From assembly GCF_028641065.1 (NCBI RefSeq), contig NC_073377.1, positions 51,212,001 to 51,276,000 on the forward strand: a DNA stretch of 64,000 nucleotides, in the 5' to 3' direction. Shown one piece after another: positions 1 to 64,000 of the stretch; the stretch's first letter is position 1; each line of letters begins with the position of its first letter. Source of the stretch: Leucoraja erinacea. Taxonomy: Eukaryota. The notes below the pieces were generated by a model, which was not told where the DNA came from, searched no databases, and saw only the letters and a program-made list of their open reading frames with translations. Position numbers and translations under genes: made by a program.

Positions 1-19
1 TAATTAAAACATCCCTTAA

Positions 20-934
20 GGGCCTGTCCCACAGCAGGGACCTAGTTGGTGAGTTTAAAAGAGTTTGCCCTCGACTCATACTCGCAGCATGGTCGACACG
101 AGGTCCTAGGGGGTCTTTGTAACTCACCTTCATGCTCGAGAGTAGTCCCCACGTATTCGAGGCCTCATCTAGGTTGCGGTGTTTTTTTCAACATGCTGAA
201 AAATGCCCTCGAATAAAAGAAGGTCGCCATGGAAAATATCTATATTTTTTTTACTCGTAAGTTTAGTCGAGGTAGGTCCTAGTAGGTCGTAATGCTATCG
301 TAGGTAATCGAAGGCAATCAAAGATAATCAAAGGTAGTTGAAGGTAAAGCTCGTTGCGAAAAAAAGGTAAGTAAACCAACCGGTAATGTTAAATGCCCGC
401 TAAACTTTATTAAAAGTTGTCTGGCTTCTTAAAAGTGTCTCCACTCCTTCTCTCCCCCCTTCTCTCTCCCCCCTTCTCAATCCTTTTCCCCCCTTCTCCT
501 CCCCTTTCTCCCCCTTTTCTCCCCCTCCTCCCTTTCTCCCCCCCTCTCCCCCCCTTCTCCCCCCCCTTCCCCCCCCCTCCCTTTCCCCCCCTTCTCCCCC
601 CCCTTCTCCCCACCTTTCTCCCCCCTTTCTCCCCCTCCTCCCTTCTCCCCCCCTTCTCCCCCTCCCTCCTCTCTGCGCTCTCTAAAGGACTTACCGTAAC
701 TGTGCCAGCCGACTTTTACCTTCCTGTTCATCGCGGGTGTGAATTTCTGACAGCGCTGCCCCGCTTTCCCTGGTCCCTGCCTTTGTGACGTGTTTGTGTG
801 TGTGTGTAGACGGTCGATCCAGCTCGCGGTTTCATCGCTGACGGTCGATCCCGCTCGAGGATTTTCAGGCGAGTGCCCTCAAGCTTGAAAGTCGAAGACA
901 GTTGCTGAAAAGTCGTGTTAGTGGGACAGGCCCT
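20..934. mobile_element. PIF/Harbinger-type MITE (non-autonomous), copy 1
   Basis: Ends GGGCCTGTCCCAC...GTGGGACAGGCCC(T) with TAA on both sides (17-19, 935-937); no transposase ORF; internal C/T low-complexity tract at ~445-680. Confidence 0.85.
445..682. repeat. C/T-rich low-complexity tract inside MITE
   Basis: Degenerate (CCCCCTTCT)n; source of the spurious Pro-rich and Gly/Arg-rich ORFs. Confidence 0.9.
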
Positions 935-984
935 TAACATTGCTACAATGGATACACAACAGAGCTTAATACAAAAATTATCTT

Positions 985-2930
985 TATAGTTTGAATGGTC
1001 GAGAGTCACAAGAGTTAAAAGTCTTTACTTGACTTGTGTACGGACAATCGAACAATGAAATTCTTATTTGCTGCGGTGTCACAGGCCCATTAATGCAGCA
1101 ACACACAAATAAATATATTTTAATCAATAACACTATAAAGTAATAGTAGGTAACGATCATAGACTGTATGGTAATTAAAAACTCTGTCCATAGTTCATAG
1201 TTGTTGGGGTAGGGTTGAGGTTGGTGTTGTGCAGTGTTCAGGAACCTGATAGCTACTGAGAAGAAGCTGTTCTTGAACCTGGTAGTCACGGTTTTCAGAC
1301 AGTAGTAGACATTCCAGACATCAGATGGTAATAGCAAAATGAGATTGTGCCCAAGGTGGTGGGGGTCTTAATATTAGCTAGTCTTTTGAAGCAGTGCCAG
1401 GGCATGGATCTCTTTGATTGTGGGGTGGTCAGTATCTGTGATGGGCTGGAAGATGTTGTGTATTCAGCAACAAACCAAATTTCCCCAATCTTCCAAAGAG
1501 GTCGAAAGTTCTTTGTGAATGCATCACTGTGCTGGGCCCAGGACAGACCTTCAGAGGAACGCACACTCAGGAACTTGAAGCTGTTGACTCTCTCCACAAC
1601 CACCCCATCGTTGAAGACAGGCTCTAGGATATCTGGCTATTCCTTCCTGAAATCAGCAATCAGCTCCTTGGTTTTGCTCTTTTTGAAAGCAAAATGGCAC
1701 TGGCAAATTTCAATCAGATTATCACTCTCCCCCCTGTACTGTGACTCATTGTTACCAGATATTCATCCAACAATGGTGGTGTTAACGGCGAATTTAAAGA
1801 TGTTACACAGTCATGGGTTCAGAGAGAGTAGAGGTGTGGACTGACCACAAATTCTTGTAGTCCTCCTGTTGCGGGATCTCGAGGGGAAAAGTGTTGCTGC
1901 TATTTTGTAGCCAGAGTGCTGTGCTGATAAGGTGGTCGAGGATCCTTTTACATGGGGATGAACAAAAATCAGTTCTCTGAGTTTTATGATAACTCTGATA
2001 ATGGTGTTGTATGTTGAGCTGTGGTCAACGAACAACAAATTGTCCAACCTGACATATGTGTTTTCATTGTACAAGTGGTCCAGTGCACAGTGGAGAGACA
2101 GTGAGATTTCATCACCTGTAGATCTGTTATGGTGCTCCGTGAATTGTAGTGTGCGTCCAGACCCTTACTCGGAGTTAACATGCGTCATACCTAACCTCTC
2201 AAAGCACTTCAGCACCACAGACCTTAGTGCCACTGGTTATTAGTCATTGAAACATGTCACCTTACTCTTCTTGGTACCAATAATTTTGATTTCCTTTTAC
2301 AGCAGGTGGGAACCTTGTGCCTTAGTAATGACAGGTTGAAGATGTTCACAAAATTGCAGCGAGTTGGTCTGTGAAAGTTTTAAAAACGCGATCAGGTATT
2401 CCATCAGTGCTGGACAAGGGTTTCACCTTGAGAAACATCTTCTGACATCAGCCTTGGTGACGGAGATCACAGTATCACCGAGGCTGTACGGGTTTGAGCA
2501 GTCATGTTGCTGTTAGACACAAAATTATTTCTTCTCTCCAGAGATACTGCCTGTCCCGCTGATTTACTCCAGCATTTTGTGTTTATCTTTGGTTTAAACC
2601 AGCATCTGCAGCTCTTTCCTTCTTGAGCTGTTATTTGATTTGACCTTGAGGAGGTGATGACTTACAAGCCCTGCCACAGCTGCCGAATGTCCATTCGATC
2701 CTCCAGTTCAGAGCAAATGTGTCTCTTCACTTTCCTAATGGCCTTACTGAGGTCACACCTGGGCTCTAAATATCACCCTGTATTGCCAGACTTGCAGACC
2801 TCCTGAATTGGGAGCACTCAGATGAGCGTGGAGGGAGCATACTCCCCCACACATGTCCTTGAAGTCGGTTAAAACTAATGGTGTATTCATTCAGTTCCAT
2901 GCTGTGTCCTTGAACATCACCCTGTCTATC
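985..2930 (-). mobile_element. Degenerate Rex1/Babar-type LINE, RT region and 3' end
   Basis: Broken frames give YVR..LFVDHSSTYNTII, VERVNSFKFL..LSWAQH and TTRFKNSFFSVAIRFLN; interrupted by a short Penelope-type module at ~2514-2622. Confidence 0.8.
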
Positions 2931-4356
2931 AAATGGTTCTACCTTTGTTTAAATTTGCTGTGTTGAATGTCATCTGCGATGCTTATTGATGAGGTGATTT
3001 CCTACAGTAACCTTAATTTAAACTCGCAAGAAAATTATGTCATACAATCTACAAACTTGCCATTTGGGAACAGGAGTAGGCCACTTGGCCCATCGAGATT
3101 CTCCATCATTCAATAAAACCATGGTTGGTTGGAATGTAACCTTAGCTCTGCATTCCAGTCTGCTTGTGGCAACATATCAGTCCCATGTCTATTAAGAATC
3201 AATCCAGATCTGCCTTAAACATATTCAAAGATTCTGCTTGCATTGGCCTTCGAGTATTTCTAATACTTGCTATTATTTGCTAACCTTTCCTTAGCAAACA
3301 ACGTGCCTATCCTGGGTATTAAGCAACTTTAACTCATCTGACATGGTGTTGCGAGCAAGAGGGCTTGGTGTAGAGTTGGAGGAATGCTGGATTAGCATAG
3401 ACGGGTAATTAATACAGACTAGGGGACTTACTCTGATACTTTGACCATTACAGTTTTAAACTGCAAAAGGCAAGGATATCAGCCCCAAGCTGTAAAAATG
3501 GATGAAAGACTCCAAAGACATTTAGACCGCAAGCCCAATTGTTGAATCATCGATGATAACCTTACACATCAACACCTGGAATGACCAAGAAACAGGGTTA
3601 GAAATACATAGATACATAGACTATAGGTGCAGTATGCCATTCGGCTCTTCGGGCTCTTCGAGCCAGGCGGGGTGGGGCAAGGGGGATGGGTTGAGGCCAC
3701 TTTGGGGGGGGGGGGGGGGTGGAAGAGAGGTGGTGGGGTGAAGGAGAGACGGAGAGAATGATCTTGGTGCTGAACTGGTCTTTGCCCACAACTCTCTGCA
3801 ATTACCCTACCAACCTACTGTATGTGTTTGTGAGGTGGGAGGAAACTGGAGCACCCAGATATACTGTATCCCATGCAGCCACAGGGGAAACATGCACACT
3901 CCATCTCCTTGTTGCCAAATCAATTATCCTACAAATTAAGCAAATTGGCTCGAGCTATAACCAAATTACATTAGAATCTATTTGCAATAGTATATATTTT
4001 CCTCTCTAATGTTATTTCCTGAAATATGTCTATAGGTTTTTCCATTTATGAAATTGTGTTTTTCCTAATTAAATGCTATTTTCCAGTCAACAGCTTATCC
4101 TCCCAATACAGGAGATAGTTTATTTAATGTAGTTTAGTCATGGTGCTTGCACAGATCCTAATAATTCCTAATAGTTCTAAGCCTTTGCAAATATCATCCT
4201 CGATATTAATATTTTGATCATTAATAACAATGCTAAAGAGCCAGAGGCCCATCTCCCATCACTGTGACCATCAAATAGAACCAGGTCTACCTTCAACCCT
4301 TCCTGCCAAAGTACTTACAATCCAGCACTACATGCAACCTGAACTATTGTCACTGG

Positions 4357-4572
4357 TAGACACAAAGTGCTGGAATAGCTCAGCGGGTCAGGCAGCATCT
4401 CTGGAGAAAAAGGATGGGTGACGTTTCAGGTCAGGCCACTTTGAAAGGGTCCTGAGCCGAAATGTCACTTATTCTTTTTCTCTGGAGTTGCTACCTGACC
4501 CATTGAGTTACTCCAACACTTTGTGTCTAACTTTGGTATAAACCAGCATATGCAGTTCTTTGTTGTCTACAC
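4357..4572. mobile_element. Penelope-type terminal module arranged as an inverted repeat
   Basis: GACACAAAGTGCTGGA..CTCAGCGGGTCAGGCAGC at left is mirrored by CTACCTGACCCATTGAG..CTCCAACACTTTGTGTC at right. Confidence 0.7.
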
Positions 4573-4574
4573 TA

Positions 4575-5236
4575 TTTCATAGCAAAAGGATTTGAGTATA
4601 GGAGTGGGAAGGTTGTACTACAGTTATACAGGGTCTTGGTGAGACCACACCTGGAGTATTGCGTACAGTTTTGGTCTCCTAATCTGAGGAATGGCATTCT
4701 TGCCATAGAGCGAGTACAGAGAAGGTTCACCAGACTGATTCCTGGGATGTCAGGACTTTCATATGAAGAAAGACTGGATAGACTCGGCTTATACTGGCTG
4801 GAATCTAGAAGATTGAGGGAGGATCTTATAGAAACTTACAAAATTCTTAAGGGGTTGGACAGGCTAGATGCAGGAAGATTGTTCCCGATGTTGGGGAAGT
4901 CCAGAACAAGGGGTCACAGTTTAAGGATAAGGGGGAAGTCTTTTAGGACGGAGATGAGAAAAACATTTTTCACACATCTCTGGAATGAATCTCTGGGTGA
5001 ATCTCTGGAATTATCTGCCACAGAAGGTAGTTGAGGCCAGTTAATTGGCTATATTTAAGAGGGAGTTAGATGTGGCCCTTGTGGCTAAGGGGATCAGGGG
5101 TTATGGAGAGAAGGCAGGTACAGGATACTGAGTTGGATGATCAGCCATGATCATATTGAATGGCGGTGCTGGCTCGAAGGGCCGAATGGCGTACTCCTGC
5201 ACCTATTTTCTATGTCTCTATGTTTCTATGTTTCTA
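4575..5236 (+). mobile_element. CR1 LINE 3' fragment, (TTTCTATG)n tail
   Basis: ORF 4636-5034 VRPHLEYCVQFWSP...RRFTRLIPG...RTRGHSLRI; 3' UTR and octamer tail. Confidence 0.95.
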
Positions 5237-5848
5237 GTGACCCCTGTATTTGATCTGCTGAAGAAGCCTTTCGTGAAGGACTTTGTCAAAAGCTGTTTGT
5301 CAGTGTACGCAATGTCCAATGGACATCACTGAGGTGAGACTTCCAATAAATAAACTATGTTTGTAAATATAACTTACTACTAATCCATTGTTAATGTTCC
5401 TAATATTCCCCACTTGATTCAAGCAATCAATTAATGCAAGTACAGTGATTTCTGTGAGCTTCTTCATTAATATTGGTGTCATTCTTTCCTCTTGGAGTGG
5501 AGGATAACCTACTACAACTCTAGTTCTGTGGGATCCGAGTAGCTGATGAGATTCATGCAAGTCCTGCAATTTCTATCCCAGGTAGAACATGAGTTACTTG
5601 AAGGATTGGTGCATATCTAGTTTGGGAGATGGTGACTTCCTTTTGCCATCTGTGCGATTCTGTGGGCTTTTGATGAATGGGATCGGTATCATTAATGCCA
5701 TTTCTTATGTTTCTTCTCCATTTTGAGCAGCCCTGGATAAGTCAGTGGGCCATTACATTTTATGCACCAATTAAAGATAAGCCAAGGATCGGAATACAAG
5801 GACTGACGCACATAGGAAACTGCCTTCATTTTCATAAGATAAAGATAC

Positions 5849-6258
5849 CTATATATCGGCAAGACCAAGTGCAGGCTCGGCAATCATTTCACTGAACATC
5901 TCCGCTCAGTCCGCCTAAACCTACCTGATCTCCCAGTTGCGAAACACTTTAACTCCCCCTCCTATTTCCACACTGACCTTTCTATCCTGGTCCTCCTCCA
6001 TTGTCAGAGTGAGGCCCAGCGCAAATTGGTGGAACAGCACCTCATATTTCATTTGGGAAGCTTACACCCCAGCATCATAAACATTGACCTCTAACTTCAA
6101 GTAACACTTGCTTTTCCTCTGCCCCCCCCCCCCCCCCCCCCCCTTCCCAGTTCTCTGACCAGTCTGATTGTCTCTGATTACATTTTATCTCTTTGTTGTT
6201 ACCTTATTTCTCCCAGCTAACAATTATCTATTCTATACTTTCCTTGATCTCTATTCCC
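5849..6258 (+). mobile_element. Penelope-like element, GIY-YIG endonuclease C-terminus and 3' region
   Basis: Translates YIGKTKCRLGNHFTEHLRSVRLNLPDLPVAKHFNS...EQHLIFHLGSLHP; appears to resume at ~6899-6925 and ~7694-7808 after two CR1 insertions. Confidence 0.8.
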
Positions 6259-6898
6259 TTGGTCTTTATAAATCAGAGCATTGAGTATAGAAGTTGGGAT
6301 GTAATGTTAAAATTGTACAAGGCATTGGTGAGGCCAATTCTGGAGTATGGTGTACAATTTTGGTCACCTAATTATAGGAAGGATGTCAACAAAATAGAGA
6401 GAGTATAGAGGAGATTTACTAGAATGTTGCCTGGGTTTCAGCAACTAAGTTACAGAGATAGGTTGAACAAGTTAGGGCTTTAGTCTTTGGAGCGCAGAAG
6501 GTTGAGCGGGGACTTGATAGAGGTCTTTAAAATGATGAGAGGGATAGACAGAGTTGACGTGGATAAGCTTTTCCCACAGAGAGTAGGGAAGATTCAAACA
6601 AGGGGACATGACTTGAGAATTAAGGGACAGAAGTTTAGGGGTAACATGAGGGGGAACTTCTTTACTCAGAGAGTGGTGGCTGTGTGGAATGAGCTTCCAG
6701 TGAAGGTGGTGGAGGCAGGTTCGTTTTTATCATTTAAAAATAAATTGGATAGTTATATGGACGGGAAAGGAATGGGGGGTTATGGTCTGAGTGCAGGTAT
6801 ATGGGACTAGGGGAGAATACGTGTTCGGCATGGACTAGAAGGGTCGAGATGGCCTGTTTCCGTGCTGTAATTGTTATATGGTTATATGGTTATATGGT
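6259..6898 (+). mobile_element. CR1 LINE 3' fragment, (ATATGGTT)n tail
   Basis: ORFs 6193-6408 and 6487-6810 (LVRPILEYGVQFWSP; TRGHDLRI..FFTQRVVAVWNELP); tail GTTATATGGTTATATGG. Confidence 0.95.
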
Positions 6899-6938
6899 CC
6901 TGTTTTCACACCTTATACTTACTTAAATACTTAAACCA

Positions 6939-7693
6939 GGAAGGCAGATCTCACCAGATATCTGTATGGTGTCAAGTTGGGAAAAGGGGAAGTACAACGG
7001 GATCTGGGGGTCCTTGTTCATCAGTCAATGAAGGTAAGCATGCAGGTACAGCAGGCAGTGAAGAAAGCGAACTTGGTCTTCATAACAAAAGGAGTTGAGT
7101 ATAGGAGCAAAGAGGTCCTTCTGCAGTTGTACAGGGCCCTAGTGAGACCACACTTGGAGTATTGTGTGCAGTTTTGGTCTCCAAATTTGAGGAAGGACAT
7201 TCATGCTGTTGAATGCGTGCACACAAGGTTAATTCCTGGAATGACAGGACTGTCATATGTTGAAAGAATGGAGCAGCTGGGCTTGAATACTCTGGAATTT
7301 ATTATTAGAGGAGATCTTATTGAAACATATAAGATTAATAAGGTTTTTGACACGCAAGAGGCAGGAAACATGTTCCCGATGTTGTGGGCAGAACCAGGGG
7401 CCACAGTTTAAGAATAAGGGGTAAGCTATTTAGAACGGAGGTGAGGAAAAACTTTTTCACACAGAGAGTTGTGAATCTGTGGAATTCTTTGCCTCAGAAG
7501 GCAGTGGAGGCCAATTTTCTGGATGCTTTCAGGAGAGAGTTAGATAGAGCTCTTAAAGATAGCGGAGTCAGGTGATATGGCTAGAAGGGAGGAACGGGGT
7601 ATTGATTGTGGATGATCAGCCATGATCATATTGAATGGCGGTGCTGGCTCAAAGGGCCGAATGGCCTACTCCTGCACCTATTGTCTATTGTCT
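6939..7693 (+). mobile_element. CR1 LINE 3' fragment, (CTATTGT)n tail
   Basis: ORF 6977-7411 QRDLGVLVH..LVRPHLEYCVQFWSP and ORF 7384-7575. Confidence 0.95.
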
Positions 7694-8829
7694 TATCTAT
7701 GTATATCCCCCTCCCCTGACATCAGTCTGAAGAAGGGTCTCGACCCGAAAATTCCTTCTCTCCAGAGATGCTGCCTGTCCCGCTACTCTAACATTTTATG
7801 TCTTCCTTAGATAAAAAACATACTCATTTATTAATTTTGTTTATATACGCAAAAAGCAGGAATAACTCAGCGGGTCATAGAAACATAGAAAACAGGTGCA
7901 GTAGGCCCTCCGAGCCAGCACTGCGATTCAATATGATCATGGCTGATCATCTGAAATTTGTACACTGCTTTTCCCCTATCCCTTGATTCCGTTAGCCCTA
8001 AAACCTAAATCTAACTCTCTCTTGAAAACATCCAGTGAATCGGCCTCCACTACCTTCTATGGCAGAGAATTCCACAGATTCACAACTCTCTGGGTGAAAA
8101 CGTTTTTCCTCATCTCAGTCCTAAATGGCCTTCCCCTTATTCTATAACTGTGATCCCTGGTTCTGGACTCTCTCAACATCGGCAACATTTTTCCTGCATC
8201 TAGCCAGTCCAATCCCTTAAGATCCTCTCTCATCCTAAATTCCAGTGAATACAAGCCCAGTCAATCAATTTTTTCATCATATGTTAGTTTGCCATCCCGA
8301 GAATTAACCTGGTGAACCTAAGCTGCACTCCCTCAATAGCAAGAATGTCCTTCCTTAATTTAGGAGACCAAAACTGTACACAATTCTCCAGGTGTGGTCT
8401 CAACAGGGCCATGTACTACTGCAGTAGGACCTCCTTGCTCCTAAACTCAAATCCTCTCGCTATGAAGGCCAACATGCCATTTGTATTCTTCACTGCCTGC
8501 TGTACCTGCATGCTTACTTTCAGTGACTGATGTACAAGGACACCCAGGTCTCGTTGCACCTCCCCTTTTCCTAATCGGACACATAGAAAATAATCTGAAT
8601 TGTACCATACAGATAATAATCTGCCTTCTTGTTCTTTCCACCAAAGTGGATAACCTCACATTAATCCACATTAAACTGCATCTGCCCCCTCACGCAACCT
8701 ATCCAAGTCATCCTGCAGCCTCATAGCATCTTCCTCGCAGCTCACGTTGTCTCCCAGCTTTGTGTCATCTACAAATTTGGGGATGTCACATTTAATTCCC
8801 CCGTCTAAATCGGTAATATATATTGTAAA

Positions 8830-10686
8830 CTAGACCAAGTGCAGACCCGTTGGGTCTGTTCCCCCAACGTGCGGTTGTTTGGGGGGGGGGGAGGCGGCAT
8901 GCAGCATCACACACTAACTATCCCCCCCCCCCCGCACTCACGCTAATTACCCCCTTGATATTATATTAATATTATTAATCTGCTCCTTTTAACCCATAAC
9001 CACCCTATCTACTGACGCATAGCCCCCAACTTGCAGTCACATCTAGAGGGGGGGGGGGGCGGGGGGGGTAGAGAGTGAGGGCAGAGAGAGAAGGGGCAGA
9101 GACAGAGAGAGAGACAGAGACACTGAGAGAGGGGCAAGAGGGATGGGGGTTGGAGAGGAGGATAAGAGGGAGGGTGGGTGAGGGGGGGAAAGGTGCTGCA
9201 CCATCGGAGGAGGGGGAGGAGAGAGAGAGAGAGGGTGAGTGACTGTTTACCCTCCTACCATCCGGGAGGCGCTAGGGGGAGAGAGAGTCTTCCCGGCGGC
9301 TGTCATCTACTCAACAACGGGGGTGCTGAGCCATTTCGTTGTCTCTGTACTGTCATGACAATGACAATTAAAATTGAATGAATCTGAATATAAATCTGAA
9401 GAGGGATAGGGGGGGTTAAGAGGGAGGGGGGGTAGGGGGTACAGGTGTAGGGGGGTGAGGTGGGGAGTAGGAAGGGTGAGGGGAGGGAGGGGGGGAGGGA
9501 AGAGGGGAGGGAAGAGGGTAGGGGGGTTGTGGAGGGGAGGGGAGGGGTTTAGGGAGGGAGGGAGGGAGGGGGGAGGGGATGGAGGGGAGGAGGGGAGAGA
9601 GGGGGAGGGGAGGGGGAGGAGGGAGAGGAGGGGTGGGGGGAAGGGGGGGAGAGAGGGGGGGGAGGGAGAGGGGGGGGAGCAGGGAGGGGGGGAGGAGGAG
9701 GGGTGGAGGGAAGGGGGGAGGGGTGTGGAGGGGAGGAGGGGAGTTTAGGGGAGGAATGGTGGGGGAGGGGAGTTAGGGGAGGGGAGAGGGGAGGGTGGGA
9801 GAGAGGGAGGGGAGGAGAGAGGGAGGGGGGGGGGGGGAGAGAGAGAGGGAGGGGGAGAGAGGGGGGGGGGAGAGGAGGGGGAGAGGAGTGGGGGGAGAGG
9901 GGNNNNNNNNNNNNNNNNNNNNNNNNNNNNNNNNNNNNNNNNNNNNNNNNNNNNNNNNNNNNNNNNNNNNNNNNNNNNNNNNNNNNNNNNNNNNNNNNNN
10001 NNNNNNNNNNNNNNNNNNNNNNNNNNNNNNNNNNNNNNNNNNNNNNNNNNNNGGAGGGGGGAGAGGAGGAGAGGGGGGGAGAGGAGAGGAGTAGAGAACA
10101 TCAGGGAGAGTGAGAGGGGGGGAGGGAGAGAGGGAGAGGGGGAGGAGTGGAGGGGGGGGGGGGGGAGGGGAAAGTCGGGGAGAACCTAAAAAACATTTTA
10201 GAAGCAAAAAAAATACAATCTGCAAGCATGGTAGAACCAAAAGAGACACTTTTTGCAAACATTTTAGAACCAATAAACACTTTTTGCAAATATTTCAGAA
10301 CCAATAGACACAATCTGCAAGTGTTTTAGAACCACTAAGGGCACTTACATTGGAGTAGACATGTGTTCAGTATTATTCACAGCTCAGAGAAACGTGACCC
10401 TCTGCCTTCATCCAGCTTGCAGACACTGATTGAGGCACACCACTTCCTGGTTTTATAGTCCCTCCCCCCTGCCGCCAGCAGGAGCAGCAGAGAGAATGGG
10501 GAATTTTGTAAAATCATTAATATCTCTGTCATTTTTAATGGACGGGAAAAATCCTCGGCACACATATGGCGGAGGGGGGCTCTGAGTAAGGTGGCCAAAT
10601 ATGACGGCCGTAGGTGGTGGCGTTCTCTTGGAAATCGCAGCACAGATGGCCAAAACCGGTCAAGAACAGACTTTTAGTAATATAGA
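8830..10686 (-). mobile_element. Non-autonomous Helitron
   Basis: Minus strand begins A|TCTATATTACTAAAA and ends with hairpin CAGACCC-AAC-GGGTCTG, then CACTTGGTCTAG|T; inserted between A and T with no TSD, cleanly splitting a CR1. Confidence 0.88.
9400..10172. repeat. G/A-rich homopurine tract including assembly gap 9903-10052
   Basis: Degenerate (GGGGAGA)n flanking an N run. Confidence 0.9.
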
Positions 10687-10970
10687 TAACTGGGGTCCCA
10701 GCACTGAACCTTGTGGCACCCCACTAGTCACTGCCTGACATTCTGAAAAGGACCCATTAATTCCTACTCTTTGCTTTCTGTCTGCCAGCCAGTTCTCTAT
10801 CCATGTCAATACCATACCCCCAATACCATGTGCTCTATTTCTGCACACTAATCTCTTGTGTGGGACCTTGTCAAAGGCTTTTTGAAAGTCCAGATACACC
10901 ACATCCACTGGCTTTCCCTTATCCATTCTACTTGTTCCATCCTCAAAAAATTCTAGAAGATTAGTCAAGC

Positions 10971-11270
10971 AAGAAGGGTCGGGCAACATCTCTGGAGAAA
11001 AAGAATAGGTGACATTTCGGGTCTGAATCCTTCATCAGACTGAAAGTGGAGGTGGGGGATGGGGGGGGTGGGGGCGAATAAACAATAAACTGGAGGTGTG
11101 AAAAGGCCAGAACAAATCAGAGCCAGCAACACATAAACTCAGGTGGGTAGCCTTTAATGGCCAATCGTTGGCTTAGAAAGGTGTAATAACAAGAGGGATG
11201 CAAGGATGGAAAGATTGGAAGTGGTAGAATGGCTAGGCTGGGAGAGAGAGGGGAGGGAAGAGAATGCAGG
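10971..11270 (-). mobile_element. Penelope-type 3' module
   Basis: Reverse complement contains CTGATGAAGGATTCAGACCCGAAATGTCACC and the pyrimidine-rich region seen in other copies. Confidence 0.6.
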
Positions 11271-11885
11271 ATCAAGCTTTATGATCAAGCATGGTCTGAG
11301 GCAAACGTTTTGCCACAACCTCCTAACTTACAACATAATAACCTAACTCCTTTCAACCAGACACAACTACTTATCATGGTGTTGAATATAATTCAAACCC
11401 AGTATGAATGATCCAACTGGTTGTACCCGTTCAGACCAATATTATATGTTCCCACAGTGTCACAATAAGAAAGACTTACATTTATCATCAATCTTTACGC
11501 TTTCAGTTGCAGGATGCTACTATATAATGAGCAGCTGAATATATTGTTTGCGTCTTCAGTTTATGATATGGTTTTATGGTTAATGCACGTTTTAACTGAC
11601 CAACACGCTTTGGCTACGGAGGGTTAGTTTGTGATTGTGTGTGTACAAATTATTGCGGTTTCAAAAAATTGTCATCATTCCAAATTATTTTTATTGTACC
11701 TGTTTATCTGTTTCTCATTTGCATTTATTTTCCTTGCAGCCACCATATTTGTGTTCCATAATTGAAAGTAAACCACACATTCAGCTGACACTAGTAAAAA
11801 TTAAGTTTGATTGCATTCACTGATTACTTACCTTAGTATGTGTCAACATGTTTATTCATACATTCTCATTTTTCACCCTGGCACT

Positions 11886-12488
11886 CTGGCAGGAGCCTTC
11901 CTGACGGGCCGCGGCTGTGGACTGGGAACGCGGCTGGAGGCCTTTATTGAGTCGCCCCGGCCTCAATGCCTCCTGGATCGCTGCGTAGAAGCCCGGGTTG
12001 GGGTCCGGTCAGGGTCTGGTTGGCGGAGCGGCCGACGGATCGCAATGCTGGGCACCACGGAGGCGTCGGCAATTGGGAGGCCTCAGCAGTGGCGTGTCAG
12101 CGGTGGTGAAGCCTCGTGACGATGGGGCCTCGGCGGCAACGATGCCTTGCGCGTCGACCCGCGGTCAGCGGTCGATGAGAACATGGAGGACCACCGTGAG
12201 GGAGGAGGGGAAAAACAATGGAGGACCCGGCGTGGGGGGGGGGGGGGGGGGGGGGGGGTCGCCGTGAGGGGAGGGGAGAACAAGGAACAATAGGGGGAGG
12301 GGATGGGGGAACAAAGGACAATGGGCGACCCAGCATGGGGGGGGGGGGGGCATGGGACAAAAGGGGGAGCTGGCGTACTTTGTAACTTTGTCAGTGCCGT
12401 AGGTGGCTGATATTAGTATACATTGTGTATGCAAGCAAAGAATCTCACTGTGCCTAGTCACATGAGACAATAAAGTATTCCTATTCCT
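11886..12488 (+). mobile_element. GC/CpG-rich retroposon with Rex1-like 3' end
   Basis: Ends GAATCTCACTGTG..GACAATAAAGTATTCCTATTCC; related copies at ~41676, ~52195, ~53247. Confidence 0.6.
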
Positions 12489-13252
12489 TCATGCGGACCA
12501 ATGCCTTCCTCCTGATACCGGCATATCTGTTCTTGCACACCTGGTATATGACCCACCCATAACCTGTGTGATGGGTTACTTTATCTTTTGACTTTTCCGA
12601 GACTCGCTCACTGCCTTGCGTTCACACCATCTATTCTGACCTTCACAGCTTGATCCCTAGATGTTTTCTTTCAAGTATCCTTTGTGATTTGAGTCCAGAA
12701 ATTTCAGCTGGAAGGAATAATGCATGTTGTTGAGTATTAAAAAACCCTTCAGATGCAGAATTGATATTAAAACCAAGTATTGACTGAATATAATCATGAT
12801 AGGATCAGCAGAAGGTTTATTTGAAGCTATCCACTTCATGATATACAAGAACCTGATCTGTACACCTGATAACAGTATAGATATAAAAGGGCAGGAGAGA
12901 ATAGTAATCACTAAATTCCAATGCATTTGCTTCTAAATGACCTTTCTCATCTTATTGTTGTTCTGCTGCACCACACATCAAAGTGTAGACATGACAGTAA
13001 TTACAGTATTATCATTCCACTGAAGGTTAATGTTAGAATTTCCATTCAAGCTTTTTTTTGCTGCAGAAATTATCTAAAGTTTTGTTTTGCAGAATAATAC
13101 CATTAATTATATTCCTTCATTTCCTGCTGAAATTCTTTAAAAATATGCTGAATGTTCAAAACAAGATTGTCAATGGCAGATGCTATATAAGAAATATAAG
13201 TATAAATTCAGCCATTGAGCACTAGAAATATTGGGCCCTTCACAACCATGTT

Positions 13253-13517
13253 CCTTTAAGAAGGAGATGAGGAGGAATTTCTTTAGTCAGAGGGTGGTGA
13301 ATCTGTGGAATTCTTTGCCACAGAAGGTTGTGGAGGCCAAGTCAATGGATATTTTTAAGGCAGAGATAGATAGATTCTTGATTAGTACGGGTGTCGGAGG
13401 TTATAGGGAGAAGGCAGGAGAATGGGGTAAGGAGAGAGAGATAGATTAGCCATGATTGAATGGCGTAGATGACTCGATGGGCTGAATGGACTCATTCTGA
13501 TCCTATCGCTTATGACC
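13253..13517 (+). mobile_element. CR1 LINE 3' end
   Basis: EMRRNFFSQRVVNLWNSLP..DIFKAEIDRFL. Confidence 0.9.
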
Positions 13518-13616
13518 TTCAGACATAATCAAAGAAACTTAGCCAGTGGATGCTCGCCTCAAGGTTCACTCATTAGGAGAATAACATTAGTTTTATGCAA
13601 TCGCATGCAATCAGTA

Positions 13617-13922
13617 GGGGCAGTACAGTGGCGCAGCAGTAGAGTTAATGCTTACAGCGCCAGAGACCCAGGTTCAATCCTGACTATGAGTGCTGTCTGT
13701 ATGGAGTTTGTACATTTTCTCCGTACCCACATGAGTTTTCCCTCTGTGCTCCAGTTTCCTACCACTCTAAAGCCGAACAGGTTTGAAGATTAATTGGCTT
13801 CAGTAAAAATTGTAAACTGCCACTTGTGTGTTGGATAATGCTACTGTGCAGGGGATTGCTGGACAGTATAGACTAAGTGGGCCGAAGGGCCTGCTTCCAC
13901 GCTGTATTCAAATAAACTAAAA
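13617..13922 (+). mobile_element. tRNA-derived V-SINE (HE1-like)
   Basis: A-box-like TGGCGCAGCAGTAG, B-box GGTTCAATCC, central GGAGTTTGTACATTTTCTCCGT domain, CR1-like tail GGGCCGAAGGGCCTG..AAACTAAA. Confidence 0.88.
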
Positions 13923-14525
13923 GTTATATTAAATAAACAGCTACTTTAAATCTTTCTCATTTTAATTTATTTTTTTGCTATCTTCCAATATTCAGAATCC
14001 AGATAAAGTCTGACTCGCAGACTGCACCCCCACTGAAGCCTGTTCATAAAAGATGAAAACATTTATAACATCAATTCAACTGGAACTAATTTAATTTATT
14101 ATGGGCAGACTGTACATCGATCGCATAAAAGTGAAATAAAGTAATCACAGCAGAACATTGAAGGTGACCCTCAGCATAAGCAGCAGCGAGTCTTGGAGCC
14201 CAGTTACAGAAGAGTGTTATTGATTGCACTGCTTGTTGCACTGATAACAGTTGGTAAGAGTGCACATGTTTACATATCGGCAAATGCCATGCTATTTTGG
14301 TGCACATCACTGCCAGAACATGCATTCCATTGGATTCCTGCAGGAAGTGCATGTATGTAAGTGTTAGAGCGTCAAAAGGAAACGATGGCATTAAACTTCA
14401 AAGCCTTGTCAGCCATGAGCTTAAGGGGATCACAGAAGTTATTTGGAGCAAAGAATATCAATGGAGCAAAGACCATTGCAAAAACCGATCAAAAGTATTT
14501 CTCTGTGTAGGATGGATGTGCGGAT

Positions 14526-15080
14526 AGACACAAAATGCTGGAGCAAACTCAGCGGATGAGGCAGCATCTCTGGAGAGAAGGAGTGGGCGACGTTTCAGGT
14601 CGAGACCCTTCTTCAGACTCACCCGCTGAGTTGCTTCAGCATTTTGTGTGTACCTTCGATTTAAACCAGCATCTGCAGTTCTTTCTTACACATGGATCTG
14701 CAGATGCTGGTTTAAACTGAAGATAAACACAAAAAGCTGGAGAAAGGGTATTGGTGACGTTTTGTGTTGAGACCTGCCTTCAGACTGACAGTCAGGGGAA
14801 AGGGAAAGGAGAGATATAGATGGTGATATAGAGATATAGAACAAATGAATGAAAGATATACAAAAAAGTAATGATGATAAAGGGAACAGTCGATTGTTTG
14901 CTGTGGCCTAGGTTAAAAAGAGTTCCAGACAGCGAGACTCAACAAGACGGCTTTGAAGCGGCCCGAAGAAGGAGTGCGGGGCCAGCTAGTACAATGACTT
15001 GGTTGGGGGAGGGACGGAGAGAGAGGGGATGCATGGGTTACCTGAAGTTAAAGAAATCAATGTTCATACTGCTGAGTTGT
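14526..15080 (-). mobile_element. Nested Penelope-type modules
   Basis: Inverted module 14526-14691 flanked by ATGGATGTGCGGAT/ATGGATCTGCAGAT, sitting in the end of a longer minus-strand Penelope 3' fragment that reaches TCAATGTTCATAC. Confidence 0.7.
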
Positions 15081-15119
15081 ATTTCTTTGACTGAGTGCAG
15101 ACATCATTAATATACCTAT

Positions 15120-15490
15120 TAGCAGCACAGTGATTCAGCTAATGGAGCTGCTTTCTCACAGCACCAATGTCCCAGTTTCAATCTGCACCTCCAGGACTGT
15201 CCGTGAGGAGTTTGCATGTTCTCCCTGTGACCATTTGGGTTTCCTCACAATGCTCTGCTTCTAACCCACATCTTAAAGACGCATGTTAGTTGGCCCTGTG
15301 AATGTTTCCAAGTAGAGGTGGGTGGTAGAATCTGGGAGCAGTTGTTAGAAATGGAAGGAGAATTGATTACATGGATAATTATTGAAAAGGGGAGGGGGGG
15401 GGGGGAGGTCTATGGGGAATGGGATTGTTCCATGAGCAGATACATATTCAATGGATCAAAATGGCCTTCTTCAATGTAGTAAGGAAATAT
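15120..15490 (+). mobile_element. Older V-SINE
   Basis: GCAGCACAGTG..GGAGTTTGCATGTTCTCCCTGTGACC core, diverged. Confidence 0.7.
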
Positions 15491-15509
15491 GGAAATTAAC
15501 TCTCTCAAT

Positions 15510-15860
15510 TAGAATCATAGTCATAGAATGATGCAGCATGGAAACAGGCCCTTCAGCCTAACTTGCCCACACCGACCATCATATTCCAGCTATACTGGTC
15601 CTACCTGCCCGCGTTTGGTCCATATCCCACCAAACGTGTCCTATCCATGTACCTGTCTAACTGTTTCTTCGATGTTGGGATAGTCCCTGCCTCAACTACC
15701 TCCTCTGGCAGCTTGTTCCATAAACCCACCACCCTTTGTGTGAAAAGGTTTTCCCTCAGATTCCTATTAAATATTTTCACCTTCACCTTAAACCTATTGT
15801 CCTCGATTCACCTACTCCTGGCTGGAGACCCTGTGCCTCTACCCGATCTATTCCTCTCTC
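15510..15860 (-). mobile_element. CR1 LINE 3' end
   Basis: ORF 15601-15786 NLFTQRVVGLWNKLPEEVVEAGT; (CTATGA)-type tail. Confidence 0.9.
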
Positions 15861-15985
15861 AATTGTTATCCAGAGTTTTTTAAGATGTTCAGCAAAAAGA
15901 TTTAAATTGTCACTGTAAATGACTGTGCTCATGAAGAACAGCAGATGCTGGTTTATACCAAAGATGGACCAAAGTGTTGGCGTAA

Positions 15986-16126
15986 AGAGCCTGTCCCACT
16001 TGGGCGAGTGTCACGTGCGCTTCACAACGCGTGCGTGACACGTAAATGATGTTGCATCGTGAGTCACGACGCGTAAATGATGTCGCGTAAATGTTGCGCA
16101 AATAACGCCCAAGTGGGACAGGCCCT
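15986..16126. mobile_element. PIF/Harbinger-type MITE, copy 2 (141 bp)
   Basis: TAA|AGAGCCTGTCCCACTTGGGCG...CGCCCAAGTGGGACAGGCCCT|TAA, inserted in a Penelope-type module (~15933-16282). Confidence 0.9.
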
Positions 16127-16789
16127 TAATTCACGGGTCAAGTAACATCTCCGATAGGATGGGTGACGTTTTGGATCGAGATCAGTCTTAAGAAGGTTCC
16201 CGATCCACAACGCACCTATCATTTCTCTCCAGAGATGATGCCTGACCTTCTGAGTTACTTCAGCACTTTATGTCTATCTTTGCAGTAAACAACTGTCGCA
16301 TTACTGTTTCATAAATAGAGGTCTCTATCTAATCTCCAAAAACTCTCTGTTATTGCATGTCTTTCGATGCAGATGATAAACAGTTTAGAATGAAGTTAAC
16401 TTTAGAATAAACTGTGTTATCTGTTTTGATCTTTGAACTAAGCCCATCGGAGGCTGAAGCTCGTAGTTATAAAAGATTTTTATTGGCCAAGATAAACAGA
16501 CGTTCAAAAAAGACCGCACAGTAGAATTTCCAAACTCAAGTTCGAATTTATATATGTTTGAACCACTAAGACAACAATAAATTATTAACTATAGTTTCGA
16601 TGGCTATAATTATCGACTAAGCTCTAGAATTTTGTGCGTGCACACGTAACTTTGCAGAAACACATATTTACAATGGGAGCAAATTGTAGCTGCCAAGACA
16701 CCTCTGAATAATCAAATGCATTTGCTAAGACACTGGAATTCAAATAGATTATCTAAAAGCTTCTGAGGACAGAACCTAGATTCTCATAA

Positions 16790-17315
16790 TTTGTAACCCT
16801 GGTTTCCCTCTCTCTCCATCCCTCCCCGCCCTAGTTCTCTGACTAGTTTCACTGTCCTCCTGATTCATTTTTCTGATTGTATGCCTTGTTGTCACATTTC
16901 CCTCAACTAACAATGATCCATTCTCCATTCCCTCGAGCAGCATCTGCTTTGATCTGTTGTTTTCACACCTTACTTCCTCATATCTCTTGTCTCCCTCTCC
17001 CCTGACTCTCAGTCAGGGTCTCGACCAGAAACGTTAACCATTCCTTTTCTCCAGAGATGCTGCCTGTCCCGCTGAGCTACTCCAGCATTTTGTTTCTATC
17101 TTCGGTGTAAGCCATCTGCAGTTCTTTCCTACACATCCTACCCAAAATTAGTGTTGTGAAGGCTGACTCTGCTTGAGTACGCAAATACCCCAAAAGACAG
17201 ACAAATATACCAATGACCATATTTGTTTGAGGAAGGGTTCTGACCTGAAATGTCACCTGTCCATTCCCCCCACAGATGCCGCCTGACCCGTTCAGTTACT
17301 CCACCGCTTTGTGTT
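16790..17315 (+). mobile_element. Penelope-type 3' fragments
   Basis: Same pyrimidine-rich region and GGGTCTCGACC..GAAACG / CCAGAGATGCTGCCTGTCCCGCTGAG module as the 5849 and 61275 copies. Confidence 0.7.
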
Positions 17316-18359
17316 ATGCCTAGAACCATGCATGATGCGTCAAGTGACAAATATATCTGGTCTAGAAGCTTCTTTCATCTCTACCGTATTAGTGTAAAAT
17401 AATGCTGAAGATTTCTGGTTTGATGAAGGTCAATTGTCTTACATTCAACTATGAGATCAGTCTGTTTGCAGTGGTACGTTTTAATTTCAAACTAATCACT
17501 GTTTTCAATGTCCAATGTTCTGAAGTTATTTTACTTGAATTAATAGCTGATACTTCCACGTCATTTTATAATTAAAATGACCGAATAATCTCTAACATTA
17601 CCAATGTGAACTCAACATAATTTACAGAATGCAAACGCATTCTCGCCAACCATTTTTTCTAAATAATGATTTGCAACGCAAGAAAAAAGCAACGGAATCA
17701 GCCCCTGTTGGAGCAAGATAGAACACTTCATTCGACGCCAGAGTTGTTACACACAACAATTTAAGTTACTGAGTTTCTCCAGCATTTTGTGTCTATCTTT
17801 GGTTTAAACCAGTATTTGCAGTTCCTTCCTACAAATTTAAAATCCATCCCCGCCTATGATACATTCTTGGAAAACTGATTTTGCTTGTCCGCTAAGGAAT
17901 GTCAGTGAAACCAGTCGAACATTCCAAGATTAATTATAGTATAGAAAAGGAAGGGACTTTGACCTATAGGCTTAATAGAAGCATAAAGGGCGTATGAATA
18001 AAATGCCTGGGTGATTCATTGACTGATATCCTGTTTGCTTTCTTAACTTGCCCTTTTCAACAGGTGGAAAAGGTACTCAGACTCCGCCCATGGATGGCAA
18101 CATTCTTTTTCAGATATGTGGGGGAGGAGTCTTGCTTTGACTGAAACTTTAGATTAGGTTTGAATGAGTAAACCACTTTCTCACCGGGCTTGAGGTAGTC
18201 ACATAAAAGGTAATTATATATAATTGTGCTAAATTTTAATGGCTTTACTGCCTTCAAGACATGACAGGTTGTTAGAATGCATAATTCCCTGCCCCCACTC
18301 ATTTGGAGCTTGTGGTTGTTTACCAGAGAGTGCAGGATAGTAAGCGAAACTGACAAAGA

Positions 18360-19085
18360 AAGCCTTTCCCCTGACTCTCGTTCTGAAGAAGGGTCTCGAC
18401 CCAAAACGTCACCAATACTTTTCTCCAGAAATTCTGTCTGACCAGCAGAGTTATTCCAGCTTTTTGTCTCTATCTTTCGGTGTAAACCAGCATCTGCAGT
18501 TCTTTCCTACACAAGAAAGACACAAGGTGCTGGAATAACTCAGTGGGTCAGTCAGCATTTCTGGAGGACACGTATAGGCAACGTTTTGGGTCAGGACCAT
18601 TCTTCAGGCTGCTTGTAGTAGGGGAGAGAAAGTTGGATGAGAGATGGAGATAGGCCAAAGTGGGTGTGGACAGGTGAGGAGGAATGGAGTAGAGGTTGAT
18701 TGGACAAAAGCCAGAGAAGAAAAGACAAAAGCTGTGAGATAAGGAGATCACAAGCCAAGAGATGTGAAATGTGAAGCCAGAGGAAGGAATATAGGTGAAA
18801 GGGTACAAGGGAAGGGGAAGAATTGTGGAAGAAATAGTACAGGAAAGATAGGGGGAGAAAAAAGAGAGTGGATGGTTTTTGTTAGTTAGTTTTATAAAAT
18901 TGGGGAATTCAATGTTCATACTGTTAGGTTGTGAAAAAAAACAAGCAAAATTTAATATTCTGTTCCTCCAGTTTTTATGTGTGGCCTCACTCTGGCAATG
19001 GAGGGGGCCCAGGACAGAAAAGTCAGTATGGGAATGGGAGGGCAAGTTAAAATGGTTCGCAACTGGGGGATCTAGCAGGCTTTTG
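18360..19085. mobile_element. Two Penelope-type fragments tail to tail
   Basis: Plus module 18360-18512; minus fragment 18516-19085 with ORF 18548-19045 PSHSHTDFSVLGPLHCQSEA (GIY-YIG C-terminus). Confidence 0.75.
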
Positions 19086-20509
19086 TTACCAAGTGGAAGT
19101 ATGCAGGGAAACGGCCGCTTGGTGTGGGAAAGGGCAGATATGTCAACATTTCAAGTGGAGACCTGCCTCAGGATTGGGAGTGAAAAGGGAAGATAGCCTG
19201 CACAAAGAGAAGAGATGGAGTATTGAGGCATGGGCCAATAGGTGGCTAGTGGATCAAAGAGTCAAAGATGATGGGCTGTTGGAACCATTTAGTTTATTGC
19301 CACGTGTACTGAGGTACAGTGAATAGCTTTTGTTGTGTGCTATCAAGTCAGCAAAAGGACAATACATTACAATCAATCAATTTACAGTGTACAGATACAT
19401 GACAAGGCAACAACATTTAATGCAAGGTAAAGCCAGCAAAGTCCGATCAAGGATAGTCCAAGTGTCATCACATGGTTAATGGTGACAGCAGTCTCTGAAA
19501 AAGGAGGGGGATAATAATTTAAACATTTCAAGACTCCTTTGATGAGTTTGTACTATTCAGAATGCAAACGCTAAGAATTGATGTTTACATTACCAGCCAT
19601 TTACTTTCTCATTTATAAACTGTTTCCTATCTGCTTGCAGCTGATGTCTAATACACAATAGATTCATCCAGCTGATAAATATACATTAGCCCTCCAGTAC
19701 TGAGAAAACAAAGAAGCTATTTTTTATTAGATATTTTTCCCAGCGTGCATTTAGAATAGTCACTGTTAGAAAACAATCAGCCGGCTGATCTCATGGTTCC
19801 TTCCAAGGTCTTTGATTGGCATGGACTTCCGTTTCCCACAATGGGCTTCCTCTCATTAAAAATGGAACACTCTGGCAGGTTTCTCCATTTCTGCCTCTGA
19901 AGCGGTTCTCGGCCAAAAGCAAATCAATGAGAAGAATGGATAATGGCTTCTTCACGGAGGAACCCAGCTGTGATTAGAACGTGTGGGCACGTCACTACAC
20001 CCACGCTCAGTTTCCTCTGCTTGCTTAACACAGTGTCCGAGCAGAGGTGCTGTTGTTTACCATTGCAGCTGCTTCAAAAACTAACATTAATCTTCACTAA
20101 TGTTGGCCTTTAATGTTGGCAGTTAGGAATAATGTTTCTGGATTCACCATCCAGAGATCATATCTAATGAACTGGAGCAGATGGGTTGGCCATTGGAAAT
20201 AGAGGTGGATGTCCAGTGATCACCAAGCAATCCACATCTGTTTAACATGCAAATCTAAAATCAACAATTTTAATGCCTTAGCAAAACCCTGATGAGAAGA
20301 CACAAGTTCATCTCCCACCACATTAGCTAGGAAATATAAATACAATTAATTTAATAAACTGAGATGAACCATTTATACGAGTAATGGTGACTGTGAAACA
20401 ACCAGATTTTCATAAGCACACTTTGTCCACTAATGTCCTGTGGAGAAGGATATCTGCAGCCCTTATCCAATATATGTTCATGTCATAGGAGCAGAATTAG
20501 GCCATTCTG

Positions 20510-21652
20510 GCCAGGAAATGGTGTTAGGTAAACTGTTGAGACTGAAGGCAGATAAATCCCCAGGGCCTGATTGTCTGCACCCCAGAGTATTCAAGGAGGT
20601 GGCCCTAGAAATCATGGATGCATGGTGGTCATTTTCCAATGTTCTCTCGACTGTGGATCAGTTCATGTGGACTGGAGGGTGGCCAACACCACATTTTAAG
20701 AAAGGAGGGAAAGGAATGACAATAAAGGATACTTTGACTTTGAGAGAAAACAGGGAATTATAGAGCAGTCAGCCTTACATCAGTAGTGGGGAAGGTGCTT
20801 GAGTCGATTGTTAAAGATGTTATAGCAGCGCATTTGGAAAGCAATGACCAGGGTCGGTCAAAGTCAGCATGGATTTATGAAGGGGAAATCATGCTTAATT
20901 TTCTGGAATTTTTTGAGGATGTAACAAGTAGAATGGATAAAGGGCCTGTCCCATGAGCATGCGACTGCATGCGGCGAGCGTGACCAAACCGGAAGCGGGT
21001 GCCGGCGAGCGCAACCAAACCGGAAGTGGGGGACCAAACCGGAAGTGGGGGCCGTGCGGAGGTCGAGTGATCCCGTACGTGTTGACGTGAAGTTCGAGCG
21101 AAGTCCGCGGGAAGTTCGCGCTAGGCATACGCCATCAAGACGCTGCGTACGGCGTTGAGACGGAGCGTATGGTGTAGAGACGGTGCTTACGCCTGTCGAG
21201 GCGGTGTGTACAGCCTCAATGTGGCTGCGGGCCCGGAAGGCCGATGCCGCGCGGAATTGGTGAACAGTGTCAGTTTTTCGGAGCCCCGCGGAATGTCGGG
21301 ACCAGCTCCACACAACTCCATACAGCTCTGGCGATCGAAGTGGGACTGGCCCAGCGAGCCCGTACAGCTCAAGCAACCACGTTAGGTCGCGCTTGCCGCA
21401 TGCAGTTGCATGCTCGTGGGACAGGCCCTTAAGGGAGAGCCAGTGGATGTGGTGTATCTGGACTTTCAAAAAGCATTTAACAAGGTCCCACACAAGAGAT
21501 TAGCGTGCAAAATTAGAGCACATGGTATTGGGGGTAGGGTATTGACATGGATAGAGAACTGGTTGGCAGACAGGAAGCAAAGAGTAGGAATTAACGGGTC
21601 CTTTTCAGAATGGCAGGCAGTGACAAGTGGGGTGTCGCAAGGCTCGGTGCTG
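20510..21652 (+). mobile_element. CR1 LINE RT fragment split by a MITE
   Basis: LKADKSPGPDCLHPRVFKE, then SRMDK|GEPVDVVYLDFQKAFNKVPH across the insertion. Confidence 0.92.
20941..21429. mobile_element. PIF/Harbinger-type MITE, copy 3 (489 bp)
   Basis: ~45-bp TIR AGGGCCTGTCCCATGAGCATGCGACTGCATGCGGCGAGCGTGACC; TAA duplicated (20938-40, 21430-32); removal restores the CR1 sequence. Confidence 0.95.
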
Positions 21653-23209
21653 GTGAGCATGTGCAAATGAACAAATTAATATGTTATAGGAAATTAAATG
21701 GGACAAGGAGGATGCATTGAGTCCACAGAAGATAACAGCATGTGGAACCCAAAGAAGCAAGAAAGCTCTTTGGTTTATTGATCCCTCAAATGAATTGAAC
21801 TACAGATTACTTCCAATCATCTACATACATATGATGGTTACTTGACTGAGTAGAGGCTTCTGCAGAAGTTGACACTAATCAGTGTAAAATAAGTTTGGAT
21901 TTAGGCTTATTACAGTCACATGTTTTGAGATACCGTGAAAAGCTAATTCACATTCAATAAAATGTGCATACAATTTTGACATACAATGGCTACATATAGG
22001 AATTATGTTGGAAATTAAGAAAGATTAAAATAAGTATCTTAAGGCCTTTGTCTGAAAACTGCTGGCAACAACACTGATGAATATCCTCAATTGCATTAAG
22101 GAAAGGGCTGCCACCTTTCCAGCTCCAGAAAAACACTCTATTTTGAATCTTATCCTATGTGAAAGATGCTGATTTTCATCCATTTACAATTTATTTATCA
22201 GGAAGTGTCATTTGATTTAATGCCCTATTGTTCCAAATGCATAAATCATGTTGTCCCTTTTTATTGATTATTTTTAACTTAATTTATTTAAGTAACTTGA
22301 TTAAAAAAACATGCTTTCATGATGTAATTTAGTATGTTCCAAAATAATGCCTGGCCGCAATATGTTTTTTTCTTACACTGCAGGTCAAACTTGTTTACAG
22401 AAACTTATCAAACTATTGTGCTTTGCTTGAGAAATCAGTTCACAGATGAAAATTGATGAAGGGCAGGGTGTGTTTGAAAACATTTAAGAGTTCTCAAAAA
22501 GGAAACACTTCTCAAGATTATTCTTGTCAAAGGTTCAGAGCTGGTTTTACTTTTCACCTCTGATAGGATGACAGCCCACTTGGCCAGGCTCCCCAAACGT
22601 CACCACTGACACCTGTTTCCTGCCCAATGTGGCCTCTTCTGTTCAGCAATGAGCCAATTGGCCAGAACTAGTGTGATTTATAAGCAAGAATGTCCTTTCT
22701 TCCCTCTGATTAGGGTGGATGCTTTTCCACCCTGTGCCTGTCAATGTCATGTAAATTGTTCTCAGGAAAACCTTGGACCCGATCATGTTTTCATTTATTT
22801 TAAATTCCTTATAACTTAACCCATAAAAAGTGATCTCAAGATATACTGCAAAATCCATTATTTTTATTGGGTGTTTTTACAGCTTTGTGGAAGATTTTCT
22901 GGAATAGCTTAGTGTTACAATATGTCAACATTGAAGTAATTTAACATTCTCTTTTGTGTCTGCAGGCACTTTGTATTCATGTTTAGAGTTTCCTGCATCA
23001 CTTTTATAAACCATCAGTCAATAAAATGCATCTTTTTGGAAGCTTTAGAGTCTGAGCAGCTTGCATTCTAAGCATTTTAAAATCTACAATTTCAGAGCCC
23101 ATGCATCACATGCTCGAACTAGTCTCTGACCTCCAGTGCATGGTTCACAACTGGCGTTCCATGGGCTGGACACCTGGTTGCAATATCTTTGCTCCAGATC
23201 TTTTTTAAA

Positions 23210-23518
23210 GGCAGCACAGTAGAGCACCACAGCAGGTAGAGTTGCTGCCTCACATTGCCAGATGCCCTAACCTCGGTTGCTTTCTGTGTGGAGCTCACAT
23301 GTTCTTCACAATGTATGTTCCCTCTGGGGGCTCTGGTTTCCCCCCCACATTCCAAAGATGTGTGAGTTTGTAGATTAATTGGTCTCTGTAAAAATGCTCC
23401 TAGTGTTACAGGAGTGGATGAGAAAGTGAGATAACATAGAACTAGTGTGAGTGGACGATATATGGTCAGCATGAACTGTGAGCTATATCTCTCAACTAAA
23501 ATAAAGTAAATTAAACTA
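23210..23518 (+). mobile_element. V-SINE
   Basis: GGCAGCACAG..GGTAGAGTTGCTGCCTCAC head, CCCACATTCCAAAGATGT core, AACTAAA tail. Confidence 0.8.
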
Positions 23519-24279
23519 ATGGAGCGGGAGTGAGAATTCCTGATGTAGGCAATACCTAGCCCTTCTCCATTCATTCCTACCAATGAGGTCAGTTGGAAAC
23601 CTTGGGATTAAATATTCTTCTTATCGAGTCCACACACAAGATTAGAAGTTGTTCAGCCAGAGCTGGACACACTTCTCGGCATCTGCATACAATGGTGTCT
23701 GTCTTGTGCTTATTGTGCGTGGTGGTGGAAAGATTGGTGGAAACAGGGCCGCAACATGAACGCCCTTTCCTTGACCCCGGGATTAAATCAAAACCTGACA
23801 TATTTAGGACATTGTGGGAAACAAGAGAATAAATTGTGGGCCACATGCAAAGATATTTGTATCATTCATAGACATGGGTGAGTTGCCAGAAGATTAGAGA
23901 GTGGCTAATGTTGTGTCTCTATATTTAAAAAAAAGCTTCAAGGAAAAGCTACATATACTATATAGGCCAGGAACTATAGACCAGGATCTACATGCATTTG
24001 TAAAGGCAAGGACTTGAATAGGTCTCAAGAAGATTGTTGAGAACATGAGATTTTGGCAACCTAATATAAACATGAGATCTGGGTTAGATCACAGATATTT
24101 CAGGGCAATTTTGCCAACCTAATATAAAATTAGCTTGAAGGTAGGAAGCAGAGGGTGTTGGTAAAATGTTTATTATAATTACAATAATTACATCATTATT
24201 TATATTAACAATTTGGATCTTCTTCTTCTTCTTCTTGCGAATGGAATATAAACCAAAGGAATAGTTAGATCCCAAGCTG

Positions 24280-24850
24280 GGTGTTGAGCAGCCAGGTTGT
24301 TGTCTCTGCATCAATGTAATGTCCCCACGTGTTAATCAAAGCCATCACTTCATTCTCCTTGCATTAAAATAGATACAACCTGACTTTACATCCCTCTCAT
24401 GTGCTTTACCAGTTCTATGTATGCTTTGCCAAATGGACAGACTTTGTTTTCCTCCTATGTTTGGCTGCTCCTTGCCCTTTATTGTACTCCAATTCTGCAT
24501 TACCTTCCCCTGCTAAAATAGCTAAAGTCCGTCTAGCAGTGCTAACAATGTCTTCTCCATATATCCAAGGATTTTTCACCCATTGTGGTTGGTGTGTAGC
24601 CTGCCCAGCTTGTACGGTAACAGTCCCCTGATCCAGAAATCGAATGCCCACCCTCCTGCACCATCTCTTCATCCGTCCTGTCCTCCCACAATAATACTCA
24701 AACATGGCACCAGAAATAATCTGGAGATTACAGTTTTAGAATTCCTGCTTTTTAATCTGCTACCCAGTTTCCTTCATTCGTGTTGCAGGTCCTCATTCCT
24801 CATTTCACCTCTGTCATTATTACTTGTATGAACCTTAACTTCTGGTGAGT
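24280..24850 (-). mobile_element. Old CR1 fragment, ORF1 esterase-like region and start of ORF2
   Basis: MKRWCRRVGIRFLDQ resembles CR1 ORF1 SGNH-type segment; CIYFNARR near 24350-24390 resembles the endonuclease N-terminus. Confidence 0.55.
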
Positions 24851-26904
24851 TATTCCTTCACCATCCCTCCTGCTCAAGTAGGACTATGTAGTTTCATTTG
24901 GTTTAGTTTATTGTTGTCACGTGTACCAAATTAGAGTGAAAGGCTTTTTTTGTACGTACTGGACATGAGAGGGAACATTCTATCAAACCCAGCGGTGTTG
25001 AGGTCGTCTTAGCTTGATAGGCAGTGTTGTTGAGGTGCAAAAATAAGCAGCAAAGATTAACTAGCTTCCTCCGCCCACTGGAAGGAGCACTGGTACAAAA
25101 GTAATTGATTCGGAGAAAAGGATACGTTAAAAAAAATTGCTGATAAAAGCAGAAAGGGCTGACATTCGTACATATACTGGAGAGGTCAGAGGTTACAGAT
25201 GGAAAGGGATGATATTACAGGTGTGGCCACATTATTCATCTTTGTACTAACAACACACTCAGTTAAATGGCTGCCTTTCTGATTTCACTCCTGGAAAGAT
25301 GTCAAGTTTCCGTAAGCACTACTTCAAGGTTCTACATCTGCCATCCAAGAGTATAAAGCGGAGCTTGATTGTTTTGAAAACTTCAGAGTGGAAGTGAGTG
25401 CAAGGGAACTCCCTTTTCCTTTCACATATATAAGGTTTATCAAAACATCTACAAAAAGGTCAATGGCGTGATCTGTATAAGATCCTCATTTCAGTCATCA
25501 CTCGGGATAATTGTTGGGAGAACGGAAATGCAGATTTTACTCAAGTGATTTGTGAACAACGCAAGCAAGAACATGTTGTCTATCCGGTCACACCTCTTGC
25601 TTAACATTGCTGCGTTCCATGCCCTTTTTTCAAAGTCGTTAATGGTATGAACTCTTTTCATGACTTCTGAATTGTACTTCCAGTAATCGCTATGCAAAGA
25701 GAAAGCATGTTATAAGCTGGCAAGCTGAAGCAAGCCACTCTCTAGGGTAAACTTCCCAGCCTGTTTTTTCTGCCTGAGGTAAACTGGACAGGGTGGAGAG
25801 GTTTCCTTGCGGGCAGCTTGGAGGATTTCCTTAATTACAGAGCGATGGATGGATTATGCTGCAGTCCCTGAACTTGGTGGGTCTGTGTGAGGGCCAGTTT
25901 ATAGTGATTTAAAAAAACAGCTTAAAGGGAAATATTTTTTGCAATCTTCATAATTTTCTGGCCATATGATCAGTAATAATTCTTTAATGAAACAAAAACA
26001 TGCATTATTCTGCAAAGAGTTTTCTACTGATCATGTGGCCATCAAATTATGAAGATTGTGATAAAATAAATGAAAAATAAAGTTACTCAATTCAAATTGC
26101 AATTAAAGAGAGACTGGAATTTAATTTTTAAATATAGATTCATACAATTAATTATGTGTGGTAAACCAACTGATTTGTGCTTGAAATAAAAACAGAACAT
26201 GCTGGAAACACTTGGCAGGGACACTGAGTTAAGGTTTCAGGTAAAAAACCCTTCATCAGAACCAGAAAGAGAGAATAGATTAGTTGAAGATAGACACAAA
26301 ATGCTGAAGTAACTCAGCGGGACAGGCAGCATCTCTGGAGAGGAGGAATGGGTGATGTTTCGGGTCACAACTCAAATAAATTAGTGAAGCAGGTTAGAGA
26401 GAAAATGGGCAGTTCTGCTGTTGGTTCTCTGTCTGTGGTATTAACTCATTTTTTCCCCCAAAAAAATACCACCCGACCTGCTTGGCAATTCTTACAGCGC
26501 TCCATTTGACAGCTTGTCCTAATATGCTTACTCTCTTTCCAACTTTCCTCATCAGATTATTGACTGTTGGCCTTATCATTATCTTATTAGCACAGTAGCC
26601 CTGACCTCACCCTATCACTAATATCCTGATCATCCTATCTAACAGAGATGTCCAATCCATCCCCTCCCCCCCCCCTCCCCCCCCCCCCCACCCCCCTCCC
26701 CGCCATCTCTGCAGACTAAAACCTGTTGTCTCTTTTTTCACAGATGCTACCTAACATGCTGGGTGTTTCCAGCATTTTCCATTGTTTTAATCTCATAAAC
26801 TGTGCGTAGTTGTATGTTTATTGTGCCCCAGACCCGCTTCCTGATCGCATACATTCTATTTTAAGGCTTCATCCCTTTCCCATCCTATATGTTTGGTTCC
26901 ACAT

Positions 26905-27370
26905 TTGATTCCAGGAATAAATGGGTTAGCATATGATAAGCGTTTGACAGCACTAGGCCTTTACTCACTGGAATTTAGAAGGTTGACGGGGAACCTTATT
27001 GAAACTTACAAAATAAATGAAAGGCATAGATAGCGTGGATGTGGAAAGGACATTTCCACTGGAGGGAGAGTCTTGGACCTGAGGTCATAACCTCAGAATT
27101 AAAGGGCACTTTTTAAAAAGGAGGTGAGGAGGAACTTCTTTAGTCTGAGGGTAGTTAATCTGTGGAACTCATTGCCTCAAAGGGCTGTGGAGGCCAAGAC
27201 AGTGGATATTTTTAAGGCAGAGATAGACAAATTCTTGATTAGAATGGACATCAAGGACTATGGGGAAAAGGAAGGAAAATAGGATTAGGAGGCAGAGATC
27301 AGCCATGATTAAATGATAGACTCGATGGGCTGACTGGCCTAATTCTAATTCTATAATTTGTGAACATGGA
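26905..27370 (+). mobile_element. CR1 LINE 3' fragment
   Basis: ATTCCAGGAAT..GAATTTAGAAGG..GGAACTTCTTTAGTCTGAGGGTAGTTAATCTGTGG; same subfamily as 13253. Confidence 0.85.
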
Positions 27371-27529
27371 TCGTGATCATTCACTGCACTCCCTCTTCCT
27401 TACAATCTTTAAATATGTTCCCAACTCTTCCAATGTGGAATTACTGTAGCATATGGAGCAGTGGAACAATACCTTAATCCTCATCTGATTCTGCTTTTGT
27501 AACCACTTCACAAAAGAGATTCCTAATCT

Positions 27530-28240
27530 GTGGTAATGAAGGCATGTGGTATGTTCGGCTTCACTGGTCGGTGCATTATGAGTCAGGACTTTGGCTAGGC
27601 TGCATTTGGAGTGTGGCATGCATTTCTGGTCACCCCATCACAGAAAGGATACAGACAAGGTTTACCAGAATACTGCCTAGATTATGGGATATTAGCTACA
27701 AGGAGAGGTCAGACACACTTGGATTGTTTTTTTCTAGAACTCCAGAGGTTGAGGGGAGTCCTGATTGAAGTATATAAAACTATGAATCAAGATTCAAGAA
27801 TGTTTTATTGTCATATGTCCCGGAACAATGTCCTGGAGAGCAGAAGGTTAAGGGGGGACCTGATAGAGGTCTTTAAAATGATGAGAGGGATAGACAGAGT
27901 TGATGTGGACAAGCTTTTCCCTTTGAGAATAGGGAAGATTCAAACAAGAGGACATGACTTCAGAATTAAGGGACAGAAGTTTAGGGGTAATATGAGGGGG
28001 AACTTCTTTACGCAGAGAGTGGTGGCGGTGTGGAATGAGCTCCCAGTGGAAGTGGTGGAGGCAGGTTCATTGGTATCATTTAAAAATAAATTGGATAGGC
28101 ATATGGATGAGAAGGGAATGGAGGGTTATGGTATGAGTGCAGGCAGGTGGGACTAAGGGGAAAAAAAATTTGTTCGGCATGGACTTGTAGGGCCGAGAAG
28201 GCCTGTTTCCGTGCTGTAATTGTTATATGGTTATATGGTT
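27530..28240 (+). mobile_element. Composite CR1: old fragment (27530-27785) plus young (ATATGGTT)n-tail copy (27832-28240)
   Basis: ORF 27611-28156 ends ESRRLRGDLIEVFK..TRGHDFRI..WNELP; short Rex-type tail remnant between them. Confidence 0.9.
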
Positions 28241-28284
28241 AACAATGAATAAACACAGTACTCTGTAAATCTCATTATAAACAA

Positions 28285-28536
28285 NNNNNNNNNNNNNNNN
28301 NNNNNNNNNNNNNNNNNNNNNNNNNNNNNNNNNNNNNNNNNNNNNNNNNNNNNNNNNNNNNNNNNNNNNNNNNNNNNNNNNNNNNNNNNNNNNNNNNNNN
28401 NNNNNNNNNNNNNNNNNNNNNNNNNNNNNNNNNNNNNNNNNNNNNNNNNNNNNNNNNNNNNNNNNNNNNNNNNNNNNNNNNNNNNNNNNNNNNNNNNNNN
28501 NNNNNNNNNNNNNNNNNNNNNNNNNNNNNNNNNNNN
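28285..28536. other. Assembly gap
   Basis: Run of N. Confidence 1.
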
Positions 28537-29457
28537 AGGGCATTTAATGGGTTGACAGTCAGAGTATTTTAGTTTAGTTTAGTTTATTGTCATGCGTACC
28601 GAGGTACAGTGAAAAGCTTTTGTTGCATGCTAACCAGTCAGCGGAAAGACAACACATGATTACAATCAAACTATTCACAGTGTACAGATACATGATAAGG
28701 GAATAATATTTAGCGCAAGGTACCATAGTGGTAAAGACAAGAGGGCACAGGTGAGATGTGAAAAGTTTAAGGGATATGTCCAGCTCAACCTAGAATTGGT
28801 TTTAAACTGTTTGAAGAAGTTCAATTGTTTTGGGTCATCTTCTCCCTTTATACAAGTTTCTGAAGAGTCTGCTCTTTCCTTTAGCACAGACTCTCTTTCA
28901 CTGTGTTATCTGCTCTCTACAAGCCTCCTTCTCAACCTCGCTCCCTCCCTCATCATTCCAGTTTTCTCTAGGTTCTGAAACATGGAGTTCAAGTTTTTCA
29001 CTTGAATTAACTTTCCATAAATTTATTTGTGTGTCAATGCCTGCCTCACGAAACCACACATCCTGCAGGATATTGTATTATCAATACTTCTTCTTGTGCT
29101 ACCATTTCACGTCGTTGTAAAGTTACACTTGGTCCTTTATTCCAGACCTACAAGGAAGAGTTTATTTTAACTCCCTCAAGCTGAAGAAGACAAGTAATAA
29201 CATAATGAAAGGCATGGTGGCACATTTTCTGAAAAGTATAATTTTATAAAAATGAACGGTCATTTTTACAAATAGGTAATTTAAAATTTAATTCATCGTT
29301 TTAAATAATAATACCAGTTTTTAAATGTTTGTTGATGATATTTCAGCGAATGTGATTCTTACCCATTTGTCCAAACTTCCTTAATTTTTAAGAAATTTGT
29401 TAACAGCTCCTCCGCAAAATTTGATCAACAGAACTGTTTATTTTCCCGCTATCTAAC

Positions 29458-29760
29458 TTAAAAACAGCAGGAACAGAAGCCGAGAGAACATAACATCTGC
29501 AGGAATAAGGCCCCAAGAGTTTATAAAAAAACTCTGGGAATAGAAGCCCTGGAAGTTAAGCTCAGCAGGAACCGAAGCCTCGAAAATGTAAAGAAAACAG
29601 GAAAAGACACAGGAAGAGTTTAAATCAGCAGCAACAGAAGACCCAAGAATTTATAAACTGGGAAATGGAAGACTTGAATATTTAAGAAAGCAGGAACAGA
29701 GGCCTCAGGGGTAGTATATTAAACATAGCAAGTTCAAATGGAGCAGAAACGGAGGCCACA
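29458..29760. repeat. Degenerate ~31-bp tandem repeat
   Basis: About 9 diverged units resembling TAAANCAGCAGGAACAGAAGCCCCAAGAATT. Confidence 0.7.
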
Positions 29761-30344
29761 TGATTTTCTGACCATTGGGAGTTTATATCGCCTGGCAGTG
29801 GTTTGAAAGTGTGGCAGCAGAACTGAAAAGTGATGTTGACAGGGCCACGTATCTGATTGGCGTAGCCATTGGTGAATACAATCTACTGTCCACTTTGGAA
29901 AGTAAAATATGTCAAGTTAAGTAATTTTGGATGCGTGCAACACATAACCTGTGCTATTGCCATTGCTATTGGTATTGATTTATTATTGTCACATGTACTG
30001 AGATACAGTGAAAAATGTTAGTTCCGTGCTATCCAATAAAACCATAGTATACATGAGTACAATTTTGCCACACAAGTATAACATTTACTGCAATGAGAGT
30101 GTAGTATCAGAGTGTAAAATATAGTATTACAGCATCATAGCATTACAGTTACAAGGCCACTCACAGTTTAGAAAGTATTTGGATGTTATTATAAGTGTAA
30201 TAGTGAGCATTGAAAGTATGCGTGTTCCTGTTATAGTGAAGGGCAAGGCAGGTAGGAGTAAGGAATGAGAAAATTGAGGCACTGGTCAGGAAAAATAAAT
30301 AGGCATGGGTCAGATATTGCTGGGATCAAATGCATCCCGGTAAT

Positions 30345-30660
30345 TATTGAATCAAACAGTCATAGTGTAGAAAGATGTCCATCAACCCAACTTGCCCACA
30401 CCTGCCAATATGCCATATCTACACTGGTCCCACCTGCCTCCACTTGATCCATAACCCTCTAAACATATCCTATCCACGTCCATGTCCAAATGTCTATTAA
30501 ACGGAACGAGCTTCCAGAGGAGATAATACCTGCCTCAACCATCTCCTCTGGCAGCTCATTCCGTATCTACTTCCGTATATACCTACCAACCTTTGTGTAA
30601 AAAAAGTTACCCCTCAAGTTCCTATTAAATCTTTCCACCCATCACCTTAACATTCTTGAT
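30345..30660 (-). mobile_element. CR1 LINE 3' end
   Basis: Matches the 15510 and 32970 tails (CCCAACTTGCCCACACC..CCTGCCTCAACCATCTCCTCTGGCAGC). Confidence 0.8.
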
Positions 30661-30751
30661 AACCAACTCCACTGTCACCAATGTCAACTATTTTGCAGTC
30701 TTCTGCAATCATATTAATCCATTCTTGATATTCTCATCCAAATCATTGATA

Positions 30752-31969
30752 TCTATTTGATCTTCTATCTATCATATATCATGTATAACTGTTAAAACTC
30801 TTATCTTGTGTGTGTGTGTGTGTTTGTGTGTTTGTTTGTTATTACATCCTCGTGAAAAATCTACGCGGTTATGATAAAATATTTACATATTCCGTATGAC
30901 ATTTTCCTCGTTGAGTCAAAAATCAACTTATCGTAAAATGTCATGCTTTATTTCTCGACATTACTGAAAATGTATTAAAAAATTGAATTTAAAACACTTT
31001 ACTCTTAAAATCATTCCTCACAGCATCCAAAACACTTTGATACAAAGTTGCAAGACAGGAACACTGGCAGGAACACTTTTCAACTCAATGGCATCTCACA
31101 GCAAGTGCACCCAACATTTGCAACAATGTTGCCATCATAGCTCCTTGCAGGCCAGGAGGGGGAGGGTCAATTGGTATTGCAATTAGAAGTGCAATTGGGA
31201 TTTTTTTTTCCAACTCCAGTGCTGGGGGAGGCTCACGAGCTATGATCTTTGCTGAGGAGTGCTCGAATCTTATGTTCCGCAACAGGTTGAGGTGGAGGAC
31301 CACGCCTCCCGTGGGGGCTACGGGTGCGTTGGGGGAGCAGATCTGCACTTAGTCTAGCAACTAAAACTCTGATCTTGGGCTCTTCTGGTTTGTGCGTTTT
31401 TTATATTTGCGCGAAAACGGTATACAATAGCGCTACAATTTTTCATCAGCTCACTCAACATTCTCCTGGGCTGCTATTGCAACAAGTTGCATTCTGATCA
31501 GTGGTCTATTGTAAAAGTTAGAGAGGTTTAAAAATCGTTAACACCGTGCATGCGCAGATCGATCTCCTCTTCTGCCAGTTAGCGCCGCACAGATTGGTCC
31601 CTTCTCCTGTCACTCTCGAGGACGATCCGCCCCTTCCTGCACCATCGCATCTTTACTGGAGCTAAAGGACACTGCATGTGGTGGCGGAGGTCTCCATCCG
31701 GACACAATTTTCAAAGGGATCGGAAGCAGAGAGTCTGATCCCGGTGGAGGAGAGCGTCAAGCGCCCGCTGTGAGTCCCAAACGCACCACCATCGCAATAC
31801 CCTGCAGCTCCAGCTCCTTCTCCTCTGGTCCCCCTCGTTGGTTCCTGCACCCCTCCCCCATGACATGCCCCTCCCACCCATGGCTCTTCCTCCATCTTTT
31901 CTCCGTGCTCTCCCCCCCCCACCCCCCTACCTTCACCCGCCCACGCATTGGCGCGGCTGTAACTGCTAG
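30752..31969 (+). mobile_element. Tandem or nested non-autonomous Helitrons
   Basis: A|TCTAT start; first 3' end GTTGGGGGAGCAGATCTGCACTTAGTCTAG (31357) matches the 8830 element; second 5'-like motif AACTAAAACTCTGATCTTG follows; possible second end hairpin CCGCCCA..TGGCGCGG then CTAG|T at 31969. Confidence 0.65.
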
Positions 31970-32185
31970 TGCTTCCGGTTCGAGCCAAGGATTTGAGGCC
32001 TGGCTCTAAGGGCGCCGAGGCTGATGCTGCTCTGAGGCACGCAAGAAGGGAGAGACGCGAAACATCACCTGTCCATTTTCTCCAAAGATGCTGCCTGACC
32101 CACTGAGTCACTCCAGCAATTTGTGTCTATCGTGAGTAGGTTGGGTCTCTACTCAATGGATTTTTGAAGAGTGAGAGGTAAATTA

Positions 32186-32516
32186 TGGGCCTGCCCAACT
32201 TACGCGACTTTTTCGGCGACTGCTGGTACCCGTCACAGGTCACTGCAGGTCACCGAAAATGTTCAATATATTGAAAATCCAGCGGTGACCAGAAAGACGC
32301 AACAACTCTGTGGGCGACTGAGGAGATTACTCACGACCATACAGGCGACATGTCACGGGGCTGAAGCTTGTATGGTCGTGAGTAGTCGCCCAAAGAGTCA
32401 TACCTTGTTCTGGTCGCCGCTGGATTTTCAACGTGTTGGAAATTTTTTGCCGACCTGCTTGACCTATGTCGGGTGCTGGCAATCGCCGAAAAAGTCGCAT
32501 GAGTGGGACAGGCCCA
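32186..32516. mobile_element. PIF/Harbinger-type MITE, copy 4 (331 bp)
   Basis: TTA|TGGGCCTGCCCAACTTACGCGACTTTTTCGGCGA...TCGCCGAAAAAGTCGCATGAGTGGGACAGGCCCA|TTA; largely palindromic; splits an old CR1 (~32133-32800). Confidence 0.92.
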
Positions 32517-32969
32517 TTATTGAAACATCTAAGTCTCCAAAGGTGAATGACTGAATGGATGCGGAGAATATTTCCTCCAGGGAAGGTGCCCACGATGAGG
32601 AGGCAGGGTTCACAAAATGGGACACCCATTTCAAGAAGAATTTGTTCTTCCCAAGAAACGTGATCCTCTGGAATTCTCTACACAGGAAGCAGTGGAGGCA
32701 GAGTCATTCAAAATATATTCAGGCAGAGATTTATAGATTTTTAGATATTAATTAGATTGTTAATTTAGTGCAGAAAAGTGGATATAGGTAAAGGTAAAAG
32801 ATCAGTCATAAAGCCTCCAAAAAAATGGCGTAACTCTGTAAGCAGAAAGTGGCTTTACAAGCAGCACAACAGTAAAGAATCAAAACTTTACTGAATATCA
32901 GATCCATACAAGGATCCATACAGATCCTACAACTGTCCACTCTTGCTCATATTTCTTGAGTTGTTATAA

Positions 32970-34490
32970 TCATAGAATCATAGAGTGATACAGTGTGGAA
33001 ACAGGCCCCTCGGCCCAACTTGCCCATACTGGCCAATATGTTCCAGCATATACTAGTCCCACCTGCCCGTGTTTGGTCCATATCCCTCCAATCCTGTCCT
33101 ATCAATGTATCTGTCTAATTGCTTCTGAAATGTTGGGATAGTCCCTGCCTCAACTACCTCATCTGGCAGCTTGTTCCATAAACCCACCACCCTTTGGGTG
33201 AAAAAGTCAGATTCCTATTAAATCTTTTCCCCTTCACCTATGTTCTCTGGTCCTCAATTCACCTACTCTGGGCAAGAGACTCTGTGCATCTATTCCTCTC
33301 ATGACTTAACACACCTCAATAAGATTACCCCTCATCCTCCTGAGCTCCAAGGAATAGTGTCCCAGCCTACTCAACATCTCCCAATAACTCACACCCTCGA
33401 GTCCTGGCGACATCCTTGTAAATTGTCTCTGTACCATTTCCAGCTTGACAACATCTCTCCTATAGCATGGTGCCCAGAACTGAACACAATACTCTAAATG
33501 CGGCCTCACTAACATCTTATACAACTGCAATATTACCTCCCAACTTTTATACTCTATACTCTGACAGGAAGGTTAATGTGCCAAAAGCCTTTTGGACCAC
33601 CTGATCTATCTGCGACTCCACCTTTAACAAACTATGCACCTGTGCTCCTAGATCCCTCTGCTCTACAACACTCTGCAGAGGCCTACCATTCACTGTGTAG
33701 GTCCTGCCCTTGTTAGACGTCCCAAAATGCAACACCTCACATTTCTCTGTTTTAAATTCCATCAACCATTCCTCTGCCCACCTGGCCAATTGATCCAGAT
33801 CCTGCTGCTCAATCATCTTCACTATTTGCAAAACCACCCACTTTTGTATCATTAGCAAACTTGCTAATCTTGCCGTGTATGTCCTCATCCAAATCATTGA
33901 TGCAGATGACAAACAGTAACGGGCCCCAGCACCGAACCCTGAGGCACACCACTAGACACAGGCCTCCAGTCCGAGAAGCAACCTTCCACCTTCACCCTCT
34001 GCTGATGCCAATTTTCTATCCATTCAGCTATCTCTCCTTGGATCCCATGTTATCTAACCTTCCAGAGCAGCTTACCATGCAAAACCTTGTCAAATGCTTT
34101 GCTGAATTTATACAACATCTACAACCCTGCCCTCATCGACCTTTTGGTCACGTCTTCAAAAAAACTCATTCAGATTTGTGATACATGACCTCCCATGTAC
34201 AAAACCATTCTGACTATCCCTAATCAGCCCTTGTCTGTCTAAATGCCCGTATAACCTATCCCTCAGAATACTCTCGAGTAACTTTCCAACTACAGATGTT
34301 AAGCTCACTGGCCTATAGTTCCCAGCATTTTCCCTGCAGCCCTTCTTGAATAGAGGCACAACATTTGTCACTCTCTAATCTTCCGGCAAACCGTCCTGTA
34401 TTTAAGATTGATTTGTACATCTCAACCAGGACTCCCGCAATTTCCTCTCTGGTTTCCCACAATGTCCTCGGATAAATCTGATCTCGCTTG
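32970..34490 (-). mobile_element. CR1 LINE, frameshifted RT domain to 3' tail
   Basis: ORFs 34156-34371 (NYRPVSLTSVVGKLLE), 33547-33912 and 33306-33530 (LVRPHLEYCVQFWAP). Confidence 0.95.
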
Positions 34491-34579
34491 ATTTGGAGAG
34501 ATCTTAGGTAGATACTAAAAGCAGAAGAATGCTGTGCAAATTGTGACCTACACTCTCAACGTATTATGATTATCAATTA

Positions 34580-34912
34580 GGGCAGCACATTAGCGCAGCG
34601 GTAGAGTTTCTGCCTTACAGCTCCCTTTAACCGGGGTTGATCCCGACTACTGGTGCTGTCTGTATGGAGTTTGTACGTTCTCTCTGTGACCGCGCGTGTT
34701 TTCTCCGGGTGCTCCGGTTTCCTCCCACACTCCAAAAACGTTCACGTTTGTAGATTAATTGGCTTCTGCCGATTGCAAATTGTCCGCAGTGCATAGGATA
34801 ATATTAGTGTACAGGACAAACGTTGGTCAGGGTGGACTCGGTGGGCCGAAAGGCCTGTTTCCGCACTGTATCTCTAGACTAAACTGAACTAAATCTAAGC
34901 TAAACTAAACTG
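34580..34912 (+). mobile_element. V-SINE (HE1-like)
   Basis: GGGCAGCACATTAGCGCAGCGGTAGAG head, V-domain core, (CTAAA)n tail. Confidence 0.9.
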
Positions 34913-34956
34913 TTTTTCAATGTGCAACCAAAGATACGTCTTTATCTGTAGTTGGA

Positions 34957-35256
34957 AAGGGGACATGACTTGAGAATTAAGGGACTGAAGTTTAGGGGTA
35001 ACATGAGGGGGAACTTCTTTACTCAGAGAGTGGTGGCTGTGTGGAATGAGCTTCCAGTGAAGGTGGTGGAGGCAGGTTCGTTTTCATCATTTAAAAATAA
35101 ATTGGATAGTTATATGGACGGGAAGGGAATGGAAGGTTATGGTCTGAGCGCAGGTATATGGGACTAGGGGAGAATATGTGTTCGGCACGGACTAGAAGGG
35201 TCGAGATGGCCTGTTTCCGTGCTGTAATTGTTATATGGTTATATGGTTATATGGTT
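34957..35256 (+). mobile_element. CR1 3' end, (ATATGGTT)n tail
   Basis: Nearly identical by eye to 6600-6898. Confidence 0.95.
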
Positions 35257-36399
35257 TATCTTGACAACAATGCCTTGAGGCAGACAACAAAAACATTCAT
35301 ATCATCAGCCCGTGTTTTTATAGTTCCTTTGATAAACAGCGACATACCATCATATTTACAGGGTGATTACATGCAAATAACTTCTCCTTGCACATTGACA
35401 CATGCTATTTGCCAGCTGGGTTTCGATAGCACTTTTAGAGTACTTTCATGCATATCTGCAAGGGATACAGAAACTAGAGATTAAACCCACGTTTATCTGC
35501 TTCGGTGTAGTAGAAAGCATTCTCGCTTTATCTTAGGTTGGAGGTGCTGAGTCATCAGTTTCCTCAGAAGCACATACCAATCTTTTTCCCATATTGATAT
35601 TTTAATTGGTGCTTTTTAATTATGTTTTTGTGCTTGGTTCTGGTTTCAGGAGATTCCTTGCTTTCCGTAATCACAGCAGTTGATTAGCATTAACATTGTG
35701 GTTTGGTCTGCAGAATGAAGAGAGATTCAGTGCCCAACAGCATGAAACTTACTTCCCCCATTTTTACTTCACTAAAACACAGCAACTTGTCCACATTGCA
35801 TTATTATTTATAACAAATCAGTTTCCCTTTAAGTATATTTACAATATGTATAATGTTACAATATGTTTTTATTCATTTCATATGATCAGCCATGATCATA
35901 TTGAATGGCGGTGCAGGCTCGAAGGGCAAAATGGCCTACTCCTGCACCTATTTTCTATGTTTCTATGTTTCTATTTATCCATAGTCTGTAATCTTTTTTA
36001 TTAAACCTCCTGATGAGGGACTTTGGAGAATTCATATTTTTACTTGTACAGCTTTGTAAATGTCAAAGAATTGGGTTTGAGCAGCATTTGGGTATGAATC
36101 TCGTACACGTTTTACATGTATGAAGATGCGATGATCCTACAAATGGTAAATGTAAGCACAGATTGATATAAATTGTTTCCAGATGCAAGTGTTCAATAAT
36201 ATTGTGCAATGTATTGCAGTTGGTGGATTATTATAGCACAGAAGGATTAATTCACTAGCTCTGACCATAAGGGTAAAATCATTGAACTTCTTGCATATTG
36301 TATCAGGGCCCTGGGCCTGACCACTGACATTGACTACCTGGTCATCTGGACTCACTGAATTAGATGAGTGTCTGAAAGTCCTCATGAAACACAAAATAT

Positions 36400-37900
36400 T
36401 GAACAGTACTGCAGAGGAACAGGCCCTTCAGCCCACATACCAATACTAACTCCTATCTGCCTGCGTATAATCCATATCCTTACACCCTGCATATCAAGTG
36501 TCAAGAGAGTCAAAAGTGGCTTATTGTCCCAGACAGAACAATGAAATTCTTACTTGAAGCAGCACAACAGAATATAAATATACAAAATTATCTTAAATCC
36601 GACCATCATATCTGCCTCAACCAGCACACACAGCAGTGTGTTCTAGTTACTCATCATCCTCTGAGTAAAAATCTTGCCCTGCAAATCTTCTTTAAACATT
36701 TCCCCTCTCATCTTACAGCTATGCCTAATGAGATGAAATAATTTATTTTTCCATCCTGGGAAAAAGGTTCTGACTGCCTGCCCTTTCTATTCCACTCATA
36801 AAAGTCCACACTTCTAACAGTCCTCCCTGCAACCTCAGGCATTCCAGAAAACAATTCAAGTCTGTCCTACCTCTTCCGTCTTAATAAAGGAACAACATTA
36901 GCTACTCTCTAATCTTCGGGGACCTAAGGTTGCACATATTATTCTTCACACTGATTTCACTGTCCACCATGTCCTTCTCCTTGGTGAAAGCAAATGCAAA
37001 GTACACATTTAGAACGTCACCTTGCAATTGGACTCCAAGTGTAAATTTTCTCCTTAAGCGGTCCTACCTTCTCCCTAGTTACCCTTTTCTTCTTAATGTA
37101 AAACAAAAAAGCTTTGGGATTTGCTTTAATCCATCTCACTCAATCCATATCATGGCCACCTTTGCCGCTTCTAATTGCCCGTTTGAATTCTTTCCATTTT
37201 TCTTTATATTTCTCAATGGTCCTGTCGGATTCCATCTCCTTAAACCTTGCATGAGTTTCATTTTTCTTTTTGACAATGTTCACAACCTCTTTGGTCATCC
37301 AAGGTTCCCTTACTTTGCCATCTATATCCCTCATCCTTACTGAAACATACCAATCCTGAACTTTAATCATCAGGCCTTTAAACAAGTCTCACACGTCAAA
37401 TGTGAACCCATCCAATAACTAATGCTCGCAGTCTACTATTTAGAAGTCCTGCCTAATAATGTTGCCTTGCTCCACGGACCTTCCTTCAAGGTCCATCCTT
37501 CTCCCTATGCAAAACAATAATAAAACTTATGGAGTTGTGATAATTTCCCCCAAAATGCTCTTCCATTGTAAAAACAATCGCATGGTGAGGCTCATTTCCC
37601 AACACAAGGTCAAGTATGTTGCCTTCTTAGGTTACACTATCCACAGACTGTTTCAAGAGACCCTCTTGAATACACTGCACAAATTCTGCCCCATCTAAAT
37701 CAAGACCCAATCAATATTGGAGAAGTTAAACTCACTCACTAAGCCAAACCTATTGCTTTGGCATCTTTCTTTAATCAGTCTACATATGTGTTCCTCTATC
37801 TCCTGCATGCTATTGGGGGGGCTACAGTACAGTCTCATTAGAGTGCTTGCACCTTTCTTATTTCTAACCCTGCCTGCCACTGGATGGAATACATCTCTCC
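36400..37900 (-). mobile_element. Old CR1 fragments (3' end 36400-36880; ORF2 endonuclease/linker 36885-37900)
   Basis: YCSPPNS..IEEHIC..FNFSNIDW and REPWMTKEVVNIVKKK in minus ORFs. Confidence 0.75.
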
Positions 37901-38254
37901 TTCCCCCACCTATGCAGCATTGGAAGATGCATGCTGCCGTCCGGTGCCATATTTTTCAGGTCAGAATACTTCTGCAACAATCTCCATCAGCTTCTAAACC
38001 CCGAGACCACAACTTGAAGGGGTGCAGACTGGCATTAACTCATATAGACCAGCTTCTGATGTTGCTAGTCACTCAATTTTAGCTGCCTCTAGGCATAGAA
38101 TCTCTATCAAGCAATAGTTAACATTGACTGCAAACAGGAATCATGCAAAGCTGTAGGCAGAGCAAGACTGCTGTGATACATGCACCAGGAGCATTGGGCA
38201 AAGATTAATTGGGATAATTAGGACTTGGTGCTGGTGTGACTTGGGTGGGGAAGG

Positions 38255-38495
38255 AATGGAGGGAGAGAGAATACAGGGGTTACTTGAAGTTAGAGAAATT
38301 AATACTCATACCACTGGGCTGTACGCAGCCCAAACAAAATATGAGATGCTGTTCCTCCAATTTACATTTAGCCTCACTGACAATGGAGGAGACCTAGGAC
38401 AGAAAGGTGTGTGGGTATGGGAAGGAGAATTAAAGTGTTTAGCAACCAGGAGATCAGGTAGGCCCAAGCTGGACTGAGGGAAGGTGTTCAGCCAA
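38255..38495 (-). mobile_element. Penelope-like GIY-YIG C-terminal fragment
   Basis: Reverse complement of GCTGAACACC..AAACACTTTAATTC..GGAGGAACAGCATCTCATATTT. Confidence 0.75.
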
Positions 38496-38575
38496 ACGTG
38501 TGCATTCTGAACTAATGATTAAAATTCATCCTACATTTTCTGAACTTTATTTCTCTATTTTTTTTTTAAATTTAG

Positions 38576-38842
38576 GTGGAGTGTTCAAGACTGTTTCATA
38601 AACGGTACACGGAAAAAATAGCCTGCATTTCCACTGACCAGCCCACAGCACGTCCTTCCTTTCTGTCGGTTGTTTGCTTGTAAAGCATGTTGATCCGTAC
38701 TTCACTTTCCAAAACAATGTTTTTTTTTTGCATATAGTGGAGTTTGTTCCCTTCTATACCCCAAGAGAGGATAATTTGGGTTCTGAACTTTACAGAACAG
38801 GAAATCATAATAAATCCCAACCTGTGGCACTGTGGAAATAAA
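38576..38842 (+). other. Candidate terminal exon of an unidentified host gene
   Basis: Long polypyrimidine tract with TTTAG acceptor at 38575, early stops in all frames, then unique UTR-like sequence with AATAAA at 38809 and 38837; no recognised protein. Confidence 0.3.
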
Positions 38843-40864
38843 TATGGAAACTAAAACTGGAGCAAAATATGTGGAAATATAGGTTTGGATACATTTCTGC
38901 TTATTCACTATCTGTGGTACCATACTAACTACAGTGCTATTTCTATATATATATATCTTATGTGGATACTTTTACTCTGAAAATGATCAAGCATTGATCA
39001 TTGATTGAACTTGTAAACTGATGGGATTTGCTTTTGGGCAGTTCAGCAACACAATTTTATTTATTAACAAAGGAACAAAAGTCATGCTGCTTTGACTTTT
39101 AGAAATACTATGTTTGAATGACAACTAAAACATAATGAGGGTAAACTGGTTGAATGAAGAAAGGAATTAACTCACTAGTATCGCTCCCAACTGTTGAGTC
39201 AAAACATTATGAGATTATGTTTGACAAGAGGCAGTTTCTCTGTGCAAAACCATTAATTACGGTTAGATTGTCACACAGGTGGATACTCAAATCCAATAGG
39301 CATGAAGTGAAGGTCTTTCTTTCCTACGCATCTGATACTCTAGGCAGAGGGGGCAGCAACATGATATTGTAGAATCTACATACCTTTGTGTCCCGGAATC
39401 AATGTCCTCTGGGCACAAACCACAGGAATTCTGGCTTTGATAGGGTGACATGAATGGGAAGGTTTCATTTTGGATTTCTCTTTCATGAGGGAAATAAATA
39501 TTTACATGTTAGTGGTGAATTGTTTGGTACTTAGGTATCAGCCATGATTGAATGGCAGAGTAGACTTGATGGGCCGAATGGCATAATTCTGCTCCTATTA
39601 CTTATGACTTTATATGGGTGACTCTTCAATGTTAACCCAGCCATTCAGGTATACAAAGGAATCCGAGAAGGAAAAACAAAATTAGTAAGAATCTTACAAA
39701 GATAATTTGTGGTATCTCATGGCCTCCTTCTTCCCTCAAGGAAGTACTGCAGAACCTTCAACATCAAACAAGCTGCAGAGAGAATGCTTTGTGTGCATAT
39801 CTTGTACATCTATGTGTGCATGCCACCACAAGCTTCCTTACAAATAACACCTTTCAACGGTTATCCGAAAGCCAAGGCCCTTTAAACATTTGGCAGACCT
39901 ATAAATAGAAACTAGTTTTGAGACACAATAGGCTGATTGGCATCAGATTTACGCAATTTGATTTTCATGTCTATGTTGGCAGACAACTGCTTTCCAGATA
40001 TCCATCCCTGCTCAGTGAGTGTGTTGTTACCATAAGCACAACTGCGGAACAGCTTTATATTAAACTTCAGATCTCCTAAAGGATAAGAAAGGTTTATAGG
40101 GACATGGGCCAAACATGGGCAAATGGGATTAGCTTAGATGGGACATCCTGGTTGGCATGGATGAGTTGGGCCGAAGGGACTGTTACCTATGACCCTATCC
40201 CTGTACTGCAAGAAAACCCAACCATCCCCACAGTATTACAGGCTCTGAGTTACAAGGCAGTAATTATCCATAAATAAGTATCCTTGTCTATATCTGTTCT
40301 AATCAGTAACAATTAGGAGCACCTTTGAACTATATTTACCAGGAAAACTCAAAGGAGGATTTAAAAACAAGGCCTTCCAAAGTGGATAATCCAACGGAAG
40401 ATGTTCAGCGGAAGATTTTTTTTTCACACTGTAAGGAGATGAATGAGAACAATTGGCATTTCGGACTGATGTACGGTTACTATTTCCTCAAAGTTTGAAA
40501 AATCTACATATTAAATTATTGGAATAAAAGAAAATATTTCAAGATCATATATCCAGTTATACTCTTATGTTTAATTTCACATATGTTCACTTATTAAGAG
40601 AGAGAGATACTGGAAGTGCAGATACTGGTTTACAAAAAGAGATGCAAAATGCTGGAATAATACATTGGGTCCGGCAGCATCTCTGGAGAACATAGATAGT
40701 TGACATTTCTGGTCAGGACTTCTTCAGGCTTCATGTACTGTAGTAAGATGTGGACATAAGGAACTACAGATGCTAGTTTACCAAAAAAGATACAAAGTGT
40801 TGGAATAACTCAGCGGCAGCATCTCTGGAGGACATGGATAGTTGATGTTTCTGTAGTTCTGATC

Positions 40865-41650
40865 ATAAAATCATAGAATGACACAGCCAATAGCAGGCCC
40901 TTCAACTAAACTCCTTCATGCCAACCAAGGTGCCCCATCTAAGCTCGCACAATTTGTTTGCATTTGCCCCATCTAAGATCACCCCATTTGCCTGCATTTG
41001 GCCCATATCCTTCTAATCCTTACCTATCCATGTCTACTCGAATGTCTCTAAATTGTTGTTATATACCTGCCTTAATTACTTCCTTTGACAGCTCGTTCCA
41101 CATATCCACCATACTCTGTGTGAAAGGGTTACTCCGCGAGATTCTATTAATTCTTTCCCCTCTCATCTTGTAGTTCTGCCCAATCTCTCCCTATTGCTCA
41201 ACCCAAGGAAGGTTGAACTTTACAAAATCATAAAGGATGTAGATTGGGTGGAGAAGGGTCTGAAGTATGAAGAAGGGTCTCGACCCAAAACGTTGCCTAC
41301 TTCTCTCCATAGATGCTGCCTCACCCGCTGAATTTCTCCAGCATTTTTTTGTCTACCTTCGATTTTTCCAGCATCTGCAGTTCTTTCTTAAATAGATTGG
41401 GTGGATGGTCACAGTCTTTTTTTATCAGGGTAGGGAATCTAAAACAAGATGACATAGGTGCAAGCTGAGAGGGGAAAGATTTAATAATAACCTGAGAGGC
41501 AAGCTTTTCATTCAGAGGGAGGTGGGTACATGGGATGAGCTACCAGAGGAAGAAGTAGCAGTAGAGTTTAATAACACTTGGACAGGTTCCTGGACAGGAG
41601 CAGTTTTGAGCAAATTGGGTGAAATGTTGGCAACTGGGACTAACTCAAGA
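40865..41650. mobile_element. Two CR1 3' ends (minus 40865-41175; plus 41205-41650)
   Basis: CR1 3' motifs in both orientations; the plus copy is interrupted at 41253-41392. Confidence 0.8.
41253..41392 (+). mobile_element. 140-bp Penelope-type solo module with 13-bp TSD
   Basis: TAGATTGGGTGGA at 41240-52 and 41393-405; contains TGAAGAAGGGTCTCGACCCAAAACGTT. Confidence 0.85.
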
Positions 41651-41675
41651 CAGTATATCAATCAGCATGAATGAA

Positions 41676-42022
41676 TCAATAAATTATTGTCATATGACAA
41701 GTCACAGTGAAATCCCTTGCCTGCATACCCAAGGTATGCATATAGTCCCCACATAAAGACATCCGACAAAGCTACAAAGCATCCTGCACCAGGTCCTGTT
41801 TTATTCTCCCCTCCCACCCCTCCCTCATGGTGGTCCCCCCTCACCAGGTCTTCCTTTGTTCCTCATCCGCAGCAGCGGCGTCCTCACTCCCACGTGGTCC
41901 GTCCTCGTCTGCTCGTTGGCGCCCTCATCAACCGCCGCACTGACCTCTCCACTATTCCGTCGGGTCCCCTCCTGACGCCTCCGTAGTATCAACCCAGGCC
42001 CCAGCCGCGTGCTCCATCGACC
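41676..42022 (-). mobile_element. GC-rich retroposon with Rex1-like tail
   Basis: TTATTGTCATATGACAAGTCACAGTGAAAT tail; flanked by CATGAATGAA/CATGGATGAA. Confidence 0.65.
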
Positions 42023-43339
42023 CATGGATGAAGGCCCTGTTTCCCTTCTGTCAAACTCTTTCACTCTCCTTAAGATGAGTTGCATTTTAATTGCTGTTGC
42101 AATAGCAGCAACTATCAACTCAGGAACATGAGCAGCAGACCCATTGATGTGCAGACACCAACAGGTTTCCATGCAAATCTCACACCATATTGACTTGGCC
42201 ATTCCTGTATTTTTGCTTGCAAAAAAATTTGGAACTATCTATTGAACAGTGCTGTTTACACACACGCTCACACAGAAGAATATATATATTTATATCTCTT
42301 TGCATGTACCAGATCAATTCAATACATGGATTGGCCACTATTTTTTTCAAGGTGAATTAGGAAAAAGTATTAAATCCTGGCCTTGCCAGTGATGCAAACA
42401 TCCTGCAAATGGATTAAGTAAAGTTAATTTTAACTCTAGTTATGAACTCATAGTCTGATAAATGTGACATGATATTGGTTGACAACTTAACACATCATAA
42501 ACATTCCCTACTGAAAGAAAAAGAGCAAAAACAGACACTTAAAGACAGGACCAGTGCAATATATTCCATAGTGTATTTTAGCAAATATATGATTGTAATG
42601 ATACAGATTATTTACGCTTTAATCAGGCTTTCAACATTTGTTTGGAATATTACCTAATATTCCAGGTCTGCAAGACTCAGTCACAATTCTATTGCAAAAT
42701 TCTAAATCTTAAATATTAATGATAAGCATTTATATGAGGATCTCCAACTCTTTAAACACTGAGGATATACTTAATTCACATCCCTTTCTATTTGATTTTA
42801 GGATTTATATAATCACAAGCCAATGCCTTCTTGTCCTTTTTTTGTTTTACGTAAACTGCAATTATGCAAGTCACAAAAGAACTTGCATGAATTGTAACAA
42901 ATGAAATAACATGAAAGTGCAAAACTGGATCCCAATCGTTAGGCAACAGATGAATAATTCTTATTAATTTTATTAACAAAGGCAGGAATACTCTTGAATG
43001 GGTATGTTCAGTTACAGTTTTCAACCTCACAGTAGGATGGAAAATCTGTTCCTTCACAGATTGCAATAGCACAATTGCTTCTTTATCAACTGCAGTGTTA
43101 GTCAGTTTATACATGGGGTTAAATCTTCCAGCTTTAACTCCACTGCCTGATGTATTGAGGAGCAAGACCAACAATTTATTCAACCAGCTAATGCTGAATG
43201 TTATGTGGTCATTCATCATGCAGCATTAAAATGGCAGGATTTATGACAAGAGACTTCCCAGGAGTACAGTTGAAGGAGAATGGATCCAGAATTTGGGACA
43301 GCATGTGGGGATTTAACAGACTGGGGATTTACTGGGGAT

Positions 43340-43712
43340 CTACACCAAAAACGGTGTCTGAGACGGGCTGGAAAGATCATCAAAGACCCCTCACACACCA
43401 ACCATGGGCTGTTTGCCCTCCTCCCATCAGGGAGGCGGCACAGGAGCCTCAGGTCACGTACTAGTAGGATGAGGAACAGCTTCTACAACAATACAATCAC
43501 ACTGCTGAACTCGGAGTCCCACCGATAGATTTCTCTGGTCCCTCCGTCCCCATTGTTTAATTATTCTGTATTTTTTTGATTATTCTGTATCTTCTCTCTT
43601 TCTATTTTTTTTATTTCTTTATGCACAACTACTACGGACTGACGCAAAACTGCATTTCATTGTACTCATACTTGTATTTGTGCGATGACATTAAAGTTGA
43701 ATTGAATTGAAT
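43340..43712 (+). mobile_element. Rex1/Babar LINE 3' end, (TTGAA)n tail
   Basis: CLRRAGKIIKDPSHTNHGLFALLPSGRRHRSLRSRTSRMRNSFY. Confidence 0.9.
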
Positions 43713-44149
43713 ACTAGCGGCACAGGAGGCTGCAGATGCTGGAACCTGGAGCAATAGAAACCGCAGGAGAAACTCGAGGGCTCAAGCAGATTCTATGAAG
43801 GCAGAGGCTTCGAAATCAGTTGGAAACATTGCATTTGGATTGGAAGTGTAGAGGGGAGATGGTCAGTATAAAATGATGAGAGGGAGGGATGGGGCAGGGG
43901 CTCAGATGACTGGTGGAATTAGGTAAGGTAGGGGATGATGAAGGGAAGATGGAGCGAGGTGGGGAGAGGGAAGGGTGGAGCTCGGTGTCAGCAGCTGATG
44001 GTGAAAGGTAGAGACAGATAGGAATAGGACATAAAGTGGGGAACAGGGTTAGCCTAGAGTGTGACAAAGCCAAGGGCAATCAAAATAAATAAGAGTTCAG
44101 GTGAAACACTGTATTTTGACGCTGCCAGCAATAACAGCAATAACATAAC

Positions 44150-44926
44150 ATAGGTTTAGGTTTATTATTCTTACTAAGGTACAGTGAAAAGCTTTGTTTA
44201 GTTTAGTTTAGAGATACAGCACATAAAGAGGCCCTTTGGCTCACCGAATCCATGCCGACCAGCGATCCCCACACACTAATACTGTCCTACACACACACTA
44301 GGAAAAATTTACAATTACTCCAAGCCAATTAACCTACAGACCTGTACAACTTTGGAGTGTGGGAGGCAACCGGAGATCCCAGAGAAAACCCACACAGGTC
44401 AAGGGGAGAACGTACAAACTCCGCATAGACAGCATCCAGTCAGGATTGAACCCAGGTCTCTGGCACTGTAAGGCAGCAACTCTACCCCTTCGCCACCGGG
44501 CAGCCGGATGTTTTGCATTCTATCCAATCAGATCAGATAATACTATACATAAATACAATCAAGTTAAACTTAAATACAATGGGTAGAGCAAAGGGAAAGA
44601 TACAGAGTGCAGAATATTGTTCCCAGCATTATAGCACACCAGTTCCAAAGACCAAGTCCAATACCATTAATGGGATGTAGGTGAATCGGACAGAACCCTG
44701 GCTTATGGAAGGACATTCTGAAGCCCAGAACAGAAGGGAAGAAGCTGTAACTGAGTTTGGTGGTGCACACTTTCAAGCTTCTGTACCTTTTGCCTGACAG
44801 GAGCAGGGAGAAGCAGGAATGACCGGGATGGGGTGAGTCTTTGATTACGTTGGCTGCTTTTACAAGGCAGCGTGAAGTGTAGATGGAGTCTATGGTGGGG
44901 AGTCTAGTCTGTGTGGTGGACGGCAT
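44150..44926 (-). mobile_element. Rex1/Babar LINE 3' end interrupted by a V-SINE
   Basis: ORF 44570-44926 RCLVKAANVIKDSPHPGH..LLSGKRYRSL; tail resumes at 44150-44195. Confidence 0.85.
44196..44503 (-). mobile_element. V-SINE (HE1-like)
   Basis: Reverse complement has GGGTTCAATCCTGACT B-box region, V core and (CTAAA)n tail. Confidence 0.9.
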
Positions 44927-46399
44927 CTCTAATGTGAAGAGTTTTATGACTCTTCACAGCAGCAATATCAAGCAACAAGGAGCATGTAAGAGAGAGTAGC
45001 TGGATGAATGACCAATAGCGTGGCCAAAGACTATTTCAGGAAGTCCAAATTAGATTGATGTAATGCAAGATGGCTTTTAATGGTGTTAGCCATATGTGAT
45101 ATTGTCAATGTGTGCAGTCACTGAACAGTGCTATTAATGTGGATTGCATGCTGTAATAACAAATGTTCAGGCAACACTAAGCTGGCAATTTGCCTCCATT
45201 GAGGAAACAGACTTGGGTTAATTGTGGGTTAATAGTGGATGAGATTGAAACCACATCTTGGTAGTAAAAAAAGACACAGATGTTACAAATGGTTAAGCCT
45301 CATTTGGCTGCCAGGGAAACAGATGGAATTGGTTGGTAGCGAACAGATGGAACTGTGGGGCAAGGACTGAACTAAGGTCCCAGCATCCATCAAGGTATAA
45401 TGTTTATGTTTCTGAAGCTTTCCAGTGTAGCCCCGGGAACAATTCAAAAACAGAAAGTTGAGGCAGATGGGGTGGAGAGTGGGCAGGGGAGCTAAAGATG
45501 AAATGTCATTTTCAAGAGTAACTGAATAGTGCAGCTCGGACATCAATATTAACAATCTCTTACTTACTGTAGATCTCCTTCTTGGTAAAATTATTTAATT
45601 ATCTTCTCCTTGCCTGAGGTTGATGTGCCAGTTACATATAAATATTATCAAGCGCCATTAGCCGTGCCACCACTTTAACGGAGCAATTTGAAATCAAAAA
45701 TGAAAATCATAATATGTACTGTACTAAAAACATATTTTTATTTATCTAATTTCCTCTATAAGGGAAACCAACATGTGAAACATCAAGTAAATGTATGGAA
45801 GCTACAACAGGAGAAAAACAGGAAGAACTAAGCAATCAGACAGCATCTATGGAGGGAAATGGACAGGCATGTTGCGTTTGGACCCATCCAGCCATCCTAA
45901 CCTTTCCTCATCACCCTTCATTCCAATACTGATTTGAAATATGTCTATTGCAGCCTTAAATAAACACAAGCTCTCTATGGCAAGAAGTTCAATAGACTCA
46001 TAATTTCCATATAATTTGTTTCTTCTCCCATTCTGAAATGGCACTTATACTGAAGCGATGCTTTTTAGTTCAGTACTCAACATGAGGGGAAACATCATCT
46101 CAGCATGTACACAGTCCACCCCATGAGAATGCTCAACATATCAATAAGATCATCTTTCAGTCTCAATTTGTTCAATGGTTCCTCTCAGACTGCCTTTTAT
46201 ACCCAGAATCATCCAAGTGCATCAACTGTTTTCAATGAAATAATATATTTTTTTACAAAGGAGAACCAAAATGGTTTACAGTGCTTGAGATACACTTCCA
46301 CATGTGATCTGCATAAGAATTCCTCACTTTTAGACTCGAGCCATCTTAGAACTAAGGGCTAGCATTTCATTAGCTTTTCCCCAGTATCTGCTACACTTG

Positions 46400-47165
46400 T
46401 GTGAACATAGAACAGCACAGGAACAGGTCCTCCAGCCCACAATATTTGTGCAAACCTGATGTTGAGTTAAACTAATCTCTTCTGCCTGCGCACTTTCTAA
46501 ATCCCTCCATTTCTTGCATATCCATGTACCTATCCAAAAGCCTCTTGAATGCCCCTATCAAATCTACCTCCACCACCACCCCTAGCAGATTCAATTCAAT
46601 TTATAATTGAAAATTGCACATTCCTGGTACCCACCGCCCTTTGTGGAAAATAAACTTGGACTGCACATCTCCTTTAAACTTTGTCCTCACCTTCAAGCTG
46701 TCCTTTAGTCTTTGACATTTCCACTCAGGGAAAAGTTTCTAACTGTCTACCCTATCTATGCCTCTCATAATTTGATATAGTTTTATAGCTAATACCTTCT
46801 AATCTAGGCGGCTTTCTGGTAAACCTCTTCAGCATAGAAACATAGAAATTAGGTGCAGGAGTAGGCCATTCGGCCCTTCGAGCCTGCACCGCCATTCAAT
46901 ATGATCATGGCTGATCATCCAACTCAGTATCCCGTACCTGCCTTCTCTCCATTCCCTCTGATCCCCTTAGCCACAAGGGCCACATCTAACTCCCTCTTAA
47001 ATATAGCCAATGAACTGGCCTCGACTACCCTCTGTGGCAGAGAGTTCCAGAGATTCACCACTCTCTGTGTGAAAAAAGTTCTGAAAAAAAAAAAAAAAAA
47101 AAGCATCCTCTCCAAAGTCTCCACATCCTGCAATGGGGTGAACAGAACCGCACACAATGTCTGCT
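46400..47165 (-). mobile_element. Old CR1 3' end containing a young CR1 3' end (46836-47101)
   Basis: Inner copy FFTQRVVNLWNSLPQRVVEAS with (TTTCTATG) tail, flanked by AGCAT at 46831-35 and 47102-06. Confidence 0.88.
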
Positions 47166-48237
47166 AACTTTGTATTTCATGCATCCCTTTGTGTTTCCAC
47201 TAATATAAAAAACAAAGTACAAACACAACCATTGGATTCTCAGTCTAATTGGAGCATATTAGTGTGAGCAGTGCAAGATTGATGTGCTCATGTTTGAGAT
47301 TTGTGGTCACAAAATAAACCTATTCTTTGCCTGTTTTATTTTCCATTTTACCCAATCCTTTATGTTCCATAAAGGCCTAAAATCGGCATCAAAAAGGCTG
47401 TGGAGCTTTGTTTTGTCAACAAAGGTGCTCTGTGTGAGCTTTAGGCTAAATTTGCAGGAACAGATGCTAAGGGTTCAGCTAATCTGAATGAGTCTTCTCA
47501 GTGTTATATTACCATTGCATGACTGTTTGTCATTACTATTTTAAGAGGTTTTCCTTCCATGATCCCATTATGGAAAGAGTGATGGAATGGGGCCAACTGG
47601 ATTGCTCTGTGAAGAATCGTTTCAATGCTGCAGTGATGTTATGATTCAAAGGGATGATACTTGTTGCCTGAATTTGTAGCGAGGATGACAGCCCTTTAAA
47701 CTTTAACACATGTGCTGTTGAACTGACAGACTGACAAATGGTATCACATCTGTCACAATAGCCTATTGCATGTTTCTCTACATGGGGTCCAAAGGCAGAG
47801 CCCTGTCTTGCTGGGATTCCACAGCGTTAAGCTGGTGAACTGCTGCTCAGATTCCATCCAAGTCCTAAGGTCTGAATCACCATTGATTTCAATGGGAACA
47901 CTGGACCTGTGGATTAAAAGACAAAGTAAGTTATTGTTAAACAAAAAAATCATATTAATTGCATGAATTAGTTCAGTGTTTCTTGTATTTTAATTGGCTT
48001 TACTTTAAAACAGTAACATTATTTTTTTTTAAGAATTCATTTTCATTTTGTTTCACTGTATTAGTTTGTCTGCATGTTTGTCTGCATGTCAGAGACATTT
48101 AAAAAAACGTTCAAATCTTTTACAGATTAGCCAGGTGAATAAAATCCCTGCCCCATAATCAGCGGATGGGGCTTGGCAGCACAATGCAAGTATCTTTTCT
48201 ACAAAAGAGTGGCTTACGAAAGACACAACAGATCTTA

Positions 48238-48835
48238 ACATAGAATATAGAGCATTACGGCATTAGAACAGACCCTTTGGCCCACAATATCTGTGCTGAA
48301 CATGATACCTAGTTAAACTAATCTCATCTGCTTACATGTCATCTACTGTATATCCTTCTCAGCACTTTTATATTTGCCTTCACCATCACCCCCGGCCGTG
48401 TGTTCCAGGAACCCCAACCCTCTGTTTGAAACCCTTGTCTTGTACACCTCCTTTAAACCTTGTCCCTCCTACCTTAAAGCTATGCCCTCTAGTCTTTGAC
48501 ATTTCCACCCTGGTGAAAATGTTCCAACTGTCTACCCCATCTACACCCCTCATAATTTGTCCTGGAACAAGGACATTGTCATAACAAGCAAATACAGCAC
48601 AGTCTACACTAATACCTTGGAAGAAGGCACTGTATAGTGTAGCCAAATCTGCTGATGATAGAAACATAGAAACATAGAAAAATATGTGCAGGAGTAGGCC
48701 ATTCGGCCCTTTGAGCCAGCACCGCCATTCAATATGATCATGGCTGATCATCTAACATCAGTACCCTGTTCATGCTTTTTCCACATATCCCTTGATTCCC
48801 TTAGCCCTGTGAGCTAAATCTAATTCTCTCTTGAC
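48238..48835 (-). mobile_element. Two CR1 3' ends
   Basis: KTRGHSFKVGG in ORF 48386-48751; CATAGAAA tail at 48658-48680. Confidence 0.8.
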
Positions 48836-48849
48836 ACATGAAACAAGTT

Positions 48850-50180
48850 GTGAGAACACAATACGTCTGCAAAGCTAATGGATTAAGTGAGAGGGCATCA
48901 TTGATAGATGGAGTATAAAATGGGAAAGTCTGATATCATCAACTTTGGAAAGGATCGTGAAAAAAACAAATTATTATATAAATATACTGAGATTACAGAA
49001 TGTTGCATTACAAATGGAACTGAAGGTCTAGTGTATGAAACACAAGATGTTAGCATGCACTTTGCAGCAAGGAATTAGGAAGGTTGATGGAATATTCATA
49101 TTTATTGCAAGGGGTAAGATATAAAACAGTTGGAATGTTTTGTTGCAGCTTTACAGGGCACAGGGGAGATCACACATGGAGTATCATATAGGTTTGGTCT
49201 GAATATTTAGGGAAGGTTTTAACTGCATAGGAGGCCAGGTTCATTCTAAGGATAAAGGCGGTGATATATGAAGAGAAGATAGACACAGAAAGCTGGAGTA
49301 AGTCAGCGGGACAGGCAGCATCTCTGGAGAGAAGGAATGGGTGATGTTTTGGGAATGGGTGATGTTTTGGGTTGAGACCCTTCTTCAGACATACAGGTAT
49401 GAAGAGAAGGCGGAGAAACTCAGCGGTACTTGTGTACCTTCGATTCTCCAGCATCTGCAGTTCCTTCTTAAACACAGGTATGAAGAGAATTTGATCAGGT
49501 TGGACCATTACTCATTAAGAGTTTAGAGGAATGAGTGGTGATCTTTTTGAAACATAATATCCTGCAGGAATCTTTTCCTTGGAGGGGATATCTAGAACTG
49601 GGGGAGGAGTTTAGAGCAGTGAAAGTTTTGAGTAAGAGAGCATCGAAACAGACCCTTTGATCCTCCGAGTTCATGCCGACCATTGATCATCCGTTCACAT
49701 TGGTCCTGTGTTATCCCATTTTCTCATCCTCTGCCTACACACTGGGGAAAATGTACAGAGGCCAATTAACCTACAAACTCACACACCTTTGTCATGTAGG
49801 AGGGAACCGGAGCATCGGAGGAAACCCATGCTGTCATATGGAGAACATGCAAGCTGCACGTCAGACAGCATCCAACGTCAGGAACAAACCTGGGGCTCTG
49901 GCGCTGTGAGGCAGCAGCTCTATCAGCTATGCTACTGTACTGTCCTTCATTTTCTTAGAGGGTTATGGATCTTTGTAAATTTTTACAACAGAAACTGGAT
50001 TCATTGCAAATATTCAAGATGGAGATTAGCAAACATTTGAACATAAGGGAGTTGAGGGAGGCAGAGAGTGAGTGGAAAGTGGTGTCAGGACCATAGTTGA
50101 ATTAGCTATAATCGTATTTATAGTGGCACGGGCTTGAGAGGCTGACTGGCCTGCTCCTGATCCTACCTCATATGTCATCT
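48850..50180 (+). mobile_element. Very degenerate CR1 with a Penelope-type insertion (49279-49473) and a minus V-SINE (49615-49945)
   Basis: Residual GTTGCAGCTTTACAGGGCA..CACACATGGAGTAT..TGGTCT motifs; inserts match other copies in the window. Confidence 0.75.
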
Positions 50181-50471
50181 TCTTAAGTTAAGTGATGGGA
50201 TGATAATGGAAAATATTACAATTCCCTAAAGAAAAGATTCTGTCACCTGCATCATCTGGCAACTCCCTGCAGTTCATGCCCAGCAGATGCAGAGACACCA
50301 TCATGCCCAACCAACTGCAGAGAGCAGCCCGAACTAGAGGATAAGCAGCAGTCCCATGGCTGCTTGCTGTCTCTACACAGGGCCTGGACACTTTGCTCCA
50401 GCCACATCACCCTTCTGTCCCTGGCAGGGATAAGCTTGAGGAATATGTCTGACAAGTGCATGCAAGTGCAT

Positions 50472-50515
<44 letters not shown>

Positions 50516-52194
50516 CCCATACAGGAAAGACTGGACCATTACCTTTGCATGAAGATACAAAGGACTGCAGGCACAATGCACTGGGACTGGGGGAGGTTCA
50601 GTGGGTTAGGCAGCATCCCTAGAGAATCCCTAGAGTGACTTTTCAGGTCGGGAACCTTCTTCCTTGTTTCTATAAGGAACTGTAGATTACAAAAAAAGAT
50701 TGTGTTGGGATAGCTTAGCAGGTCAGGCAGTAATTCTGGAGACCACGGGTAGGTGACATTTCAGATTAGGACCCATGTTCAGACTAGTGAAGAAAGGTTT
50801 ATTTTGAACCATAGGCAGACATTGGATTGCTCTGTTCAGGGAACTATGGTCTGTGCTCCACACATTACTTTCTCAGTATGGTTAGGTCACTATATTCCCA
50901 TTGATCCTCCAGTCCCTCTATCCCTGCATGACAGAATTACTGTCAATACTGTCAATATTCTGAGACCTTGTCTTATCTCTCTTGCTATTATTGCTGTTTT
51001 TTTGTGGGTTTTTTTGTTTATATTATTAGAAGTTAATACAGTACAAAACAGTACAGTGGAACCTAATTTTAGGTGCCAACTATGTCATACCTATGTCTTA
51101 TCTCTCTTGCTATTGTTGCTATTATGTTGCATACGGTTAATATGGGAAAGCTCAAAGGAATTTTTCACAGAGGTAGGATAAGTAATGTGTTTGGAAGTTT
51201 GGTTGACGAATTATTCTTTAGAAAATTATTTCAGTGATAGAGAAGTAAAGATGTGGTTTGGGGAAAGAGTTCAGAGACAAGGCAGAACAAAATTCCTGCT
51301 TTGGACACCTTACATCTTGCAGACAACGGAAGAATGTTTAAGAAACAGTTAGATAGGTACATGGATAGGACAAGTTTGGAGGGATATGGACCAAACCCAA
51401 GCAGGTGGGACTAGTATAGTTGGGACATGTTGGCCGGTGTGGGCAAGTTGGGTCGAAGGGCGTTTCCACACTGTATCACTCTATGACTATGATTATTGCT
51501 TAAATTAATCAATTAAGTTGAGCCAACATTTACATTTTTCCCCCGATTAAAATTTACTCTTCATAATTCTTATACACAATATATATTGTATATTTGTGAA
51601 AAACTGTGCAAAGTACTCTTCATACATTCTTAGTGTCTGTATATTCAATAGCGTCAATCCCAGTAGTGTTCACACCTGTCTTTGCACAAAGCACGCTTGG
51701 CACTCACTTGGCCCCCTGGGGTGATATCCCTTCCCTTGTGAGCCAGCATTTAATTGTCTATTCCTAGTTACCCTTGAGAAAGTGCTGGGGAACTTCTTTC
51801 TTAGACAGCTGCGGTCCTTGAGGTCTGGGCACACCCACAGAGTTCCAAGATTTTGACCTAGCAACAGTGAAAGAACGATGATATATTTCCAAGTCAGGAT
51901 GTTGTGGCTTTGAGGGAAATTAATATTGATCACTGGCTAATCTTACGTAAATGAGAGGGGGAAGAAAGTGAGCATCAGACCAATTTATGCCTGAAACCCA
52001 CCCAAAAAAGGGCAATGCCATGCACTTGAGTTAGCAGTATTTCACAAGCTTGCTTCCTGAGTTAATTTTAACATGAATGCATTTTTATGATGTCTGGGTT
52101 TTTTTTTTACTTCTTCAGGAGAATTTATGATAAAAACCTTTTCAATTAATTTACTGGGAATCAGAATAAGTGGATTACAGTTCTTCTGTAAAGT

Positions 52195-52500
52195 GAATTG
52201 AATTAAATTGAATACTTCATTGTCACATTGTGACAAGCTACAGTGAAATTCTTTACTAGCATACAAAAGGTATGCAAATAGTTGCCACATAAAGGGGGCT
52301 TACAAAGTTACAAAGTATCCCACTCTGCTTCCTCCTATGTTCCCGGTTGTACAAACTTGGACTTCATCTGATGCAGTCCCTGGCCGCGGGCCCCATTGAC
52401 CGAGGCCCCTGCTCCACCACCGCCTCCCGTGCGTGTTCGACCACCCCCATTCCAGTCCGTGCCATCCGACCACCCCCGAAGCCTTCTGCCGGATGGCCCG
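52195..52500 (-). mobile_element. GC-rich retroposon with Rex1-like tail
   Basis: (TGAAT)n tail, TTGTCACATTGTGACAAGCTACAGTGAAATTC, GC-rich body. Confidence 0.6.
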
Positions 52501-52519
52501 ACGGGAGGTGGGGCAAGGG

Positions 52520-53640
52520 GAATATTACCGTTGTGGCCAGCATATTCTGCAGCTTATTGATCATTGCTACCCCACAGACTTCCATTGGCAATGTGGGAAA
52601 TTGCCCAGGTACAGTATGTTTTATTCACAAAAGGCAGGACTGTTTTTCAACCTAGCTAATCCAATCCATCTAATTACTGCACCATCAGTATGTTCTCAAT
52701 CATTAGCAAATTGCCAGAAGCAGTCTTTAATGGTGCTATCAAGCAGAAATGATCTATTCACCGATATCCTGTTTGGATTGTGCCAGGAGTGTGATGGAGT
52801 ACTCTCCACATGTCCGAACGAGGACATTAAGAACAATTCTCGACTAAGAACAACTCTCAAGATGTTTGACATCATTTGGGGGGCAGCCAATTTGATTGGA
52901 ACCCCATCTACCACCTTGTGCATTCATTCCCTCCACCACACACATGCAGTGGCTGCATTGTGTAACATTTACAAAATCACTGCAGTTTCTCTCCCAAGCT
53001 ACTCTGACAGCACCACCCAGATCCACAATCTTTACCACCATGAATGACAAGTTCAGCTGGCACTTGGAAACACCTCCATCCACAGCTCTCCCTCCAAGTC
53101 GAACTACAATCTGACCTGGAAATATCTCGCCAATCCTTCATTATCACTTAATCTTAATCCTAGAACTCTCTACCTGACTATACCGTGGGAGTATCCTCAG
53201 CAGAAGGATAGCAAAGGATACAGTCATCGTAGGCAACATGGACTGGTTGATTGATACTTTATTGTCACATGTATTAGGTACGGTGAGATTCTTTGTTTGC
53301 ATGCAATATGCAAATGGGTGCTGGCAAAGTTACAAAAAGTACTCAATGTAATCCCTCTTCCTTCCCCTCAGTCCCTCTTTGTTTTTCAGTACCCCCCCCC
53401 CCACACACACCGGCCCCCTCTTTGATCTTGGCAGCGCGTCCATCACCGACCACCAGGACTCAGGCAGGCCCGTCCTCAGCCGTCTGCCAGTACTCATGTG
53501 AGCGATGGCTCTCCCATGAACATCCATTCTCACCGACGTCCCTCTCCCTCACCATTGTCCCTCTCCCTCACCGACATCCATCCCGCTCGTCAATGCCGAC
53601 TGGAAATAGATATTGACATTGCCAGCAATGTCCAGATTTC
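52520..53640 (+). mobile_element. Old CR1/L2-group LINE of a second clade, internally deleted
   Basis: AATGTGGGAAATTGCCCAGGTA..CACAAAAGGCAGGAC..AATTACTGCACCATCAGT resembles WKIAQV.P.HKK..NYRPISLL; its 3' region matches the minus fragment at ~51740-51925. Confidence 0.6.
53247..53597 (-). mobile_element. GC-rich retroposon with Rex1-like tail and 6-bp TSD
   Basis: GACTGG at 53241-46 and 53598-603; TTTATTGTCACATG..GGTGAGATTCTTTG tail. Confidence 0.7.
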
Positions 53641-54319
53641 AGAAAATGAGTAAATTAAGAAAAACATCCAGCATAAAGCAGCTTGCTGCATTGCAGCCCA
53701 ATAATGATGCAGTGTTTGCAGCATTTTCAATTCAACGAAGGTTGGCACAGCTCTTGAGAGCTTCATCTCATCCAAAGCAGAAGCTACCCAGAAAGAGAAG
53801 GATTTGCATCACTCGGATACATAAACATCCACAAGGAATGTGCCAAACCATATAACTTTCTCACCTCAAAATATAGACATAACAGACTAGAATCTGGAAC
53901 AACGAAATAAGCTGCAAGAAGAACTGAATGGGTTGAACAGGGTTGGGGGCAAAGGGTTGGTCAATGTTGCGGTCAAAATCTTATGGCAGGCATGAGAGTG
54001 TGGAGGGGAGATTGCCAGTATAAAGAAGTAAGAAGAAGGGGTGAGGCGGGGGCTAGCAAGTGATGGGTAGAACCAGGTGAGGAGGGTAATGATGGGCAGA
54101 TAGAGCCATTGGAAAGGGGGAAGCTTGGAGCTGGGGGCTTGTGGCTGGTGAGTGATGGGTAGAGACTGATAAGGAGAGAGAAGAAAGGGGGAAAAAGGAG
54201 CCAGAGGGGCGGAAGGGGAGGAGGAAGGTGGAGAAAGAGGCTGGAAGGTGATTAGTGAAGACATTAGAGGTTACAAATTGGTTGAACCTGATAAGTAAGG
54301 AAGGTGATAAATGGAACCT

Positions 54320-55478
54320 CAACAAGGTTCTGCATGGTAGGCTGCTCTGGAAGGTTAGATCGCATGGGATCCAGGGAGAGATAGCTGAATATATAACAAA
54401 TTGGGTTATGTGGAAGGAAGCAGAGGGTGATGTGGAAGGTTGCTTCTCGGACTGGAGGCCTGTGATTAGTGGTATGCTTCAGGGTTCGGAGCTGGGCCCA
54501 TTACTGTTTGTCATCTACATCAATAATTTGGATGAGAACATACAGGGTATAATTAGCAAGTTTGCTGATGATACAAAAGTGGGTGGTTTTGCAAATAGTG
54601 AAGTTGGTTGTGAAAGATTGCAGCAGGATCTGGATCTATTGGCCAGCTGCACTGAGGAATGGATGATGTGATTTAATACAGAGATGTGTGAGGTGTTGCA
54701 TTTTGGGACGTCTAACAAGGGCGGGACCTACACAGTGAATGGTAGGCCTCTGGGGAGTGTTGTAGAGCAGAGGGATCTAGGAGTGCAGGTGCATGGTTCC
54801 TTGAAGGTTGAGTCGCAGGTAGATAAGGTGGTCAAAAAGGCTTTTGGCACATTGGCCTTCATCAGTCAGAGTATAAAGTATAGAAGTTGGGAGGTCATGT
54901 TGCAGTTCTATAAGACGTTGGTGAGACCACATTTAGAATATTGTGTTCAGTTCTGGGCACCAGGTTATAGGAAAGATATTGTCAAGCTTGAAAGGGTTCA
55001 GAGGAAAATTACGAGGATGTTGCCAGGACTAGAAGGTGTGAGCTATAGGGAGAGGTTGAGTAGGCTGGATCTCTATTTCTTGGAGTGCAGGAGAATGAGG
55101 GGTGATCTTATAGAGGTGTGTAAAATCATGAGAGAAATAGATTGGGTAGATGCACAGAGTCACTTTGCCAGAGTAGGGGAATTGAGGATCAGATGACCTA
55201 GGATCAAGGTGAAGGGGAAAAGATTTAAAAGGAATCTGAGTGATAACATTTTCACACAAAGGATGGTGGGTGTATGGAACAAGCTGCCAGAGGAGGTAGT
55301 TGAGGCAGAGACTATCCCAGTGTTTAACAAACAGTTAGACAGGTACATGGATTGGAAAGATTTGCAGGGATATGGACCAAGCGCAGGCAGGTGGGACAGG
55401 TTTAGCTGCGACATGTTGGCTGGTGTGGGCAAGTTGGGCTGAAGGGCCTCTTTGCACACAGTATTACTCTATGACTAT
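54320..55478 (+). mobile_element. CR1 LINE, RT domain to tail
   Basis: ORFs 54255-54671 ([26 protein letters not shown]), 54684-55196 and 55209-55442; same subfamily as 32970. Confidence 0.95.
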
Positions 55479-55517
55479 GAATCAGCTGGAAGAGAGATAT
55501 GGGTAAACAGAAGACAT

Positions 55518-55876
55518 GATTTGAGTATAGGAGCAGGGAGGTTCTACTGCAGTTGTACAGGGTCTTGGTGAGACCACACCTGGAGTATTGCGTACAGTTT
55601 TGGTCTCCAAATCTGAGGAAGGACATTATTGCCATAGAGGGAGTGCAGAGACGGTTCACCAGACTGATTCCTGGGATGTCAGGACTGTCTTATAAAGAAA
55701 GACTGGATAGACTTGGTTTATACTCTCTAGAATTTAGGAGATTGAGAGGGGATCATATAGAAACTTACAAAATTCTTAAGGGGTTGGACAGGCTAGATGC
55801 AGGAAGATTGTTCCCGATGTTAGGGAAGTCCAGGACAAGGGGTCACCGCTTCGGGGAAAAAGTTTTTTTTGGGGAA

Positions 55877-55908
<32 letters not shown>

Positions 55909-56252
55909 CTTTTTTTTTTTTTATTTCTTTTCTTTTTTTTTTTTATGTTTTTTTTTTTATTAATCTTTTAAGGAAAATCCTTTTAAAAGATGAAAGAACT
56001 TTTTCACACACAGAGAGTGGTGAATCTCTGGAACTCTCTGCCACAGAGGGTAGTTGAGGCCAGTTCATTGGCTATATTTAAGAGGGAGTTAGATGTGGCC
56101 CTTGTGGCTAAGGGGATCAGGGGGTATGGAGAGAAGGCAGGTACGGGATACTGAGTTGGATGATCAGCCATGATCATATTGAATGGCGGTGCAGGCTCGA
56201 AGGGCCGAATGGCCTACTCCTGCACCTAATTTCTATGTTTCTATGTTTCTAT
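55518..56252 (+). mobile_element. CR1 3' fragment, (TTTCTATG)n tail, with internal T-rich tract
   Basis: ORF 55553-55963; very similar to the 4575 copy except at 55847-55995. Confidence 0.93.
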
Positions 56253-56729
56253 ATAGTGTACGTTAGATAGGCAGATGGAAAAATGGAATCAAACTGTGTG
56301 GCGTGGGGATGGGTTGGGGTGAGAGTGGTGAAATAAAAAGGAGAGCTAAAGGAACACAAGGTGTGCAGGCTTCCAGAAATCAGAAAATATATTTTCCCTT
56401 TCTTTTATGGCTGGCTGCTGGTTTACAATATTGCTACTCTCCATAATGTAACCATGTCACAGTTCACTACTACAATGCTGTGGTAGCTCAGAAAAGTGGC
56501 TCCCTATCATTCTTAATCCTATAATGGATGAGCAATAAACGTTAACATTTCAGTATTGTCATGACTTCTGAATAACACCTAAACAGAATCCTCTCTCTCT
56601 CTGTCGTCTCACTCCCCTCCTGCATAAAATATGAAAGTTGGAACCAAATATTTGCATGAATGCAATCAAGACCAAAACTATACAACTGCTAATAATCATG
56701 TGCTTTGTCTTAGAACACAGAATATAAAA

Positions 56730-57670
56730 CAGAACATTGAACAGAACAACACAGGAACAGGCCCTTTGGCTCATAATGTCTGTGCCGAACATAAAGGCAA
56801 GATACACTGATCTTATCTGCCTGTACATGATCCATATGTCCATTCTGCACATATCCATGTGCCTATCTAAAAGCCTCATAAACACCACTATGTTACCCCT
56901 GAGTGCGTTCCAGGCACCCACCATCACCTATGCAAAAATCTTGCCATGCACATATCATAGAAACACAGAGAATAGGTGCAGGAGTAGTCCATTCGGCCCT
57001 TCAAACCAGCACCACCATTCAATATGATCTGGGCTGATCATCCTAAATCAGTACTCCGTTCTGGCTTTTTCCCCATAACCCATGATTCCCTTAGCCCTAA
57101 GAGATAAATCTCTCTCTTGAAAACCTTTAAATGTTGTCCCCCTCAACTTCAAGCTATGCCCTCTTGTCTTTGATAATTCCACCCTGGGGAAAAGGTTCAG
57201 ACCTGTCTACTCTATCTATGCCTCCACTATTAATGCCTGTGTTCTACAAGTTGGTGCTTCACTGTGATCACATAGAGCTTGCAATGCACCCAGATGTTGG
57301 ATGGTTTCTGCTTGGGTTGCAATGAAAAAAATCGGTATTATCCTGTTTGGATTTATGATTATTCCAATAGATGATATCCAATAGAATGCAGATATAGTGT
57401 CTGCCTCAACTATCTCCCCTGGCAGCTCGTTCCATATACCCAACACCCTCTGAGTGAAAAATGTGCCCCTCAAATTCATGCTAAATCTTGCCCCTCTCAC
57501 CTTAAACATATATCCGCTTGCTTTTAATTCCCATACCCTGGATAAAACACTTGGTGTATTCACCCTATCTATTCCCCTCATGATTTTTATACGCTCCTAT
57601 AAGATCACCCTTTAGCCTCCTGCGCTTCATGGAATAAACCCCTGGCCTGCCCAACCTCTCTCAATACCTT
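56730..57670 (-). mobile_element. Mosaic of nested CR1 3' ends
   Basis: ORFs 56559-56927 and 57216-57581 (FFTQRVLGIWNELP); CATAGAAA tail at 56956. Confidence 0.8.
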
Positions 57671-57951
57671 AGGCATTACAGGCATTTGTTTTCACTTCAA
57701 CGTATATTTCTACTTCACACCATAATGTGGTCAGTATGAATTTCTTTCATTTCCGTTTTTTTAAACTGTAATTCTGGAGACAAATTCTTATTAAATTACT
57801 TTCATTTATTACATGATGATATCAGAAATACAAAGTTCTCAGATATTTCACACTCGCTGAGAGAAATATGCCCTTGATTTTCCCCAGACGTAGGCACTTT
57901 AAAAGTGCTTCCAATTTCACTGAGAGATTTACATGTTTCAGATTTTCTACA

Positions 57952-59800
57952 AGAAACATCGAAAATAAGTGCAGGAGGAGGCCATTCGGCCCTTCGAGCC
58001 AGCACCGCCATTCATTGTGATCATGGCTGATCGTCCGCTATCAATAACCCGTGCCTGCCTTCTCCCCATATCCCTTGACTCTACTACCCCTAGAGCTCTA
58101 TCTAACTCTCTCTTAAATCCATCCAGAGACTTTGCCTCCACTGCCCTCTGCGGCAGGGAATTCCATTAATTCACAACTCTCTGGGTGAAAAAGTTTTTTC
58201 TCACCTCAGTCTTAAATGACCGCCCCTTTATTCTAAGACTGTGGCCCCTGGTTCTGGACTCGCCCACCATTGACAACACCATACACCTCTGCACATCGAT
58301 GGAGCTGATGTGGAAAGGGTCAGCAGCATGAAGTTCTTAGGACTACATCTGTCTGATGACCTGACGTCCACGGCCAACACCACAGCTCTGGTCAAGAGAG
58401 CCCAGCAGCCACTTCACCCTCTCCGAAGTCTACGTAAAGCAGGCCTCCCCACTACACACCTACGGACTTTTTATAGGGGGACTGTCGAGAGCACACTGAC
58501 ATACGGCATCACTTCCTGGTTCGGGAGCTGCAAGGCGTACGAACGGCACCAACTGGACAGGATAGTGAAGACCGCAAGCAGGATTATTGGTGCTCCACTC
58601 CCCTTCCTGCTGGACATATACAGAAAGAGATGTATCAACAGAGCCATCTCCATCATCAAAGACCCCTACCACCCATCGCATGACATTTTCTCCATCCTCC
58701 CATCTGGGAAGAGGTACAGGAGCATTAGCTGCAAAACCAGCAGGATGCTCCTCAGCTTCTTCCCACAGGCTATAAGACTGTTAAATGGACTTTGTCCCCT
58801 GCCAAGTATCGCGCACTGTTGTGCCGCTGCCGGTCGGAACGGCTGTTGAATGTTTAGTAGAGTGTTAAATTTGTTCATGACATGTATTTTTTATTTTCAT
58901 TTCTATTTATTTTTTCATGCACACTGAATGGACACTGGTTGAGCAACGTTTTTTTGTTTCCTCTGGAATACTCAGGAAATGACAATAAAGATATACTATA
59001 CTATACTATTGGGAACATTTTTCCTGCATCTAGCTTGTCCAATCCTTTTATAATTTTATATGTTTCTATAAGATGCCCCCTCATCCTTCTAAACTCCAGT
59101 GAATACAAGCCTAGTCTTTTCAATCTTTCCTCATATGACTGTCCCGCCATCCCAGGGATCAACCTCGTGAACCTACGCTGCACTGCCTCAATCACAAGGA
59201 TGTCCTTCCTCAAATTAGGAGACCAAAACTGTACACAATACTGCAGATATGGTCTCACCAGAGCCCTATACAACTGTAGAAGAATCTCTTTACTCCTATA
59301 CTGAAATCCTCTTGTTATGAAGGCCAACATTCCATTAGCTTTCTTCACTGCCTGCTGTACCTGTAAGCCAACTTTCAGTGACCGGTGTACAAGGACACCC
59401 AGGTCTCGCTGCACCACCCCCTTACCTAACCTAACCCCATTGAGATAATAATCTGCCCCCTTGTTTTTGCCGCCAAAGTGGATAACCTCACATTCATCTA
59501 TATTATACTGCATCTGCCACGCATCTGCCCACTCACTCAACCTGTCCAGGACACCCTGCAACCTCCTGACTCCTCTTAACAGTTCACACTGCCACCCAGC
59601 TTTGTGTCATCCGCAAACTTGCTAGTGTTGCTCCTACTTCCCTTTTCCAAATCATTAATATATATGGTAAACAGTTGCGGCCCCAACACCGATCCTTGGG
59701 GCACTCCACTCGCCACTGCCTGCCATTCTGAAAAGGACCCGTTCACTCTTACTCTTTGCTTCCGGTCTGCCAACCAATATTCTATCCATGTCAGCACCCT
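57952..59800 (-). mobile_element. CR1 LINE RT to tail, split by a Rex1 insertion
   Basis: ORFs 59576-59797 ([29 protein letters not shown]), 59001-59561 and 57947-58141. Confidence 0.95.
58273..59007 (+). mobile_element. Rex1/Babar LINE 3' fragment, (CTATA)n tail
   Basis: Open frame 58310-58849 VERVSSMKFLGLHLSDDL..FYRGTVESTLTYGITSWFG..LPSGKRYRS..SFFPQAIRLLN; ATTG duplicated at both ends. Confidence 0.93.
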
Positions 59801-60145
59801 AGAATGTTATGTTTTCAAAAACAGTTTGGTGGAACTTTTAAGAGCAATTTGAGATGTTTGAAAGTTAATCTGCACATTGATTGAAGCTTTGCAGATGGCC
59901 TTCAAGGCTTCATGAATATCGTTTAGTCAGTCACCCACTAAGACAATTTATAACACTTTCAATTTGGAGTCAAATGAAATACCAAGTCCAAGTGGTTCAC
60001 TTCTCCAGCTCTGTAATGTCAAGTTAATGGCTGGAAGCTGATTTGCACACAGGTTGGTCAACCATTCTGAAAGACTAGAGTCGGTGAGAGGCACAGATTG
60101 ATTTCCTTTGCACTATTCTAAGAATGAGCAGCATACCTTGCACAT

Positions 60146-60825
60146 AAACAGTTAGACAGGTACATGGTTAGGACAGGTTTGGAGGGATATGGAACAACAC
60201 AGGCAAGCGGGGACTAGTGTAGCTGGGACATTGTTGGCTGATGTGGGCAAGTTGGGCCGAAGGGCCTGTTTCCACACTGTATCACTCTACAAACCACAAA
60301 ATACCAACTAGGTGCTTATTTGTAGATTGAATGATGGAGTATACCCAAAGGGCGAACTGACCTATTCTTCTTCCTATTTTATGTGTTTGTTTGTAGGTGT
60401 GGGATGTTGGGTCTGGGTGATTAGTGTGTTTGAAGGACATATGTGATCTATTAATGTGCTGCAACGTGAACCTGCTGTCCTGCACTCCCCCAGCACTGTC
60501 ATTATGACAATCTTAGATTCCCCCACCAAAAGTATAAAAATACAGGTGATCAGCCAGCATTTAACCACACTGCGTTGTATAGCATCAGCACTTTAGCGGG
60601 TTTTGACTTTCTTTACCTGCTTGTGATTCTCCTAGCATACAGCATAATTTTTAAGGCAGAGATAAATAGATTCTTGATTAGTACAGGTGTCAGAGGTTAT
60701 GGGGAGAAGGCAGGAGAATGGGGTTAGGAGGGAACGATAGATCAGCCATGATTGAATGCTGGCGTAGACTTGATGGACCGGATTGCCTAATTCTACTCCT
60801 ATCACTTATTACCTTATGACCTTAT
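60146..60825 (+). mobile_element. Two short CR1 3' ends (60146-60290, 60647-60825)
   Basis: Match the tails at 55330-55478 and 13350-13517. Confidence 0.85.
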
Positions 60826-61274
60826 GATCACTCAGTGTCAATTACATATAGGATCTACACCATCATTTCACCAAAGTTTCAATTTGGCAGCATCTCCCAA
60901 ACCTGCTCTCCTTTCCATCTGCCAAGACAATCTCATTCATGCTGGGTCGAACCTAAGAACTCCCTACCCACAGTCTTGTAAAATTCACACGGAGCCAAAA
61001 GAAACTGCAGATGCTGGAATCTTGAGCAAAAAACAAAGTGCTGGAGGATCTCAAAGTCAAAGTCAAAGTCAAAACACACCAAAAAAAAAAAAGTCGATGG
61101 AATGGACAAACGAGTTTCGGGTCAACACCCTTCTTCAGACTCAGAATTCACATAGAGCAGGTTTTTTAAGAGGCAACTCATAACACACAGTGGGCGACAC
61201 AGTGGCGTAGGGTGTGGCACAGTGGCGTAACAATAGAGCTGCAGACTTAAAGTGGCAGAGACATGGGTTTGATC

Positions 61275-62040
61275 CTAACTTTCCCCTGCAACCACAGGAG
61301 TGTCAATACCTGTCCCTATACCTCCTCCTCGACTCTGTCCAAGGACCCCGTCAGTCTCATTTACTGCATCTGCTGTGGACCCCTAAATATCGGATAGATC
61401 GGTGATCATTTTGCTGAACACCTCTGCTCAGTCCACCTAAACCTACCTGATCTCTCAGTTGCTTAACACTTTGATTCCCCCTCCCATTCCCATACTGACC
61501 TTTCTGACCTGGGCCTCCTCCATTGGGGATGGTGACTGGACTTTGTGCCTTCCCTCATAATGGGAACCATTGTGGGGGGGGGTGTTTTTTATGTTTATTG
61601 TTAAATTCTTTAATGTTGTTGCTTATCTTTATCTGCGTGCTGCATGGCAAGACAAATTTCACTACACCAATTGGTGTATGTGACAATAAATGTCCTTTGT
61701 CCTTTGTCCATTGTCAGAGTGAGGTCCAGTGCAAATTGGAGGAACAGCACCTCATATTTTGCTTGGGCAGCTTACACTCCAGCGGTATGAACATCGAGTT
61801 TTCTAACCAAGTAACCCTTGTTTGTCCTCTATCTCCACCCTCCCTCTTCCTAGTTCTCCAATCAGTCTATCTGTCCCCTTCTCCTGTCTAACAATGATCT
61901 ATACATTGTGCTTGATTCTCATCCCCTTTGATGTCTCATTTTCACACCCAACACTTCATTATCTCTTTGTCTTCCCCTCCCCTGACTCTCAGTCTGAAGA
62001 AGTGTCACTACCTGAAACGTCACCCATCCCTTCTATCCAA
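61275..62040 (+). mobile_element. Penelope-like GIY-YIG and 3' fragment with a 181-bp insertion
   Basis: HFAEHLCSVHLNLPDLSVA..HCQSEVQCKLEEQHLIFCLGSLHSSGMNIEF; insert 61526-61706 has TCCATTG TSD and (TGTCCTT)n tail. Confidence 0.82.
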
Positions 62041-62854
62041 GTATTAAGAGTTAACCATACAGTATAGCCTCTTGGAATAAATTGGGAAGTAGTGACCACA
62101 TAGAACAGCAGTGAATCAGATGGTTTGTTGCCATACTCTGGCTACATTAAAAATCACTTCCTGTATTAGAACACAAATTAACACAAGATTTATTGAATTT
62201 AATTGTAAATGCTGAAAGTTGAAATCATGACCTTCAGGCCAGCATTGGTATTGTTGGTTCATGCTCCGATTAACATACCGTAGATCAACTCATTTAATGC
62301 TTTCACAAATACCTGGCATACACACCTGAAAAATATTCAGCTCATTAAATATAGAGGTTAAATGATGCCATTATTTTGAAGAGTGTGGTTAAAGTAGCAC
62401 TTAACTTATAATGGCATGTTTGCTTGATGTGCTGGCGAATTTGTGTGGTCTGTGAAGAGTACTTATTGATGTGAAAATTTGCAATTGGAGTTAACCCAAT
62501 CTAAGGCGCAGGGATGTATCAATATCTGGAGATTCTGGAGTTTAAATTGATACACCAATATTCCTGAAAATAGATTCTGGTAAAAGGATAATTTCACCAA
62601 GTTTGCTGGGATGCAAGCAGAAGCCTCCACGTGCCGCATCCCGGGCAGTGCTGACGACAGAAACTGTACCACAGTGACTGACTGAAGTAGCCAATTCTGC
62701 AACCACCGTCCGTCAGCCGTCACTGACCGACTGGAAAGACGTGATATAGAAGATGGCCGGACCCGAGGAAGAAGAATTAACTTTGCTCATTTAATCTCAG
62801 AAATAGTTGCTTTCCGGAAATTATAACTACTCTTAATTCAAATTCACACATGCA

Positions 62855-63070
62855 CTGACTTCACAGCCCAACACCCGGACTTCCATCTGTATATATGTAT
62901 ATAGCGCCGCAGAATTGTGCACCTATCCCCCCCCCCCTTCTCCCTTCTGTTTTTTGTTTTTCTGTTTCTTGTTTTTTATACTAAATTATATGTATGCACT
63001 GAGTACGAGCAGCTTTCAATTTCACTGTACATGTATAGTGACAATAAATGGCATATCGCATATCGCATAC
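62855..63070 (+). mobile_element. Rex1-type 3' tail fragment
   Basis: ATTTCACTGTACATGTATAGTGACAATAAA followed by (GCATATC)n. Confidence 0.65.
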
Positions 63071-63237
63071 TGTGGTTTCCATACATTCTGAGATTTTCAG
63101 GAATCTCTTGGAAAAGCTATTGAAAATTCAATCGATAATTGCTAAGCAAGTGCCTATATTTTTTTCTAATGGTAGAAAGAGAAATTGATAATGTTAAAAG
63201 TTTGAAGATTGAAGATAATGTTTGAAGTTCTAGTTGT

Positions 63238-63790
63238 GGGGCATGATGGTGCAACGATATAGTTGCTGCATTACAGTGCCAGATACCCGGGTTCAATTTT
63301 CACACAGAGAGTTGTGAGTCTGTGAAATTCTCTGCCTCAGAGGGCAGTGGAGGCTGGTTCTCTGGATACTTTCAAGAGAGAGCTAGATAGGGCTCTTAAA
63401 GATAGTCTCTTAAAGAGTATGGGGATATGGGGAGAAGGCAGGGTGGGGTACTGATTGGGGATGATCAGCCATGATCACATTGAATGGTGGTGCTGGCTCG
63501 AAGGGCCGAATGGCCTACTCCTGCACCTATTGTCTATTGTCTATTGTGACTATGGGTGCCGTCTGTATGGAGTTTGTACATTCTCCCTGTGACCGCATGG
63601 GTTTTCTCCGAGTGCTCCGGTTTCCTCCCACACTCCAAAGACATACTGGTTTGTAGGATATTTGGCTTTATGAAAGATTGTAAATTGTTGTTTGCGTGTA
63701 GGATAGTGCAAGTGTATGGGGATATTTGGTCGGCATGGACTTGCTGGGCCGAAGGGCCTGTTTCGCCGCTATAAGTTTAAACTAAAGACT
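63238..63790 (+). mobile_element. V-SINE interrupted at its B-box by a CR1 3' end (63297-63546)
   Basis: CCCGGGTTCAAT|CR1 with (CTATTGT)n tail|TGACTATGGGTGCCGTCTG. Confidence 0.88.
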
Positions 63791-64000
63791 AGAGGATGGT
63801 TGATGTTAAAGAGACTACAGGCTGGTGAGCCTGATGTCAATGGTGGGAAAGTTTTTGGAGGGGATTCTGAGGGATAGGATCTACCAGCATTTGGATAGGC
63901 AGGGACTGATTAGAGATAGTTAGTATGACTTTGTGCGAGGCAAATTGTGAGTCAAGAATCTGAGTGTTTTGTAGAGGTCGTCAAGAGGATTGATGAGGGC
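63790..64000 (+). mobile_element. CR1 RT fragment running off the window
   Basis: ACTACAGGCTGGTGAGCCTGATGTCAATGGTGGGAAAG..GGGACTGATTAGAGATAGT resembles NYRPVSLTSVVGK..GLIRDSQ. Confidence 0.8.

What the first reader, a model, noticed from the sequence alone, without database searches (positions are those of the whole stretch)
14526..14691. Minimal hammerhead-ribozyme-like core in a family of tiny mobile modules
Seen: the motif AGT-CTGA(A/T)GA-AGGGTCTCGACC(C/T)-GAAAC-GTC recurs about a dozen times with varying decay (minus 14586-14619, 11008-11041, ~49360-49390, ~61113-61141; plus 7727-7750, 18383-18414, 41268-41297, 61992-62024). It has the CUGANGA box, a stem-loop, GAAA and a palindromic ACGT ending in GUC. 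Established: Penelope-like elements carry minimal type I hammerheads in their pseudo-LTRs. Inference: many copies here are 110-220 bp, have their own TSDs and no coding sequence, so they may be a non-autonomous, retrozyme-like family. Caveat: helix I (AGT/ACC) pairs only about 2 bp, so catalysis is uncertain.
Basis: partly seen in the sequence, partly recalled or inferred. Interest (0 to 1): 0.7.

Follow-up and report, generated by a model that had tools for sequence, protein, structure and literature searches.

The report
Penelope end copies carrying minimal hammerheads
These tiny repeats are end pieces of a known kind of jumping gene (a Penelope-like element) and carry its already described miniature self-cutting RNA motif; they were likely pasted in one by one as by-products of that element's copying rather than spreading as a family of their own, and a few were pasted in as short tandem arrays that may show how ribozyme satellites arise.

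Summary
The motif is real: 12 copies in the window, 193 per Mb in a random sample, 37,408 exact matches genome-wide. It is the minimal type I hammerhead in the terminal repeat (pLTR) of a Neptune-type Penelope-like element; 20 of 20 RT-bearing loci carry the same 3' end. The 166-bp module is two head-to-head pLTR arms in a 14-bp target duplication. A retrozyme master family is not supported: inversion junctions differ (48 of 51), five of six subfamilies have endonuclease-linked copies, copies do not start at the cut site, stem covariation is absent and the fold is unfavourable. Truncation is not random either: 141 of 205 copies reaching the ribozyme's front stop within 9 nt, and inverted pairs join one tailed and one untailed arm. 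Likely mechanism: the element's RT primes on both DNA nicks and runs off the RNA 5' end. Rare young TSD-flanked arrays (up to 14 units, 8 intact hammerheads) appear to be made at insertion by RT jumping. This scan reached the same basic reading on other windows of this genome. Known kind; modest mechanistic interest.

The parts
14526..14691 (.). Focal insertion: two head-to-head pLTR arms, 3' ends facing outward (166 bp)
14526..14619 (-). Arm 1: starts 3 nt before C3 of the hammerhead, ends at the short (untailed) pLTR end
14589..14616 (-). Minimal hammerhead core C3-C17: CUGAAGA, extra A, stem II 14608-14597 (4 pairs, first one G-U), GAAA, palindromic ACGU, C17; predicted cut between 14589 and 14588
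   Evidence: numbering from PMC4209133 and recall
14587..14618 (-). Helix I, 2 pairs only (14617-14618 with 14587-14588)
14618..14691 (+). Arm 2: 5'-truncated pLTR piece without the hammerhead, ending in the ~38-nt tail (about 14654-14691); 2-nt overlap with arm 1
14512..14525 (+). Left target-site duplication (14 bp)
   Evidence: 12 of 14 alike with the right copy
14692..14705 (+). Right target-site duplication; lies in the tail of the older neighbour copy
14694..14904 (-). Older, more decayed pLTR copy with upstream 3' UTR; its tail was the target, its last letters lie left of the insertion (about 14505-14525; inferred by eye)
7708..7803 (+). pLTR copy with core, helix I damaged
10976..11063 (-). 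pLTR copy, stem II 3/4
4355..4558 (.). Head-to-head pair, one short and one tailed arm
18384..18511 (+). pLTR copy with tail, GAAA box broken
18487..19074 (-). Longer copy: GIY-YIG C-terminal remnant (18893-19074), 3' UTR and pLTR (18487-18687)
41264..41393 (+). Solo tailed pLTR starting 3 nt before C3, 13-bp perfect TSD, both boxes broken
49279..49390 (-). pLTR copy with 12-bp TSD, GAAA box broken
60998..61141 (-). Decayed pLTR copy
61445..62040 (+). GIY-YIG C-terminal remnant, 3' UTR and hammerhead piece

Best explanation
The motif is the minimal hammerhead in the terminal repeat of a Neptune-type Penelope-like retrotransposon, and the tiny modules are likely dead by-products made separately at each site when that element's reverse transcriptase copies only the front 95-135 bases of its RNA. 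Shown: parent anatomy (RT, CX4CxxC linker, GIY-YIG, ~115-nt 3' UTR, hammerhead, short end, tail end, ATG 164 nt after C3), two fixed 3' ends, a pile-up of 5' ends just before C3, head-to-head pairing of one tailed and one untailed arm, 9-18-bp TSDs. Inferred: the protein nicks both strands about 14 nt apart, each 3'-OH primes inside the RNA at one of two sites, cDNA runs to an RNA 5' end just ahead of the ribozyme (probably a transcription start at the TCAGT initiator-like site), and the ends are joined by microhomology to the flank (solo) or to each other (inverted pair). Sometimes RT jumps back to the ORF-start part of the RNA and goes round again, giving permuted or tandem insertions. The template is mostly uncut; the ribozyme likely works only in the parent RNA with protein or dimer help, and not in dispersed copies such as this one.
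For: Parent: copies extend upstream into GIY-YIG and RT; RVT_1 E 7e-7 and GIY-YIG E 0.002 in one frame (GIY-YIG below Pfam's cut-off); all 20 RT loci fetched carry this family's 3' end on the sense strand about 1.3 kb downstream; 7 of 25 young loci show pLTR followed by the ORF start. Ends in 100 x 10 kb random stretches: 141 of 424 pieces start at -7..+1 from C3 (15.7 per nt against 3.2 downstream and 0.8 upstream; stop rate 11% per nt against 1.1% and 2.1%) (39 of 463 pieces starting at +85 or later were dropped as likely self-matches). Genome-wide, youngest subfamily: 24,385 exact cores, 16,055 keep 3 nt upstream, 13,471 keep 4, 6,748 keep 9. 3' ends are bimodal about 36 nt apart, the PLE tail; in the anole PLE the tail lies between two internal RT start sites and both strands are cut and extended (PMC11167929). 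Head-to-head 51, tail-to-tail 4; of 38 pairs with both arms classed, 24 long+short, 14 short+short, 0 long+long (P 0.003), and 13 of 14 TSD-supported pairs are long+short. 48 distinct junctions in 51 pairs. Cut site not enriched in the random sample (13 against 9.9, P 0.2). Hammerhead fold is 11.2 kcal/mol (focal arm) and 5.5 (young copy) above the MFE, stem II probability under 0.005; the whole module folds into one long hairpin. Jumps: 10 of 11 single loci and 8 of 9 loci picked as multi-hit restart at +189..+310 before a piece that ends at a normal pLTR end, most inside one TSD.
Against: No RNA start was seen: no pile-up of read ends, no excess G before AGT (31 of the first 100 non-C cases, near base composition), and the edge is a ~10-nt zone, not one base. 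None of 6 long elements that pass the upstream hammerhead stops in that zone, and 8 of 18 permuted insertions reach 10-225 nt further upstream, so many templates are read-through or circular RNA, not a capped monomer. Alignment ends are fuzzy and the C-rich tract upstream varies, which can inflate the edge. A purine before +28 (cut site) is twice as common as before a control site (498 against 251), 11 of 20 against 7 of 20 auto-classed as truncations (several of these are really deletions or local duplications), and one long copy starts exactly there (L164): some cut templates are not excluded. Remobilisation of solo copies was not directly excluded.
Confidence: 0.75

Rival explanations
1. 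A self-propagating non-autonomous retrozyme or SINE-like family: short copies are transcribed from the internal promoter, cut by the hammerhead and remobilised in trans.
For: Short copies outnumber endonuclease-linked ones (20 of 193 cores have the EN end within 450 nt); fixed 5' edge; own TSDs; Penelope has an internal promoter in its pLTR (PMC2377424 passages); TSD-flanked arrays with 2-8 intact hammerheads exist.
Against: 48 of 51 junctions differ; five of six subfamilies have EN-linked copies; close same-strand neighbours belong to different subfamilies (six cases read); no hammerhead array in 1 Mb; starts precede the core rather than follow the cut; array junctions differ between loci; the anole protein needs RNA beyond the tail, which solo copies lack.
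Confidence: 0.1
2. All short copies are ordinary 5' truncations of full-length cDNAs begun in the 3' pLTR; the edge is an RT stall at the C-rich tract or an alignment effect.
For: About a third of hammerhead-complete copies do run upstream; the tract is variable; the edge is fuzzy.
Against: Tenfold jump in stop rate, also seen with exact patterns in one young subfamily and at TSD-defined junctions; permuted insertions with 5' limits at -5..+6 also contain ORF-start sequence, so their template was the 5' end of an ORF-bearing RNA (L227, L229, L230, L236, L238); long elements cross the same tract without stopping.
Confidence: 0.12
3. The edge is a 3' splice site (pyrimidine tract, CTGAC, CAG) and short copies come from spliced RNA, as the D. 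virilis intron ends at helix I.
For: Sequence context; D. virilis precedent (PMC4209133).
Against: No shared leader before 97 solo short copies; the one frequent RNA leader is the contiguous genomic flank of a solo copy.
Confidence: 0.03

Closest known systems
Minimal type I hammerheads in pLTRs of metazoan PLEs (Cervera and De la Pena 2014, PMC4209133; parts 1-2 of 4 read, figures and supplements not seen)
   Same: CUGANGA and GAAA boxes, extra base between 9 and 10.1, G10.1-C11.1, palindromic 15.2-16.2 without helix III, place in pLTR, mostly single dispersed motifs tied to truncated PLEs, opposite-strand pairs.
   Different: Stem II only 4 bp (7-8 in schistosomes), helix I 2 bp (4-5 typical; 2 in D. 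virilis); copy number about 4 x 10^5 by extrapolation against 4,000-9,000 reported for coelacanth and Xenopus (different search methods); cartilaginous fish not named in the parts read.
EN+ PLE insertion architecture, Neptune/Nematis type (Craig et al. 2021 PMC8557442, passages; Arkhipova et al. 2013 PMC3846280, passages)
   Same: Partial tandems, inverted 5'-truncated pLTR, 30-40-bp tail at one end, TSD, microhomology joins, CX2-5CxxC linker, Inr-like site in pLTR.
   Different: Here the ORF-less double-arm and solo forms dominate, 5' ends pile up before the hammerhead, and short arrays include ORF-start sequence beyond the tail.
Anole Poseidon PAc in vitro (Frangieh et al. 2024, PMC11167929; parts 1-2 of 4 read)
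   Same: Two internal RT starts bounding the tail, both strands nicked and extended, uncut RNA as main template, no read ends at the cut site, ribozyme silent without protein.
   Different: PAc ORF starts inside the hammerhead; here ATG lies 164 nt after C3. Nothing here was tested biochemically.
Non-LTR retrozymes (Cervera and De la Pena 2020 PMC7229834, passages; Li et al. bioRxiv 10.64898/2026.07.22.740005, parts 1 and 3 of 5 and passages)
   Same: A few loci are tandem arrays of 209-290-bp units with complete hammerheads, which meets Li et al.'s working definition; PLE pLTR origin as they propose; they report one chondrichthyan with retrozymes.
   Different: The window's modules are not tandem; motif is minimal, not canonical; arrays are locus-specific, TSD-flanked and seem built at insertion, whereas Li et al. 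propose local amplification after insertion; no circles shown.

Membership tests
PLE minimal type I hammerhead | CUGANGA, stem II, GAAA, NUH in order | tested here: met
   (focal copy); 78 of 157 ungapped random cores keep the boxes
PLE minimal type I hammerhead | Unpaired base between 9 and 10.1; G10.1-C11.1; palindromic 15.2-16.2 | tested here: met
   A in 95%, G-C commonest pair (99 of 157), CG commonest (88 of 157); focal copy has G-U at 10.1/11.1
PLE minimal type I hammerhead | Located in pLTR of a PLE | tested here: met
PLE minimal type I hammerhead | Compensatory changes in stems | tested here: inconclusive
   Subfamilies differ only by one-sided U-A to U-G changes; pairs with two-sided change 4 against 3.5 shuffled (252/500); rows were pre-selected for intact boxes
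PLE minimal type I hammerhead | Self-cleavage (dimer or protein-assisted) | not testable with these tools
   Folding unfavourable; no read-end signal
EN+ Penelope-like element, Neptune/Nematis type (parent) | Single ORF with RT then C-terminal GIY-YIG | tested here: met
EN+ Penelope-like element, Neptune/Nematis type (parent) | CX2-5CxxC linker before GIY-YIG | tested here: met
   CX4CxxC; definition
EN+ Penelope-like element, Neptune/Nematis type (parent) | Partial tandem pLTR, inverted truncated copy, 30-40-bp tail | tested here: met
EN+ Penelope-like element, Neptune/Nematis type (parent) | RT phylogeny places it in Neptune rather than Nematis | not tested
   no named reference PLE proteins were fetched
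Non-LTR retrozyme (window modules) | Head-to-tail tandem units each with a hammerhead | tested here: not met
   Window units are solo or head-to-head; none in 1 Mb by TRF. Met only by rare arrays L221, L223, L225, L227 and part of L220
Non-LTR retrozyme (window modules) | Canonical type I hammerhead with 6-bp helix I and loop contacts | tested here: not met
   Third helix I pair is A-C in 96 of 157; no Rfam hit
Non-LTR retrozyme (window modules) | Amplified as a unit from a master copy | tested here: not met
   48 distinct junctions of 51; solo copies cannot be judged by junction
Non-LTR retrozyme (window modules) | Abundant circular monomer RNA | not testable with these tools
   Only oligo-dT and single-cell reads were at hand

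The most novel reading that the evidence does not exclude
The genome preserves the whole Penelope copying cycle: strong-stop-like run-off cDNAs from the RNA 5' end, two-site priming on both nicks, and repeated RT jumps (or small RNA circles) that build multi-hammerhead tandem arrays in one insertion event. This would be how pseudo-LTR tandems are regenerated and how animal retrozymes are born from PLEs.
Probability: 0.4. Interest if true: 0.62.

Novelty: new member of a known kind. Interest (0 to 1): 0.36.

Why it matters
The ribozyme motif and its host element are known kinds, and dispersed copies likely do not cut host RNA. [quoted passage not shown] The TSD-flanked arrays make one proposal directly testable: that PLE RT itself produces retrozyme-like tandems at insertion.

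Tried and rejected
Rfam scan: no hammerhead family up to E=5. Pfam on two window EN remnants: nothing. Cap-G signature: not seen. Spliced leader: not seen. Cut-site starts: not enriched in the random sample; weak, confounded excess against a single control site genome-wide. Covariation: no two-sided signal. Dimer fold inside natural arrays is 11-13 kcal/mol above the MFE (helix I not enforced). Sequencing-run search: no RNA holder listed, and the query was by my slip a stretch of the ORF body, not the pLTR; the first read lay on that stretch gave mainly poly-G artefacts. Second lay (four raw RNA runs of one species label, 2 studies): depth of thousands over the pLTR against tens outside, both directions, no drop at the cut site, no pile-up of ends; this fits passive transcription of dispersed copies and does not test cleavage. 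A genome-wide search for tandem hammerheads could not be run, so array frequency rests on TRF of 1 Mb (0 arrays; one 52-bp duplication without the core) and on the first 100 of 162 matches. In one search one of 25 loci (L185) was wrongly oriented and is left out. Literature searches listed no paper on this family in cartilaginous fish or on strong-stop or jump-built arrays in PLEs; subscription papers, Repbase and unseen supplements (PMC4209133, the 2026 preprint) may cover it. Lunse et al. 2017 on dimeric PLE hammerheads is recalled only.

Full report
Numbering: positions are given from C3 of the hammerhead (=0); the predicted cut lies between +27 and +28.

1. Observation. The motif is at all listed places: 12 cores in the window, 0 in reversed DNA. 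The focal module is two pLTR arms head to head: minus arm 14526-14619 from -3 to the short end, plus arm 14618-14691 from +56 to the tailed end. It sits in a 14-bp duplication (12 of 14 alike) inside the tail of an older copy (14694-14904). Only this copy of the 12 has a complete motif, with G-U in place of G10.1-C11.1. Rfam does not detect it.

2. Parent. Genome hits continue upstream into a GIY-YIG C-terminus and RT motifs. An RT piece has 11,144 first-look candidates, 150 scored. All 20 long-frame RT loci fetched carry the family's 3' end in sense; frames hold RVT_1 and GIY-YIG with a CX4CxxC linker, the mark of Neptune and Nematis. Young loci show the partial tandem: stop codon, about 115 nt C-rich UTR, hammerhead, short end near +93, tail end near +130, ATG at +164 (7 of 25 loci). 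That the host is a skate-type fish comes from earlier scan notes and recall, not from a test here.

3. Census. In 100 stretches of 10 kb at round coordinates on contigs 1-24: 193 cores (0 reversed), 338 insertion units. Exact 31-nt intact pattern: 37,408 in the genome, control 0. 30 of 157 ungapped cores are fully intact. 3' ends fall in two peaks about 36 nt apart. 5' ends: 141 of 424 at -7..+1; of 205 pieces reaching the front of the core, 141 stop there and 23 pass -60. Exact counts in the youngest subfamily agree: 24,385, 16,055, 13,471, 6,748 for 0, 3, 4, 9 nt upstream; point mutation explains only part of this loss (inference). TSD-defined solos mostly start between -7 and +5, often with microhomology to the TSD. 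The cut site is not a peak, with a weak contrary hint. Head-to-head pairs 51, tail-to-tail 4; junctions 48 distinct of 51; tailed plus untailed arm in 13 of 14 TSD-supported pairs, never two tails in 38.

4. Arrays. A 35-mer spanning tail end and ORF leader has 162 matches. Of 13 single loci first mapped, 10 end at +196..+310 and 3 are long elements. Of 20 further stretches (9 chosen as multi-hit, 11 next singles), 18 are permuted or tandem: a piece ending at +189..+310 precedes a piece that starts between -225 and +42 and ends at a normal pLTR end. The same junction recurs within an insertion and differs between loci; two long arrays (14 pieces at C1:24.09 Mb, 12 motif copies at C9:41.12 Mb) mix junction types, which fits repeated jumps better than one circle, though later local duplication may add units. 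Matching flanks are visible for L221, L222, L224, L227, L230, L236, L237; intact hammerheads number 8 in L221, 3 in L220, 2 each in L223, L225, L227.

5. Ribozyme. Sequence features match PLE minimal hammerheads. Subfamily changes keep pairing but on one side only. A competing purine-pyrimidine hairpin buries the core in the focal and young copies; in the focal module the arms form a -68.8 kcal/mol hairpin. Published minimal motifs show no monomer and low dimer activity; the anole one needs protein and is dispensable for insertion; 8 of 9 Xenopus dimers did not cleave. RNA reads show no end at the cut.

6. Mechanism. Shown: anatomy and end statistics. Inferred, by analogy with PAc: double nick, two internal primings, run-off at an RNA 5' end just before the hammerhead, microhomology joining, occasional jump back to the ORF-start region. 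The 5' end is probably a transcription start (TCAGT is initiator-like; Penelope transcripts start in the upstream pLTR), but it was not seen in RNA, and long or permuted copies often cross it, so read-through or circular templates also exist.

7. Comparison and verdict. Member of PLE minimal hammerheads by sequence and place; catalysis untested. Works like ordinary PLE truncation and inversion pushed to an extreme; not a retrozyme by three tested features, except for rare arrays. Earlier scan notes on other windows of this genome reach the same main reading (seen after mine was formed; not independent support); the ORF-start arrays were not among the notes shown. Novelty: new member of a known kind. 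Interest 0.36; most novel reading 0.62 at probability 0.4.

Noticed in passing
G000:C1:24092476-24094948 (L220): 14-piece array, 100% alike, mostly units from +31 (3 nt after the predicted cut) to +208, mixed with units starting at -3 or -1.
   Followed up: partly
G000:C9:41121-41124 kb (L221): 3.5-kb TSD-flanked insertion of 250-290-bp units in two opposed halves with 8 intact hammerheads; best natural substrate for a dimer cleavage test.
   Followed up: partly
L234:1915-2271: Permuted insertion whose two pieces are separated by 65 nt that look like another subfamily's 3' UTR; possible jump between RNAs of two subfamilies.
   Followed up: no
L164 (G000:C12:56.13 Mb): Near full-length young element whose 5' end falls exactly at the predicted cut site.
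   Followed up: partly
L188 (G000:C37:7.62 Mb): Solo copy starting at the A of AGT with a short TSD; its flank dominates loose read ends in two oligo-dT runs, so it probably lies in an abundant host transcript. A similar flank recurs 39 kb away (L189) inside a longer copy.
   Followed up: partly
runs X20 and X21: Single-cell reads cover the pLTR about four to five times more on the strand opposite to the hammerhead; may be internal oligo-dT priming.
   Followed up: no
window 4531-5034, 6935-7411, 54252-55963, 59001-59606 and others: Many decayed LINE RT fragments (CR1-like by recall); 58274-58849 is another LINE type.
   Followed up: no
window 5134-5223, 7609-7702, 35882-35967, 46833-46921, 56157-56254, 63449-63542: A second abundant short repeat with inverted halves, unrelated to the pLTR (LINE 3' end by recall).
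   Followed up: no
window 23727-23790 minus: Weak Rfam CPEB3 (HDV-like) match, 21.8 bits, E 0.28, below the gathering score.
   Followed up: no
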